Positions 1 to 64,000 of a DNA stretch of 64,000 nt are shown in pieces. The stretch is from the NCBI GenBank assembly GCA_965205025.1, contig CBDBFU010000009.1, positions 128,001-192,000 of the forward strand. Reading direction: 5' to 3'. A model generated the notes under the pieces. The model searched no databases. It was not told where the DNA came from and saw only the letters and a program-made list of their open reading frames with translations. A program made the position numbers and the translations under genes. This DNA is from Candidatus Poribacteria bacterium (GTDB lineage Bacteria; Poribacteria; WGA-4E; WGA-3G). Within the stretch, counting starts at the first letter, position 1. Every line of letters begins with the position of its first letter.

Positions 1-513
1 TGCATATTTACCTTCACGATCTACTAATTGTGCAGCACCACCAGCACTTCGTACTAACTGCCCCCCTTTACCAGGTTGCATCTCAATATTATGTATAGAC
101 GACCCTAATGGTATCTGCTCAAGAGGTAATGCATTTCCCACACTAATTTCAGCATCTTCACCTGATGTCACAGTGTCTCCAACTTGTAGACCGACGGGTG
201 CAATAATATATCGCTTTTCACCATCAGCATAGTGAAGTAAAGCGATATGTGCTGAACGATTGGGATCATATTCGATTGCTGCGACTTTTCCTGGAATACC
301 AAATTTGTCACGTTTGAAATCGATCACACGATACCGGCGTTTATGTCCACCACCCCGTCTACGAACAGTTATACGTCCATTGCTGTTCCGTCCAGCATTT
401 TTCTTTGAACCCTTAACAAGAGATTTCTCAGGTTTTTGTCGTGTAATCTCTTCAAAGGTGTATCCCGTCATGAACCGACGACTCGGTGTGACAGGTGAAT
501 ATGTTTTAGCCAC
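1..513 (-). CDS. rplB: 50S ribosomal protein L2, N-terminal part (runs off window edge)
   Basis: GTG at 513; reverse strand reads [16 protein letters not shown]...[28 protein letters not shown]...[24 protein letters not shown]; follows rplW. Confidence 0.96.
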
Positions 514-593
514 TCTCAATTCCTCTCATTTATACAATCTTCATGCATCCCAATTATTCACTGGAACGATCATGAATCTACACTGGCATAAGA

Positions 594-893
594 TTAAATA
601 CTTTCAAAAACTGGAATGCGAGTTCCTTCTTTCACGGTAATAACAGCTTTTTTCCAATGTGGACGTCGTCCACGTTGATAACGATTCATTCTGCCTTTAA
701 CTTTACCCATAACCTGCATGGTGCGGACGTGGATAATACTCCCCTGAATTTCAAATAATTCCTCAGCAGCACGACGAATATCAGTTTTTGTTGCATCTCT
801 GCTCACAACAAAGGAATACTTATTATCCTCACGAAGCATTGTGCTCTTTTCTGTAATATGAGGTCTTAAAATAACCTGATATTTATCTTTCAT
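594..893 (-). CDS. rplW: 50S ribosomal protein L23
   Basis: ILRPHITEKS...KYSFVV...ATKTDIRRA...WKKAVITV; S10 operon order. Confidence 0.96.
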   Translation of the reverse strand: MKDKYQVILRPHITEKSTMLREDNKYSFVVSRDATKTDIRRAAEELFEIQGSIIHVRTMQVMGKVKGRMNRYQRGRRPHWKKAVITVKEGTRIPVFESI

Positions 894-1533
894 TCTCTTC
901 CCCTTCAGGATCCATAAATTTTCCTTGCAGTTTTTCTGCGGCATTTTCAGTAATCACAAGGTTGTCATGCCACAACACCTCATATATATTCAGCATATCC
1001 CATGTACAACAGTTTACCTTCGGTATATTACGCAGCGAAAGATGTATATTTGGACTATGTTCGTCAAGAACAAACAAAACCTTTCCCTCAAGAGTTAATG
1101 AATTTAGGATTGAAATAATATCTTTGGTTCGGGGACGTTCAAGATTAAAATCTTCAATTAGAATACATTGTTCGTTCTGAAATTTAGCTGATATTGCTGA
1201 TTTTAGACCGAGTAATCGTATTTGTTTAGGGGTATTCTGTCGATAACTGCGTGGTTTTGGTCCGAAAGCAACACCACCGTGTACTCGGATTGGGGATCCT
1301 GCATCTCCTACACGTGCTCTACCTGTTCCTTTCTGTCGATATAATTTCCTACCACTCCCCCTAACTTCACTGCGTTTTTTCGTCGAAGCTGTACCTCGTC
1401 TTTGATTTGCGAGATATGCCACTACACATTGATGTACAACAGCATTATTGACTTCGGCATTTGTGAACGAGTCAGCAAGATTTTTTTCGTGGAGGACTTC
1501 CCCTGATCGATTGTGTACGTTTAATGTTGCCAT
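883..1533 (-). CDS. rplD: 50S ribosomal protein L4
   Basis: RRGTASTKKRSEVRGSGRKLYRQKGTGRAR...GGVAFGPKPR. Confidence 0.97.
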   Translation of the reverse strand: MATLNVHNRSGEVLHEKNLADSFTNAEVNNAVVHQCVVAYLANQRRGTASTKKRSEVRGSGRKLYRQKGTGRARVGDAGSPIRVHGGVAFGPKPRSYRQNTPKQIRLLGLKSAISAKFQNEQCILIEDFNLERPRTKDIISILNSLTLEGKVLFVLDEHSPNIHLSLRNIPKVNCCTWDMLNIYEVLWHDNLVITENAAEKLQGKFMDPEGEENER

Positions 1534-1626
1534 AACTCTTTTATAATTCTCCGATATGCTGAAACTTGTCATAAATACCCCGCTATCTATAGAGTCATCG
1601 AGGTATAAAACAATGGTTTTTTAATG

Positions 1627-2283
1627 TTAGTCTTCAGTTCTGTTCTCAACAGAACGTTTAACTGCCTTCCTTATAAGGATGAATCCATTTGTTGGTCCTG
1701 GTATTCCACCCTTAACAACCAACAAGTTTCGTTCCGCATCTGCTTGAATAACTTGTAGATTTTGTACAGTATGTCTTTTTGCCCCATACCGCCCCGGCAT
1801 TCTTTTACCTTTAAAAACTCGTGAAGGTGTGGCACTTGCACCGATAGAGCCACTTCTCCGGAGATCTTGTTCCCCGCCGTGACTCTTTCTACCACCGGCA
1901 AATCCGTACCGTTTAACGACCCCCGTGAACCCGTGCCCTTTTGATGTTCCCGTCACATCTACCAATTCGCCTTCAGAAAATAAACTTGCATCGACAGTAT
2001 CGCCGACAGAAACATCTTCAAGCGTATCAACTGTAAATTCTCTGAGTATTTGTACTGGCTCAATTCCTGCTTTTGCAAACTGTCCACGTCTTGGACTGTT
2101 ACATTTGTTTTCTTTTCGTTTGCCGAATCCTAACTGCACTGCTTGGTAACCATCACGTTCCTGTGTTTTCACTTGAACTATGGGGCATGGACCAGCTTCA
2201 ATAACAGTGGCTGGAATGGCTTTTCCTGTGTCCTCAAAGACTTGGGTCATCCCAACTTTTCTACCAATAATTCCGTTTATCAT
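1627..2283 (-). CDS. rplC: 50S ribosomal protein L3
   Basis: GIIGRKVGMTQVF...VDVTGTSKGHGFTGVVKR...RVFKGKRMPG. Confidence 0.97.
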   Translation of the reverse strand: MINGIIGRKVGMTQVFEDTGKAIPATVIEAGPCPIVQVKTQERDGYQAVQLGFGKRKENKCNSPRRGQFAKAGIEPVQILREFTVDTLEDVSVGDTVDASLFSEGELVDVTGTSKGHGFTGVVKRYGFAGGRKSHGGEQDLRRSGSIGASATPSRVFKGKRMPGRYGAKRHTVQNLQVIQADAERNLLVVKGGIPGPTNGFILIRKAVKRSVENRTED

Positions 2284-2296
2284 AATCCAAGTTCCC

Positions 2297-2608
2297 TTAG
2301 AGTAATGTGATTTTGACATCCACCCCAGCAGGTAGGTCAAGGCGCATCAGCGCATCAACAGTCTTTGGGGCAGTCTCAAGAATGTCCAGTAACCGTTTAT
2401 GAATTCGCATTTCGAACTGTTCTCGAGACTTTTTGTCTTTGAATGTCGATCTTTGAACAGTATAGATATGCTTTTTCGTTGGCAATGGAATAGGACCGGA
2501 GACTCTCGCCTGGGTTTGTTTAGCAGTTATTGCGATTTGTTTCGCAGACTGATCAAGCAAACGGTAGTCAAAAGCTTTGAGTCTTATGCGAATTTTCTGA
2601 TTGTCCAT
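2297..2608 (-). CDS. rpsJ: 30S ribosomal protein S10
   Basis: [18 protein letters not shown]...GPIPLPT...[13 protein letters not shown]. Confidence 0.98.
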
Positions 2609-2796
2609 TTCCTGTCTCCTCTTCAAATAGTAACAATGCGTTCCTTTGTAGGCGTTTTTACAATATTAGCATGTATCTTGTCGAAGTAATCTCGACCAAT
2701 TATTAGTCAGTTCCTATTGGTTTTGAACCTTCGACCAGATACATAGATACTTGTATACCCAACGGACAAAGGCACGGATGTTACATGACATCCTTG

Positions 2797-3996
2797 TTAC
2801 TCAATGATTTGAGAGACAACACCTGCTCCGATTGTATGTCCACCTTCACGTATAGCGAATCGAAGTTGTTCTTCCATAGCAATCGGTTTTGATAGTTCAA
2901 CAGTAATCTTTGCGTTATCACCTGGCATAATCATTTCAATACCTTCTTCAAGGTTCATTTCGCCAGTAACGTCCGTTGTACGGAAGTAGAACTGGGGACG
3001 GTACCCACTAAAGAATGGATTCCAACGTCCACCTTCCTCTTTAGTGAGGATATAGGCTTCTGCTTCAAACTTTGTGTGAGGGGTAACGGAACCAGGTACT
3101 GCAAGTACTTGTCCACGTTCAACATCTTCTCTGTCAATACCGCGCAGGAGTGCGCCGATGTTGTCGCCTGCTCTTCCTTCATCAAGGAACTTGTTGAACA
3201 TTTCTACACCGGTAACAACAGTTTCATGTGTATCACGGAGTCCCACGATTTCAATTGTTTCTCCGACTTCAACAATTCCTCTTTCAACACGACCCGTGAC
3301 AACGGTACCCCGTCCACTGATCGTGAAAATGTCTTCAATTGGCATCAAGAACGGTCTTTCTGTATCACGAACCGGCTCAGGAATAAAGTCATCAACAGAA
3401 GACATCAGGTCGAGTATAGGTTTGCATTGATCGCTGGTTGGATCACCTGCAGATTCCATTGCCTCAAGGGCGGAACCGGCAATAATTGGTGTGTCGTCCC
3501 CAGGAAATTCATACTCGTTTAACAATTCTCGTACTTCAAGTTCGACCAATTCTAACAGTTCTTCATCATCCACCATGTCAGCCTTATTAAGGAAGACAAC
3601 CAAAGAAGGAACGTTAACCTGTCTTGCTAAGAGTACGTGCTCCCGTGTCTGTGGCATTGGCCCATCCGCTGCAGAAACAACAAGAATAGCCCCATCCATC
3701 TGGGCGGCACCGGTAATCATATTCTTGATGTAATCGGCGTGTCCCGGACAGTCGACGTGAGCGTAGTGTCGGTTTTCTGTCTCGTATTCAACGTGTGCTG
3801 TGTTAATCGTAATACCACGTTCTTTTTCTTCGGGTGCTTTATCAATGTCCTCATAGGTCATGACATAGTCTTTATCAGCGAGTTTTGATAAAACCATAGT
3901 AATTGCTGCAGTAAGAGTAGTCTTACCATGGTCAACGTGGCCGATTGTACCAATATTAACGTGTGGTTTTGTCCTTTCAAATGCTTGTTTTGCCAT
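2797..3996 (-). CDS. tuf: elongation factor Tu
   Basis: [22 protein letters not shown] motifs; 399 aa. Confidence 0.99.
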
Positions 3997-4248
3997 TTTT
4001 TTGTCCGAACTCCAATATATAGGTTTAGGTATAAAAGTTGCTAAAATCGCTTAACCTGAGTTGAATTTATGTTAATAGGTGTCCAAAATAGACTTACTAA
4101 GTGCATCAATCGTGCCCGAATGTATTCGGACATTCACAATATATAGTCGAATGAGTTTAAATCCCTCGACTTTGCCGTTACATCTACTCTGACCGATTTA
4201 TCGGTCTCTTGCCATCATAAGCGGACAGCATCTAACACCAATTCTTAA

Positions 4249-6360
4249 CTACGATGCTGTTTCTGTGTTTGAGATTAATGTCTCCGCAACACTCGTAGGA
4301 ACTTCTCTATAATGGGCAAATTCCATAGTATAGTTTGCCCGTCCCTGAGTTAGTGAACGAAGTGATTTAACATAACCGAACATTTCAGATAGCGGCACTT
4401 CTACTTGAATTACTTGAATCCGAGATTTAATGTGTGCCACTGTGTCTTTAATATGAGCACGTCGAGAATTAAGATCCCCGATCACCTTCCCAAGATACTC
4501 ATCCGGGACTATAACTTCAACTGCCATCACCGGTTCAAGTAATGCTGATCCTGCTTTCTGGGCAGCCTCCTTAAACGCCATTGATCCAGCAATTGAAAAT
4601 GCCATTTCTGAAGAATCTACTTGATGGTATGAACCATCCAATAGACGTATCCCTACATCTACAACAGGATAACCTGCTAATGTACCATTATTCATTGAAT
4701 TTTGAATGCCTTTTTCAACTGCAGGAATATATTCTTGTGGGATAACTCCACCCTTTGTCTCGTCAATGAATTCAAAACCAGCACCTTTTTCAAGAGGGGT
4801 GACCTCAATAACAACATGTCCGAATAGACCTTTACCACCTGATTGACGGACAAATCTACCTTCTGCCTTAACTGTTTTTAGCAATGTTTCTCGATATGCG
4901 ACTTCAGGTGAGCCAACATTAGCAGACACGTTAAACTCTCTAACAAGTCTATCTACAATGATTTCCAGGTGAAGTTCACCCATACCAGATAAGAGTGTCT
5001 GTCCGGTATCCGGATCTTGATGGATTTTAAATGTTGGATCTTCTTCAGCTAATTTTGAAAGAGCGAGATTTAATTTATCAATATCTGATTGTGAACGGGG
5101 TTCCACTGATACAGACATCACAGGAAGCGGGAATTCCATAGTTTCTAATGCGATGTGAGCTGTAGGATCACATATCGTATCACCTGTACTTAGATCTTTT
5201 AGACCAATGGCAGCCACAATATCACCAGCAGCTACGGATTGATGTTCTTCCCGTTTGTTAGCATGCATCTGCATTAACCTGCCGATCCGTTCAAATTTTT
5301 CAGTTTTACTGTTATAAACAGTATCGCCTTTATTTAGCACACCGGAGTAAACTCTCAAATATGTAAGTTTTCCAACATGTGGATCAGTAGTAATTTTAAA
5401 TGCTAAGGCACAGAACGGTGCATCTTTATCAGCGGGTCTGTCTTCTTCTTCCTCTGATTTTGGATTTATACCTACAACAGGTTTTACATCTGTGGGTGCA
5501 GGTAGATATGAAATAATAGCATCCAGTAATGGCTGAACCCCTTTGTTTTTTAATGCAGTACCACAAAGGACAGGAACAACATTCTCCTTTATAACTGCTT
5601 GGCGTAATCCATTCTTAATTTCTTCAGGGGTAAACTCAGCACCCGTAAGATATTTGTCAGCCAGTTCATCATCACATTCTCCAATGACAGAAATTAGGTG
5701 TTCTCGGTATTCTTGTGCCATTTCTTCCATCTCAGGTGGAATATCGGTTTCATGAATCACAGCTCCAAGACTTCCTTCATCCCACAGTTGACCTTTCATT
5801 GAAATAAGGTCAACAATACCTTTAAATTGTTCAGCGGATCCAATTGGTATTTGAAGTGGTACAACAGTTGCCCCTAACCGTTCACCCATCATTTCAACAG
5901 TACGAAAATAATCTGCACCCGTTCTATCCATCTTATTGATGAAAGCAATCCTTGGTATTTCGTATTTATCTGCTTGCCGCCAGACAGTCTCGGATTGTGG
6001 TTCCACACCTCCAACCGCACAGAATACAGCGACAGCTCCATCCAGAACTCTAAGCGACCTTTCTACTTCGACGGTAAAATCAATATGTCCGGGTGTATCT
6101 ATAATATTAATTTGATGGTCTTTCCAACGACATGTTGTTGATGCAGCGGTAATAGTAATTCCGCGTTCCTGTTCTTGTACCATCCAATCCATTGTGGTCG
6201 TGCCATCATCAACCTCACCGATACGATATACCCTTCCCGTATAATATAAGATACGTTCGGTTACAGTAGTTTTACCGGCATCAATATGAGCCATGATACC
6301 GATATTCCGAGTATTAGATAGGGTTGTTCGGTTTGTTGTCTTTTGATTCTTGTCCGACAC
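4249..6360 (-). CDS. fusA: elongation factor G
   Basis: [29 protein letters not shown]; 703 aa. Confidence 0.99.
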
Positions 6361-6433
6361 AGTTCTAAACTCCTTATTTCGTCGGTTAATTATGACACCG
6401 TTTCACAATTTCCGTTGTCTATTTATGATGACC

Positions 6434-6904
6434 TTACCATCTATAATGAGCAAATGCTCTATTAGCTTCTGCCATTCGGTGTTGTTCTTGTTTTCTTCGA
6501 ATTGCAGCACCTTCGTTCTGAGATGCTTCCATTAATTCAGCTGCCAATCGGGCTGCCATTCCTTTTTCACCGCGATCTCTTGCAGATTGAATAATCCAGT
6601 TAACTGCCAATGTAGTACGTCGTTCTGCTTTTACATCCACAGGGACTTGATATGTTTGACTTCCGACGCGCCTTGGACGTATTTCTAACACAGGCTTAAC
6701 ATTATTGATAGCCTGACGAAATACCTCAAACCCTTCTTCATTTGTGCGTTCTGAAATAATATCAAAACTGGAATAAACAATCCGTTGTGCTGTGCCCTTC
6801 TTACCATCCCACATCAGATGATTAATAAACTTTGATACTAATTTACTGTTGTGAACAGCATCAGCACTGACTTCCCTTTTTGCGACGTTACCGCGTCTTG
6901 GCAT
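6434..6904 (-). CDS. rpsG: 30S ribosomal protein S7
   Basis: MPRRG...RRVGSQTYQVP...HRMAEANRAFAHYRW. Confidence 0.98.
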   Translation of the reverse strand: MPRRGNVAKREVSADAVHNSKLVSKFINHLMWDGKKGTAQRIVYSSFDIISERTNEEGFEVFRQAINNVKPVLEIRPRRVGSQTYQVPVDVKAERRTTLAVNWIIQSARDRGEKGMAARLAAELMEASQNEGAAIRRKQEQHRMAEANRAFAHYRW

Positions 6905-6964
6905 CTATAATTCCTCCAGAATTCACGAGCATCCATGCTCGTTCCCAGTCGATTAACATACAAA

Positions 6965-7339
6965 TTAACCGGGTTTCCGTGCGCCATATTTTGAACGTCC
7001 TTGGCGACGGTTTTCTACTCCAGCAGTATCTAATTTTCCACGAACAATGTGATATCTTACGTTTGACAAATCCTTAACCCGTCCACCACGAACCAAAACA
7101 ACTGAGTGTTCCTGTAAATTGTGATCAATCCCTGGAATATAACAAGTTGCTTCATCAGCAGAGGATGTGAACCTGACACGAGCCACCTTCCGTAGAGCGG
7201 AGTTCGGCTTGTTTGGTGTTACCGTTTTAACCTGTAAACAGATCCCTCTGCGTTGTGGACACTGTTGTAGGATTGGTGATTTTGTTTTCTTACGATATTT
7301 CTTGCGTGGCTTCTTAATTAATTGATTAATTGTCGGCAT
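6965..7339 (-). CDS. rpsL: 30S ribosomal protein S12
   Basis: MPTINQL...[11 protein letters not shown]...[19 protein letters not shown]...RSKYG. Confidence 0.98.
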
Positions 7340-7619
7340 CTCCAAACCTCACTGATAACGACTCTAAGTTTGAACTTAAGGCTTCTACAAAAGAAAAAAG
7401 CCTTTACAAGGCTTTATTCAATAGAATACACTATAACGTTGCTGCGAAAACGACGTTAGACTGTTTCCAAATTGAATGCCCCCTGTTTGTTTCTATATTC
7501 GAAACCTACTATACCACTCAAAACCTTACTATTATACTCGCGATTCTACAAATTGTCAAATTATAATATGAAAATTACTGAAATTATATATATATATTTT
7601 TTATGGATTGGAGAAATAA

Positions 7620-8852
7620 TTATGATTTAAGTACTTTTCCGCGTAGTATTAAGGTTTGAACAACCAAATTCTTATCTACAATCACAACGTCAGCTTCTTT
7701 ACCTTGTGCAATTGACCCAATACGATCATCTACACCTAAATTTTGTGCGGGTGTTAACGTTGCCATTGTCAAGGATTCTTCTAATGAATATCCCCACCTC
7801 ATTACATTACGGACACCATCCATCAAGGTAATTATCGCCCCGGCAAGACGTTCCGTAGGTTCCCCTACATCCAACCACATTGCACCATCTCTTATATATT
7901 TCTGTGATTCTGAATCTTCTGATCCATTAATTCTGTATGCATCAAGTTCAGATACATAAACTGCATCTTCCTGCCATTCTTCTGTTGAAATTCCAGCATG
8001 CTCAGTACAATCTGTAATCAATCCAACATCTTTAATCCCTTTATGGTCAATAAGTTGTTTTCCCCAGAAGGAGTGTACGTGGTGTTCATCCACTATCAAT
8101 TCGGCATGTATATTCGGATGTGAAAAGACCGCTTCAAGGGCACCAAGGTCTCGGTGATGCATTCCACTCATACCGTTAAACGTATGTGTTACTCGTGTGA
8201 TCCCAGCGTCAAAAGCATTCATCGCTTGTTGATATGTAGCATTAGTGTGTCCCATGGCAATGACTATGTCATTATATGCATCTGCCTTAAATGTATTTAG
8301 GTGTTTGATAAACTGTAAATTCCTATCGTTTTCAGGTGCGACAGAAATAACTTTCAATGTACCGTCTGAAGCTGCCCACATAGAATGAAATTCTTCAAAG
8401 TTTGGTGGCGTGATATATTTCGCATTCTGTGCCCCATTTTTCTCAAGACTTCCAAATTTCCCTTCAACATACGAACCGATGATCCGCGCACCATCTTCTA
8501 CGGGTTGATCAGCAACATGGGCGATTGCTGTTAGGGATGCGTTTATCTGCTCCATACTTCCAGAGGAGATACCAACTACCAACGAGGTGACTCCATTTGC
8601 TGCATGTGCTCGTGCTATTGTTTCAATATCCTCAACTTTGCCCGTCATGCTATCAAGACCACCTCCCCCATGGATTAATCCGTCTATCAATCCTGGGATT
8701 ACGTAACATCCCGCGGCATCAATTTCCTCTTCTGATGGAGGTAGATTTTCTTTCGTAATCGTTGATATTTTTCCATCTTGAATGACGATATTCCCTTGAC
8801 CGAAATATGTAGGGGTATAGATATCACCATTGACAATCGTTAGTTTTTCCAT
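7620..8852 (-). CDS. nagA: N-acetylglucosamine-6-phosphate deacetylase (amidohydrolase family)
   Basis: PGLIDxxIHG, VAPE, GHTNA, THTFNGM, LAG, TPAQNLG, IAQGKEADVV. Confidence 0.8.
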   Translation of the reverse strand: MEKLTIVNGDIYTPTYFGQGNIVIQDGKISTITKENLPPSEEEIDAAGCYVIPGLIDGLIHGGGGLDSMTGKVEDIETIARAHAANGVTSLVVGISSGSMEQINASLTAIAHVADQPVEDGARIIGSYVEGKFGSLEKNGAQNAKYITPPNFEEFHSMWAASDGTLKVISVAPENDRNLQFIKHLNTFKADAYNDIVIAMGHTNATYQQAMNAFDAGITRVTHTFNGMSGMHHRDLGALEAVFSHPNIHAELIVDEHHVHSFWGKQLIDHKGIKDVGLITDCTEHAGISTEEWQEDAVYVSELDAYRINGSEDSESQKYIRDGAMWLDVGEPTERLAGAIITLMDGVRNVMRWGYSLEESLTMATLTPAQNLGVDDRIGSIAQGKEADVVIVDKNLVVQTLILRGKVLKS

Positions 8853-8919
8853 ACCAAAAATACCTCTGTGAAACACAGAGGTAACTAAATAAGTCCTTTC
8901 CTTCCTTATAGAATTACAA

Positions 8920-9132
8920 TAGTTTGGACAGTTTTAAGCGATACACATTTCGCCCCGCTGGGGCTTGGACCTTGGGAGGTATGACGTTTCTACACACATT
9001 TCGCCCCGCTGGGGCTACACTTTAGTCCATCCGAGTTTATTTTTCTCAGAGTCGGATTGGCGTGAGTAACGTGGTGAAAAACAGAAACACTGTGAATATA
9101 GGTGTAGCACCTCTCAGAAATTGTCCAAACTA
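8920..9132. mobile_element. MITE-like element containing two REP-like hairpins
   Basis: Terminal inverted repeats TAGTTTGGACAGTTT (8920) / AAATTGTCCAAACTA (to 9132); two internal copies of ACACATTTCGCCCCGCTGGGGCT. Confidence 0.7.
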
Positions 9133-9160
9133 TAGTATAGAATTAGTTTTTGAGATTATT

Positions 9161-9805
9161 TTAAATCTGTTCTGATACCCATAATATGCCTTGTGCGATA
9201 AATTGCAAAAATGGTTCCAACTCGAAATCCTGTTGGTGTCCCAAAGATGTATAGAATATCCTACCAGCATTATGCAAACGTGTCCAAGCCACCGGTTCGG
9301 TATTTTCATCCGTGTGTCCCATCAACAATACAGATGTATCATCACTAAGAGATGGATTTTTATATAGACTTCCATAACTTACAAATTCAGGTATATCCCT
9401 CAGAATAGGATGACTTTGTGAAATATCTTCTAAACGGACAGTGGGACCGTGCCCGTAGTGTCCTTGATAATCTCCACCTAACACAACCTTATCGAATTCC
9501 AACCAGTTCTGATATGCATGGCTTGCAGTTCTTATCCCAACTATAGGTTTTCCTTGTTCACAATAGGATTGAAAGAGATTTAGGGATTCACCTTCTGTAT
9601 TAAGACGTCTTGTATACACCAATAACACATCGGCATCATTTATTGCTTCCAAGGAGGGATCATCATCTTCAGATTGGTAGACGATTAAATTAGCTTGGAT
9701 CGGATAATTTTTCTCGATAAAGCTTTTAAATATAGTCAAAGATTCTTCTGAATCGTATTCAAATGAACCAGAAAGCATACACAAGTTTAACACAGCGTAC
9801 TCCAA
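9161..9805 (-). CDS. ThuA-like / class I glutamine amidotransferase-like protein
   Basis: GKPIVGIRTASHA, HPIL, EPVAWTR..GRIFYTSLGH. Confidence 0.8.
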   Translation of the reverse strand: MEYAVLNLCMLSGSFEYDSEESLTIFKSFIEKNYPIQANLIVYQSEDDDPSLEAINDADVLLVYTRRLNTEGESLNLFQSYCEQGKPIVGIRTASHAYQNWLEFDKVVLGGDYQGHYGHGPTVRLEDISQSHPILRDIPEFVSYGSLYKNPSLSDDTSVLLMGHTDENTEPVAWTRLHNAGRIFYTSLGHQQDFELEPFLQFIAQGILWVSEQI

Positions 9806-9819
9806 TAAATAATACTTTT

Positions 9820-10323
9820 CTATTTCTTTTCTAAAAAAAGAAAACTGTAAGCGTGTGGATTCTTTTCATCTTTTTCACAGTCAATACGTTCTATTTCATC
9901 CCAATCTTCAATATCAAATGCTGGAAAATAGACATCTCCCTCAAATATAGCATGAACCTGTGTGAGGTATAACCGACTTGCATAAGGTAGGAAGGCTTCG
10001 TATATTGGAGCCCCACCACATATCATCAATTCTAATTCTTCATTATCAGAAAGTGTTTCGACAGTCTTTAGAACATCCTCAACAGAATGAGAAATAATAC
10101 AACCTTCAGGTGCTTCATAATCCTGATTGCGTGTAAGGATGATGTTTTGTCGGTTTGCTAACGGATTCGGAAGCGTTTCAAATGTCTTACGTCCCATAAC
10201 TACAGGTTTACCAATCGTCATATCTTTGAAATGACGTAGATCAGCAGGTAATTTCCATGGGATACGTGGACCGTTGCCTATGAGTCGGTTTTTATCCATT
10301 GCTGCAATCATTGAAACCCGCAC
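9820..10323 (-). CDS. folA: dihydrofolate reductase
   Basis: IAAMDKNRLIG...IPWKLPADLRHFK...VVMGRKTFE...ICGGAPIY...GDVYFP. Confidence 0.96.
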   Translation of the reverse strand: MRVSMIAAMDKNRLIGNGPRIPWKLPADLRHFKDMTIGKPVVMGRKTFETLPNPLANRQNIILTRNQDYEAPEGCIISHSVEDVLKTVETLSDNEELELMICGGAPIYEAFLPYASRLYLTQVHAIFEGDVYFPAFDIEDWDEIERIDCEKDEKNPHAYSFLFLEKK

Positions 10324-10369
10324 TATAACAAATACTCCAATTTTTAATGAAATTTATCTCATTAAAATA

Positions 10370-11074
10370 TCACTGCTTTGAATCAATTTGATAGTGCCAT
10401 GTCCAACTAAGTTTATTGTTGCTGAAACTGTTAGCACCGCCATTATTTCCAAGTCTTTCATGTGGTTCTATTAACCCCTGAATTGGAAACCTCCGTTTCT
10501 CTGAGTAATTTTCACCAAAATCAAAAACTAATGTATCATCGATAATTTTAAAAGTAACTCTCTGGTCCGTATCAGCACCTCTATAGAACTTTTTCCGTAG
10601 ATTGGTAAAGATAAGATTCCCAACGGAAGTATTTTCAATTGTAAAATGAATCATAAGCCAGTTTCCTGTGCGAAAAATAGCATATTTCTCTTGCATCCTT
10701 AATCCTGTGGAAATATTTGCTGTTGAGAGTTGTAAACGATGAATAAGTTGCAAATCATCCACCTTAGTAAAATACAACAAAGTGGAGCCATCTAACTTGT
10801 TGACACCTCTGAATTGCATATTACTATCTAATTCAGGACTTTGGTGTGAAAGTGAAAAAGTCTGTTTCTCTATACCACTACCCCTATCGTATTCAAGGTT
10901 CAACTGATTGGGTTTAAGTTGAGCATTTACTATTTTCCACTTCTTTGGTAATGATACTTCAACCGTACATCGATCATTATTCCCAATGAACCCATCATAA
11001 TGCAGTTCTTGTTTGACGCTACAACTACTACACAGCAATATAAAACTAACTATGTGTATTATCAATACTCTCAT
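10370..11074 (-). CDS. hypothetical lipoprotein
   Basis: 234-aa ORF with hydrophobic N-terminus and lipobox-like CSSC; lies between thyA and folA. Confidence 0.55.
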   Translation of the reverse strand: MRVLIIHIVSFILLCSSCSVKQELHYDGFIGNNDRCTVEVSLPKKWKIVNAQLKPNQLNLEYDRGSGIEKQTFSLSHQSPELDSNMQFRGVNKLDGSTLLYFTKVDDLQLIHRLQLSTANISTGLRMQEKYAIFRTGNWLMIHFTIENTSVGNLIFTNLRKKFYRGADTDQRVTFKIIDDTLVFDFGENYSEKRRFPIQGLIEPHERLGNNGGANSFSNNKLSWTWHYQIDSKQ

Positions 11075-11190
11075 CAGTTGTTCTCTGGAGGTATGTAAGG
11101 AAATGATTAACGATCAATTAAAGTGGAATTGTCAAACGGACGTTTTTTCTCTGAGACCACTGTTTGATCCTCTGCCATTGGCGTTCTTCC

Positions 11191-11988
11191 TTAGACTAAC
11201 ATCTCAGCACGAATTGGATCGTGATGGTGATACTCATTTAACTGGATATCTTGCATTTTAAAATTATCAATAGCAGTTACATCCGTGTTAAGGATAAGTT
11301 CTGGTAAGGGTAAGGGTTGCCGTTTGATCTGTGTTTTCACTTGGTCAAAATGTGCATGGTAGATGTGTGCATCCCCTAAAGTATGTATAAATTCACTCGG
11401 TTGAAGATCTGTAATCTGTGCTACCATTGATAGAAGTAGTGAATAGGATGCGATATTAAAAGGGACACCCAAAAACATATCACAACTCCGCTGATACATC
11501 TGTAATGATAACTTCCCATCTGCTACAAAGAATTGGAAAAACATATGACATGGTGCGAGTGCCATCTGGTCTAATTCTGCTGGATTCCAAGCAGTAACAA
11601 TATGCCTACGACTATTTGGATTCGTCTTGATTTGTTCAATTACCTCTGCCAACTGATCAATTCTTCCGTTCTCTTTCCGCCAACGTCGCCATTGAACACC
11701 ATAGATACAACCGAGCGCACCATCGCGTCCCCATGCCTCAGCATTTGCATTCCAAATTTTTGTACCAAGTTTTTGGAATTGTTTTACGTGGTCGTACCCT
11801 CGTAAGAATCCTAATAATTCCGCTTTAACTGATTTGAAAGCAAGTTTCTTTGTAGTGACCGCTGGGAAACCATCTTCCAAATTATATCGCATCTGCATGC
11901 CAAATAAGGTACGTGTTTTCCCGTTTCTACCCTCTCTATCTACACCTGCCTCTAAAATCTGTTGAAGTCCTTCAATATACTGTTTCAT
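11191..11988 (-). CDS. thyA: thymidylate synthase
   Basis: GFPAVTTKK, IYGVQWR, MALAPCH, YQRSCDMFLGVPFNIASY, GDAHIY. Confidence 0.97.
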   Translation of the reverse strand: MKQYIEGLQQILEAGVDREGRNGKTRTLFGMQMRYNLEDGFPAVTTKKLAFKSVKAELLGFLRGYDHVKQFQKLGTKIWNANAEAWGRDGALGCIYGVQWRRWRKENGRIDQLAEVIEQIKTNPNSRRHIVTAWNPAELDQMALAPCHMFFQFFVADGKLSLQMYQRSCDMFLGVPFNIASYSLLLSMVAQITDLQPSEFIHTLGDAHIYHAHFDQVKTQIKRQPLPLPELILNTDVTAIDNFKMQDIQLNEYHHHDPIRAEMLV

Positions 11989-12055
11989 GTTGACTATTAT
12001 CGCTCCCAGAAAGTTTAACTATTTCCTGCATAAAAACGTCTATACAGAAATAAGG

Positions 12056-12490
12056 TTACCTATGATCTGTACTTCCAAAACCCCCTCTTGATGTGCCAGA
12101 CATCTGTTCCACCTCATTCCATTCAGGAGTAGCAACTTTAACAAATATAGCTTGTGCAATTCTATCACCTTTTTCAACCTTCACTGGTGCATCTGTAAAA
12201 TTGTAAACTTGAATTTTTATCTCATCATCTTCACCACAATAGTCGGTATCGATTATTCCTACACTCTGTGCCATCATTAGACCGTATTTTCTTGGGGAAC
12301 TGCTCCGCATACACAACATCAACATATAACCTTGTGGGGTTTCTACAATAACGTTCGCTGGTATTAATTCGATGCTTTTCGGTTCAATCTCCGCGGATTC
12401 ACGACACAGCAGGTCAAATCCTACCGATCCTTGGGTTTCATATTTCGGTAATGGAAGCGATTTATCAATTCTTTTAATATTTACTTTCAT
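12056..12490 (-). CDS. dut: dUTP diphosphatase
   Basis: GFDL, RSS, GIIDTDY, GDRIAQ, RGGFGST motifs. Confidence 0.95.
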   Translation of the reverse strand: MKVNIKRIDKSLPLPKYETQGSVGFDLLCRESAEIEPKSIELIPANVIVETPQGYMLMLCMRSSSPRKYGLMMAQSVGIIDTDYCGEDDEIKIQVYNFTDAPVKVEKGDRIAQAIFVKVATPEWNEVEQMSGTSRGGFGSTDHR

Positions 12491-13365
12491 TATGATACCG
12501 CTATCCCCTCAGCTTTACACTCAATCCGATACACAGACGTACTTGCGGTAATAAATAAACTCTTCCAAAAATCACCACCCCATGCTAAATTTGCAGTCCG
12601 TTCTGGTACAATTATTATCCCGAGGTGTGTCCCATCTGGTGCAAAGATCCATATCCCATTCGGTCCAGTTAGATATACATTCCCTTGGCGATCAACTTTC
12701 ATTCCATCGGGGACACCGTTATCTCCCTCTTCTACAGCAAATACACGATCATTTGTGATTGTTCCATCCGTCTGTACATCAAATGCGCGAATGTGCATAC
12801 GCTTGGTATCATTAATATATAGAATTGATTCATCCGGTGAAAAACAGATTCCGTTGGGTCTATCAAAATCATCCACAAGAAGAGTCAAATTTGTCCCATC
12901 AGGTGATAAACGGTAGACTCCTTGAAAATCAAGCTCTTTTTCAGATTCTTTGCCAGATAATCCGTATGGTGGATCGGTAAAATAGATACTACCGTCAGAT
13001 TTCACAACCACATCGTTGGGACTGTTCAAACGTTTACCTTCATAGTGTGATGCAATGGTAATGACATCTCCATCTGCTGTTGTACGTGAAACGCGGCGAT
13101 TTCCGTGTTCACAAGCAATCAAGTGTCCACCCTTATCATAGGTTAAGCCATTTGAATTGCCGGAGGGATCTCTAAAATCTGTCATCCCGGACTCTGCATC
13201 CCATCGACGGATTTTGTTTGCTGGAATATCACTAAAAATCAGATATCTACCGATAGAATTCCATAAAGGTCCCTCTGTAAATTTACATCCTGTTGCCAAT
13301 TGTTTTATTTCTGCTTCTTCATCAACTAAATCTAATAGTCGTGGGTCGCGAACATCAAGTGCCAT
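12490..13365 (-). CDS. SMP-30/gluconolactonase family protein
   Basis: FTEGPLW, FSDIP, SNGL, LNSPNDV, PNGICFSPD, PDGMKVD. Confidence 0.92.
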   Translation of the reverse strand: MALDVRDPRLLDLVDEEAEIKQLATGCKFTEGPLWNSIGRYLIFSDIPANKIRRWDAESGMTDFRDPSGNSNGLTYDKGGHLIACEHGNRRVSRTTADGDVITIASHYEGKRLNSPNDVVVKSDGSIYFTDPPYGLSGKESEKELDFQGVYRLSPDGTNLTLLVDDFDRPNGICFSPDESILYINDTKRMHIRAFDVQTDGTITNDRVFAVEEGDNGVPDGMKVDRQGNVYLTGPNGIWIFAPDGTHLGIIIVPERTANLAWGGDFWKSLFITASTSVYRIECKAEGIAVS

Positions 13366-13443
13366 GTTTTCCTTTCTAACAGATTCTAATTTCTGATGTT
13401 ATACTGTGATAGTAAGAAACTCGTTTTTTTAATGTGATTAATG

Positions 13444-13725
13444 TTATCGAAACTGCGGCAAAATAAGCATGAATATTAGTCCAATGCTCACACCACAGTT
13501 ACCCCATACACAGATTTTGAGTAGCCACTTCGGATAATTGGTGATTCCATAAAAATATACAGTGTATAGATGAATCCATAAACCAATGTTAATTAAAATC
13601 AGACCAATTAATGAATCTGAAGATCTGAAATAGGTTAGAAGAGATCCAGACACAAAAATTACTACGCCTATGAGACCTAATATCCCTGCTTGTGTCTTGT
13701 TCATCCCAAGATTTGAATTATCCAT
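13444..13725 (-). CDS. small membrane protein (3 TM)
   Basis: 93 aa with three hydrophobic segments; GAAAGG RBS-like site upstream. Confidence 0.55.
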   Translation of the reverse strand: MDNSNLGMNKTQAGILGLIGVVIFVSGSLLTYFRSSDSLIGLILINIGLWIHLYTVYFYGITNYPKWLLKICVWGNCGVSIGLIFMLILPQFR

Positions 13726-13957
13726 CCATTGACCTTTCCAGTTTTATGTTAAGATTGTGTTAGAAAAAACGTGTTAATTTTTGCGAATTGAGATGATTAT
13801 ACTTTCACGGAAACCTTCACGGAGCAATTTTACGAAGCCTTATTCTATAAGGGTTTATAATTTAAGCTATACCAATTTTCCGTGAATCACATTCGTTAAT
13901 TGTGATATAACTCAATTGTGTATTGAGTACTTATATGTTTTCATACAAAGTGTATTG

Positions 13958-14031
13958 GTACATAGCACTCCGCTGGAGTGCCAGACTATTCAGATATTAT
14001 TTTCTATAGACATAGTACTCCGCTGGAGTAC
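13958..14031. repeat. pair of REP-like hairpins
   Basis: ACATAGCACTCCGCTGGAGTGC and ACATAGTACTCCGCTGGAGTAC; same family as 8941-9016, 50815-50884 and 54911-54937. Confidence 0.75.
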
Positions 14032-14697
14032 GGTATTTTTGATATACAAAACTGAATAAAAATAGACTTATCATTAGAGACTCAGTTTCCCATGAATTAG
14101 AATTGTTAATCCTAATATGCAGACAAAAAATTTAGTCTAAAATAGGCATTTAATCCTAAATACTCAGACAGTAGATCGTCTTGATGTTGGATTACTCTAT
14201 GGCGTCGAAAAAATGAAAAAAGTTACACTTTTTGTCACACGGTGTGACATTGAAATTGGTGTAAATTACCCCTGTAACCCTTGTCATAGACTGACTTTAT
14301 TCCGCTTTAAATTGTCTTTATAAGAAATTCGAAAAAATGTGATTTTGTGTTATTGTTGTGCTTCCTGATTTTGGCATTTCCACCGGTTAAAAAGATACGC
14401 ATTTTTGACGTATATGGAATTTTGTAATTAGGATCGTTTTTATAGATAGTCATTAGTTTTTAGTTTGGTAGTTGTTGGTTTATAGTTGTTAGTTGTTTGA
14501 GATAGGTGTTTTCTTCATTTTTTTAAAGTTTTTTATAAAAATGTTTGATTCGATTCATTTAATGTCTGTTAATAGCATCATCTTTACCCACTGCTATCTA
14601 TCAATGACCTTGACACCCAATTCCATTCATGATAAGATAATTTTAATTGAATGATAGAATTAATAAATAGGATTGTTTAACCGAAAAGAAATACAAA

Positions 14698-14771
<74 letters not shown>

Positions 14772-14854
14772 ATATTAGTTTTAGAGTTTTATTAGTGTAA
14801 CAAATTTAGATCTTATTGTCAAGTTTCGTAAGACCACTGAGGAGGAATCTCAGT

Positions 14855-15943
14855 ATGAAACGTATAATACAGCACTTATCAAATCATACCTCGACATGTA
14901 AGCGATTATTATCATACGCTGCTATTATTCTGTTCCTATTTAGTTTAGCACCCGATATTGTAGAAAGTCGGCGTGGGTTCGGTGGACGGAGTTTTGGAAG
15001 AAGTTTCAGTCGTAGTTACAGTCGCAATACAAGTCGTAGTTACAGCCGTAGTTCAAAGACCTATAAAGCCCCTTCACGTAGTACACGTAGTACACGTAGT
15101 ACATATAGTGGAAGTAGAACATCAAAATCTACCTCTACACGTGCAAGTTCGGCAGCCCGTCAGAAACAAACTGCAACAACACGAGGAAAGACGACTAACA
15201 CCGCTTCAACAAGAAACACAACTGCATCTCGTTCACAACAATCCCGAACGACTGCTCAGAATCGGAAGCAGGTACGACAACTTAAAGCTGAAAACCGTAG
15301 TTTGAAACGACAGAATACAAGAGCAAATCGACAAACTGCACAAGCTCGAAGACAACAACGATCAACCATTACTGTGAACAATTTCGGTGGTTATTATCCT
15401 ATGGGTGGATATTCGATGTATTCGCTTGCTGCCTCAATGGCGTTTAATAACCTAATGTTTAATATCTATTTCCATGACTATTACAATCATTCAATTCGAC
15501 ATAGTTATTTATGGCATTATCATCATAGAGATTATGACCGTTCCCACTGGTCTGCTGAGAAGCAAGCGGAATATGAAAAATATAAGGCATATTATGAAAG
15601 CCAAGGGATTGAAGAGAATCCTAATTATGTAGACCCCGGCACAAACAAGGATGAGAACTACATTGCAAGTTATGTTGAGGAGAATCCTGATAAGTTCTAC
15701 GGGGATGATGTTGAGGTAGTCACTGTTGAAGAACTTCCTGATGAAGAGGCATTGAAGGAGGAACTTTTTGCATCTGCTGAAACACCAAATGTAACCTCGA
15801 ATTCTCAACGTGCCCCGCCAGTTACACAAAAGGTAATTGTTCAAAAGAAGACCTCTGGTGGAACATGGTTTCTTCTTATTTTTGGGAGTCTTTTGGTTGT
15901 CGGTGTCATCATGTTAGTATTGTATAACAAAGGTTATTTTTAG
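14855..15943 (+). CDS. exported Ser/Arg/Thr-rich low-complexity protein with C-terminal TM anchor
   Basis: GAGGAGG RBS; signal peptide, RRGFGGRSFGRSFSRSYS tract, Tyr/His-rich middle, C-terminal hydrophobic helix. Confidence 0.75.
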   Translation: MKRIIQHLSNHTSTCKRLLSYAAIILFLFSLAPDIVESRRGFGGRSFGRSFSRSYSRNTSRSYSRSSKTYKAPSRSTRSTRSTYSGSRTSKSTSTRASSAARQKQTATTRGKTTNTASTRNTTASRSQQSRTTAQNRKQVRQLKAENRSLKRQNTRANRQTAQARRQQRSTITVNNFGGYYPMGGYSMYSLAASMAFNNLMFNIYFHDYYNHSIRHSYLWHYHHRDYDRSHWSAEKQAEYEKYKAYYESQGIEENPNYVDPGTNKDENYIASYVEENPDKFYGDDVEVVTVEELPDEEALKEELFASAETPNVTSNSQRAPPVTQKVIVQKKTSGGTWFLLIFGSLLVVGVIMLVLYNKGYF

Positions 15944-15950
15944 GTGAATC

Positions 15951-16574
15951 ATGGCATTATTTGGTCGGAAAGAGGGTAAATCCCTTTTTGGTAAGCAGAA
16001 AGAGGAAAAGGATAGAACACCCCTCAAGCATGAATTGGTTGATATTTCTATCAACAGCATGATTGAGTTATCGGATCTAACCACTTTTGAAGAAACAGGT
16101 GATACCTCACATGCTTTTAAACTTGTTACCCGAAAAAAGTATGAAGGTGAAGCTCTTCTACGCTATATGTATCACATAAAGGATGCTGAGGAAGAGGTTA
16201 TACTCGGTGTTGACCATATACCGGGTACAAAGGATGAATATGAAACGTCTCGGTGGATCGTAGATGGTGAACAAGAACTTGGAGATCCTTTACCTGACGT
16301 TATGACACTTTTCTATCCTGATCCTGATAATGAAGAAGGGGAAATCGAAGTTGTTTATAATCGACAAGAGATAATCTCTGCTAAACTTACGGTTACGGAT
16401 GTCCAAGGTAAAGAGGAATTTGAAACAGAACTCCATGAATATGTCACAGAGAATGAGGAACTCATGTCTATTGAACTTTGTGGTGATTGGTTGACTTTTT
16501 ATGTGGGTTTACCTATTTTACCATCCGATGTAGAAGTATATCCTGCTCTTGAGACAGAAAAGTCTGGTAGTTAA
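15951..16574 (+). CDS. acidic hypothetical protein, DUF4178/DUF2491-like
   Basis: MALFG start, acidic beta-rich body, LMSIEL..W.TFYVGLPI.PSDVEVY end; 7 bp after the upstream gene. Confidence 0.55.
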   Translation: MALFGRKEGKSLFGKQKEEKDRTPLKHELVDISINSMIELSDLTTFEETGDTSHAFKLVTRKKYEGEALLRYMYHIKDAEEEVILGVDHIPGTKDEYETSRWIVDGEQELGDPLPDVMTLFYPDPDNEEGEIEVVYNRQEIISAKLTVTDVQGKEEFETELHEYVTENEELMSIELCGDWLTFYVGLPILPSDVEVYPALETEKSGS

Positions 16575-16712
16575 ATTCTATCTACATTAGTCAGTACCAG
16601 AGTAATTTCCTCAGACAATGTGTCTAACGCTTAAATTGACACCTATGGGTTCCGTAAACTCTATCCGACCTATAAATAATCCTACATAATCATTTAGAAA
16701 TAGTATAACAGC

Positions 16713-16743
16713 GTAAGCGGTGCGGGATTACCTGCACCGCTTG
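16713..16743 (+). terminator. GC-rich stem-loop upstream of first TolB-like gene
   Basis: GTAAGCGGTGCGGG-ATTA-CCTGCACCGCTTGC followed by CTTT. Confidence 0.5.
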
Positions 16744-16778
16744 CCTTTAAGACTCATAGGTGTAGGGGGTATCCACCG

Positions 16779-17843
16779 ATGAAACATCTAAAGATATTTG
16801 TTCTCTCACGCATCCGTATCCTTTTCTTTATCTGTTGTCTGCTCCTGTTTACCGATGCGACAGTTTGTGTTGATGCGAAAATTGTCTATTGTGTAGATGG
16901 TGATATATACGTCAGAAACGATGACGGCACTAATAGACGTAGACTCACAAAAAACACGATGGGGAAAGACCTTTACCCCAACTGGTCGCCTGATGGAAAA
17001 AGAATTGCCTTTATCAGGCTAATGGACAAGAAGAAGTCTCAAACCTCCGGTGAATTGTTCATTATGAACGCAGACGGAAAGGGTCTCCAACGGCTTACCC
17101 ATGACGACATCGGAGACGCATATCCGTCTTGGTCGCCCGATGGGAAAAAAATCGCCTTTCGGAGTCAACGAAGTGGAAGATATGAGGTGCATGTCGTAGA
17201 CCTTGAAACGCTTGCTGTCATGCAGTTAACTGGCATTGAAGGTGAACTGGGTTCTACTGCCCCCGACTGGTCACCCGATGGCACCCAGATCGTTTATGAA
17301 AAGTTTATAAACAATCTGGTCAGGCGACCGGGGTTCGGCGCTGGGTTATCCCATAAAAATATCTATGTGATGTCGGCGGATGGTGAAAATCAGCGTCCCC
17401 TTCTTCCCGATCCGAAGCCTGGTGCGGACACGGTTACCATGCGGTTCTTCCCACGTTGGTCCGCAGACGGACGACGGATCGTATTTGATGATTGCACCTG
17501 GAAAAAAGAATTTACATGTCGGCTCTCCGTGATGTTTATCGGTGGCGAGATACAGGTCATTCAGGATATTTATGACAAACTCGGAGAAAACTTGCTGATC
17601 GGATCCACCTGTTGGATAGAGAATGACAAAGCACTCCTTCTCTCCGTAATTCTAAAGGACAACCCTAATGCGAAAACTTATGATCTCTATAAATATGATT
17701 TTGAGACGGGAAACCTCAAACGGTTGACACTGACGCTGGGGGATGAGGAGTATCCTGATTGGATAGAAGGTGGGTTGTCTGTTTCACCACAGGGGAAGTT
17801 GCCAACACAGTGGGGAGAGAAAAAGCAGACCTTATCCCGGTAG
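16779..17843 (+). CDS. secreted TolB-like PD40 beta-propeller, copy 1
   Basis: Signal peptide, repeated WSPDG/WSADG, C-terminal VSPQGKLPTQWGEKK. Confidence 0.9.
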   Translation: MKHLKIFVLSRIRILFFICCLLLFTDATVCVDAKIVYCVDGDIYVRNDDGTNRRRLTKNTMGKDLYPNWSPDGKRIAFIRLMDKKKSQTSGELFIMNADGKGLQRLTHDDIGDAYPSWSPDGKKIAFRSQRSGRYEVHVVDLETLAVMQLTGIEGELGSTAPDWSPDGTQIVYEKFINNLVRRPGFGAGLSHKNIYVMSADGENQRPLLPDPKPGADTVTMRFFPRWSADGRRIVFDDCTWKKEFTCRLSVMFIGGEIQVIQDIYDKLGENLLIGSTCWIENDKALLLSVILKDNPNAKTYDLYKYDFETGNLKRLTLTLGDEEYPDWIEGGLSVSPQGKLPTQWGEKKQTLSR

Positions 17844-17983
17844 TTTCAAATCCATTTCCGTGCTGCCTTGATATATCCCTTTTTACTGCTGAAACCCGAA
17901 GGTGATTTCGATGTGTTCTTTATTGTATCCCACATGTGGCATATGAAGATTTAAATTGAGTTTCAAATGTTCGTTCATACAAG

Positions 17984-18041
17984 TAATCCTGTCCCTGATC
18001 AGGTTATGCATCGGTGCAGTACCTATTCAGAGACAGGATTA
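17984..18041. terminator. long imperfect hairpin between convergent genes
   Basis: TAATCCTGTCCCTGATCAGGT...ACCTATTCAGAGACAGGATTA. Confidence 0.55.
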
Positions 18042-18116
18042 AGGTGAAACATGAAATAAAATATTAAGTCATGTAAAAGACACTACGTTTTGTTGGTTTG
18101 TGATATGAATATCCAT

Positions 18117-18896
18117 TCATTGAACCGTAACAGTGTAGCTCTCTTGATATACAGTCTGATTTGCTCTATATATATAGGCTGTAATTGTATAATCTCCTGT
18201 ATGCATAGCCCCACTGGGAAATGTGTAACTAAAAGATGCTTCTGTTGATCCACTGTCTTGCGCGTAAGTTGACCCCATATTGGAACCAAGCGTACCTGAA
18301 ACATCACCAGGAGCATTCACATACCAAGTGACCGAACTGTATGGTGCATCTGTGATAAGAACTGCTTCATGGGAATCACCTGGATTCGCTGCATAAGAAC
18401 CATTTTTGGGTTTTAATCCAGGACTGGAATTTGCACCTTCTTTCCAGTCATCATTCTCTCCTGCTTTTTCCGCCTTTTTCTCATCGTAATCCCTATGAAT
18501 AACCGTGCTATCGTTTTTCTTAATTTCAAGAGTAGCGCTGGCTGTCCAACCCATAGCTACTCGGTTTATTTCCGCTGTAGCGAAAGTAAGGTCTCTTTCT
18601 TCACGAACTCCTTCATCAAAAGAATCTTGAGCAGAGACAGGATCTTCACCGCTTGCTGTGAGAAGTATTGTGTAATTCCCTTCTCGGTCCCAGTGTGCAA
18701 AGGTGATACCGTGAACATGAACATCTGTATCATGCCCTCCGAATCCACCAAAAACCTGTCCGTGGACATCTGCATATTCACTTGAGGGTAGGTCATTGTT
18801 ATGAGGATACTCATCATGTGAGTGTCCACTGTATAGGACGATTGTAAAGACTGTGAATAGAGTAAAGAGTGTAAAAGCAAACAATTTTTTAGCCAT
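18117..18896 (-). CDS. secreted protein B1 with C-terminal Ig-like beta-sandwich
   Basis: Signal peptide MAKKLFAF...; C-terminal VTWYV...SFSYTFP...GDYTITAYIY...SYTVTV; AGGAG RBS. Confidence 0.75.
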   Translation of the reverse strand: MAKKLFAFTLFTLFTVFTIVLYSGHSHDEYPHNNDLPSSEYADVHGQVFGGFGGHDTDVHVHGITFAHWDREGNYTILLTASGEDPVSAQDSFDEGVREERDLTFATAEINRVAMGWTASATLEIKKNDSTVIHRDYDEKKAEKAGENDDWKEGANSSPGLKPKNGSYAANPGDSHEAVLITDAPYSSVTWYVNAPGDVSGTLGSNMGSTYAQDSGSTEASFSYTFPSGAMHTGDYTITAYIYRANQTVYQESYTVTVQ

Positions 18897-18911
18897 CTTA
18901 TTTCTCCTATT

Positions 18912-19637
18912 TTATCGTAAGTTGAGATACTGATACGGATCAATACCTGAGGATTCTAAATCTAAAACACGTAGACCTGGTGGTGGATTTTTTAAATCCA
19001 CCCGTGTGAACTGAACGTGAGGACCCGATTTGATATGTGAGGACTCTCCTATTGTTTTTCCATCTTTGTTCTTAATCGGGGAAAATGTGACATAAACTGT
19101 GTCATTGTAGTGAGGATAGACTTTTCCGTTGTGTGTGCTACCCCCACGAAAGTTTCTCTCGCCTTCATTCCATAACTTAATTAACACTCGAGTCAGGAGT
19201 TCGGCCCTGGGAGTATCTTTATTCTTCCATATTACTTTGTATGGATAATCTCCCAGTTCTGGGTAGGGTCCAAAACCGAAAGGTGACACTGGCATATCCT
19301 CCGTATTAACCGTTTCTGTGGTATGTGGTGCTGTATAGGTGGACGTTTTTGTTGATTCTGTCTTATCTATCGTGGACGATGTGTCTTTGATAGGTTCCTT
19401 AGCATTTTGCTCAATACCACCTACATTTGAATCGGTTCCCTGTTCTGATGCTGATGGATCGTCAATCGTTACTGTTCGTTGCTTTTTGTATTGACGGATA
19501 TTCTCATGATGTAGAGCTTCGTCTTTCCTATAAGGTGCGGTCGTGTATTGATAGAAAAGATAGCACAGACCGGCAAATATAATTAGAAAGCCTATCCCCA
19601 TAAGAATCCATCTGTTGGTAAAAAACACATAAAACAT
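18912..19637 (-). CDS. membrane-anchored protein A1 (VSPFGFGPYPE family)
   Basis: N-terminal TM, Thr/Ser linker, VSPFGFGPYPE, ELLTRVLIKLW, GIDPYQYL; paralog of 19910 and 23646. Confidence 0.85.
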   Translation of the reverse strand: MFYVFFTNRWILMGIGFLIIFAGLCYLFYQYTTAPYRKDEALHHENIRQYKKQRTVTIDDPSASEQGTDSNVGGIEQNAKEPIKDTSSTIDKTESTKTSTYTAPHTTETVNTEDMPVSPFGFGPYPELGDYPYKVIWKNKDTPRAELLTRVLIKLWNEGERNFRGGSTHNGKVYPHYNDTVYVTFSPIKNKDGKTIGESSHIKSGPHVQFTRVDLKNPPPGLRVLDLESSGIDPYQYLNLR

Positions 19638-19707
19638 AATTACCTCCTAAAAAAGGGAAGTTATAGAGTTGCTTATATTAAGTTACATAGATTCAGATCA
19701 AAAACCT

Positions 19708-19896
19708 TTAGCTTTTTTTTAAATCTGTATCATGCCTCCCAAATCCACCAAAAACCTGTCCATGGACATCTGCATATTCACTTGAGGGTAATAGGTCATC
19801 TATAGGATAGCTATCATGTGCGTCTCCATTGAACATTGTAATTATAAAAACTGAGGATACCGTTATGAGTGTAAAAGCAAAAAGTTTCTTAGCCAT
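19708..19896 (-). pseudogene. 3'-truncated paralog of secreted protein B1
   Basis: Matches the B1 N-terminus (MAKKLFAFTL...LPSSEYADVHGQVFGGFG.HDTD), then runs directly into the duplicated upstream region of A1. Confidence 0.85.
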
Positions 19897-19909
19897 TTTT
19901 TTCTCCTTA

Positions 19910-20632
19910 TTAACGTATATTCAGGTATTTATATGGATCTATACCTGAAGAATCTAAATCTAAAACGCGTAGACCTGGTGGAGGATTTGTTAAATCCGAT
20001 TTATTATATCTAACATGTGGACCTGAAAGAGTTTCTGTGGTACCTCCTCTTATATTTCCTTCTTTGTCTCTAATAGGTGTAAATTTGTAATACACTACAT
20101 CATTGTAATGAGGATAGACCTTACCGTTGCTAATGCTTCCTCCTATAAAGTTTCTCTCGCCTTCATTCCATAACTTAATTAATACTCGAGTTAGGAGTTC
20201 TAAACTTGGTGTATTCGTAGTCCATATTACTTCATGAGGATAGTCTCCCAGTTCTGGGTAGGGTCCAAAACCGAAAGGTGACACTGGCGTATTCTCTGTA
20301 TCAACCGTTTCTGTGGTCTGTGGTGCTGCATAGGCTTGCGTTTTTGTTGATTCTGTCTTATCTATCGTGGACGATGTGTCTTTGATAGGTTCCTTAGCAT
20401 TTTGCTCAATACCACCTACATTTGAATCGGTTACCTGTTCTGATGCTGATGGATCGCCAATCGTTCCTGTTCGTTGCTTTTTGTATTGATGGATTTTCTC
20501 TTGATGTAGAGCTGCGTCTTTCCTATAAGGTGCGGTCGTGTATTGATAGAAAAGATAACACAGACCGGCAAATATAATTAGAAAGCCTATCCCCATAAGA
20601 ATCCATCTGTTGGTAAAGAACCCATAAAACAT
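19910..20632 (-). CDS. membrane-anchored protein A2 (VSPFGFGPYPE family)
   Basis: N-terminal half nearly identical to A1; C-terminal domain patchily diverged. Confidence 0.85.
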   Translation of the reverse strand: MFYGFFTNRWILMGIGFLIIFAGLCYLFYQYTTAPYRKDAALHQEKIHQYKKQRTGTIGDPSASEQVTDSNVGGIEQNAKEPIKDTSSTIDKTESTKTQAYAAPQTTETVDTENTPVSPFGFGPYPELGDYPHEVIWTTNTPSLELLTRVLIKLWNEGERNFIGGSISNGKVYPHYNDVVYYKFTPIRDKEGNIRGGTTETLSGPHVRYNKSDLTNPPPGLRVLDLDSSGIDPYKYLNIR

Positions 20633-20681
20633 AATTACCTCCTAAAAATGGGAAGTTATAGAGTTGCTTATATTATATTAA

Positions 20682-20766
20682 GTTACATAGATTCAGATCA
20701 AAAACCTTTAGCTTTTTTTTGAAATTGAAAAAAGTACTAAAGAATTTTTGTCTAATCGTATATAAT
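20682..20766. promoter_or_regulatory. back-to-back candidate promoters CTAAAG-N16-TATRTAA
   Basis: Minus: CTAAAG gtttttgatctgaatc TATGTAAC (20711-20682); plus: CTAAAG aatttttgtctaatcg TATATAAT (20737-20766); repeated at ~24430-24517, minus-strand half also at ~19682-19711. Confidence 0.6.
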
Positions 20767-20837
20767 TAAATAGAGACTATATTGTTTGTGTAGAATTATT
20801 TCGTTTTCTCGTAATTCGCCTTGAAGGAGGTAAATAC

Positions 20838-21491
20838 ATGCAACTTCCAAGAGGACCACATAACAGAGGAAAATGTCCGTTTAGTATTGATCCTGCAGAT
20901 GTTATGACTGCGAAAACATCAGTAGACGATTGTGTATCTTGTGTTCAAGGAAAGAGTTCATACTTGAAGGGTTATAAGGAAGATTTTTTTCAATTAGCTT
21001 TTATGACGATTATAGAGGAAACACCGAAGTATGACCCTGATCACCCGAGCGGTGCGAGTTTTACAACGTTCATTAAGAGTCGTGTCTGTACAAGGTTATG
21101 GGGAGAGCGAAGAAAAGTGTTACAACATTTACCTTATCCTCATGAAATGTATTCGCTTACAGATACGGGTGACAATGATAATCCACTTCTTTTTAGTTTG
21201 ATGCATGAGGCGTGTGCCATAGAGAATATAGCAGATACAGTCATTAGACAACTTGAAGTGGAGACACTACGGAGAAATTTACCATACCTCATGGTGAAAC
21301 TCTCAGAAAATGAACGTCGTGTGATTGAACTCAAGTTTTTTGAGGAGTTAAGTGGTGTTGAGATTGCCGAATCCCTTGAAATATCGGAAGGACGCGTTAG
21401 TCAGCTGGCACAGAGAGCTTTGGCAAAGTTAGGGAAAGCGTACCTTTGCATGTTGGATAAAAATATTGGTAACCCCTATGGTAAAAGGTGA
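20838..21491 (+). CDS. alternative sigma-70 factor, FliA/WhiG/SigD-like, copy 1
   Basis: Region 2-like EDFFQLAFMTIIEETPKYDP..GASFTTF; region 4 LSENERRVIELKFFEELSGVEIAESLEISEGRVSQL; AAGGAGG RBS. Confidence 0.9.
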   Translation: MQLPRGPHNRGKCPFSIDPADVMTAKTSVDDCVSCVQGKSSYLKGYKEDFFQLAFMTIIEETPKYDPDHPSGASFTTFIKSRVCTRLWGERRKVLQHLPYPHEMYSLTDTGDNDNPLLFSLMHEACAIENIADTVIRQLEVETLRRNLPYLMVKLSENERRVIELKFFEELSGVEIAESLEISEGRVSQLAQRALAKLGKAYLCMLDKNIGNPYGKR

Positions 21492-21550
21492 GCAAAATTG
21501 GAGGCAATTACTTTCGTTTTAGAAAATAAATTTTAAAATAATATGTCCAG

Positions 21551-22465
21551 ATGAAACATTTAAAGATATTTGTTCTCTCACACATTCGCATCCTTTTTCT
21601 TAGCTGGTGTCTGCTCATTTTAGCGGGGGTAACTGTTGCTAATGCGAAAATTGCCTATTGTGTAGATGGCGACATATACATCAGGAACGATGATGGCACG
21701 AATAGACGCAGGCTCACAAAAACCACACTGTCAGAAGATCGTCATCCCAATTGGTCGCCCGATGGAAAAAAAATCGCCTTTACGAGTGGACGAAGTGGAA
21801 GATATGAGGTGCATGTCGTAGACCTGGAAACGCTTGCTGTCACGCAGTTAACTGGCATTGAAGGGGAGCCGGGTGCAGGTGCTCCCGACTGGTCGCCCGA
21901 TGGCACCCAGATTGTTTATGAAAAGTTTATAAACAATCTTGTCAGGCGACCGGGGTTCGCTGCGGGGTTAACCCATAAAAATATATACGTGATGTCTGCC
22001 GATGGCGAGCAGCAGCCCATCTTCCCTAACCCACAAGCGGGGGCTGATAAGGTGATTATGAGGTTTTTCCCGCGCTGGTCTGCCGATGGACAACGAATTG
22101 TATTTATGGACTGCTCGTGGAAGGGTAAGGACCGCACGTGTTGGATGTCCGTTGCGCGCATCGGCGGTGAAATACAGATTATTCAGGAGGTTCATGACAA
22201 ATTCGGCAAGGATGCGCTGACTGCGGGGGTCTGCTGGATAGAGTATGACCAAGCACTACTTTTCGCACTGAAGCGATTGGATAACCCTAATGCGAAGATT
22301 TATAATCTCTATCGCTATGAGTTTAAGACACGGAGTATCAAACAGTTGACACGAGATATACGGGATGAGAAGTTTCCAGACTGGATAGAAGGCGCGTTGC
22401 CTGTTTCACCACAGGGGAACTTGCCCACACAGTGGGGAGAGAAAAAGCAGGACTTATCTCGGTAG
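21551..22465 (+). CDS. secreted TolB-like PD40 beta-propeller, copy 2
   Basis: Paralog of 16779 lacking one WSPDG repeat; ends VSPQGNLPTQWGEKK. Confidence 0.9.
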   Translation: MKHLKIFVLSHIRILFLSWCLLILAGVTVANAKIAYCVDGDIYIRNDDGTNRRRLTKTTLSEDRHPNWSPDGKKIAFTSGRSGRYEVHVVDLETLAVTQLTGIEGEPGAGAPDWSPDGTQIVYEKFINNLVRRPGFAAGLTHKNIYVMSADGEQQPIFPNPQAGADKVIMRFFPRWSADGQRIVFMDCSWKGKDRTCWMSVARIGGEIQIIQEVHDKFGKDALTAGVCWIEYDQALLFALKRLDNPNAKIYNLYRYEFKTRSIKQLTRDIRDEKFPDWIEGALPVSPQGNLPTQWGEKKQDLSR

Positions 22466-22527
22466 TTCAAAATCTATAAGTGTTTATCACATGAATTGTG
22501 ATTGTACATGGCTTGAAATACCGGACT

Positions 22528-22676
22528 AACTGAATGAAGATTAATTTATTAATTCGGCAATTTTTGAGAAAGATCCAATTCAAGGAATCAACGGTATGAA
22601 TGACATATACCAATCCCCGCCTACCGGGTTTGGGTAAAATAGAATTACCGAAATATTTACTTATTCCTCATAAAGT
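22528..22676. mobile_element. MITE-like repeat, same family as 38054-38216
   Basis: AACTGAATGAAGATTAA..AATTCGGCAAT ... ATTACCGAAAT..TTATTCCTCATAAAGTT imperfect inverted ends; internal AATCAACGGTATGAATG. Confidence 0.7.
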
Positions 22677-22832
22677 TTGTGCTACATTAAAGAGATTTTA
22701 TAAATCGGACTCTAATTACCAGAAATGGTATAAGATCACAATGTGTGTTGTCTGTGAATATAGTTTGGGTGTGTAAAGTAGGAGGGATTCCGATTCCCGA
22801 CGCATCCATCCTTCCCTCTTCTCTTCCTCTTC

Positions 22833-22876
22833 TGTAGGAGCGACCTCCTGGTCGCGACCAGGAGGTCGCTCCTACA
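22833..22876. repeat. perfect 44-bp GTAG-type REP palindrome
   Basis: TGTAGGAGCGACCTCCTGGTCG|CGACCAGGAGGTCGCTCCTACA; related GTAGGAGGGATTCCGATTCC just upstream, with inverted copies near 29290 and 39750. Confidence 0.8.
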
Positions 22877-23027
22877 AGTAATGTGTCTAATTAAATTTAA
22901 AGTTTACTATAAAAATCTGAGTTATCAAACTCACGTCAAAGTACAATAATAAAGGTAGATACCCAAAGAATACCTGCCTCAAAACTCTACTTGTCCGGAT
23001 CATGAAGATTCATACCACCAAGGTATG

Positions 23028-23639
23028 CTACTCGTCATACCACCAAGGTACGCTACTCGAAGAGACATGTGTCATGTGCAAAGGATCCGGATTTTGGGAA
23101 CTGAAAGGTGCTCCAGATATAGTCGCCCATGCCTGGCATTGATCTATAGATATGTTAACATCATAGGGAACTGATGTAGTTACCACACCTCTCGCATCTA
23201 TAGGGTCTGGCAGCATTTGACTTATCGTCCCTTCATAATCCCTGGTTGTCACTCCAGACCCTGGAACTATCCTTGGAACCACCATCACTGTGTTTGCTGG
23301 CGCATAAGGAAACACTACCTCGTGATAGTAATGCCCCTTAAAAGCCGGATTCGTGTTTTTGACACGGGTGCGAGCCATCCAGTGATGTTGTTTATCCTTA
23401 TCTTTGTTTGGTCCTATATTAATCTCGTCTGCATACTGGCTAACCGCCGTACGGGACCGAGTCTCAAGGGGACCATCAACATCTTTTGCATTGCGTCCCC
23501 TATACGTTCTGTCCGAATCTGTTTTTTTTCCAGTATCTCTATGAAAAACACGATTGTTATGTGCTAGGTGTTCCGAAACACTTACGAGTGTTGAAGTACA
23601 CAATAGAGAGCATGTGAGAAAAACAAATACTTTTTTCAT
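23028..23639 (-). CDS. secreted protein B3, no visible similarity to B1
   Basis: Signal peptide MKKVFVFLTCSLL...; same position downstream of an A gene as B1. Confidence 0.7.
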   Translation of the reverse strand: MKKVFVFLTCSLLCTSTLVSVSEHLAHNNRVFHRDTGKKTDSDRTYRGRNAKDVDGPLETRSRTAVSQYADEINIGPNKDKDKQHHWMARTRVKNTNPAFKGHYYHEVVFPYAPANTVMVVPRIVPGSGVTTRDYEGTISQMLPDPIDARGVVTTSVPYDVNISIDQCQAWATISGAPFSSQNPDPLHMTHVSSSSVPWWYDE

Positions 23640-23645
23640 AATCTA

Positions 23646-24395
23646 TTACCTCCTCGGTAATTCTAAAAATTGATACGGGTCAATACCCGCTGTATCATAG
23701 TCCACAGCTGTGAGTCCTGCGGGAAGATCGTCTAATGTAAAACCTTGGTCCTCCCTCTCAAGTGCTGCTTCTAATTCCTCTGGCGTTTCCGCATCCCAAA
23801 ACGCATCGAAAACACCTAAATCATCATCTGGATGTGAGAGAACAACACCGGCAATTCTATCGCCTGATCGTGTTACATAGGCAACACCCCGAATCACGGG
23901 GTAAATGAGTCCACCGCGTCCATAGGTTACACCTTCAGCGTCTATTCCCTGCGTCCATAGTTTTATTCTAACACGGGTCAATAATTCGAAAGTCGGATAA
24001 TCTTTATCCCAATGTACAGGATATGGATAATCTTCGGGCACCTCTGGGTAAGGCCCGAACCCGAATGGAGACACTGACGTATCCTCCGTATCAACCGTTT
24101 CTGTGGTATGTGGTGCTGCCTTATCTATCGTGGACGATGTGTCTTTGATAGGTTTCTTTGCATTTTGCTCAATACCACCTACATTTGAATCGGTTACCTG
24201 TTCTGATGCTGATGGATCGCCAATCGTTACTGTTCGTTGCTTTTTGTATTGACGGATTTTCTCATCATGTAAAGCTGCCTCTTCCCTATAAGGTGCGGTC
24301 GTGTATTGATAGAAAAGATAACACAGACCGGCAAATATAATTAGAAAGCCTATCCCCATAAGAATCCATCTGTTGGTAAAGAACACATAAAACAT
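23646..24395 (-). CDS. membrane-anchored protein A3 (VSPFGFGPYPE family)
   Basis: Same N-terminal half as A1/A2; distinct C-terminal domain keeping ELLTRV.IKLW and GIDPYQFL. Confidence 0.85.
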   Translation of the reverse strand: MFYVFFTNRWILMGIGFLIIFAGLCYLFYQYTTAPYREEAALHDEKIRQYKKQRTVTIGDPSASEQVTDSNVGGIEQNAKKPIKDTSSTIDKAAPHTTETVDTEDTSVSPFGFGPYPEVPEDYPYPVHWDKDYPTFELLTRVRIKLWTQGIDAEGVTYGRGGLIYPVIRGVAYVTRSGDRIAGVVLSHPDDDLGVFDAFWDAETPEELEAALEREDQGFTLDDLPAGLTAVDYDTAGIDPYQFLELPRR

Positions 24396-24591
24396 AATTA
24401 CCTCCTAAGAATAGGGAGTTATCTTATATTAAGTTACATAGATTCAGACCAAAAACCTTTAGCTTTTTTTTAAAATTGAAAAAAGTACTAAAGAATTTTT
24501 GTCTAATCGTATATAATTAAATAGAGACTATATTGTTTGTGTAGAATTATTTCGTCGTTTTCTCGCAATTCGCCTTGAAGGAGGTATATAC

Positions 24592-25245
24592 ATGCAACTT
24601 CCAAGAGGACCACATAACAGAGGAAAATGTCCGTTTAGTATTGATCCTGCAGATGTTATGACTGCGAAAGCATCAGTAGACTATTGTGTATCTTGTGTTC
24701 AAGGAAAGAGTTCATACTTGAAGGGTTATAACGAAGATTTTTTTCAATTAGCTTTTATGACGATTATAGAGGAAACGCCGAAGTATGACCCTGATCACCC
24801 GAGCGGTGCAAGTTTTACAACGTTCATTAAGAGTCGTGTTTGTACAAGGTTGTGGGGAGAGCGAAGAAAAGTGTTACAACATTTACCATATCCTCATGAA
24901 ACGTATTCACTAACAGATACGGATGACAGTGATAATCCACTTCTTATTAATTTGATGCATGAGGCGTGTGCCGTAGAGAATATAGCAGATACAGTCATTA
25001 GACAACTTGAAGTGGAGACACTACGGAGAAATTTACCACACCTAATGGTGAAACTCTCAGAAAATGAACGTCGTGTGATTGAACTCAAGTTTTTTGAGGA
25101 GTTAAGTGGCGTTGAGATTGCCGAATCCCTTGAAATATCGGAAGGACGCTTTAGTCAGTTGGCACAGAAAGCTTTGGCAAAGTTAGGGAAAGCGTACCTT
25201 CGCATGTTGGATAAAAATATTGGTAACCCTTATGGTGAAAGTTAA
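24592..25245 (+). CDS. alternative sigma-70 factor, FliA/WhiG/SigD-like, copy 2
   Basis: Near-identical to 20838-21491, both 217 aa; GRFSQL instead of GRVSQL. Confidence 0.9.
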   Translation: MQLPRGPHNRGKCPFSIDPADVMTAKASVDYCVSCVQGKSSYLKGYNEDFFQLAFMTIIEETPKYDPDHPSGASFTTFIKSRVCTRLWGERRKVLQHLPYPHETYSLTDTDDSDNPLLINLMHEACAVENIADTVIRQLEVETLRRNLPHLMVKLSENERRVIELKFFEELSGVEIAESLEISEGRFSQLAQKALAKLGKAYLRMLDKNIGNPYGES

Positions 25246-25250
25246 TTATT

Positions 25251-25404
25251 CAGGACTTACGCAACTTAATCAGAAAAAGGTAAAATTTGACTTAAAAAGC
25301 CGTCATTTCAGTGTTTTAACCCCCTAAAGAATCAACGGTATGAATGCCTTAGGCATTCCCCGCCCCTTATCAGGGGGACTTTAAGATGAAATGCGTAAGT
25401 CCTG
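25251..25404. mobile_element. MITE with perfect 13-bp terminal inverted repeats
   Basis: CAGGACTTACGCA ... TGCGTAAGTCCTG; internal GAATGCCTTAGGCATTC and CCCCTTATCAGGGG hairpins. Confidence 0.8.
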
Positions 25405-25566
25405 TTATTAATATTTTAGTTGTTGACTCAGATTATAGTATTTTCTCAAGTCGTTCTATTTCTGCTTCGTATGCTGCAATGACGGGGCAACGACATCAGC
25501 GCAGAATTCTTTAGTGGTATAAGAAGTATTCTCATATATCTTATACCAAATTCAATAACATAATGT

Positions 25567-26478
25567 TTACAGGGTCTCTTTTCGTCGCATGTTCACAAGG
25601 TAAATCCCTACGGCTACCAATGCTGTCCCCGTTAATACACTAAAGGATAGTTCATCTCCTAAGAGTAGATAACTAAATACGACCCCTGACACCGGCATTA
25701 GAAAAAAGAAAACTATAATTTTACTTGCCTTATATTTCCTTAATAATGATGTCCAACCAACTAATAATACCCCTGCAACAATCCAACCTTGATAAATAAC
25801 AGCCACAATAATAGGTATATTCAACTTAATTGCTGCATCACCCTCAAAAAAGTAACCCAAGAGTAGAAGACAAGGTATACTAAAACTTAATAACCAGATA
25901 AGGAGCCGATAGGGGTGAATTTCTTGTAGGTATATCTTTGTAAATGTCATTCGTAATCCAACAAGAGCACCACTAAGCGTTACAATAAAATCTCCAATCA
26001 AACTCGTTCCACCACTCCCACTCTGTAATTTTGGTAAGACTGTAACAAACACACCACCAAATGCAGTGATAATTCCTAACACTTTTGGTAAAGACAGTTT
26101 ATCATCCTTAATCCAGAAATGTGCAAATATGACAGCAAATAATGGATAGAGACTTACAAGAATGGTGGAATGGGAGGCAGATGTTAGGTTGGTTCCAATG
26201 TTCAAGCCAATTGTATGAGACAAGTATAGTACTGCGATTACAAATAAACGAGGTAGTTCTTTGAACCGCATTCGCATAGAAATTCCATAGAAAAACCCAA
26301 ATCCGATTACAAAGAAAAAGCCTAATACACAACGGAGTAGTGCCATCTTTAGAGGAGGAATTCCTTCTAAACCGATTTTAACGGTAGGGGAATTGATACC
26401 CCATAATGAGACGATTAACACTACAAGTACAATTATCTTTGCAGAAGGCTCCTCGTTTCTAAAGTCTTTTTCTAACAT
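25567..26478 (-). CDS. EamA/DMT family transporter
   Basis: About 10 TM; LWG.N, IPPL..A.LR, GD, P.SGVVFSYL.LGDEL. Confidence 0.9.
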   Translation of the reverse strand: MLEKDFRNEEPSAKIIVLVVLIVSLWGINSPTVKIGLEGIPPLKMALLRCVLGFFFVIGFGFFYGISMRMRFKELPRLFVIAVLYLSHTIGLNIGTNLTSASHSTILVSLYPLFAVIFAHFWIKDDKLSLPKVLGIITAFGGVFVTVLPKLQSGSGGTSLIGDFIVTLSGALVGLRMTFTKIYLQEIHPYRLLIWLLSFSIPCLLLLGYFFEGDAAIKLNIPIIVAVIYQGWIVAGVLLVGWTSLLRKYKASKIIVFFFLMPVSGVVFSYLLLGDELSFSVLTGTALVAVGIYLVNMRRKETL

Positions 26479-26633
26479 GTTTTTATGGTCAAACCTTTTA
26501 GACTTTAACTGTTTTTGATTTAGAGATTTAGTGCTAATATGACTTTAAGCTTAACAACGAATTGACCTACTAAAGACGAATTATAATGTTATATTTCAAT
26601 TGAATATGGTAATCGCTTCACCTTCTGAGTGTA

Positions 26634-27554
26634 TCAAAGTCGTAGATTCACAAGAAAAATCCCACCTGCAACTAATACCGCACCAATCAATAAGGTCACC
26701 GTCAACTCATCACCTAAAAACAGATAACTAAACACCACCCCTGATAATGGTGTAGCAAAAAAGAATACCACCAGTTTACTCGCGCTGTACCTTTCAAGAA
26801 TAGTTGTCCAAGCTAAAAAACAGAAACCAGCAATAATACCTCCTTGATAGAGGAGAGCAGTTCCACCAGCAAGTGAAATCTGAAATGTTTCACCACGTTC
26901 AAACAAAATACTCAAGGCCGCAAAGCACGGGAGACTCAAAACTAAATACCAAACCAACAGACGATATGGATGGATAGATTGTACTAACAGTTTTGTGACC
27001 ACAACTCGCAGACCTAAAAAACACCCACTTACCAGCACAATAATGTCCCCTATTACACTCGTTTCACCAGAACCCAGATTAGGAGCTACAGTGATGAAAA
27101 CCCCACTGAATGCAACAACTATCCCTAATGTCTTGTTAATGGATAACCGTTCACCTGGAATCCATAGATGGGCAAAAATGGCTGTAAAAAATGGATAGAC
27201 ATTAATGAATATTGTTGAACGAGAGGCTGAGGTGTAAAGGGTGCCAGTATTCAACGTAATTATTTGTAATATGAAAATTACGGTAAGAAGGAGTAGTCTG
27301 GAGAATTCTCCATGTTTTAAACTAAGTGGAATTCGACAATATAGCGACCAACCCCCAACAACCACCAATCCAATACAGAAGCGAACAAACGCCAATGCCA
27401 TAGGGGGTAGATCCTCCAAACCAACTTTAATGGAGGGTGAATTACCACCCCAAAGAAAAGCGAGGAGCAAACTGAGAACTATAATTTTCCCAGTCGGATC
27501 CTCGCTGATTACATGTCCGCTTGTAAGTCTACCAGAAGATTCTGTATTATTCAA
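26634..27554 (-). CDS. EamA/DMT family transporter (tandem paralog)
   Basis: LWGGN, LPPMALAFVR, GERLS, PLSGVVFSYLFLGDEL. Confidence 0.92.
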   Translation of the reverse strand: MNNTESSGRLTSGHVISEDPTGKIIVLSLLLAFLWGGNSPSIKVGLEDLPPMALAFVRFCIGLVVVGGWSLYCRIPLSLKHGEFSRLLLLTVIFILQIITLNTGTLYTSASRSTIFINVYPFFTAIFAHLWIPGERLSINKTLGIVVAFSGVFITVAPNLGSGETSVIGDIIVLVSGCFLGLRVVVTKLLVQSIHPYRLLVWYLVLSLPCFAALSILFERGETFQISLAGGTALLYQGGIIAGFCFLAWTTILERYSASKLVVFFFATPLSGVVFSYLFLGDELTVTLLIGAVLVAGGIFLVNLRL

Positions 27555-27605
27555 AAGAGGGTATCATCCCGTTAATGATATGATTTCCGTAATATATGTG
27601 TGGAC

Positions 27606-28409
27606 TTAATCATAAGCACCAGGACGATGATTCCCCATCAACCTAAGTTGTCGTTCTGTTGCATGCTCCAAAATTGATTCATCAAACTGAAATCGATTCA
27701 GATAGGGTGGATATTTCTGGGTTATCATACGGTTTGCATAATGCACCTGTAAAAGGTAACGTGTCTGATCACTACGATTCGCAGTACCTCTATGCCACAC
27801 TTCACTCCGAAAAATGACGACATCTCCACCATTGCAAAGAATACTTTGTTCTTTAGCCCCCTTCCACTCATTATCTCCATCTGGACCACGACCAGACAGA
27901 TGACTCCCCGGGACAAACTTTGTTGGACCAAGATCTTCATAGAGATCATCCAAATAGTAGTGAGCAGTGGTGATGAAAATTGGAACTTTAATGCGTGGAT
28001 CTTCCAAGATATCTGCTGGAAGTGGGATAGGCAACCAATCTGTATGTAATCCTTGATCAGGACGCCCTGGACCGGTAATCCATGCTGTCATACCAATTAC
28101 ATGGCAATCGCCACCATGAACAGCCTCAGCTAACTCAATAACAGGCGACTTATCAAGATAGTCTAAGAATACTCTATCACGATTGAAGGCGTTATTTATA
28201 TGTTTATTAAGAAAACCCTCACCATTTTCGGGTACGCTATACCTATCATAACTCTCAGGAACTGCTGTCAACCTATCCATTGCCTCGCGAAGTTCTGCCA
28301 GTTCATTTGTATCAATAACCCTCGGAAGATAAGCATATCCGTCATCCTCCATCGCTTTCACTTGATTTTCAAGATCGGGATATGCAATTAAAGGTAATGC
28401 TTCGCTCAT
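27606..28409 (-). CDS. phytanoyl-CoA dioxygenase (PhyH) family protein
   Basis: DDGY, LHTD, GPTKFVPGSH, GDVVIF..EVWHRG..N.S. Confidence 0.9.
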   Translation of the reverse strand: MSEALPLIAYPDLENQVKAMEDDGYAYLPRVIDTNELAELREAMDRLTAVPESYDRYSVPENGEGFLNKHINNAFNRDRVFLDYLDKSPVIELAEAVHGGDCHVIGMTAWITGPGRPDQGLHTDWLPIPLPADILEDPRIKVPIFITTAHYYLDDLYEDLGPTKFVPGSHLSGRGPDGDNEWKGAKEQSILCNGGDVVIFRSEVWHRGTANRSDQTRYLLQVHYANRMITQKYPPYLNRFQFDESILEHATERQLRLMGNHRPGAYD

Positions 28410-28701
28410 ATTTTTACTCCCTAAATAGTACTATCCAAAGGCTGAATAACATGCTCTACATATTAACAATAATAACGGATCATGTCAACTTTTTTATTGA
28501 ACAATTCGTTGTATTAATACATCTAATAAAGTGTTAAGACAAGATTATTAAAATGACTAACAAATCAACCATTTTTTCTATTATTTATATGTAATGTTGG
28601 TCAATATCATGCCTCTCTTGCAATCAAGGAATGGAATAAAATAAAAACTTTTTAAACGCTGAATAATTACAATAATGAAACAACTTAAACAGGAGGATCA
28701 G

Positions 28702-28980
28702 ATGAAGGATAAACATTTGGAATCAAAAGAGATAACGCAAGAAGAACTAAAACCAACAAAAGATTCTGCAATACGGGTTCCTGGGGTCGTGCTTGAATCT
28801 CTACCAGGAAATTTATTCATGGTAGAACTCGAAGATAACGATCACAAAGTTGTCGCATACTTATCAGGGAAGATGATGCAACATAAAATTTGGGTGTTAC
28901 CGGGGGATCAAGTTACGGTTGAACTTTCTCCTTACGACCTAACGCGTGGTCGTATTGTATGGCGAAGTCCTGGTAGTTGA
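28702..28980 (+). CDS. infA: translation initiation factor IF-1
   Basis: [14 protein letters not shown]...[32 protein letters not shown]; AGGAGG RBS. Confidence 0.93.
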
Positions 28981-29273
28981 GTGGAGCCATTATATGCAGA
29001 TTTTTTTGAAATTACGTAACTTCTTTTTCCAAAAACATACAAAAGTGCATCCAAAAGTGTGTATAGGTGAATCATTATCATTTTTGATAATGGTATCCTA
29101 CTGCCGCTGTATTGCGGAAAAAGGAGGTAATATTATGTTTACTAACCAGAGGAGGTGTGGCACTTAGTGTTACACCCTATGTGGTGTGACACATAGTGTC
29201 GCACTCTTTGGACGGGATAAGGGAACATTGTTCCCTTATCCTTATTTTTTTGCAGTAAATTGTAAATGCTACA

Positions 29274-29366
29274 GAAGAAATGGAAGATTGGGGATCGAAA
29301 TCCCATCCTACAGAAGAGGAGATAGGAGGGGATGGAAGGATGGAAGAAATGGAAGATTGGGATCGG
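29274..29366. repeat. purine-rich direct repeat with REP-like half
   Basis: GAAGAAATGGAAGATTGGG twice, around GGGATCGAAATCCCATCCTAC. Confidence 0.55.
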
Positions 29367-29379
29367 TTAGGTAATAGAT

Positions 29380-30201
29380 CTAATCCCACAAATCTATTCC
29401 AAGAAGTTTACGACCTAAAGGTGTAAGTTCCGGGGATTCATAGTTTTTTGCTTCCCACCCGCGTGGATCTCCAGGATAGGGTCCACGACCAAGAGCCCGT
29501 CGTTCACGCCATAACATAATCCGTTCTTGTCGACGTTCTTCATTCATAGGGTTCGGTGCCCGATAAAAATTCATATACTGTGCAAGTCTTGGTTTATCCG
29601 ATGTATTACGTCCATTACCATGAGGTAGTGCGACATGCCAAATGAGTAATGAACCTGCCTTCCCTGGGACTTGTATGAATTTATCAGGTGTAAGTTCTGG
29701 CACCCAAGTGTTTTCTTCGTCAATCAGCGACTTATGAGCCCCCGGCCAACATACAAAAGATCCTTGATTGTCGGCTGTATCTCTCAGAAACAGGACACCT
29801 TGCGTACTAAACCGCACAGGAAGTTTTGTCGTATCCGCATCCCAATGATACATCCCTTTATGATCCCAGTCAGGATAATCAGGATGCCGAGGAGGCTTCA
29901 TGTTCACCCTGTCTTGGTGAACCCAAATCCGATGTGTACCATATATTTCTTTATAGATTTCGTAAATCGGTGGATGTTGGTATACGTTCCACATTGCCTG
30001 GTGATGATACATTTCTACCATACCAGCGCCGGGTTTGTGAGGTTGTCGATACCAGTCATTCGGATCTGATGGATCCATCTCCAAAAAAGCAAAAATTGCA
30101 TCAACGACTGCCTCACATAATTCAATTGGAACAGCTTCTTCAATAACCATATATCCGTATTCATCGAAATGGTCGTGATGTGATTGTTTAAGCAGTAACA
30201 T
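29380..30201 (-). CDS. phytanoyl-CoA dioxygenase (PhyH) family protein
   Basis: FDEYGY, HWD, QGSFVCWPGAH, GSLLIWH.ALPHGNGRN.S.KPR. Confidence 0.9.
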   Translation of the reverse strand: MLLLKQSHHDHFDEYGYMVIEEAVPIELCEAVVDAIFAFLEMDPSDPNDWYRQPHKPGAGMVEMYHHQAMWNVYQHPPIYEIYKEIYGTHRIWVHQDRVNMKPPRHPDYPDWDHKGMYHWDADTTKLPVRFSTQGVLFLRDTADNQGSFVCWPGAHKSLIDEENTWVPELTPDKFIQVPGKAGSLLIWHVALPHGNGRNTSDKPRLAQYMNFYRAPNPMNEERRQERIMLWRERRALGRGPYPGDPRGWEAKNYESPELTPLGRKLLGIDLWD

Positions 30202-30210
30202 TCAACTCCT

Positions 30211-30843
30211 TTATTTGTTAGTTTGTGTATTTCTGACTACCTCTGGTGGGATACCCCGTCCACTCTTGTACATAAAGTCAGTTGCCTGAATCTCATAAAG
30301 ACGGATAGCAGCTGCTTGCTCCTTGAATCCGCTACAGATTTCCGGAAGATCCAATTCCGGACACTTTTCACAAGCATGTTTCTTACGTATCTGACGTTGA
30401 CGGAAGTAAATCCACCAAAATACTGACATTACAATGACAGTCGTTATTCCAGATAGATAGTTCTGATATATTATTAGAAATGGAGATATACCAATGAATA
30501 TTCCCATTGTTAAACGGAGACCATCCTGAATAAACCTTGGAAATCTCTTATACCATCTCGGATAGGATAGTAATATGACAGGAAATAAAACGGAGATAAG
30601 CCAAATAAGTGGTATGTGTTGAATAAAGGTTGAGAAATTTAAAGATGTTAATATGCCTAATCCAATTCCAATATAAGCAAACATACAACTTCTGCATAAA
30701 TGTAGTCTACCAACTTGAAGTACACCAGACTTAAATCTATCACATAAAGGTCTGTGTGCCCAATTGAAGGTATATGTGTGATATAACCATATCCACTTTA
30801 AACGGGTGTTGTAGATTAGATTTGAAACTCTATGGAGAATCAT
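30211..30843 (-). CDS. membrane protein with Cys clusters
   Basis: HRPLC...LCRSC, about 4 TM, C-terminal CEKC...ICSG. Confidence 0.65.
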   Translation of the reverse strand: MILHRVSNLIYNTRLKWIWLYHTYTFNWAHRPLCDRFKSGVLQVGRLHLCRSCMFAYIGIGLGILTSLNFSTFIQHIPLIWLISVLFPVILLSYPRWYKRFPRFIQDGLRLTMGIFIGISPFLIIYQNYLSGITTVIVMSVFWWIYFRQRQIRKKHACEKCPELDLPEICSGFKEQAAAIRLYEIQATDFMYKSGRGIPPEVVRNTQTNK

Positions 30844-30845
30844 TA

Positions 30846-31286
30846 CTACTTGTCTAATGTCTCTTGTATATCAGCGAGAAGATTTCCAACAGCACCTGTA
30901 GGAACATAATTTGGAATTGCTTTGATTTCCACAGCGGTACCATGAACGACGACTTGGGAAGACCCTTGTGATGCTCCAGTCAATTCGAAACCTACGTTTA
31001 TAATTCCGTTAGCCTCCTGTCTTCCAGCCATTTCAAGCATAAGATCAATAGCACGTTGCCTTGATTCATCTCCTAAAGCGGAATAAGAATCCAACTCACC
31101 ACCAGTTACACCTTTACATCCCATGGCACAATCCTGTCCCATATCTTTTGCCCGGACAGAGATTCCCCAAACCATACCTTTATAATCCATAATTTCATAA
31201 CCATCAAAACCATCGCTACCTGTCATGATGATTTTTCCACCAGAAATATCTGGTCGTGTTCCAGTCAGTAAATCTTCTCTTCTCAT
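30846..31286 (-). CDS. YbjQ/UPF0145 family protein
   Basis: GYEI.DYKGMVWG...GGELDSY...SRQRAI...ANGIINV...VHGTAV. Confidence 0.85.
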   Translation of the reverse strand: MRREDLLTGTRPDISGGKIIMTGSDGFDGYEIMDYKGMVWGISVRAKDMGQDCAMGCKGVTGGELDSYSALGDESRQRAIDLMLEMAGRQEANGIINVGFELTGASQGSSQVVVHGTAVEIKAIPNYVPTGAVGNLLADIQETLDK

Positions 31287-31556
31287 TAAGTTGCCTCCTG
31301 TTTAAATGGTGCACCACACATTCCACAGCGACTTGCTTTCATATGTTCCACACGGACTCTTTCACCACATTGTGAACAATTGTATGTTTTACGCGATTGT
31401 ACTGATAAAATATAGAATAATATTGCTAAAATTAGTAGGATGGGTAAAGCTATTAATGCCCACATTGATTCACCTCAAGATATGGTATTAAATGGACAGT
31501 AAAATATTGAATCCAATAATAGCACATCCGTTTGATAATATCAAGATGGACTAAGG

Positions 31557-31587
31557 AAAAGGCAAGAACAAAATGTTCTTGCCTTTT
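31557..31587 (-). terminator. intrinsic terminator
   Basis: AAAAGGCAAGAACA-AAA-TGTTCTTGCCTTTT downstream of the LamG gene. Confidence 0.75.
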
Positions 31588-31610
31588 GTGTGATATGTAT
31601 CTATAGATAG

Positions 31611-32411
31611 TTATCGTTTCATTCTTGCCCAAGTTGTAGCGATTTTACCACTTGCAGAAACATCAGCAGCACCATCCAAACCTTCAGACATGATGTCATT
31701 AATCTCGGCTTCACTTAACACAGCACCTATAATGGCAACTTCATCAAGGATACCTCTGAATTTGCCGGCATAACCGTGGGCGATAAAGAGATTAAGATCA
31801 CTGCCTTTGGAATCACCACATGGATGTGCCCCACATTTAGCCCAAGTATCATTGGAAACGACTTCACCATCTTTATACATCCAATATTGACGTTTACCAA
31901 CATCTCGAACTTCAGCGAAATGTTGCCATTCACCACTTACAATTGTACCATTTGGCGGTCTTCTAACTTCTACATAGGGTTCGCAATTTCCACCACAGTC
32001 TCCCCAATAAAAACTCATCACACCAGAGGTTTCCTGTGTTAGACAACCCTCACCGCCGTATGATTTACAAACGATGTTCTGACGACCTGCCGCAACGTTT
32101 TCAGGTTTTGCCCAAAATAGAATGGTTACATCGCCGTCGAACTGGAGCGATTCTGCATTTCCCATATCAATATAGTTTGTACCGTCAAACTCAAGGGCAT
32201 CACCAAATTTGCCTGCTACCCATTTTGGATTACTGACGAGTTCACCTTCATGATCATTTCCTGAGGCGTCTCTTACTGTATCACCTTTACCCTCATCAAA
32301 TTTCCATATACCAATAAAGTCTTCAGGCTCAATCTTTGCTTGACTTGTAGCAACTAATAGACCTGTAAGAAATAGGACAATGACGCCTATTTGTAATATC
32401 CTGGTTTTCAT
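31611..32411 (-). CDS. secreted LamG/concanavalin-like domain protein
   Basis: Signal peptide, WKFDEGKG..V.DASGN, GKFG.ALEFDG, WQH, F.GILDEVAI...LSEAEI; ends VSASGKIATTWARMK. Confidence 0.92.
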   Translation of the reverse strand: MKTRILQIGVIVLFLTGLLVATSQAKIEPEDFIGIWKFDEGKGDTVRDASGNDHEGELVSNPKWVAGKFGDALEFDGTNYIDMGNAESLQFDGDVTILFWAKPENVAAGRQNIVCKSYGGEGCLTQETSGVMSFYWGDCGGNCEPYVEVRRPPNGTIVSGEWQHFAEVRDVGKRQYWMYKDGEVVSNDTWAKCGAHPCGDSKGSDLNLFIAHGYAGKFRGILDEVAIIGAVLSEAEINDIMSEGLDGAADVSASGKIATTWARMKR

Positions 32412-32900
32412 CTATGTGTTTTCCTCCTAAGATAGGTTAGATTTTGAATACGCCGGTCCATCAAAAACTGTGGAAACCAAACGCAACAATTTACATATTT
32501 TAAACAGTATTATAATCTAATCGGTAATACTTCCTGATTCATTTCAAGAAAATATTTGGTTATGACTTTGAATCTATTAATTAAGTGAGTTAGTCAACAG
32601 AAATAGTTAAAGTCAATGGTTAGAGACACATTACTGGTAGGTAATCATTAGAATGGTGAAAAAGATCCACTGTATAGTCGTAAGGGTTATATTCTATATC
32701 CCGAATAATTTAGTGGATAGATGAATGTAATACCTATATTCCAGTAATTCTATGAGAGGAACAACATCTTTAGTAATGAATATCACCAATTTTGGTATCA
32801 ATGATATCAATACATTTAAATTACTGAATTCAAGGGAAAGTATATCAAAAATGTAAAAAATTGTAAACAAAAAAATTGTCGTTGATAGATTCTGATGTTT

Positions 32901-33140
32901 TTATGTATTTTTCTTTATTGAATAATGTTCCCATAACTGTTTTGGATTATTAACTGATAGCTCAACGTTTCCACATTCACCACATACAGCTGCTTTCAAT
33001 GCTTCCTTTTTGGTCTTCTGGAATATTGATGCCTGTGTGTTAATTACGAGTATATTAAGTCCAGACCCCATTGCGTCAAGTATCAGCAAATCCTGCATGA
33101 TTTTTTCTGAACCACATCTTGGACATTTCGTGGTTGCCAT
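32901..33140 (-). CDS. small zinc-ribbon protein
   Basis: CPRCGS ... CGECG. Confidence 0.7.
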   Translation of the reverse strand: MATTKCPRCGSEKIMQDLLILDAMGSGLNILVINTQASIFQKTKKEALKAAVCGECGNVELSVNNPKQLWEHYSIKKNT

Positions 33141-33155
33141 GTTTAGTCTCCAATG

Positions 33156-33833
33156 TTACATTTTCACCGCTACTGAAACACCATCGCGGAGAGGAATAAT
33201 TGTCGTGAATACATCGGGTGAACTATACTGTAATCTTGTCACCTCTTTAACTCCTTCTGTTGTTGCATTAATCCACCGATCTCTATCATTTAGATCATTG
33301 CTATTGTTTTCAGTATTTTGAGTAACGCGTCCACCCCACAACATATTGTCTGTTATAAAGAGTCCACCCTTCCTAAGTCGAGGAATTGCCTTTTGAAATG
33401 CATCTGGATATCCATCTTTGTCTATATCGTTGTATATGATGTCAAACTCACCTTCGGTTTCGTCAATAATTTCTAATGCGTTACCAACTCGATAGTCAAT
33501 TCTATCAGCAATTCCACCCCGTTTAAGATAATCTGCTGCACGGTCAGCGTTATCTTGTGAACCATCAGTGCAGATAATGGATGCTTCAGGTTTTTGTAAT
33601 GCTTTTGCCATCCAATACGCAGAATACCCGAATCCTGACCCCATCTCAAAAATGCGCGTCGGATTTGTTATCAATACCAACTGATGTAAAACGCGTCCGA
33701 CAAGTGGACCGACAATTGGAAACCTATTTTCTCGTGCATGTGCTTCCATTTCTGTCAGCACTTCATCGCGTTCAGGAATAATATCTTGTAGATAATTGTT
33801 GATTGATGGATGTAAGATATTTATTCGTTGCAT
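33156..33833 (-). CDS. O-methyltransferase (caffeoyl-CoA type)
   Basis: EMGSGFGYSA, FDIIYNDIDK..YP, GGLFITDN.LW.G, IPLRDGV. Confidence 0.92.
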   Translation of the reverse strand: MQRINILHPSINNYLQDIIPERDEVLTEMEAHARENRFPIVGPLVGRVLHQLVLITNPTRIFEMGSGFGYSAYWMAKALQKPEASIICTDGSQDNADRAADYLKRGGIADRIDYRVGNALEIIDETEGEFDIIYNDIDKDGYPDAFQKAIPRLRKGGLFITDNMLWGGRVTQNTENNSNDLNDRDRWINATTEGVKEVTRLQYSSPDVFTTIIPLRDGVSVAVKM

Positions 33834-33902
33834 TAAGTACTCCTATTAATTTAATATCGGTAAATCAATCCAAGTTATAATTGTGAGTTTCGTGTATTAG
33901 TA

Positions 33903-35021
33903 CTACGCATTTCTCCAACTTTCAAGCGGATGCTCTCGTGGTGTTAATGGCATATATACTCGAGTTTTCTGACGATGGGATTCCCAAGTAGCATGGATCA
34001 TCTCCAGACAATCTCTACCATCCCTTCCACTTGCGAATGGATCACGATCTTCCTCAATTGCTTCAATAAGATCCCGTAACATGAGACGTTGTAATAGCAA
34101 ACGTATTGAACCTTTATCTCTCTGATTTCCTTGTTCATCAAGGTCTTCCTCGGGAAGATGTACCTGTTCCCACGCTTCTGCAGGTGTTTTATGTTGTCCT
34201 TTATGGATAAACATTGTTGTGCCGACACTCTCTCTAACAGCAATTCGTCCTTCAGTGCCAATTATATCAATACCGTAAGCGTTGTCGTTTGTTTGGGGTT
34301 GTGCAAGAAATTGTACATCTGCGTGAATACCGTTTTTAAAGCGAAAGGAGGCGTGTCCACGTTCACCAAGAACAAGTCCAGCATCGCGATCGTGAGGGTG
34401 GACTTCTTGTGTGTGTTTTATATCGTCAACGGTAGATTCAGTTCCATCCATCTGAACAAGATGTGCGTGTGTCCAGTCTACATCACCACCGAATAGACGT
34501 AACCAATCATAAAGATGTGTACCCATTTCCATCAACGAGTTTCCTACTTTGCGTCCACCTTTGTCTGTTGCTTTCATCAGAACGACATCTCCGATTTCAC
34601 CATGTTCAATTAGAGATAGGACATGTCGATTATATGGACTGGCACGTTTGATGTGGTTTATAGCAAACTTAACGTTGTTTTTGTCGCATGTTTCAACCAT
34701 TTCGTCGGCTTGAATAAGGTTGAGTGCGATCGGTTTTTCACAGAAAACGTGGACTCCACGTTGAGCTGCTGCAACTGTTGGGGCATGATGTACGGGTGCT
34801 TGTGTTGGTATGATAACGATGTCCGGTTTCTGTTCATCAAGCATCTTCTCATAATCGTCATAGATTGCCTTTACATCGAATCGTTCACCCCATGCTTTTG
34901 CGCGTTCTGGATGTATCTCTGCCCCAGCAACGAGTTCACAGTTTTCTTCTAACTTTGCTGCTTGGGCATGGTGTCCACCCATACCCCCTAAACCAATAAT
35001 TGCCACACGGTATTTTTTCAT
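33903..35021 (-). CDS. Gfo/Idh/MocA oxidoreductase
   Basis: IIGLGGMG, HVFCEKP, MGTHLYD. Confidence 0.92.
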   Translation of the reverse strand: MKKYRVAIIGLGGMGGHHAQAAKLEENCELVAGAEIHPERAKAWGERFDVKAIYDDYEKMLDEQKPDIVIIPTQAPVHHAPTVAAAQRGVHVFCEKPIALNLIQADEMVETCDKNNVKFAINHIKRASPYNRHVLSLIEHGEIGDVVLMKATDKGGRKVGNSLMEMGTHLYDWLRLFGGDVDWTHAHLVQMDGTESTVDDIKHTQEVHPHDRDAGLVLGERGHASFRFKNGIHADVQFLAQPQTNDNAYGIDIIGTEGRIAVRESVGTTMFIHKGQHKTPAEAWEQVHLPEEDLDEQGNQRDKGSIRLLLQRLMLRDLIEAIEEDRDPFASGRDGRDCLEMIHATWESHRQKTRVYMPLTPREHPLESWRNA

Positions 35022-35089
35022 GGATATCTCCATTACAGATCGGTCTTTGTTGTGTTTATCATAACAACATTAGGGTGTAGGTGCAATAA

Positions 35090-35119
35090 AAAAGGCACGG
35101 TTCATGAACCGTGCCTTTT
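35090..35119. terminator. perfect palindromic terminator
   Basis: AAAAGGCACGGTTCA|TGAACCGTGCCTTTT. Confidence 0.75.
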
Positions 35120-35143
35120 AAAATCGAGTTTGGGATATAATAG

Positions 35144-35185
35144 TCAGTGATTCTTCACATTTGCCCAAGTGGTTGTTAATTTCAC
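35144..35185 (-). pseudogene. orphan 3' tip of a gene ending in the KLTTTWA motif
   Basis: Reverse strand GTG AAA TTA ACA ACC ACT TGG GCA AAT GTG AAG AAT CAC TGA = VKLTTTWANVKNH*, followed by a terminator; no upstream body. Confidence 0.7.
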
Positions 35186-35262
35186 AGAAAAGTGTTATGA
35201 TATCCATCAGAGAACTCGGTAGTTTAGAGAGTTTTTAGCAAGTTAGAGAAGGAGACTATACA

Positions 35263-36525
35263 TTGAAAGAACGTTTCACAATAACGACAGCGATAACCTT
35301 CGGAATTGTTGCCCTCTGTGCCATTCTCATCACCGGTTGTGATGAGGGGATGAATATGGCTGGTGGCGTTCTGAGCGGTAGTGGTGAAGTTATTGAGCCG
35401 AAGCCGGAGGATCCGACGGGACCGATAACATCGGTTGGTGAGGTGAAGAAGTCGGATCCCAAGGATTCGAAAGAGCCACCGAAAAAAGAGGAAAAACCGG
35501 AACCTGACCCGGAACCGACACCTGAGCCGATAGGGCAGGTGACCCAAGAGTATTTTAGGGGTGTTGCAATAGCGGATATCCTGCCGCCTTCGGCATGGGT
35601 GCTCGATTTTCCCGGTCCTTATAGAGAATACGCTCCGCCGGAGAGTAACTCTGAGGATTTTGTCGGTCGGGTGTGTATGGAAACGATAGGTGTTGGCGCT
35701 GATGATTGGGCTGCGGCTGACTATATAGCACCGATTTCAGGTGCTATCGTGACCATAACAGATGGTCCGAGAGCAGGGGAACGGGTCGTCACTAATGAGG
35801 GTGGATACTTTCTTTTCAGAGATGTACCAGGGAACGAGCTCTACCTCCGGGTGGAGCGACAGTACCTTGAGCCAAAAGAGGTAATTGCTTTCCGAAACCG
35901 TCCAACAATGCTGCAACAGCTGAGACCGAATGAGGTCTTCAATGCAGCATACCAGGAACGCGAAGGTCTGAGCAATGCCCCGGGTGTCATCCTGATGGGA
36001 TTACGGTGGCCGAATGCCGTTCGTTTTATTTTGGAGACCGAGAAATTACCTTATGGTCTCTTGTATGGAATAGGTGATCGATCACCTGACCCAGTATTGG
36101 CAAGAGGGGGTTTTTACGGAGGTCTTCATATTGCACTCTATCATTCTTCTGAGGATAAAGGCAGGCTTTCTTATAAGACCCTTATGCACGAACTCGCCCA
36201 TGCGCGGCAACACGCAGTCGCTATGTTGCATGGTTATGATCATTGGCGTACCTTAAGTTGGAACAATACCCCTGAGGCCAGGGCCTACAAGGCAGCATGG
36301 GAAAGGGATCTGGAAGAGATCCCGCACAAAGATTGGTTGGGAACGCTTGATAAGAGTGACTATTATGAGTCAAACTTACTTGAGAATGCCGCTGAGTTTT
36401 GTGCTATGTACTGGAAACTGGAAACAGGGATGACAGGGGAAGAGACCCTCAATGGTGGTATACAAAAAAGGGCGCCCAACCGTTTTAAATGGTGCCAGAA
36501 GTATCTCGCCAACCAGTATGATTGA
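35263..36525 (+). CDS. lipoprotein with carboxypeptidase-regulatory-like domain and HEXXH metallopeptidase motif
   Basis: Lipobox ITGC, PE/PK-rich linker, PISGAIVTI...TNEGGYF.F, HELAH...ENAAE. Confidence 0.75.
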   Translation: MKERFTITTAITFGIVALCAILITGCDEGMNMAGGVLSGSGEVIEPKPEDPTGPITSVGEVKKSDPKDSKEPPKKEEKPEPDPEPTPEPIGQVTQEYFRGVAIADILPPSAWVLDFPGPYREYAPPESNSEDFVGRVCMETIGVGADDWAAADYIAPISGAIVTITDGPRAGERVVTNEGGYFLFRDVPGNELYLRVERQYLEPKEVIAFRNRPTMLQQLRPNEVFNAAYQEREGLSNAPGVILMGLRWPNAVRFILETEKLPYGLLYGIGDRSPDPVLARGGFYGGLHIALYHSSEDKGRLSYKTLMHELAHARQHAVAMLHGYDHWRTLSWNNTPEARAYKAAWERDLEEIPHKDWLGTLDKSDYYESNLLENAAEFCAMYWKLETGMTGEETLNGGIQKRAPNRFKWCQKYLANQYD

Positions 36526-36544
36526 TTGTGAATTTAACTCATTC

Positions 36545-36574
36545 AAACAAGCAACGAATTTTCGTTGCTTGTTT
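36545..36574 (+). terminator. intrinsic terminator
   Basis: AAACAAGCAACGAA-TT-TTCGTTGCTTGTTT followed by a T-run. Confidence 0.75.
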
Positions 36575-36645
36575 CTTTTTTATACCTGTGACAGCACTGT
36601 GCAGAAGTCGGTTTCGTTCTCACAGCAGTGGTATACTATATGTAT

Positions 36646-36924
36646 ATGAGTTTTGATGCTTCGTTTATTGCTCTTGCTGTTGTTCCCGGCGCGGTCGGAG
36701 GGCTGGTGCGCGGGTTGGTGGGTGTTTCTAAACATGTGGTGCGGGATAAAGAGCCGTTTAAGGTGGTGAAGCTGCTGTTTTCCTTGGTGTTGGCGGTGGT
36801 TGTCGGCGGGGTGGCGGGTGTGGTGACTGACGGCGATTGGCGGGTGGCGCTGCTCGCGGGGTTCGCGGGATCGGATTTGCTGGAGTCGTTGTGTAAGTCG
36901 TGGCTGCCAAAGATTTTTACATAG
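36646..36924 (+). CDS. small GC-rich membrane protein, Patescibacteria-like
   Basis: GAVGGLVRGLVG...ALLAGFAGSDLLESL; base composition unlike the flanking genes. Confidence 0.65.
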   Translation: MSFDASFIALAVVPGAVGGLVRGLVGVSKHVVRDKEPFKVVKLLFSLVLAVVVGGVAGVVTDGDWRVALLAGFAGSDLLESLCKSWLPKIFT

Positions 36925-36955
36925 TGATTCCTTGTTGATTCGGGACAGTGCTTAG

Positions 36956-38018
36956 CTATCGTCGTGTGCTCCTACAGGTGCGCTGACCGTTTGAACCCTT
37001 TACGCAGAATTTGTTCACTTTTGATTTTTTCAGGCAGTGACTATCAGCAGTACATTCGTTACACCATCTGCCCCTGCAATAGGGGGTTGATCCGGAACAG
37101 TCGTTATTAGTCCTGCACGCTGTGCAGTACGCATCCCTACAGTATGGTTTGTCACCTGAGCAGGATTTTGACTTCCGCTTTCTTCCTGTTCCCCCGGATC
37201 CAAATATATTCATGCCTGTTTTGCACGCTTGTTTAACTGCATTGTCCCCACACCATTTTGTTCCCCATTTACACGATTCACAGGAACCACGACCGGAACA
37301 TTCTCCCTGTATATTACAGACGGAACAGTACTCGGAGTCCCCGCAGTCGGTGTGGGAGGCGCAGCCTTTTTCCTTAGTGCACTTAGTACTACCGCAGAAC
37401 CACTTGTAGTGTGTGTCTGAATCTTCCGCGTCAGTGAAGGTTTCTCCTGGGAGACAATCTCCACCGGCGGGGACATTGAGGGTTGGGCAGTTGCCGGCAG
37501 TATCACAGAAAGGGTTGGAAATCTTAGGATTAGCACAGCTTTCATTAGCATCACATATCGTTTCATTTTCCCAGGCCTGTTTACATTTATCACCCTCTAT
37601 CCTACAGTAGCAGTATTTTACAGTATCCCTTTCCTGTCCGTTTTGGGTAACGGTACTACAGTATCTGTTTAAATAATTGGTACAGCCGCATTGATTGGCG
37701 TTGCAAATGACTTTTTCTTCCTCACATTTTCCTTCAGCATTACACTTATAACCACTATCACACTGATCTCCGACTCTGGTCTGTTGTGTGCTGGCGGGGC
37801 ATTGCCTGCCGCCGTTTTTCGGTTTGGGGTTGTCACACTTTGAGTTTTGGGTCTCACCGCAGGGAATTTCAGATTCTGCGGGGGGGGTGACGCCAACCGC
37901 CATCAACAGGGTCTGGGGGTGTCGGGGTGCAGGAGGTAGAATTGTTTACCCAACAGCCGCACGGTTTGCTTGGTGCTGGGTCGAGGTCGTCACAGTCAAC
38001 TTTAAATAAATTATTGTC
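36956..38018 (-). pseudogene. 5'-truncated Cys-rich protein with TSP1-like repeat, frameshifted at a G8 tract
   Basis: Upstream frame ...PDPVDGGW joins ...PCGETQ..KCDNPKPKNGGRQC if one base of G8 (37880-37887) is removed; many C-x4-C repeats; no start codon before an in-frame stop near 38020. Confidence 0.65.
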
Positions 38019-38053
38019 TCATTAGACGGTTATTATAGTAGTCATTTTCAGGT

Positions 38054-38216
38054 CACAAACTGAATGAAGATTAAAATAATAATTCGGTAATGTGTTAGAA
38101 ATTCAAATCAACGGTATGAATGCTATTTAGCATTCCCCGTGGTTAGGAAACCGAACCTACCAAGTTTGTGAAAATGGGATTACCGAATTTAAAACTTAAT
38201 CCTCATAAAGTTTGTG
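38054..38216. mobile_element. MITE-like repeat, same family as 22528-22676
   Basis: CACAAACTGAATGAAGATTAA..AATTCGGTAAT ... ATTACCGAATT..TTAATCCTCATAAAGTTTGTG. Confidence 0.75.
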
Positions 38217-38413
38217 GAACAAAAAAGAGACATTATCAATTAGAAATAGTATGAGTTATCAGACACACGTTCCCTGTTACTATGCTCTCAACATTTGTCC
38301 TATTAAGGTTTGCACGTCTAATTTTATCAGATTCTGTCCAATATATTTTACCTTTTCCTTGGGTGTAACCTATACTTTGGAGAACATACGTTAATATGAA
38401 GATCATTCATATA

Positions 38414-39571
38414 ATACCATTTCTAATAAATTATATCACATTTTCGATCTTATTTATATAATCATACTTTGTTATGCTCTCAATAGCGATTTTAGTGTAA
38501 CTTCGTATGATCTCAGTAAGTTTATCCTGCATCTCTTGTAATGAAGTCAGCACATTTTGAAATAACTTTGCTTTGATGTCTTGCCATAGTCTTTCAATAG
38601 GGTTCAACTCTGGACTATAAGGCGGTAGAAAGAGGAATACTATATTCTCAGGAACTTGTAGTGATTTCGCTTGATGAAAACGCCCATTATCAAGGACAAG
38701 GATATTCAGAGTCCCCGGATAAACCTTAGCAAACTCATCAAGAAATATTTGGAAACAGGTACTATTCAGATAAGGCATTTCAAGGAAAAACTTTCTCCTG
38801 TTATCGGTTCCACAGCACCATATAGATAAAGGTTTTCATAGGTATACCTGATATTAGCAATCGGTTTGACACCGGGGACTGTAATACGACGGTATGAAAC
38901 AGGATGAAGACCAAATCTTGACTCATCTTGAAAAAACAGACGAACTTTTTCAGACTCAGGATCGTTCTCCGAAATCGTTTCCTTGACTTTTTTTGGTAAG
39001 TCTAACTTGAAGGTTTCACCGGCTGTTTTCGTTTTTTTTATATGACTCTTGCGGGGCACTTTGGGTTTTGCTTTCCACTTATACCGAACCATCGAATGAA
39101 CAGCAGTATATTTCATTTTGACATCAAATGTTTTTTCAATATAGTCTACTATCTGCTGATAACTGGAAAAAGCATCAGGTTTTTTGAGTTCAGCAAGCAA
39201 GATTTCTTGTTGTTCTTCGGTAAGTTGAGCTGGACGCCCGGGGGAATAATCCCGTGCTAAAAGTGCTTCAAGTCCACCCGATGCGTATGTTTGGAACCAA
39301 TGCCCAACGGTTTTCCTATCAACACCTATTTTCGCAGCGATTTCCTTACGATTTAGCCTTTTCTCACTACAAAATAGGTATAGGGCTTTCAGTCTTTTCT
39401 TTTGGTAACTGATTGATGTTTTTTTCATCATTTTTTTCAAGTCAGAAACACTTTCTGTAATCTGTGAGGGTTTTAACATAATTAATATTCATCCTATCAA
39501 CTATAAATTTGTAATAAAATATAACAGAAAAGAAAAATTTTAAAAGCGAAAATATTAACTGAAAATGGTAT
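38414..39571 (-). mobile_element. IS630-family insertion sequence
   Basis: Ends ATACCATTT / AAATGGTAT, each flanked by TA; encloses the transposase. Confidence 0.88.
38431..39479 (-). pseudogene. IS630 transposase with frameshift near 38786-38790
   Basis: HTH, FFQDESRFG, LVLDNGRFH, LPPYSPELNPIERLW; adding one T restores GESFFLEMPYLNS. Confidence 0.85.
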
Positions 39572-39842
39572 TAGTTGAATTTTCTGTTCATCTTAGGAAA
39601 AATATATCAATAGGTGTTTAGTAATCATTCAAACTATAAATACATATTCCTATAATATATAAATGACCTGATATTTGCAAGAAGTTTCTACTACTTGGTG
39701 TGTAAAGTTAATTGAGATTAAACTCCATCTAATACCAAGAGATATCGTGGATCGGAATCCCTCCTACTGAAGAGAAATATCCGGATTGGAAACTCTATGT
39801 CAAATACTTCTTATTCTGAATTCACGTTAACTCAGGTTTAAT

Positions 39843-40691
39843 TTACTTTCCGGCTTCGGATAATAATCTGTTGAGTGTGCTTCCTAAGATTTCTTCTTTA
39901 TCTGCTTCTGGGATGAAAGTGCAGTGTGTGCGGAAGGCTTCAAGAGAGTGTTGGTAGGTCATAAAATTACGGACAACTGGATAGTCTGACCCCCAACAGA
40001 GACGTCCAGGACCGAAATGTTCATATAACGCCCGTACAATCCAGTGTGTATCAGAGAACGGATAATCCCAAGACACTTGAGAAACATAGGCAAATCCTGA
40101 CATTTTAATGTGGATATTTGGTATTTCTGCTGAAGTTAATACTTCTTTGAGTTTGGGATATGGATGTTCTTCTCCTGCCTTTGCACCTGCCATGTGGTGA
40201 AATAAGAAGGGTATTGAAGGGAATTGTAATGCGAGTTTCCGTAGTGGCGCATGATGCTGTGTCCCCAAGGCTATACTTGCAATCAATCCTAATTCAGCGG
40301 TCGTTTCAAAGAAACGTTGCCCCTCTTCAGAGAAAAACCATTCCCCGTTATCTTCACCTCTAAGATAATGAGTATATCCTTTAAGTTTATATTTCTCCGC
40401 TGCAGATTTGAGTCGGTCTGCAGCACCATCTGTATGATATGTATCCGTCCATGAACAATCAACATCTGCGAACTGAATGAGACGATCAGGATAGGTGGTA
40501 ACACACTTGGCAGCATAATCATTATTATCAGGATTCCGCTCTATACGCGCACATATCAAAACAGCCTTATCCACATTGTTTTTATCCATTTCATGTAAGA
40601 GTTGCTCAACCATTCCTCTACTATTATCATCTGGCACAGGTGGTTGGTAGGGCCAACGTGGCCATGCATGTGTGTGTGAATCAATTATCAT
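39843..40691 (-). CDS. amidohydrolase_2 family protein
   Basis: IIDSHTHAW, HHMA, IKMSG, LCWGSDYP. Confidence 0.9.
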   Translation of the reverse strand: MIIDSHTHAWPRWPYQPPVPDDNSRGMVEQLLHEMDKNNVDKAVLICARIERNPDNNDYAAKCVTTYPDRLIQFADVDCSWTDTYHTDGAADRLKSAAEKYKLKGYTHYLRGEDNGEWFFSEEGQRFFETTAELGLIASIALGTQHHAPLRKLALQFPSIPFLFHHMAGAKAGEEHPYPKLKEVLTSAEIPNIHIKMSGFAYVSQVSWDYPFSDTHWIVRALYEHFGPGRLCWGSDYPVVRNFMTYQHSLEAFRTHCTFIPEADKEEILGSTLNRLLSEAGK

Positions 40692-40732
40692 AATAAAAAC
40701 CTATAATCCTATTTGTTTGTATTCTGTGAATT

Positions 40733-40849
40733 ATACCATTCCTTAATAATGATCGCCCATTATTAACTTAAAGAAACCCCCTAAATCCCCCTTATCAGGG
40801 GGACTACTAAGAGTATTCATAATGTGAACTATTTTAATAGAAATGGTAT
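40733..40849. mobile_element. IS630-type MITE
   Basis: ATACCATTCCTTAATAAT ... ATTTTAATAGAAATGGTAT; internal CCCCCTAAATCCCCCTTATCAGGGGGAC. Confidence 0.7.
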
Positions 40850-40852
40850 TAG

Positions 40853-42406
40853 TTATTCTTCAATAGCGAGTCCAAGCATTAAAGCTCCCAGTTTTTGTTT
40901 TTCTGCATCTTGAAGTTCATTACTGTTATCATCAATGGTAGGTATCACTGTACCGACAAATTTCCCATTATACATGACAACGATTCTATCACTAAGAAGG
41001 ATAAGTTCGTCCAGTTCAGATGAGACAAGTATAACGCCTTTTGCCCGGTTTCGTGTTTGTATAAGTCTTGAATGGACGAATCTTGCAGCATGAATGTCTA
41101 ACCCACGTGTTGGATGAGCAGCAATAACCAACATTGGATCACCATATAATTCACGTGCCACTACGACTTTCTGTTGATTCCCTCCAGATAGTGTTTTAAT
41201 TAGATCAGAAATCTCTCCAATGCGAATCTGATATTTATGCAAAGCATTCCTTGAAAACTGGTTTATGTTCTTCATTTGGAGAATTTCATTACGAGAAAAT
41301 AATCGGTTGCGATGTTTTCCAATTATGAAATTCTCATCAATCCGGGAATTGAGACTTATCCCATGACGGTGTCTATCAGCGGGTAGATGTACAATCTTCT
41401 TCTGTCGTAATTCTGCTGTGGAACAATTAGTAATAGATTCCCCATTTAAGGTAATTGCACCAGAATTGACCGGTGTTAATCCAGATAGGATTTCAATAAG
41501 TTGTGTTTGACCATTCCCTTCAACCCCTGCTATTCCTACTATCTCCCCAGGAAAGACTTCTAAATTAATGTCAAAGAGAGAAGGTTGTTCAGAATTAGAT
41601 GTGACCGATACATTATCCAAGCGAAGAATGGGTTTATCATCTTTTAATTCCTTTCTTTCGAATGGGGTTTGAATGACCGGTTCACCAAGGATTAATTCTG
41701 CCAATTGGTTTACATTTGTTTCATCAGTAGTGTAAGAACCAACCATTTTTCCACGACGCATTACCGTAACAGAATCAGCGATAGACATTACTTCATCAAG
41801 TTTATGGGTAATAATGATTATACTATTTCCTTTACTCTTGAGTCCAAGCATACACTGAAACAAACCTTCTACCTCTTGTGGTGCGAGAACAGCAGTAGGT
41901 TCATCCATAATTAGAATTTCAGCACCATGGTATAGAACTTTTAAAATTTCAGTGTGTTGTTGTGCTCCAATAGGTAATGATTCAATTGGGGTGTGCAATG
42001 GTACATCGAAACTAAGCTGCTCCATTAGTTTAGCAATATCTGATTCAGTTTTTTCATAATCGATGAATGTACCATATTTCTGTTTTTCTTTTCCTAATAT
42101 GATGTTCTGGAGTGCGGTAAACACAGGTATAAGCGTGAAATGTTGTTGTATCATTCCCAGACCTAATCGCATTGCCAGCTTCGGAGAGGCTATAGACACT
42201 TTTTTATCATTAATAGTAATAGATCCTGAATCTGGTACATAAAGACCGTAGAGAATCTTCATCAATGTAGATTTACCAGCACCGTTTTCGCCGACGATAG
42301 CGTGTATTTCACCAGGAAGTAGTGTAAAATCTACATCTTGGTTGGCTTGAACTTGTCCAAACCGTTTATTGATACTACGCATTTTAACGATCGGTGATAA
42401 TGTCAT
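40853..42406 (-). CDS. sugar/nucleoside ABC transporter ATP-binding protein (two ABC domains)
   Basis: GENGAGKST, DEPTAVL, GVEGNGQ, LSGGNQQK, PTRGLD. Confidence 0.93.
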   Translation of the reverse strand: MTLSPIVKMRSINKRFGQVQANQDVDFTLLPGEIHAIVGENGAGKSTLMKILYGLYVPDSGSITINDKKVSIASPKLAMRLGLGMIQQHFTLIPVFTALQNIILGKEKQKYGTFIDYEKTESDIAKLMEQLSFDVPLHTPIESLPIGAQQHTEILKVLYHGAEILIMDEPTAVLAPQEVEGLFQCMLGLKSKGNSIIIITHKLDEVMSIADSVTVMRRGKMVGSYTTDETNVNQLAELILGEPVIQTPFERKELKDDKPILRLDNVSVTSNSEQPSLFDINLEVFPGEIVGIAGVEGNGQTQLIEILSGLTPVNSGAITLNGESITNCSTAELRQKKIVHLPADRHRHGISLNSRIDENFIIGKHRNRLFSRNEILQMKNINQFSRNALHKYQIRIGEISDLIKTLSGGNQQKVVVARELYGDPMLVIAAHPTRGLDIHAARFVHSRLIQTRNRAKGVILVSSELDELILLSDRIVVMYNGKFVGTVIPTIDDNSNELQDAEKQKLGALMLGLAIEE

Positions 42407-42489
42407 TGTCTTCTGTTCTATAGGATTAAGGTAGAATTATAGGATGACTAAAGAATTGATTTGGAATATTATTATAATACATTTTGCCC

Positions 42490-43663
42490 CTATACCTGCC
42501 GTGGGGAAAAACATCTGTTGTAGAGTTGTATAATCTCCTCTTGTGTAGCCTGTCTTGGATTGTTTGCTGGACTACCACTGGCAATTGCATCAGCTGCCAT
42601 TTGTTCGACTACTTCATCGAAATCAGTTTTGTCAATCCCGATATCTCCGAGTCTTGGCATTTGAATATCATTTACAAGTCGTTCCACTGCTGTGATAGCT
42701 GCATCAGCTTGTTTCATAGGCGATAATCCATCAATCTGTTCACCCATTGCTTTTGCAATATCAGCAAAACGTTTTGGTGCACCAGAAATGCTAAATTCCA
42801 TTACATCCAGAAGAAGGACAGCATTTGAGAGACCATGATGTATATGGAAATACGCCCCAATTGGTCGGGACATACCATGAACTAATGCAACTGATGAATT
42901 ACTGAATGCCATTCCAGCAATAGATGCCCCTAGCATCATATCTATCCGAGCATCAATATTTTCACCATCTGCCCATGCTTGTCGAAGTGATCCAGAAATC
43001 AATTCGATTGCATTCAGTGCTAATGTGTCGGTTAGAGGCTGCGCGCGTTTAGAGATATATGCTTCTATGGCGTGTGTTAGAGCATCAACACCGACAGCTG
43101 CTGTTAGATGGGGTGGTGTTGTTAGGGATAGTAATGGATCAACGATTGCCACAGATGCAAGTAGACTGGCACTACTCAGCATCATTTTCACATTCCGTTC
43201 AGTGTCAGTGATAACAGTGACTTTGGTGACTTCACTACCTGTGGCCGGCGGTTGTTGGAATGGCAATGAGCGGAGCACCAGGATTGGGAATTTTATCAAC
43301 ACCCATGTATTCTGAAAAATCACCATCATTGGAGAGTTTCATTGCAATGCCTTTACCGCAGTCAATGGCACTTCCTCCGCCGATACTGACAATCAAGTCT
43401 GCTTTTTCTGAATTGTATTGTTTTAATCCATTTTTCACATTATGTAGTGTTGGATCTGGAGTAACATCCGAGAAAATAGTGGTGGCTATATTGGTATTGT
43501 GAAGATTGTTGACTATCTGGTCAACATATCCGAGTTCAACAATTCCCGGGTCTGTTACGATAAGGACTTTTGATGCTCCAAGTCGTTTTGCTTGTTCACC
43601 GACTTCTTCAGATGATCCTGCACCTGTAATTACTGTTGGTGGGATAGAAAATGTGGTAGGCAA
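42490..43663 (-). pseudogene. iron-containing alcohol dehydrogenase, split by one extra base near 43243
   Basis: GGGSAIDCGK and IPTTAG in one frame; TGSEVT, DALTHAIE, HGMS, HHGLSNA in the next. Confidence 0.85.
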
Positions 43664-43794
43664 TTATCAGTTTCCTGGGGTTGAATTAGACAGTTTGCTC
43701 CCTTGTCATTTCAAGAATATTAGTTTGGATGGGTTGCAATATGAGTGATGTTAACGAATATAGTTGATGTGCATTAATCCAATAATTGACATAT

Positions 43795-44007
43795 TTAAAT
43801 CAATTTTGCGGATTCTATTATTAATGATTCAATCAGCAGTTCAACGGCATCCTGTAAGTTCTTAATGGCATCTTTTTGTGTATATCCCCAACTCGCTGCT
43901 CCTTGATGTTCAAGTACAGGTATATACGCTCGCCAGACAGCCTTATCTTCTGGTTCATCGGGCCATTTATCTTTTTCTAATACGACATTAAATGTATAAG
44001 TTTTCAT
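43795..44007 (-). CDS. HicB-like antitoxin (no adjacent hicA seen)
   Basis: WRAYIP.L..GAASWGYT.KDAIKNLQDAVEL. Confidence 0.8.
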   Translation of the reverse strand: MKTYTFNVVLEKDKWPDEPEDKAVWRAYIPVLEHQGAASWGYTQKDAIKNLQDAVELLIESLIIESAKLI

Positions 44008-44169
44008 CTTGTATCTCCAATTGATATAAGTATATCACAAGATAGTGAATGACACAATTGGCAGAAATGTATTCAATACTCTGGTAATTTAGATATCAAT
44101 TTAGTAAGTGATACTTGTATTTTATGATACAGCTGACACCTTGGAATCAACCCTTAGTTGAATGTTAAA

Positions 44170-45732
44170 TTAGTGTCTGAAATGTCTGATTCCTGTAAAT
44201 ACCATTGCCATACCGTATTTATCGGCAGTTTCAATTACAGATTCATCATTGACAGAACCACCCGGTTGGATAATTGACTTTATACCAGCATCTCCGGCAA
44301 TCTCTACACCATCAGGAAATGGGAAGAAAGCATCTGAAGCTAAAACAGCATTCTGTGCTTTTTCACCTGCCTTACGGACAGCAATTATCGCTGCATCTAC
44401 ACGACTCATCTGTCCCGCACCTATGCCAACAGTCCTTGTGCCTTGTGCAAGTAGAATACAGTTTGATTTCACATACTTGCATGCCTTCCATGCAAAGAGT
44501 AAAGTTTCAATCTCTTGTTCCGTAGGTTCACGTTTAGTGACAACCTTCAATTCACTCTTATCAATGTTGTGTACATCCTGTTCTTGAATAAGAACACCAC
44601 CATTGATATGACGCATTTGCATAATTGGTTCAGCATCTGACAACGAACCTGTTTCAAGGATACGGCGACTTTCAACACGGGATAATGCATTCAATGCTTT
44701 TACTGTATAACTTGGTGCTATGACTGCTTCAATTTTCACCCCAGACTTTGCAGCATCACGTATCGTGTTTGCTGTCTGGATTGTAACCTTACGATTTAAA
44801 CCAACAATTGAACCAAAGGCAGATGTCGTATCACAATCAAGTGCATTCATAAAAGCATCTTGAAGATTCTCTGCAGAAGCAAGTCCACATGGATTATTAT
44901 GTTTTATTATTGCACATGTTGGTGTATTGAAATCTTTGACGATTTCTAATGCTGCATCTAAATCAAGGATATTATTATAGGATAATGCCGGTCCGTTGAG
45001 TTGTTTAGCCCATGCTGCACAAGGTGAGGGTTTCGTCTCTGTTCTATAGAAAGCTGCATCCTGATGGGGATTTTCACCATATCTAAGAGAATCAGCTTTT
45101 TGATAGTGTAGCGTTATGAAATTCTCAAATTCCTCATAAGAATCTAAATTTGTCAAGTAATTTGAAATTGCATTATCATAGTGTGCAGTATGTGTGAATG
45201 CTGCTTTTGCCAATTCAAAACGTCTTTCACCAGAGATACATCCATCATTGTTATTCAATTCTGATATTATGTCAGCGTATTGATTTGGATCTGTCAAGAC
45301 AGCAACATGGTGATAATTCTTGGCTGCGGCACGAATCATCGTCGGTCCGCCAATATCAATATTTTCAATAGCTTCTTCAAGGGTAACATCAGGTTTGGTA
45401 ATTGTAGCTTCGAAAGGGTATAGGTTGCAAATCACCATGTCAATTGGTTTTATTCCATTAGTCTTAGCCTGGACTCCGTGTCCTGTATTATCCCATTGCG
45501 CGAGTAAGCCACCATGTATTTTGGGATGTAGAGTTTTTACCCTACCATCTAACATTTCCGGGAAACCTGTGTAATCAGAAACATCAATGATTTTAATTCC
45601 AGCATCCCGTAGATGTCTTGCTGTCCCTCCAGTTGATATGATTTCTACACCAAAATTAACCAGAGTATTTGCTAAATCTGATAGATCTGTTTTGTCGTAT
45701 GTGCTGATGAGTACGCGTTTTATTTTTTTCAT
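44170..45732 (-). CDS. purH: bifunctional AICAR formyltransferase/IMP cyclohydrolase
   Basis: STGGT, GRVKTLHP, IDIGGPTM, LRYGENPHQ, SDAFFPF, QPGGS, RHFRH. Confidence 0.98.
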   Translation of the reverse strand: MKKIKRVLISTYDKTDLSDLANTLVNFGVEIISTGGTARHLRDAGIKIIDVSDYTGFPEMLDGRVKTLHPKIHGGLLAQWDNTGHGVQAKTNGIKPIDMVICNLYPFEATITKPDVTLEEAIENIDIGGPTMIRAAAKNYHHVAVLTDPNQYADIISELNNNDGCISGERRFELAKAAFTHTAHYDNAISNYLTNLDSYEEFENFITLHYQKADSLRYGENPHQDAAFYRTETKPSPCAAWAKQLNGPALSYNNILDLDAALEIVKDFNTPTCAIIKHNNPCGLASAENLQDAFMNALDCDTTSAFGSIVGLNRKVTIQTANTIRDAAKSGVKIEAVIAPSYTVKALNALSRVESRRILETGSLSDAEPIMQMRHINGGVLIQEQDVHNIDKSELKVVTKREPTEQEIETLLFAWKACKYVKSNCILLAQGTRTVGIGAGQMSRVDAAIIAVRKAGEKAQNAVLASDAFFPFPDGVEIAGDAGIKSIIQPGGSVNDESVIETADKYGMAMVFTGIRHFRH

Positions 45733-45794
45733 AATTCCGATATTCCAATGTCTTAAAGGAGATGATATTCAAGTATGTTGAACTATGAATATAG

Positions 45795-47069
45795 TTAGGT
45801 AATGTAACGGGGGAATCCGAAACCGTCGTTAGCAACGTGACTTCTTGCGGGGATCTGAGCACGAGTTGGAATAATTAGATCCATTTCAGATGTGTTTTCA
45901 ATGACGGTTCCGTCCCCAATGCGTACCTCGTTCCCTATCATAATTTGACCTGGATGGTCCGCTGCACCACGTATTGTACCTATTACGACGGATGATCCGA
46001 TACGACATTTTTGGTCAATTTCGACAAAACCGTAGATTTCAGTATTTGTACCAATCGTAGTGTAGTCTGCAATTTGCACAGGACCGAGGAGACTTGTATC
46101 TGTACCAATTTCAACAAAATCTCCAATGACAGGATGGCGCTGTTTAACTTTAACACTTAAACCGCCAAGTGTGCATGGATATATCACGCATCCAGAACCG
46201 ATAATACCTGTCTGTCCAGTGGTAACACCTCTATGTGGATGTTCTAATAAATTTGCATCACCGATTTCAGTTTCAGGATGTATATCTGCTTGGTAATACC
46301 GTCCTCCGAGTTCAGAGATTGCACGTGGTAGTAGAGGAACAGGAACTCGGTTTAAGTCTGAGTTATCTTCAGGTGAACCACTTCGCGTCAATGCATGTGC
46401 CACATCATGGTAGAATAGAACCCGCCAACCGGGATAAGTACTGACAACGAGCTGGAGTTGATATTCCAATACAGAAGCGAGATTTAAACTTGCCAGAAAA
46501 TCCTTGTATGGATCGAAGGATCGCTCCTTAATGGCATTATCAATTTGAAATCGAAAATCTATAGCAGCGATTTTTTCACGAGAAATACCATTATGTAACA
46601 GATAAGCGTCCCACACCGCTGGATCTTTCAGAGATGAGAAGCGATTCCAGAGTGCCCTGCTTTTTAATCGGGGAAGTTCCCACAGAAGTGAGAATACAGT
46701 TTCGAGTGCAGTTTCAAGATTTGTTTCATCGGTAACAGCGATAAATGACTGTGCCACCATAGCATATAACTGGTCTACAACTTCTTCAATCGCTTCTGAT
46801 AAGCCATGTTTCTGATTTTGTAGATGGGGGATGTTATGGGATCCGGGGGCTACACATTCTAAGAGATTACCGAGAATTGTTTCAAGAATATCTCTATTGA
46901 CAAAACCACGTCCGGAACGTTGTGATAACCCTTCACGGCTTATACTATCTATACGTAAAGCATTTAATTCAGATTTACTATAGATAGGTAGTATCCGTGA
47001 TATAGTTTTCTTTAATAAGGGTTTCTTTCGTTCTTCATAAGATGAATCAAAAAGTGTGGTTTCAGACAT
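45795..47069 (-). CDS. serine O-acetyltransferase-like protein with extended hexapeptide repeats
   Basis: ADIHP..EIG, H..GV..G.T, TLGG....RHPVIGD; long extra N-terminal region. Confidence 0.7.
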   Translation of the reverse strand: MSETTLFDSSYEERKKPLLKKTISRILPIYSKSELNALRIDSISREGLSQRSGRGFVNRDILETILGNLLECVAPGSHNIPHLQNQKHGLSEAIEEVVDQLYAMVAQSFIAVTDETNLETALETVFSLLWELPRLKSRALWNRFSSLKDPAVWDAYLLHNGISREKIAAIDFRFQIDNAIKERSFDPYKDFLASLNLASVLEYQLQLVVSTYPGWRVLFYHDVAHALTRSGSPEDNSDLNRVPVPLLPRAISELGGRYYQADIHPETEIGDANLLEHPHRGVTTGQTGIIGSGCVIYPCTLGGLSVKVKQRHPVIGDFVEIGTDTSLLGPVQIADYTTIGTNTEIYGFVEIDQKCRIGSSVVIGTIRGAADHPGQIMIGNEVRIGDGTVIENTSEMDLIIPTRAQIPARSHVANDGFGFPRYIT

Positions 47070-47138
47070 ATTGGTGGATCAGTAGAGATAATTCATATAT
47101 TTTCTCAACGGATCGTCTCCCTTGTATTATTGGTAATC

Positions 47139-48272
47139 TTACTCAGTGAAAACCTGTTGTGCAGCAGTGACGCCAGCACCATATGCGAAGTCATAGCCAA
47201 TTTGAGCTAAACCTCTTTCAAATGAAGAAATAGCAATAATTACATCGTTTTCATTCATCCAACCGAGATGAGCAATACGTACTATTTTACCACTTAATTC
47301 CCCTTGCCCACCAGCATAAGTAATTCCATATTCTTCACGCATCATTTTTAGAAAAGCCTTCCCATCAATTTCCTTCGGAAGTCGGATTGATGTTAATGTA
47401 TTTGCAGGAGATGATGCAAATAGGGGTAATCCAATTGCTTTGATAGCACACCGAGTTGCGAATGCCATTTGTTGATGACGCGCAATGGTGTTGTGGATAC
47501 CTTCTTCATATATTAAATTTAGAGCACATTGCAGAGCGGTTAGTAGTGTAATCGCAGGCGTATATGGTACTGATCCCTCTATACCACTCTTATATGCTTT
47601 ACGAAAATCAAAATAGTATTTCGGTAGATTGGAATGTTTTACTGCATCCCACGCACGATTATTGAGTGCTACAAATGCCAACCCCGGCGGTGTCATCAAA
47701 CCTTTTTGAGAGCAGGAAACAACAACATCCACTCCCCAATTATCCATCTGTAGGTCATCAGCACCTAACGCACTCACAGCATCAACAACAAGGAGAGTCG
47801 GAGTTGATTGAGTTATCTGTGCAAGTGTTTGTATATCGTGTAAAGCACCTGTAGAAGTTTCGCAGAGAGTTGAATATACCACCTTAATTTCAGGAGTAGC
47901 GTTAAGATATTCCTCAACTATTTCAGGATCAACAGAATTCCCCCATTCAACATCAATAGATATAACTTCGACCCCATAGGCGGTGCATATTTCACTCCAT
48001 CGTTCACCGAATTTTCCACTTCTGATGACTAATACCTTATCCCCACGGGATAGGAGATTGGACACTGCACCCTCCATTGCCCCAGTGCCTGAAGATGTGA
48101 GAAACAGTACATCGTTCTCTGTTTGAAATACGTGCTTTAGCTTCTCTAAGACATCCTTAATTAACGCTACAGCATCTTCACTACGATGGTAGTCAATTGG
48201 CTGCGCCATAGCCAACAATGCTTCAGAGGGAATTGGTGTTGGTCCAGGGGTAAACAGATAACTTTTCTTCAT
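47139..48272 (-). CDS. class V aminotransferase (serine-pyruvate/alanine-glyoxylate type)
   Basis: LFTPGPTP, SSGTGAME, ETSTG, VDAVSA, SQKGLMTPPGL, RIAHLG. Confidence 0.93.
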   Translation of the reverse strand: MKKSYLFTPGPTPIPSEALLAMAQPIDYHRSEDAVALIKDVLEKLKHVFQTENDVLFLTSSGTGAMEGAVSNLLSRGDKVLVIRSGKFGERWSEICTAYGVEVISIDVEWGNSVDPEIVEEYLNATPEIKVVYSTLCETSTGALHDIQTLAQITQSTPTLLVVDAVSALGADDLQMDNWGVDVVVSCSQKGLMTPPGLAFVALNNRAWDAVKHSNLPKYYFDFRKAYKSGIEGSVPYTPAITLLTALQCALNLIYEEGIHNTIARHQQMAFATRCAIKAIGLPLFASSPANTLTSIRLPKEIDGKAFLKMMREEYGITYAGGQGELSGKIVRIAHLGWMNENDVIIAISSFERGLAQIGYDFAYGAGVTAAQQVFTE

Positions 48273-48279
48273 AATAACA

Positions 48280-48495
48280 CTATGCAGTTCCGGCTACACC
48301 AGGACTTTTACCTTCAACGTTCAGGATTACCCATTCTCGACTCAAGAGTTGTAGGACAGACACTATTGCGTCTCGTTGTCCTGCACTGTCCATTGGAACT
48401 TCTATAGTCAAAGTGGCGAATTCTTCTTTTTGAACATCACCATCGTTGCTAAACTTCATCGGTGTAATTTGTATCTTCTTCAATTTTGCGTCCAT
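48280..48495 (-). CDS. small hypothetical protein
   Basis: 71-aa ORF with AGGAGG RBS, 7 bp before the aminotransferase. Confidence 0.65.
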   Translation of the reverse strand: MDAKLKKIQITPMKFSNDGDVQKEEFATLTIEVPMDSAGQRDAIVSVLQLLSREWVILNVEGKSPGVAGTA

Positions 48496-48548
48496 TAGTT
48501 TATATCCTCCTAAAATATCACTTATAACTAAATCGAATAATCACTGTT

Positions 48549-49571
48549 TTAATGATCTTCCATGAAGATTTTCAAATCCATGCATTCTCCAGTTTTTCGT
48601 GCAGATTCCCATCCTGCTAATACGGGTGCTAACGAATGCAAGCCATCGTGGTAATCACTTTGTAATAGATCTGCATTCCCAGATCTGATTGCACGAATAA
48701 ATGTCTTATCCTGTTCTAACCACGGATTGAATTCCTCTGCTTGGTAGATAATCTCACCATTTACTTCAATCCTATCATACTGGTAGATTGTGAGGCAACC
48801 ACCCTCATAGTATACAGTAAACCATGGTTCATTCTTCGGGTTTGAACCTGCAGAAACAAAGTTCAGATTCATCGTTGCACCGTTCTCAAAACGGTAATTG
48901 AAAATGCAGGATAACGGTGTAGAATACGATGGACGTTCACAATAGAATGCCTGTGAATGAGAGATATTTAATCCCGTCATAAACCGACTATAATCCGTAG
49001 CATGTACACCCCAATCCAGAGCACGTCCCCCAGATTTTTCCATATCTGCCCACCAAGTCTTTGCTTCACTCCCTGCTACAGGAGGTAATCCACCAAAACT
49101 TTGAAATCGGACATGTATGATTTCTTTATCAGATAAGAAATCACGTGCTTTTTGAAAAATTGGTCGATATCGTTCCCTGAATCCTACAGTACTTATTACC
49201 CCAGCATTTCGTATCGCATTGTCTATCCTATTAGCGACCTTCATAGTCAATGCCTGGGGTTTTTCACTGAAGATGTGGATTCCCTTTTCTGCAGCGATTA
49301 CCTCAACATTCGTTCGGACATACGCTGGTACGATAGAGTATAAGACATCAAAATTCTCAGTGTTAAGCATTGTGTGTGCCCCACCATTATCTGGGTGGTA
49401 TACCTGAGGAATATTAAACAGCTCTGCAGTATCTATTAATGCCTCCTTATTACTATCACACGCTGCTATGATATTAACGTTATCAATCTGCAAAAGGTTC
49501 GGAATTCGTGTAGTTTTCGCAAAATTACCACATCCGTAAAAGGCAACGCGTATGCTGGAGTTTGATGACAC
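48549..49571 (-). CDS. Gfo/Idh/MocA oxidoreductase
   Basis: FYGCG, IFSEKP, KSGG.ALDWGVHATD. Confidence 0.9.
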   Translation of the reverse strand: MSSNSSIRVAFYGCGNFAKTTRIPNLLQIDNVNIIAACDSNKEALIDTAELFNIPQVYHPDNGGAHTMLNTENFDVLYSIVPAYVRTNVEVIAAEKGIHIFSEKPQALTMKVANRIDNAIRNAGVISTVGFRERYRPIFQKARDFLSDKEIIHVRFQSFGGLPPVAGSEAKTWWADMEKSGGRALDWGVHATDYSRFMTGLNISHSQAFYCERPSYSTPLSCIFNYRFENGATMNLNFVSAGSNPKNEPWFTVYYEGGCLTIYQYDRIEVNGEIIYQAEEFNPWLEQDKTFIRAIRSGNADLLQSDYHDGLHSLAPVLAGWESARKTGECMDLKIFMEDH

Positions 49572-49645
49572 AGAAGGGTCCCCGATTTGGTAAGAAGTGT
49601 ATAAATTATTGGATTATCATTAAATTGTAACAACTTCAATTTGGT

Positions 49646-50542
49646 CTAATTAGTTTCACGCCAAGGTGGAATAGTCCATGTGTTGTACCAGTTCCATTTC
49701 CAGTTAATTTCTTTTTCAGGTATTTTTACTTCATACTCAATCCCTGCAGTGAATGGAAGTATCCGTGTTTTATTGCAAACGATTTCCCGAATTGACTCAA
49801 TAAAGGCATTTTCGTCTGTGACATTCGGTGGCCAATGTCCTTCTGGAATTGGGTCTGATTTTCTATCAGTTCGATAGTGCGTTGGAATGATGAATCGAGG
49901 TTGGATTAAATCTACCAACTCAACTAATCTATGTGATACACCATCACCGAGACCGAGTTTCATGTGAATAAGAAAGTCAACTTTCCCACGAAGATTCTGT
50001 AAAGCAGGATACGGTTCGTGTAGGTCTCCAGTATGAAGGACAGAAATGTTTTGCTGGATGTGGGAAATGAGATATCCGTTGGTTGGCAGATTGGGAGATT
50101 GGTTTTCTCCACTTTCTATCGTTTCAATTGTGATGTTATCAATTTCAAATGTCTCTGTCCCAGTAAATGACCGTGACGATCCTTGACTTGCATTAATATG
50201 TTTTGGGTATAAGATTTCTACCTTATCGGAAGGGATATGTTTTGTTATAGGTAGGTCGCGTTCAAATGCTGCATCCCCATATTTTTCATTAATGGGTTGT
50301 GCTGGAGTAATACACCCAGGATTTACAAAGAGCTTTTTAAAACGACTCCCTTTACATAACTTACGTAAAGTAGCTGGGTGGCAATGATCAAAATGTTCGT
50401 GAGAAATAAAGATGTAATCGTAGATAGGTTCAACTTTTGCTAAGTTCTGATTAAACAGATACGGATCAAAAGTGATGTTGATGTCGTTGAACCGTACATC
50501 AAATGCGCCGCAACCCCACCATCTTAGGTATATATTGTCCAT
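49646..50542 (-). CDS. MBL-fold metallo-hydrolase
   Basis: FDPY, ISHEHFDH, HTGD, IPTHY. Confidence 0.88.
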   Translation of the reverse strand: MDNIYLRWWGCGAFDVRFNDINITFDPYLFNQNLAKVEPIYDYIFISHEHFDHCHPATLRKLCKGSRFKKLFVNPGCITPAQPINEKYGDAAFERDLPITKHIPSDKVEILYPKHINASQGSSRSFTGTETFEIDNITIETIESGENQSPNLPTNGYLISHIQQNISVLHTGDLHEPYPALQNLRGKVDFLIHMKLGLGDGVSHRLVELVDLIQPRFIIPTHYRTDRKSDPIPEGHWPPNVTDENAFIESIREIVCNKTRILPFTAGIEYEVKIPEKEINWKWNWYNTWTIPPWRETN

Positions 50543-50814
50543 CTCTCATGCATCTTTTAGGTAGAAATCGCTTTCCAGAAATCTTATTTTTTACTATAAC
50601 ACCTAAGTTGCAACCTATAATTAACGTGATTTTGATAAGACACATTGTAACCCGAACTTTTAGTTAACACCAGAGTGCACAAACTGGAAAGTTTGTGCTA
50701 CAAAGACTATCTTCAGGACAAAATTCTGTTTATCGAACTGACATTTTTTATTATCATACTGACGTTATAAATACTAACTACGCGAAGGTGTATAAGATGT
50801 ATAACTCTCGTTTA

Positions 50815-50884
50815 CTACATACCGCTCCGCTGGAGCAGGAAAGAATATAGGCTTTTCTATAGACATATCGCTCCTCTGCAGCGA
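50815..50884. repeat. pair of REP-like hairpins
   Basis: ACATACCGCTCCGCTGGAGC and ACATATCGCTCCTCTGCAGCG. Confidence 0.65.
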
Positions 50885-51085
50885 AGATAGTATTCAAACT
50901 TGGACGCTATACAAAAACCAATAGTATCCAAAATCTGTAAGAATATGTCTATGTATGTTAATTAACAATTTTACCATATAAGGAAACATACTGCAAATTA
51001 ACAGTTTGTGGTCTTAGCCAATTGTGCATCAAAATGAGAAATTGCAGTTGCTCCGTTCCCCATAACAGCATTCGTAAACATAAAC

Positions 51086-51598
51086 CTATAAATCATAATT
51101 CAGTCCGAGCCTGAATGTCTTGTTGGTATACATCCAGATGAGTCGCATTTTCGATGGAATGTTCATGACAAGTCCAGTCTCAATACGCCAATCGTGACTG
51201 TTTTTTCTATTGAAATACCATTGGTTCACATGAAAAACGCCAAAATAGGGTTCTATCCCCCAATGTGTTCGTGTGATCAGTTGGTAAGAGAGACCACCAC
51301 CCCAAGAGAACCCGAGACTGCCTGAATTGATAGTGCCGTCTACAGATGAATAATATGCGGCCTCGAAGCTGCCGTTTAAGCCACCACGCCAAAAATAGTC
51401 AAGGTTTTTTATTGTGGTTGGATGGATACGCGTGTATCGCAACTCGCTTTTAGCTGCGGGGAACATTTGAAATTGATGTGAGTATTGATTACGATAAAAC
51501 CGAATGCTGTCAAGGTAAAGACTCGTCTCGGCTAATGTAGACATCGGCAGAAGCATACAGATACTGATAAAGAAAATTATACCTATATGGAATTTCAT
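51086..51598 (-). CDS. exported hypothetical protein, possibly a small beta-barrel
   Basis: Signal peptide; alternating aromatic/Gly strands; ends FRLGLNYDL; AAGGAG RBS. Confidence 0.6.
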   Translation of the reverse strand: MKFHIGIIFFISICMLLPMSTLAETSLYLDSIRFYRNQYSHQFQMFPAAKSELRYTRIHPTTIKNLDYFWRGGLNGSFEAAYYSSVDGTINSGSLGFSWGGGLSYQLITRTHWGIEPYFGVFHVNQWYFNRKNSHDWRIETGLVMNIPSKMRLIWMYTNKTFRLGLNYDL

Positions 51599-51825
51599 AA
51601 GTTTCTCCTTATTGTATTAGTTTGGGTTTACAAAAAATGAACGATTTAGAATTATACAATTCTATTTTATTATGATAAATATCTAAAATCTATTTCTTGT
51701 TTCAGTGATATATGTATGTTAGTTGTTAGAAATGAACTTTTTCTTCATTTTATTTTGATTTTTTTTAGAAAAAGGTGGGTGAATTTAGATTTGGATAAGG
51801 TCTACACTGATATCTACAAATGTGA

Positions 51826-52005
51826 TTACTCTTCTTTATTTTCTCGTTCAAAGTGTTCGGCAATTTTAGATAAACTCTCACTAACCTTTTGTTCGAGTTC
51901 CATAATCATCTTAAGCCGTCCATCGATGCGGTATAATGTACACATGATATTGATGAGAAGTCCGATGATACCGCCAATAAGTATACCAAATGCAACTTCT
52001 ACCAT
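51826..52005 (-). CDS. 59-aa single-TM plus coiled-coil protein (below ORF-track cutoff)
   Basis: MVEVAFGILIGGIIGLLINIMCTLYRIDGRLKMIMELEQKVSESLSKIAEHFERENKEE*; AAGGA upstream. Confidence 0.55.
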   Translation of the reverse strand: MVEVAFGILIGGIIGLLINIMCTLYRIDGRLKMIMELEQKVSESLSKIAEHFERENKEE

Positions 52006-52114
52006 GTTCTCAGTTCCTTGTGTTTGTAGTCCTTATTTATTGCTTTATGATATTTTGCTTATGTGGTTGGGGATTGTGGTATACATGCAGCTGCCTGTGG
52101 CGAAGTGTTATTTT

Positions 52115-53974
52115 TTACTTCATTAACCACATTTTTCGCATGGTCTGTGTATTCCCTGCTTCAAACTGATAGAAATAGATCCCGCTGGCAACACCTTCTC
52201 CATCCTTATTTTTTCCATCCCAATATAGGGTTTTATCACCTGGTGTCTGTTTACCGAGATTAAATTGCCTGATTAATTTTCCTGAAGGTGAAAAGATTGA
52301 GATGTTTACACCTATTGATTCTGTTAATTTGTATGGAATCCATGTTTCTGGGTTGAATGGGTTTGGATAATTTTGAAAAACCTCTGCGGTTTTTACTTTT
52401 CCCCAAGTAACAGGTTGTTTTCCTTTCGGTTCAACAGCAACCATTAGTTGTTGTGCTTCACCTTCTGTAAAAATAATAACCGAAATATTACTGGGACTCC
52501 ACGTCCTACCATACGTATCTACGATACCAGACGGCCATTTCACAGTTATAGAATCTATTCTATTCGCTTTTGCCAGACCAAATTCCATTTCTAAACTATC
52601 ACTACCTAAGAAACCTGTACCACAAACTAATTCTTGGGTTTGAATGTGTTCGGCTATTTTTAGTTCTACACGCGCACCTATTCCATCACGGTTGCTTTCA
52701 GTGCCACGGAGTCTTACTTTTATACGGTTATTGCTTGGATTCACATTGTTCTTGAGTAAAGTGTTCCCTGTATTATTAACAATATAAAAATCCACATCCC
52801 CGTCGTTATCAAAATCCCCTGCAGTGGCACCGCGTGCTACAGCATCAACCCCGAGATTATAGACTTCTGCCTTATCAACAAACTGCCCCTGATGATTCTC
52901 ATATAGACGATTCATGTTTGTTTTTTGGGACTTATCCACATCTCCGTTGACCACATACAAATCACTGTCCCCATCCAAGTCAATATCAACAAAACTGGCA
53001 TACCAACCGACACCTTCATTGGCAACACCGACTTCTTCAGCGACGTTTGAGAATGTGCCATCACCATTGTTTCGCCAAAGTAGATCCTCATCGTAATTTG
53101 TAACAAATAGATCAAGGTCTTTATCGTTATCATAGTCCCCAACACAAAGTCCCATCGCACCTGTAGGTTTTCCTCTAATCTGTGTTACAATACCAGATTC
53201 ATTCGATACATCCTCGAATGTCCCATTACCTTTGTTTCGATAGAGTTTATCGGGACCGTGATCATTTGCTACAAATAAATCAGCCCATGTATCATTATCA
53301 TAATCAAAGAAGATTGCTCCCCAAGCAATACCTTCATCTGCAACACCAGCAGCTTTTGCCACCTCTTCAAATGTACCATCCCCAAGGTTTCTGTATAAAC
53401 GGTTGATTCTTGGTGCGGGGTCAAAGACTAAGAGTGATGCTGGACGTCCCCAGTTTGCTACATAAATATCTAACCATCCATCGTGGTCATAATCAGCGAC
53501 AGCAATACTTGTCCCATGAAGATCATCAGCAACTCCCGCTTGTTCACTGACATCAGTAAATGTACAATCTCCATTGTTTGCAAAAAGAAAGTTTGGACCA
53601 TCACAGGTCACGTACAAATCCCGCCAACCGTCATTGTCATAGTCAAACCAAACGCATCCTCTTGCTTTAGGCGTGTTTGCAATACCTGCACTTTCAGCGA
53701 TCTCTTGAAAAGTGTCATCCCCGTTATTATGATATAGAGCATTAGGGAGACCTCCATCACCAATAACAAAGATATCCATCCAACAGGTATCGTTATCAAA
53801 ATCTACAGCGGCAGTTCCGGGACCTAACCAAGCCCCGGAATCTGGGTCAACTGCTGAATCACGTTGCGTAACACCTGCTACATTACTAACATCAACAAAC
53901 GGTGCTGCAAATAGTGGTGATACGACTATAAGACTGATTAGAATAATCAAACTGTGTCGCATAGATAATACCAT
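52115..53974 (-). CDS. CRTAC1/ASPIC-UnbV FG-GAP repeat protein with C-terminal FlgD-Ig-like domain
   Basis: DYDNDG repeats, SNRDGIGARV, FGL, VEPKGKQPVTWGKVK, QNYPNPFNPETWIPY...WDG.N..GE.VASGIYFY. Confidence 0.92.
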   Translation of the reverse strand: MVLSMRHSLIILISLIVVSPLFAAPFVDVSNVAGVTQRDSAVDPDSGAWLGPGTAAVDFDNDTCWMDIFVIGDGGLPNALYHNNGDDTFQEIAESAGIANTPKARGCVWFDYDNDGWRDLYVTCDGPNFLFANNGDCTFTDVSEQAGVADDLHGTSIAVADYDHDGWLDIYVANWGRPASLLVFDPAPRINRLYRNLGDGTFEEVAKAAGVADEGIAWGAIFFDYDNDTWADLFVANDHGPDKLYRNKGNGTFEDVSNESGIVTQIRGKPTGAMGLCVGDYDNDKDLDLFVTNYDEDLLWRNNGDGTFSNVAEEVGVANEGVGWYASFVDIDLDGDSDLYVVNGDVDKSQKTNMNRLYENHQGQFVDKAEVYNLGVDAVARGATAGDFDNDGDVDFYIVNNTGNTLLKNNVNPSNNRIKVRLRGTESNRDGIGARVELKIAEHIQTQELVCGTGFLGSDSLEMEFGLAKANRIDSITVKWPSGIVDTYGRTWSPSNISVIIFTEGEAQQLMVAVEPKGKQPVTWGKVKTAEVFQNYPNPFNPETWIPYKLTESIGVNISIFSPSGKLIRQFNLGKQTPGDKTLYWDGKNKDGEGVASGIYFYQFEAGNTQTMRKMWLMK

Positions 53975-53976
53975 CC

Positions 53977-54776
53977 TTAAAATTGTCTCTTGACGTCTCC
54001 CCAGGTAGTAGTTGCTTTTCCACCCGGTTCAACAGGGAACGGGTTCAAATTATCTCTGAAATATTCGTACTCAACTTCCAGCTTACCAGGCACCTGCAGC
54101 AACCCCAGCATATATACCAAGCCATAAAGGTGGTGTGAGTTTAAAATTCTGTTACACCGATTTCCTTCCAATCGGCTTTATCTTCAGTTTTATACCATGC
54201 GGTATACTGATCCTTGTCTTTCTTTAGTCTCAGAAATAATTCAGTATCACCAAATTCTGGTACAAATCCTGCATTACCTGTCAAGCCACCACCACCTTCA
54301 TTCTGTTTTGTCTGATATTGGATTTGCCCTTTTGCTCCAGCATCGCGAGACCAGAATTTTATAGTTACCCAATTGTCATCTGTTGGACTTTTTATTAGAA
54401 GACCGTTGACACCTGAACTTGTATCCCATTTTGCAAAAAAATGTGTTTCTACATCAAACATGTCTGTCTCGGTTTCCTGATAGAGAAAATGCGATGCGTC
54501 TCCTGCCCATAGATTTCGATTCGGTTCACTATTAATGTAAAGATAACCTTCACGGGTTTTACCAACATCCCAATTGGGTGGTTCATTCTGCCATTTCCAA
54601 TTACCATTCTGTAATTTCGCACCATCAAATGGATCTCCAAACGAATCAGCAGCTTCAACGTCAATTACGCCGATTGACAATGATGTGAAGATACAGACGA
54701 TTATACATGAAAGAACTAACTTCCAATTATTCAATTGTTGCTTTTGTAAAAAAGTTATTAAAGAAATTGTTTTCAT
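53977..54776 (-). pseudogene. secreted concanavalin-like (DUF1349-type) protein with two apparent +1 insertions
   Basis: Removing one base near 54143 and one near 54088 gives ...EFKLTPPLWLGIYAGVAAGAGKLEVEYEYF...VEPGGKATTTWGDVK. Confidence 0.7.
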
Positions 54777-55194
54777 ATTTACCTCCACTTAAAATTCTAA
54801 ATTCTAATTTGTTGAATGTCAAGAGGAATTGTAATAGAAATACACTATATTCACGACTTGTGCCTGTTGAGTGATAGTTTTTTGTTGTTTTCACGGAATT
54901 GGGTTTTGTACTATAAACATTCCGTCCCTATGGGACTCAGTCTCTTGATTTGAAGTTCCAGAATTAATAGAAAATCTTGCAGACAATAACCTTCCTTCTC
55001 CCCGTAATCCGTGATTCAAAAAAATCCAAACAAACCGAAAAATATACTAATCACACTAAATTGAAGCCTATATTGCGGTTTCTAACCCTACTGGATGTTC
55101 GTACTGAATTCCATTTCTTTAACTATCTTTTAATCAACCGGTGAAGTCCAAGGATTCTGAGATACGCTCTATAGTCATGCGAATGTAGTATGTA

Positions 55195-56862
55195 CTAATT
55201 TTCAACAATTTGGATTAACCGATTTGTAGATACATTTTCAAGATGTTGTACATTTCCACCTAACCATTGAATCTCAATTGAGTTCACAGTTTCAGTTGAT
55301 CCAAGACCAAAGTGAAGTGTATAGTCATTACCAGATGCGTAGCTGCCACCTGATGTAATTTCTCTTAAGTATATTGTTTTATTAGTCTTTAAATACACCT
55401 TCGTTCCAATCGCATTTCTGTTACCCGTAGTACCCGTTAATTGAATTTTCAACCATCTATTCTCTGTTTTTGAGTCGTTTCTAAGAAGTACTGGAGTTCC
55501 ACCACAACAGGAAATCAGAATATCTATATCTCCATCGTTATCATAATCCCCACTGGCTGTGCCTCTTGCGACTACAGGACGCTTAAAGAATGTTCCTGCG
55601 GAGCTTGTTATATCTTTATATTGTCCTTTTCCATCGTTAAGAAACAACTGACATGTCTGTTTGTATGATAGGGTGGGTGTGATCTGTGTGACGTTATCCC
55701 ATACATGTCCATTCGCAACCAATAGATCCAAAGTTCCATTATTATCAACATCTAAAAACTGAGTACCGAATCCAAGTCTTGAAAAACTGGGTTCAGCAAG
55801 TCCTGCTTCAAAGGTTGTCATTGTATAGAAACCATCACCATCATTATGAAACAAACTATTAACCTCTAAAGAAAAGTTCGTTACAAATAAATCCAATGCT
55901 CCATCGTTATCATAATCTCCATTTGCAATACCCATACTTGCTGTTGCACGTCCCTCAGAGTTATACGCAATCCCAGCGGCAAGAGCAACATCGGTGAATG
56001 TTCCATCCCTGTTATTGCGATATAAGAAATCCTCGACTGCATCGTTTGCGACAAAGATATCAGGATAACCGTCGTTGTTGTAATCGGTAAATAATACCCC
56101 TAAACCTTTTCCAGAGTTCATCACACCTGAACGTGCAGTTACATCTGTGAATGTGCCATCTCCGTTATTACGGTAGAGAGTGTCTGGGGCTCCAGGATAT
56201 TCATGGGGTCCACAGTAAATATGAACCCCTTCCAACGAACATGGATGTGCCGTCTCAATATTATAATCAAGATAATTTGCCACATATAAATCAAGAAATC
56301 CATCAAGATTATAATCTCCAAAAGATGCACTCACACTCCAGTGAGCGTTTGCTACACCTGCTTTGGCAGTTACATCTGTAAACGTGCCATCGCCGTTATT
56401 TCGATAGAGTTGATTCATACCAAAGTTGGTTAGATAAAGATCCTGGTCTCCATCGTTGTCATAATCTGCGGAGATACAACCCATACCAAATCCAGAATTT
56501 TTATCCATTCCAACCTTTAGGGTGACGTCAGAAAATGTGCCATTTCCATTATTACGATAGAGTCTGTTGATTTCATTTAATTTGATACGGGGTTCGTTGA
56601 TATTGGCACATGAAGTTCCACTATTTACAAGATATATATCAAGAAATCCATCATTGTCATAATCGAAGAATAAACATCCTGAACCCATTGTCTCTGGAAG
56701 TAATCTTTCTTGCGACATACCGTTCAGATGCTTGAAGTCAATACCTGCAGTATTTGTCTGTTCAGTATAAATAAGGTTATTTTGTTGGGCGAGTATAGGG
56801 GGAATGAATAAAAATAAAACAGAGAAATTTAGACTGTGAAGAATATGTAATTTCTTCCACAT
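55195..56862 (-). CDS. CRTAC1/ASPIC-UnbV FG-GAP repeat protein
   Basis: ETMGSG, DYDNDG repeats, LYRNNGDGTFTDVT, NRNAIG, LHFGLG. Confidence 0.93.
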   Translation of the reverse strand: MWKKLHILHSLNFSVLFLFIPPILAQQNNLIYTEQTNTAGIDFKHLNGMSQERLLPETMGSGCLFFDYDNDGFLDIYLVNSGTSCANINEPRIKLNEINRLYRNNGNGTFSDVTLKVGMDKNSGFGMGCISADYDNDGDQDLYLTNFGMNQLYRNNGDGTFTDVTAKAGVANAHWSVSASFGDYNLDGFLDLYVANYLDYNIETAHPCSLEGVHIYCGPHEYPGAPDTLYRNNGDGTFTDVTARSGVMNSGKGLGVLFTDYNNDGYPDIFVANDAVEDFLYRNNRDGTFTDVALAAGIAYNSEGRATASMGIANGDYDNDGALDLFVTNFSLEVNSLFHNDGDGFYTMTTFEAGLAEPSFSRLGFGTQFLDVDNNGTLDLLVANGHVWDNVTQITPTLSYKQTCQLFLNDGKGQYKDITSSAGTFFKRPVVARGTASGDYDNDGDIDILISCCGGTPVLLRNDSKTENRWLKIQLTGTTGNRNAIGTKVYLKTNKTIYLREITSGGSYASGNDYTLHFGLGSTETVNSIEIQWLGGNVQHLENVSTNRLIQIVEN

Positions 56863-56879
56863 ATTTTATAGAATATGAA

Positions 56880-59183
56880 TTATGGGATATCAGATTGTTG
56901 ATTATCAATTAATTTGGTAAGTATGTCTAACTGTTGCCTGACATGGGGGACGATGCTGTTGTCAGGATAGGATGCAAGAAGGATGGTATATGTTTCTGCA
57001 GCATTTGTAAAATCTTTCTTTTCTTCGTAAATACTTGCAATTTGTGAGAGTGCTTCGACTGCTAATGAAGCTTTCTGAGAGACGACTTGTCGATATGAAT
57101 GTAAAGCATCTCCATAGGCTTTTTGAGAGCGATGTATCTTACCGAGTAGCATCCATAGGTCATCAACAATCAAAGCTTTTGGATGAAGTGAAATAGTATC
57201 TTCACATTGTGTAATAGCTGCCTCTATATTTCCAGATAAAAAGAGTTGGAGTGCGTGAGTATAATCCGTCAATGGAAGTGTGAGAAAATCTTTGTTATCT
57301 TGAATCAGAACGATTTTATCCAGAGCATCATTTGTGAGATTATCATACTTTGAGATCTGAATTAGTTTTTGATATTCCTTGATAGCAGTATCATATTCAT
57401 TTCCAAAAAAGTATGAATCAGCAATGAGTTTACGTGCATGTGCATTTGATTTACTGAAATTGTTTGCGATTGGGGTCAATAACTGTCTGGCAAGTATGTA
57501 TTGTTTCTGAAGTATATAACATTCCGCTAAGATTAGTTGTATTTCTATATATCTATCGGATTCTAACTGCTTTTTTAGTAATTGCAGAACAGTCATTTGA
57601 GCAGCCTTAGGATTATATTGTCCGTGTAATTGTATGTAGGATAATAGTAGTTGACTGTCTGTTGTAGATGAGTTATTTTTCTGAAGTTTTAGTAATTGAT
57701 CTGCAGCTTCGTTCCACATCTTTTCTTTCTGATATAGTTTTGCAAGTTTCAATCTGGAGCTTGAAATCTGTCTTATATCCCGAGAATGCTTGATAAGTGT
57801 TTTGTAAAATTCAATTGCATAAGGATTATGATTACGTTCTAAGATTCTTGCAAATCTAACCATAGTTGTATCCATGGATGTAGTATAAGTTGAATACAGT
57901 TTTATGAAAATCTCCAATGCTGCGTCTAATTGTTTTGCATAAAATAGTAGTTCTCCTAAGGTAAGGGCGGAACTAATGTTCTTTGGATTTCTATTATATG
58001 CAGCATGAAGTTTAGAAATTAGTTTATTTTGTAATGGTTTTTGTCTTTCTCCTACATATATATCTACCATAGCACCCCATATTGCTTCACGGTGACTTAT
58101 ACTCATACCGACATTTAGTAAACCATCAATATAGATTTCTGCAGCTTCATCTATTTTTGCTTGGATTTTATAGACTGAAGCCAACTGTGTATAAAGGTAC
58201 CCGTAATTACGATTTGATGCAATTGCTTTCCGATATGAATCAATCGCTTCGTCAAAGAGTTTGTTAGAGAGGAAAATTGAACCCATCTGTTGATCTTTAT
58301 CAATCTGTCCTTCAACAATCTTTTCCCATTCGATAATTGCCTGTTTTTTGTTTCCAAGTTCAAGGTACAGAGTTCCGAGTTTTCGTCGTATAGATGTGCT
58401 GGTAGGATTTTTATCAAGGATACTAATATATAGGTCAAGTGCTTTCTGATGGTGTTCCTGCTGCCGATATATAGATGCCAATTCCTCTATGAGTGTTGTA
58501 TCTGTAGGATTTAGTTCTAAACGTTTTTTAATCAGTTTTTCTGCTTCATCAAAACGTTCATTTTCTGTATATAATCTAACAAGATTACTCACCCCAGATG
58601 ATCGATATATTGAGTCTGGGTATGTATCTAAAAAGAACTTGTACCCTTCCATAGCTTTATCCGGCTTCCCTTCAACATAGAAATAGTATGCTGTTAGGTA
58701 GGCAGCAATTGAACCTGCAGATGTATTTGGATGTTGTTTTAGGATCTGTTGGGATTGAAGGAGTGCTTCGTTGTATTGATATCTTTGACTAAATAGGTAA
58801 ATTAATTGATGTACCGCCTGAGAAGCATAAGATCCATTCGGATTCTCATTGATCATCTTTATGAAAATACTACGTGCGTCTGCATCTTCTCCCAATTTAG
58901 CATGACTCTGACCAAGCATGAGCTGCATTGAATCTCTTTGGCTTTGTGTAATATCTGTTTTAAGTAGTGTTTTATACGCATTTATTGCTTCTCTATAACT
59001 ACGGTCATAGTATAAATCGTTAGCATCTTGTATAGCATTGATAGTCTTAACTCTTGCCGCTTGATCAATGTTGGATTGATTTTGTGCAGATACGATATTA
59101 CATAGACTAATACCTACAAAGATTAGAACGGTTATAGTAAGAACAGAAAGACCACTTCGAGAATTAAAAACCATATATTTCAT
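56880..59183 (-). CDS. exported tetratricopeptide repeat protein
   Basis: Signal/TM segment followed by many TPR-like helical repeats (A...Y...L..YP.S). Confidence 0.88.
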   Translation of the reverse strand: MKYMVFNSRSGLSVLTITVLIFVGISLCNIVSAQNQSNIDQAARVKTINAIQDANDLYYDRSYREAINAYKTLLKTDITQSQRDSMQLMLGQSHAKLGEDADARSIFIKMINENPNGSYASQAVHQLIYLFSQRYQYNEALLQSQQILKQHPNTSAGSIAAYLTAYYFYVEGKPDKAMEGYKFFLDTYPDSIYRSSGVSNLVRLYTENERFDEAEKLIKKRLELNPTDTTLIEELASIYRQQEHHQKALDLYISILDKNPTSTSIRRKLGTLYLELGNKKQAIIEWEKIVEGQIDKDQQMGSIFLSNKLFDEAIDSYRKAIASNRNYGYLYTQLASVYKIQAKIDEAAEIYIDGLLNVGMSISHREAIWGAMVDIYVGERQKPLQNKLISKLHAAYNRNPKNISSALTLGELLFYAKQLDAALEIFIKLYSTYTTSMDTTMVRFARILERNHNPYAIEFYKTLIKHSRDIRQISSSRLKLAKLYQKEKMWNEAADQLLKLQKNNSSTTDSQLLLSYIQLHGQYNPKAAQMTVLQLLKKQLESDRYIEIQLILAECYILQKQYILARQLLTPIANNFSKSNAHARKLIADSYFFGNEYDTAIKEYQKLIQISKYDNLTNDALDKIVLIQDNKDFLTLPLTDYTHALQLFLSGNIEAAITQCEDTISLHPKALIVDDLWMLLGKIHRSQKAYGDALHSYRQVVSQKASLAVEALSQIASIYEEKKDFTNAAETYTILLASYPDNSIVPHVRQQLDILTKLIDNQQSDIP

Positions 59184-59200
59184 ATTTTTGAATCCTTACT

Positions 59201-60376
59201 TTAATTACTACCTATCAATGCAATTCCAGATGTTAATGCCATTCCGTAAATCATACAGTTTTCATCTATGTCAAACTGTGGGTGATGACACATATTTACT
59301 ATCCCTTTCTCTTCATTTCGTGCTCCAACCAGTATAAAACATGCTGGTATTTCTTGTGAATAACATGCAAAATCTTCACCTCCGAGTATAGGTAAGATTG
59401 GGTAATTTACGTTCTCTTCACCTACTATCATCTCGCCAACCTTAACTGCAGTATCTACACACGGTTCGTGGTTGTAGGTCACAGGACACCCTTCTTTGTA
59501 TGTAAAGGAATAGGTAGCATCGTTGGATTTTGTGATTCCGGTTAGTATTTTCTCAATTTGAGTTCTTATTGCCAATTGGACATCTTTGTCAAGAGTACGT
59601 ACAGTTCCACCAATTTCTACATTTGGTGGAATAACATTTTTTGTGTCTCCTCCATGAAACTCTGTAATGCTAACTACAGCAGAATCTAATGGGTTAGTGT
59701 TTCGTGACACAATTGATTGTGTTGCATTCACAAATTGTGTTCCGAGAATAATTGGATCAACGGTAAGATGTGGAAATGCTGCATGTCCTCCTCTACCGGT
59801 AATAGTAATTTCAAATGTATCAGATTGTGCCAGCATAGGTCCATTGCAAGTTGCATATTCACCTACCGGGTATAGTGGAAACACATGTAAACCATATATT
59901 TCATCAACACCATCCAATACACCATCTTCAATCATTGCTTCTGCACCCCCAGGAAATGCTTCTTCGCAGGGTTGAAAGATAAATCTTACGTTGGTCTTAA
60001 GTTCGTATTTGAAATGAGATAATATCCTCGCTGTCCCAATGAGCATTGCCGTATGTGCATCGTGTCCACATAGGTGTGCCTTTCCCTCAATTATTGATTT
60101 AAATGGTACATCTGTCAGTTCCTGTATAGGAAGTGCGTCCATATCTGCCCGTAAACCTATCCGCTTAGTCGCATTAGGTACATCAAGATCACCTATAACC
60201 CCGGTTTTTCCAATACCAGTTTTTACTTTAATACCGAGGTCATTAAGAGCATTGGCAGCGATACCCGCTGTGCGTTCAACATCGAACCTAATTTCAGGAT
60301 GCTGATGGATATCACGACGAATCTTGACAATATCCTTAAAATGAGAACGACACTGATTTAATATTTCTGTTTTCAT
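59201..60376 (-). CDS. M20D family amidohydrolase
   Basis: RRDIHQHPE, LRADMDALP, HLCGHDAH, FQPCEE, GGHAAFPH, GEDF, HHPQF. Confidence 0.94.
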   Translation of the reverse strand: MKTEILNQCRSHFKDIVKIRRDIHQHPEIRFDVERTAGIAANALNDLGIKVKTGIGKTGVIGDLDVPNATKRIGLRADMDALPIQELTDVPFKSIIEGKAHLCGHDAHTAMLIGTARILSHFKYELKTNVRFIFQPCEEAFPGGAEAMIEDGVLDGVDEIYGLHVFPLYPVGEYATCNGPMLAQSDTFEITITGRGGHAAFPHLTVDPIILGTQFVNATQSIVSRNTNPLDSAVVSITEFHGGDTKNVIPPNVEIGGTVRTLDKDVQLAIRTQIEKILTGITKSNDATYSFTYKEGCPVTYNHEPCVDTAVKVGEMIVGEENVNYPILPILGGEDFACYSQEIPACFILVGARNEEKGIVNMCHHPQFDIDENCMIYGMALTSGIALIGSN

Positions 60377-60402
60377 AGTAATCTTTGTGGATATAGTATA
60401 TT

Positions 60403-61990
60403 CTATTGGTAGGTAAGTGTTCTTCTGAGAATACTCTTGTGACCTCGATCATTTTCAAGACGATAAATAACAGTATAAATACCCGGAATAGTTTGAAACT
60501 CTTGACTATCCAGGATTGGTGTGAACTCTATTTCTCCAATATCGTTATCAGTAATTTCTCTGTTCTCAGTAATTGGTCCGTAACATCTTTCTCCTAAAGG
60601 ATTAAGTATTTTCCAAGTTAATTTCATCCGTTTGGGTCGTGGTGGATTATTGACATATACAGTGATTCTATCCCCTAAGGTATAATCATTAATATCCAAT
60701 GTTTCCCAATTTAGATAACATCTTTTCTGTTAGGGTCATTGGAGGAACATATTCAAGATAACCTTTTCCAGGAATTCCCCTCCATTTCCCTCCTGTAGCC
60801 AACGCAATCTGTTTTATTGGGAGGTAATCCAGTCCGATCACTTCAACACGAATCTGTTCCCTTTGAAGAGATTCAATTACTTCATCCAAACTATAGGAAG
60901 ATCTACCATCGTAATCTGCATCGTGAAATGCAGCATCGCTTGCAAGTATAAAGAAACGTTGTGAGTTATTCCGAAATTCAATCTCTTTTATTGCAGTCAT
61001 GAGAGCATCTAAACCTGCTTCTGATATATCACCACCATGGTCAACATTAATTTTAAAAAGCCAGTTTTTGAAGGTCCCAATGTCATTGGTTTGTCCATAT
61101 ATCTTGGTTTTGTCAGTAAATGTAACTAATCCGAATGATACATCATGTCCATTTCTTTGCAAAGTATCAAAAATAAACTCAAAATATGCACGTATGCCGC
61201 GTATATTGTCAACCATACTTGCCGTCTCATCAAGAATAAATACTATATCTATCTTTTCTGTGGTGGTTGCTGCTAACAGATCTTGACCAATTTCTTTCAT
61301 CATTTTAATATAAATTCCACCACTGTTATCGGTCCGTGTAGTAGAACCACCACCCCATGAGTTCCCCATCCCTGTAGCACGTAATGCATCACCGCGTCGA
61401 CTTCCGTAGTGAACTTTTGGTGTTCCGACAGTTAGTGATAGGTCATTTAGGCTATTGTCTGTTTGTAAGGAAATATTCTGTGTCTCTCCTTGTATGATAT
61501 CATTGGTCGACGTTTTCTGGGTTAGATGAGAAAATGGCCTCTGATTTATAGGTCTGACTGTGGAATGGATTTTTGTTTGATTTGGTAGGTTATAATTGTT
61601 GTGTTGAGAATCATTCTCTGAATTTGTTATATCGGAGTCTTGTAAACTTCTTAACTTCTCTTTTCGATGAATTCCAGTGGATGTGATAACCGGATCATTT
61701 AAAACTTGCCAATCTGCATTAAGATTGACAGTAGGTTTAGGAACAGAAGGTGTGTTATCTGAAATATCGTCGTCAGAAGAGGTGAGTTCAGTAGGTGGAA
61801 GGGGACTAACGGGTTCAGGTGGTTTCACAATTGTTGGTCGAGGAATTGTATATATTTCAACGATGAATTGGTCTTCAAATTGATTATCTGTAGAATCCTC
61901 TTGTATGAACTGTACCCATAATACAAGTAAGAAAAAATGGATTAAAATAGAATAAAAATAATAGGGTAACCTAATTCTTTTTTCTTTCAT
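60403..61990 (-). CDS. membrane-anchored VWA domain protein, probably one gene with a frameshift near 60702
   Basis: SILIH TM, Pro-rich linker, DIVFILDETASM (MIDAS-like), SDAAFH; removing one A joins KLGTLDINDY to ORF 60403-60699. Confidence 0.75.
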
Positions 61991-62038
61991 AATCCTACCA
62001 TTAATTTGAAAAAGATGTGAATTTCTGTTTATAACAAC

Positions 62039-62386
62039 TTATGTGTCAGTCGAAAAAATACATACTTCTAACACACGCAAGACATTATCCAGTAACCAAG
62101 CTGGTGATTTTTCAAGGAACTGAACTTGACGGCTATCATAATCCACAGATTTTATCTGTTCTACCATAATATAACCAGTAAGTGATGATTCAGATGGTAT
62201 ATTGACATGGAATGGTAAGTTCCTAAATGTATTTGTAATTGGGCAGACCATTGCTAATCTTGTACTTATGTTGAATTTTGTATTGCTAATAACTAACGCT
62301 GGTCGTCTTCCCCATTGTTCATGTCCTGATTGTGGATTAAAAGAAAGACGGACAAAATCACCCTTGTGGGGTATGTAACTTGACAT
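62039..62386 (-). CDS. mazF: MazF/PemK toxin
   Basis: FNPQSGHEQ.GRRPALVIS...CPIT...EQIKSVD. Confidence 0.93.
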   Translation of the reverse strand: MSSYIPHKGDFVRLSFNPQSGHEQWGRRPALVISNTKFNISTRLAMVCPITNTFRNLPFHVNIPSESSLTGYIMVEQIKSVDYDSRQVQFLEKSPAWLLDNVLRVLEVCIFSTDT

Positions 62387-62635
62387 CTACCATTCCTCAT
62401 TTCCTACAGGTTTACCCCATTCTAATTCTTCTGGCTTATAGTCGTCAGGAATTTGATCAATTAATGATTGAAGTTCAACTCGTTTCTGTGCTTGAGTAGA
62501 TGTTTCTATTATTATTCTACCATTCAGAATAGTAATAATTACATCCTCACCCAAATTTATATGTGCTACTTCCAACATTTTCTTAGTTAGATTGATTCCA
62601 TCATTAGATTCTGACCCTTGAATTTTGATCAACAT
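62387..62635 (-). CDS. mazE: MazE/AbrB antitoxin
   Basis: Directly upstream of mazF; ends EELEWGKPVGNEEW; N-terminus degenerate. Confidence 0.85.
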   Translation of the reverse strand: MLIKIQGSESNDGINLTKKMLEVAHINLGEDVIITILNGRIIIETSTQAQKRVELQSLIDQIPDDYKPEELEWGKPVGNEEW

Positions 62636-62700
62636 TTCTATTTTCCTTATTCGTGTATTAAAATGAGCAGTATTATGTTAAATCAAGAATAAAATGACAT

Positions 62701-63690
62701 TTACATGTGAAATTCAACCACATCTCCATCATGAATTACATCATTCCGACTAACAGGTTGACCGTCATGCCATTCAGGACCCCAGATACGTGCGAATTTG
62801 AATTCAGCAAAGTCTTTATGTAAACCCATCGCAGCATCAAGAACAGTTGAACCGTTGGTAAGAATAATTGGGTCGTCTCGTTCGATTGGTTTCCCAGGTG
62901 CTTTAGGGTAAACACGCACGATATCTAAGGTTTCATATAGATATTGTAATAGTATGTCTTTTCCTTCACCTGTTTCGGCGGAGAGAGGTAGGATCATGAT
63001 TTCATCTGCATAAAATTCAGTAAGAATTTCTAATCTATCATGTGCATCTAAGGAGTCTACTTGGTTTGCAATCACGGTAGGTTTTTCCTCGTCAGTAATA
63101 TTCTCTCCATCTTTTTCATCCTCCTCAATATTATTGCCTCTTTGCTCTCTTATTACAGAAAGCAACATATCCAATTCATCTAAGATATTATCATTTGCCA
63201 AACTTACAACACCTAAACATAAGTCCGCATTCCTAACTAAGGTTAATACTGCTGGTGAGATGAACTCAGGCATAATTGAGGGGGTATCTATTAATTGGAA
63301 TTGTATATTCTCATAAGGAAGCATCCCTACTCCGGGAGTAGTTGTAGTATAAGGTGTTGGGGAGACTTCAGCTTTTGCCTTCGTGAAGTTAGAAAGAATT
63401 GAGGATTTACCACTATTCGGAGGACCAAGTAGAACTATCTGACCTGCTCCTTGTTTTGGTATGTGTTCACTAAATCCTTTTTTGCCAGATCCCTTTGCTC
63501 CCTTCCCTGATGGACCTTTTTTTATTACAGCAATGCGTTTACGTAGATCAGAGACAACCTTTTCCGTACCCTTATGTTTAGGTACGATTCGTAACATCTC
63601 TTCAAGAAGCTCTAACCGTTCTTCATCCGTTTTGGCTGCTTCATGTTGATGTTTGAGTTTATAGTAGGTTGGGGGTAGGTTTGCAGGCAT
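62701..63690 (-). CDS. DRG/OBG-family GTPase with TGS domain
   Basis: MPANLPP.Y, PKHKGTE, GPPNSGKSS, PYTT, IQFQLIDTP, LSAETG, ARIWG, DGDVVEFH. Confidence 0.88.
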   Translation of the reverse strand: MPANLPPTYYKLKHQHEAAKTDEERLELLEEMLRIVPKHKGTEKVVSDLRKRIAVIKKGPSGKGAKGSGKKGFSEHIPKQGAGQIVLLGPPNSGKSSILSNFTKAKAEVSPTPYTTTTPGVGMLPYENIQFQLIDTPSIMPEFISPAVLTLVRNADLCLGVVSLANDNILDELDMLLSVIREQRGNNIEEDEKDGENITDEEKPTVIANQVDSLDAHDRLEILTEFYADEIMILPLSAETGEGKDILLQYLYETLDIVRVYPKAPGKPIERDDPIILTNGSTVLDAAMGLHKDFAEFKFARIWGPEWHDGQPVSRNDVIHDGDVVEFHM

Positions 63691-64000
63691 AATACAACTC
63701 CTAATCTTGTTTGCATTCACTCGCAATAACTGATAAAATCACAGGTGTGGGTACAGTAATATGGGATTTACTTTATGTATACAGCGTGTTGTTATACATA
63801 GAAGTTGGCTGTGTAAGAGTATAAAGAAAATCTCTATAATCGACTAATACAACCTGATTACATAGTATCAAAAATTCCGTCCTATGTCAAGACGATTTGA
63901 TAGATTCATTTGCAAACTTATTCTCCATAAATGCACTATTATTGTACTCTTATCCTTGAATTCTTCTTTATATGCATCATCGAATCATGGGGATGAACTT

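Follow-up and report, generated by a model that had tools for sequence, protein, structure and literature searches.

Why do genes for sigma factors stand back to back with genes for variable exported proteins in a sponge-symbiont Poribacteria genome? The question is raised by a stretch of 64,000 nucleotides, called the window here, of which the part from 16.8 to 25.2 kb concerns us. A first-pass annotation proposed that a dedicated sigma factor switches on exchangeable cognate pairs of surface proteins. That interpretation is partly supported by the analysis below, and function throughout is what we infer.

Gene content and repeats of the locus

Direct inspection of this part of the window yields two sigma genes, two PD40 propellers (P1 and P2), three A genes, two unrelated B genes and one B stub, so that every gene named in the first-pass annotation is present as an open reading frame. 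P1 (16779-17843, plus strand, 354 aa) is an exported PD40 beta-propeller (Pfam PD40, 90 bits; cut-off 20.9) with a tag-like tail at its end that fits the Poribacteria C-terminal tag regex. It is not TolB, since it scores 107.6 against the TIGR02800 equivalog cut-off of 343. Four minus-strand genes follow: B1 (18117-18896, 259 aa), the secreted partner of A1; A1 itself (18912-19637); a B fragment of 62 aa (19708-19896); and A2 (19910-20632), an A paralogue without a full partner. On the plus strand come the sigma gene S1 (20838-21491) and P2 (21551-22465, 304 aa), an exported propeller (PD40, 66.4 bits) that is probably co-transcribed with S1. B3 (23028-23639, minus strand, 203 aa), the secreted partner of A3, and A3 (23646-24395, minus strand), a paralogue with a divergent C-domain, precede the second sigma copy, S2 (24592-25245, plus strand), after which an EamA transporter gene (Pfam) lies on the other strand. 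S1 and P2 run in the same direction 59 nt apart, and no terminator-like site was found in the gap between them; the natural unit is therefore leftward B and A followed by rightward S and P, rather than the order proposed earlier, with the propeller first and the sigma gene last.

The copies resemble each other to different degrees. Protein identity (tblastn) is 93.5% over 216 aa for S1/S2, 78.8% for A1/A2, 58.7% for A1/A3, 59-62% for P1/P2 and 69.5% over 59 aa for B1 and the B fragment; a tblastn search of the genome found no second copy of B3. In a sliding DNA comparison, a tract at 20367-21491 (start approximate; repeats D2 and D5) is 94-98% identical to ~24130-25245. It spans the opening ~88 codons of A, all of the sigma gene and, between them, the intergenic DNA with both promoters; beyond it identity drops to 23-65%. 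The reported near-identity of the copies thus holds for the sigma genes and intergenic DNA, but A2 and A3 share the 5' third of the gene and not the 5' half. A constant N-terminus with a variable C-terminus had been taken as a toxin-type architecture; the pattern is instead that of a gene-conversion or duplication tract which includes the sigma gene. The extra A and the B fragment of the first unit, also reported earlier, originate in an exact 1000-nt tandem duplication (18723-19722 and 19723-20722, together 18723-20722) of a B 5' end, an A gene and a promoter, which produced A1 and A2 and severed the 5' end of a B1-like gene as a stub. Repeat families D1, D4, D9, D10, D11 and D13 recur in its two copies at a spacing of 995-1000 nt, with a period of 1000 nt for D10 and D13.

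Such an array might be an assembly artefact that strings together strain variants of one cassette: the repeats are spanned by no read contig, copy-specific pieces are unevenly deep in run X2 (9.8 to 75), and only one sigma gene stands at the syntenic site in the closest relative. However, contigs with 0 differences cover each copy-specific junction in two runs (17174-19178, 19691-20176, 21220-21819, 21796-22563 and 22852-24149, the third of which contains the S1-P2 junction), and depth over these junctions is even in run X1 (4.5-6.6). Flanking genes, not alleles alone, differ between the copies, and a four-cassette array is present in a relative. We regard an artefact as very improbable. As part of the overall explanation given below, we lean towards a small regulatory module of one Poribacteria genus, here recently duplicated and in part homogenised.

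The sigma factor and its promoter motif

S is a two-domain factor of the sigma-70 family whose region 4 is FliA/WhiG-like and whose N-terminus is extended by a Cys-rich stretch. Residues C13, P14, F15, C32 and C84 never vary, and 30/31 sequences retain C35. S1 scores 69.2 bits against TIGR02937 (cut-off 42.9). Its region 4 is clear (Pfam, E = 4.9e-14), region 2 barely registers (13.3 bits) and no region 3 was detected. The best PDB match is WhiG (7lq4, E = 2.4e-7), in region 4 only. The earlier description as a FliA/WhiG-like sigma therefore stands for region 4, which is closest to WhiG and FliA, but not for the family as a whole, whose cut-off S fails (TIGR02479, 62.7 against 189.6 bits). As in the regulons of Streptomyces WhiG and Chlamydia sigma-28, its use is non-flagellar; neither an FlhA-type export gate (FHIPEP) nor a flagellin gene was found in the genome (95.5% complete). 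Non-flagellar relatives of sigma-28 are reported in two papers (PMC12871210, PMC10597470). Unlike those of sigma-28, the putative regulon of S is a handful of adjacent exported-protein operons.

S also recalls ECF sigma factors, being two-domain and ~217 aa long, with a promoter that is apparently autoregulated and with neighbours that encode exported or membrane proteins. It differs in scoring below the Pfam Sigma70_ECF cut-off (19.0 against 21.1), in a promoter that is not of the GGAAC/CGT type and in having no adjoining anti-sigma domain protein. The 72 ECF-like genes of the genome, many of them fused to BNR propellers, form a family separate from S.

The motif ahead of S (A-tract/CTAAAG-N16-TATATAA) resembles a sigma-28 promoter. 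Its TAAAG -35 agrees with the E. coli consensus TAAAGTTT-n11-GCCGATAA, as given in an excerpt of PMC2859248, and the spacing is similar; its TATATAA-like -10 sets it apart. In the window it is observed facing S1 (20728-20763, plus strand; A-tract, CTAAAG, N16, TATAT) as a strict match, and, by both the strict scan and a -35-only pattern, facing S2 (24479-24514, plus), A1 (19685-19720, minus, inside repeat D9; A-tract, CTAAAG, N16, TATGT), A2 (20685-20720, minus) and A3 (24436-24471, minus). The -10 is TATGTAA at the A promoters versus TATATAA at those of S. No such motif was found upstream of P1. The strict pattern, which had been widened after the A promoters were seen, has 12 matches in this genome, at S genes (4), A1-A3 (3), STAS genes (3, at C7, C12 and C15) and X-propeller operons (2), versus 0-1 in five shuffled genomes. 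The -35-only pattern has 15, versus 2-3 in shuffles, and in 12 of the 15 TAT(A/G)T follows exactly 16 nt on. Among 29 S loci of relatives the motif precedes S in 21, and it also occurs before STAS (6), A (3), propeller (2) and other secreted genes (4). A motif ahead of its own gene is what usually marks an alternative sigma factor as autoregulated. A site of this kind could also be read by another sigma factor, or serve as a regulator's operator.

In the intergenic DNA one sigma-28-like motif points in both directions, so a sigma factor of the S family probably drives its own gene and the adjacent cassettes. Alternatively, the adjacency is incidental: a housekeeping sigma factor would read the A-B genes, and the A-tract/CTAAAG motif would belong to another regulator or sigma factor. 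S and the motif are indeed missing from most A genes, with only 9 matches to a loose motif in 833 kb of A loci from other genomes; some genera with A yielded no S, such as g10 (A in 10/10 genomes, S in 0/10); a sigma-70-like TTGATC-N18-TATAAT scoring 10/12 overlaps the A2 motif; and the genome has another group-3-like sigma (C26:171311-171967, a 237-aa frame) that the whole FliA model matches at 100 bits. Yet all 12 strict matches fall at S-family genes and their neighbours and essentially nowhere else, the motif precedes S itself in most relatives, and its -35 fits what a FliA-type region 4 reads. Moreover, A and S are no more than 1.5 kb apart in 3/29 relatives' loci, against an estimated ~1% expected (~13 copies in 5.5 Mb). 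We consider incidental adjacency rather unlikely. 

The proposal of a dedicated sigma factor is thus probable at this locus, but it does not extend to A-B genes in general: S was found within 6 kb of A at 0/74 A loci in other Poribacteria, so the link is real but optional. By direct count, the S family is present in 37/81 related genomes and A in 70/81, and A in 10 of the 14 genera searched versus 3 for S, which argues against S as a general or defining partner. In one relative (G036), S is followed by four A-B cassettes in an array that closes with a lone A; in another (G004), A-B is divergent from S; and in the closest (G025), X-propeller-A and S diverge from each other at the syntenic site, and this A lacks B. 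STAS and X-plus-propeller operons are commoner neighbours of S. A STAS-only gene stands beside S at 7/29 loci of relatives, as well as at C12 in the present genome, and this, with the S-type promoters of STAS genes, recalls the partner-switching systems RsbV/RsbW/sigma-B and Chlamydia Rsb. In contrast to these, the loci inspected showed no gene for an RsbW-type kinase or a PP2C phosphatase, and both units in the window itself lack a STAS gene.

The A proteins and their secreted partners

A1 has a predicted N-in membrane anchor, a disordered linker of ~50 aa and a C-terminal domain of 130 aa (model pLDDT 94.7) that is predicted to bind B; no PDB neighbour or solved relative of this domain was found, and A1-A3 have 0 Pfam or NCBIfam matches. 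Only ~9 residues precede the membrane helix, and mean net charge over 72 sequences is +2.2 in its N flank and -0.7 in its C flank, from which A is computed to be a type-II (N-in, C-out) protein. The idea that A acts on S as a membrane-bound anti-sigma factor, in the place of RsbW in STAS-antisigma-sigma modules, would suit the STAS-then-A operons at C12, C15 and in L054, which are close to S-type promoters or divergent from them. It seems exceedingly improbable, given the short N-terminus, a charge balance that places the C-domain outside the cell, the far wider spread and greater number of A genes, and a predicted binding partner, B, that is secreted. The A domain is C-terminal in all 150 matches listed of 552, in proteins of 118-287 aa; judged from these sequences, the conserved scaffold keeps a single architecture throughout the phylum.

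At 74 Poribacteria loci, 88 of 102 full-length A genes have a same-strand reading frame within 200 nt downstream, and 79 of these 88 begin with a signal-peptide-like segment, as called by crude hydrophobicity rules; the other 14/102 have no such frame. An operon in which B follows A is conserved throughout Candidatus Poribacteria. Of the neighbours expected for A elsewhere, the secreted partner is usual (79/102) and the sigma factor absent within 6 kb at these 74 loci. As a multi-copy family found across the phylum, A-B cassettes mostly operate without S.

The B proteins are diverse, and 76 mature sequences fall into 33 clusters. B1 combines an N-terminal His-rich domain with a C-terminal Ig-like-looking module and has 19 homologues among 5.8 billion clusters, of which the named ones are all from Poribacteria. 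B1 and B3 have 0 Pfam or NCBIfam matches and are unrelated, as first noted: their profiles align with an hhalign probability of 10% over 25 columns, and the signal peptide is their sole common part. Weak relatives of B3 stand after other A genes.

The view of A and B as cognate pairs is borne out in several ways. Relatedness co-varies over 76 A-B pairs: mature B proteins are related in 15/17 pairings when the A C-domains are at least 80% identical, and in 21/1498 when these are below 35%. Plain operon co-inheritance would also yield such co-variation. The A1 C-domain and mature B1 are predicted to form a complex (ipSAE 0.89 in three runs against 0.02 for the best of three controls, for this one cognate pair and with custom-made unpaired alignments), in which partner pLDDT is 79 and contacts agree to at least 94%. 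In this model B1 is bound through the most variable residues of A: mean entropy is 2.99 bits at 35 interface positions versus 1.72 at the other 91 (Mann-Whitney p = 5e-9). Relative to A1, A2 is changed at 18/35 predicted interface positions versus 20/95 elsewhere, and A3 at 29/35.

A proposed anchor and cargo at the cell envelope

These properties are shared with polymorphic toxin-immunity and other cognate-pair arrays, which likewise have multi-copy two-gene cassettes in tandem arrays, partner-less copies and a variable interface. B proteins might accordingly be secreted effectors or toxins and A their membrane-anchored immunity or holding proteins, with arrays and partner-less A genes as immunity collections. 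Specific predicted binding, a hypervariable A interface, the diversity of B, the tandem arrays and the A genes without B (those 14/102, A2 with only a stub, G025 and the final A of G036) would fit. On the other hand, searches of Pfam and NCBIfam detected no feature of the toxin/immunity or antigenic-variation loci to which the first-pass annotation likened the array: toxin, trafficking and immunity families are absent from A1-A3, B1 and B3. Four of 15 other B proteins hold fn3 modules alone, B proteins carry Sec-type signals, A retains one conserved scaffold and membrane anchor behind its variable interface, no secretion-system genes adjoin the cassettes in the loci inspected, and the operon order puts the binder ahead of the putative toxin. 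This reading is unlikely.

Taken as a whole, we give modest preference to an S-driven module with A-B anchor-and-cargo cassettes, recently duplicated. S would, most likely, transcribe its own gene and the back-to-back operon from promoters with the layout A-tract, CTAAAG, N16, TAT(A/G)T, and in the window these operons are the A-B cassettes. S would have captured a few of these, in addition to STAS and X-propeller operons. On its conserved C-terminal scaffold A would carry a hypervariable face for binding the secreted B that belongs to it, and we infer a pair of anchor and cargo. Anchor and cargo is one among several roles that A-B binding would permit. Cohesin-dockerin scaffolds are an example of anchor-and-cargo display pairs. 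A likewise appears as a membrane-tethered module with a long linker and a secreted partner predicted to be bound, but no sequence or fold relation to A-B was found, and A anchors each appear with their own partner and no shared docking tag. Since A is membrane-anchored and predicted to bind its own B, each cassette would hold one particular B on a tether at the cell envelope. A-B pairing is widespread in the phylum and seems to have gone undescribed so far.

Structure and origin of the array

The genome comprises 5.66 Mb in 33 contigs, with the window on contig C9, and those homologues of window proteins that bear a name come from Candidatus Poribacteria. The ORFs found at 16.8-25.2 kb agree with the layout drawn in the first-pass annotation: the PD40 propeller P1 on the forward strand; the secreted protein B1, the membrane-anchored protein A1, a 62-aa stub of a B1-like gene and a second membrane-anchored protein, A2, on the reverse strand; the sigma gene S1 and a second propeller, P2, on the forward strand; B3 and A3 on the reverse strand; and the sigma gene S2 on the forward strand. 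Protein identity is 93.5% between S1 and S2, 78.8% between A1 and A2, 58.7% between A1 and A3, about 60% between P1 and P2, and 69.5% over 59 aa between B1 and the B stub. The gap between S1 and P2 is 59 nt and lacks a terminator-like site, so the natural unit is a B-A gene pair divergent from an S gene that is followed by a propeller.

P1 and P2 contain PD40 repeats (Pfam) and score 107.6 and 70.2 bits against the TolB equivalog model TIGR02800, below its cut-off of 343. Their C-termini (window 17784-17843 and 22406-22465) are variants of a C-terminal tag found throughout the Poribacteria, V-x-P-x-G-K-L-x-T-x-W-G-x-x-K; a loose regular expression finds tag-like tails on 65 ORFs of this genome.

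A sliding DNA comparison reveals a tract of 94-98% identity (~20367-21491 versus ~24130-25245). Within it lie the entire sigma gene, the intergenic DNA and ~88 codons from the start of A, and in its flanks identity is only 23-65%. Because this tract covers the 5' part of A, the A proteins appear to have a constant N-terminus and a variable C-terminus. An exact 1000-nt tandem duplication (18723-19722 and 19723-20722) accounts for the origin of A1, A2 and the B stub. In the closest relative, whose flanking proteins are 79-98% identical to those of the window, the syntenic site carries a single sigma gene, divergent from an operon of X (a secreted protein that precedes the propeller in some S-linked operons), propeller and A. 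Rearrangement at this locus is evidently rapid.

The repeats could also have been produced by assembly. The copy-specific junctions are each covered by read contigs with 0 differences (two runs of one study, parts of the window being uncovered in some runs), at even depth in one run (4.5-6.6) and uneven depth in the other (9.8-75); no read contig spans the repeats of the array. Given junctions covered without differences but repeats left unspanned, misassembly is unlikely, and we consider an artefactual array very improbable.

High-copy repeat elements flank the B3-A3-S2 unit (window 22520-23100 and 25139-25400). Read depth there ranges from hundreds to ~20,000, compared with 5-70 nearby, with many cross-joints, and a 26-nt direct repeat is present at 22582 and 25326. 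These repeats may have mediated rearrangement. A joint between 22913 and 25305 was considered as a deletion variant; one of its sides is 24 letters long and it lies in the high-copy repeats, and it is read as repeat cross-joining. Just upstream of the array, window 14816-15943 encodes a 375-aa protein that contains a long low-complexity stretch rich in Ser, Arg and Thr and carries a membrane helix at its C-terminus; it is conserved in the closest relative, at 89.7% identity.

The A-B pair

We define the A family by an N-terminal membrane helix, a disordered linker and a C-terminal domain of ~130 aa with SPxGFGPYP and GIDPYxFL motifs, features that are present in both alignments and structure models. 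A1-A3, B1 and B3 match no Pfam or NCBIfam family. In public data, 543 of 663 candidates are relatives of A1, and no Pfam domain occurs in any of the 120 matches listed. Searched with a C-domain profile at E <= 0.001, a set of 1.84 billion proteins yields 552 representatives; the 150 matches listed range from 118 to 287 aa, and all carry the domain C-terminally. Species-representative genomes were also scanned, with 309 stretches confirmed, and in the 74 A loci kept every named source is Poribacteria. Of 81 related genomes 70 have the family, from 10 of the 14 genera, and each of them shows 1-31 matches. The present genome has 19 matching ORFs (~12 full-length, plus broken copies) on ten contigs. 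The literature searched (Poribacteria sigma factors and gene families, Chlamydia sigma-28/Rsb, FliA) describes neither the A-B pair nor S, and the A and B families appear to be without described relatives in the libraries and literature searched.

In the A1 model, residues 9-58 form a membrane helix that is prolonged as a long helix; residues 59-109 are a disordered linker rich in Thr, Ser, Asp and Glu, and a compact C-domain follows. The whole model has no Foldseek match at E <= 0.001. The long N-terminal helix filled its wide list from VIA-align, an all-against-representatives aligner (best Z 5.0), and the C-domain was for that reason modelled alone (pLDDT 94.7, pTM 0.86, 93 sequences). It forms a single helix packed on an antiparallel sheet, for which there is no Foldseek match at E <= 0.001 (best E = 0.25, LOV1, TM 0.17), a best Z of 2.8 in the wide VIA-align search and no usable match in the ESM Atlas. 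Across 72 family members the net charge is +2.2 before the membrane helix and -0.7 after it, which indicates an N-in, C-out orientation. This topology and the distribution of the family both oppose a role for A as an anti-sigma factor, to which we give almost no credence.

A same-strand ORF lies within 200 nt downstream of 88 of the 102 full-length A genes in the 74 loci. By a crude rule, 79 of these ORFs have a signal-peptide-like start; two are another A gene. The B proteins are diverse, with 33 single-linkage clusters among 76 mature sequences, and over these 76 pairs the relatedness of B tracks that of A, as the proposal of co-varying partners had anticipated: where the A C-domains share at least 80% identity, 15 of 17 pairings have related B proteins, and where A identity is below 35%, 21 of 1498 do. 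The same co-variation is expected from co-inheritance of the operon. Taken alone, this comparison of sequences shows that the pair evolves as a unit; it does not imply contact between the proteins.

Contact is predicted by modelling. The A1 C-domain and mature B1 give a complex whose ipSAE is 0.89 across three runs, and the highest-scoring of three controls has 0.02; the pLDDT of the partner is 79 and at least 94% of contacts agree between runs. When the tool was calibrated, 116 of 157 solved complexes attained the ipSAE mark, as did 2 of 215 mismatched pairs; this calibration is only rough here because the alignments were self-supplied. The predicted interface of A comprises 35 residues, the most variable of the family (mean entropy 2.99 bits, versus 1.72 at the other 91 positions; p = 5e-9), and A1 differs from A2 at 18 of these 35 positions and at 20 of 95 elsewhere. 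The variable interface of the model points to a conserved scaffold with a private binding face. Binding between cognate partners, as postulated in the first-pass annotation, is predicted for the one pair modelled, A1-B1.

Specific binding of this kind would also fit a secreted effector (B) with a membrane-anchored immunity or holding protein (A), as would the variable interface and the A genes that have no partner. No toxin or N-terminal trafficking domain is found in B1 or B3 by Pfam or NCBIfam, and 15 other B proteins yield nothing or only fn3 modules (4/15), which themselves speak against an effector. The suggested membership in polymorphic toxin/immunity systems is therefore not upheld, and an effector/immunity function is, in our judgement, unlikely.

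Several features of the pair are worth recording separately. The B1 family (B1 at 18117-18896) has an invariant histidine, H60, within an HVHG motif, a second conserved motif, YADVHG, and a conserved C-terminal module, which in some relatives is followed by an fn3 domain; the histidine motifs may form a metal site. A relationship between B1 and B3 was considered, as B1 had come up by the third round of an iterative HMM search started with B3; it is treated as drift because profile-profile comparison aligned the signal peptide only. In many A genes of other genomes (L013, L018, L031, L007, L069, L028, L033, L045 and further loci) and in one of this genome (C14:124550-124676), the ribosome-binding site is preceded at 10-20 nt by a hairpin whose sequence varies between A subfamilies while the pairing is kept; A1-A3 of the window lack it. 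The leaders (-60 to -13) have a median stability of -9.0 kcal/mol in 79 A genes, versus -5.4 kcal/mol in 175 control genes of the same loci (p = 2e-7, from sequences that are not independent). RNAalifold gave no consensus structure for 28 A leaders on a MAFFT alignment; leaders folded singly were informative. The hairpin could be a cis-regulatory or stabilising leader.

The sigma factor S and its putative promoter element

S1 and S2 score 69.2 and 66.3 bits against the sigma-70 superfamily model TIGR02937 (cut-off 42.9; residues 46-200). In both proteins region 4 is evident (Pfam E = 4.9e-14 for S1) and region 2 is barely detectable (13.3 bits versus a cut-off of 24). Region 4 is nearest to those of WhiG and FliA; nevertheless, curated models place S outside both the FliA/WhiG and the ECF families. 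It reaches 62.7 of the 189.6 bits set for FliA/WhiG (TIGR02479), aligning only at model positions 150-220, that is, region 4, and 19.0 and 18.3 bits against the ECF model PF07638 (Sigma70_ECF; cut-off 21.1). The S family is narrow: members are present in 37 of the 81 related genomes, representing 3 of 14 genera, and this genome has five copies, one of them truncated. No FliA above cut-off, no FHIPEP export gate and no flagellin gene was found in this genome (95.5% complete); it does have another group-3-like sigma factor.

S proteins begin with a 45-residue extension (S1 20838-20975, S2 24592-24729), in or beside which cysteines are conserved. C13-P14-F15, C32 and C84 are kept in all 31 aligned proteins, C35 in 30 and C126 in 28, a pattern that suggests metal or redox sensing built into the sigma factor. 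The genome also has 72 ECF-like sigma ORFs, ~40 of them of 850-1380 aa (for example C10:19002-22127, C16:72403-75372, C22:20059-23118 and C32:52325-55186). Four proteins of the latter type from A loci of relatives are ECF sigma factors fused to BNR/sortilin-type propellers (Pfam). Their association with A was considered and dismissed, since their presence at 10 of 74 loci is about what chance predicts given the 72 ECF-like genes of this genome.

A conserved element upstream of S consists of an A-tract, CTAAAG and, after 16 nt, TATATAA or a sequence close to it. An excerpt of PMC2859248 gives TAAAGTTT-n11-GCCGATAA as the E. coli sigma-28 consensus. Against the TAAAG -35 and CGATAA-type -10 of that excerpt, the S-type element has a conserved CTAAAG -35 and, at 16 nt, CG(T)ATATAA or TATGTAA as its -10. 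In the divergent intergenic regions the same element also faces the opposite way; in the window, the elements facing A1, A2 and A3 have TATGTAA as the -10 box, and a sigma-70-like promoter overlaps the A2 site. A strict pattern (A-tract, CTAAA[GC], N16, TAT[AG]T), widened after the A sites were seen, has 12 matches in this genome and 0-1 in each of five shuffled genomes. The -35 half alone has 15 matches, versus 2-3 in each of five shuffled genomes, and TAT(A/G)T follows exactly 16 nt on in 12 of the 15. All 12 strict matches precede S genes (C1, two on C9, and C12), A1, A2 and A3, STAS genes (C7, C12 and C15) or X-propeller operons (C13 and C14). A loose pattern has 37 matches in the 29 S loci of relatives, where the downstream gene is S in 21 cases, STAS in six, A in three, a propeller in two, another secreted gene in four and nothing in one; across the 74 A loci, 833 kb in all, only nine matches occur. 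The simplest reading is that S would be an autoregulated sigma factor with a small regulon of adjacent operons.

The first-pass annotation proposed a link between sigma and A-B genes, and this link was examined from both sides. In the 29 S loci of relatives, examined with 1.5-kb flanks, A adjoins S in three (divergent in L077 and L078, co-directional in L085), a STAS gene in seven (L079-L084 and L098; also at C12 of this genome) and a propeller in seven, often after X. With longer flanks, S is followed by four A-B cassettes in the same direction at L107 (G036:C9:130000-146000) and is divergent from A-B in G004; in G024 its divergent neighbours are STAS and the genes of a membrane protein and a secreted protein. 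In this genome an A gene or fragment lies within 5 kb of four of the five S genes. The chance expectation for the link is an estimated ~1% per locus, from ~13 copies in 5.5 Mb. From the side of A, none of the 74 loci has an S-family gene within 6 kb. Judged by gene order, the link is well above chance yet optional: the A-B pair appears to work without S in most genomes, and S seems to serve other operons as well. That the adjacency is incidental, with the S-type motif read by another factor, is a view we think quite improbable.

The STAS assignment comes from Pfam (57-58.5 bits versus a cut-off of 22.6, for proteins of L054 and L108). The units of the window contain no STAS gene, and neither an RsbW-type kinase nor a PP2C phosphatase was seen among neighbour genes of the loci inspected. 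At L107, the opposite strand upstream carries a STAS gene together with a P-like propeller that is frameshifted. A 248-aa membrane protein after STAS at L108 was rejected as an A homologue (hhalign probability 4%).

A proposed mechanism and its implications

In the reading that we favour and regard as fairly probable, S would turn on its own gene and the neighbouring cassette, and A would use a private interface to keep its cognate B tethered at the envelope; the STAS genes in the regulon suggest a partner-switching input. Such a module would resemble known autoregulated alternative-sigma regulons, with FliA-like promoter recognition and STAS input, and it resembles partner-switching modules in having a STAS anti-anti-sigma gene linked to S. 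We rate the system as regulation of a known type attached to an undescribed, phylum-specific exported pair.

A broader proposal, speculative and rather doubtful at present, is a phylum-specific display system of dozens of interchangeable cassettes, in each of which A would be a membrane tether whose docking face is private and hypervariable, and B the secreted cargo belonging to that tether. S, a Cys-rich and sigma-28-like factor with STAS input, would switch on selected cassettes in one genus, and recombination in the promoter and the conserved 5' part of A would shuffle the cassettes and so change which ones S controls.

Poribacteria are uncultured sponge symbionts, and to our knowledge little is known of their interaction with the host at the molecular level. 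From what was a stretch of hypothetical proteins, the analysis derives three objects open to testing. The first is a phylum-wide family of two-gene cassettes (1-31 in a genome) whose products are predicted to pair specifically as heterodimers, through a hypervariable interface on a domain for which no PDB neighbour was found. The second, a compact sigma regulon, has a clear promoter motif and lends itself to tests in a heterologous host, so that the organism need not be cultured. The third is the reuse, for exported proteins, of a FliA-like region 4 and promoter in a genome in which flagellar genes were not found. If the broader proposal is true, it would give strains specific surfaces toward the sponge host or neighbouring microbes; if A and B act as anchor and cargo, or as cognate pairs, the cassettes would serve well to mark how surfaces differ between strains in sponge microbiomes.
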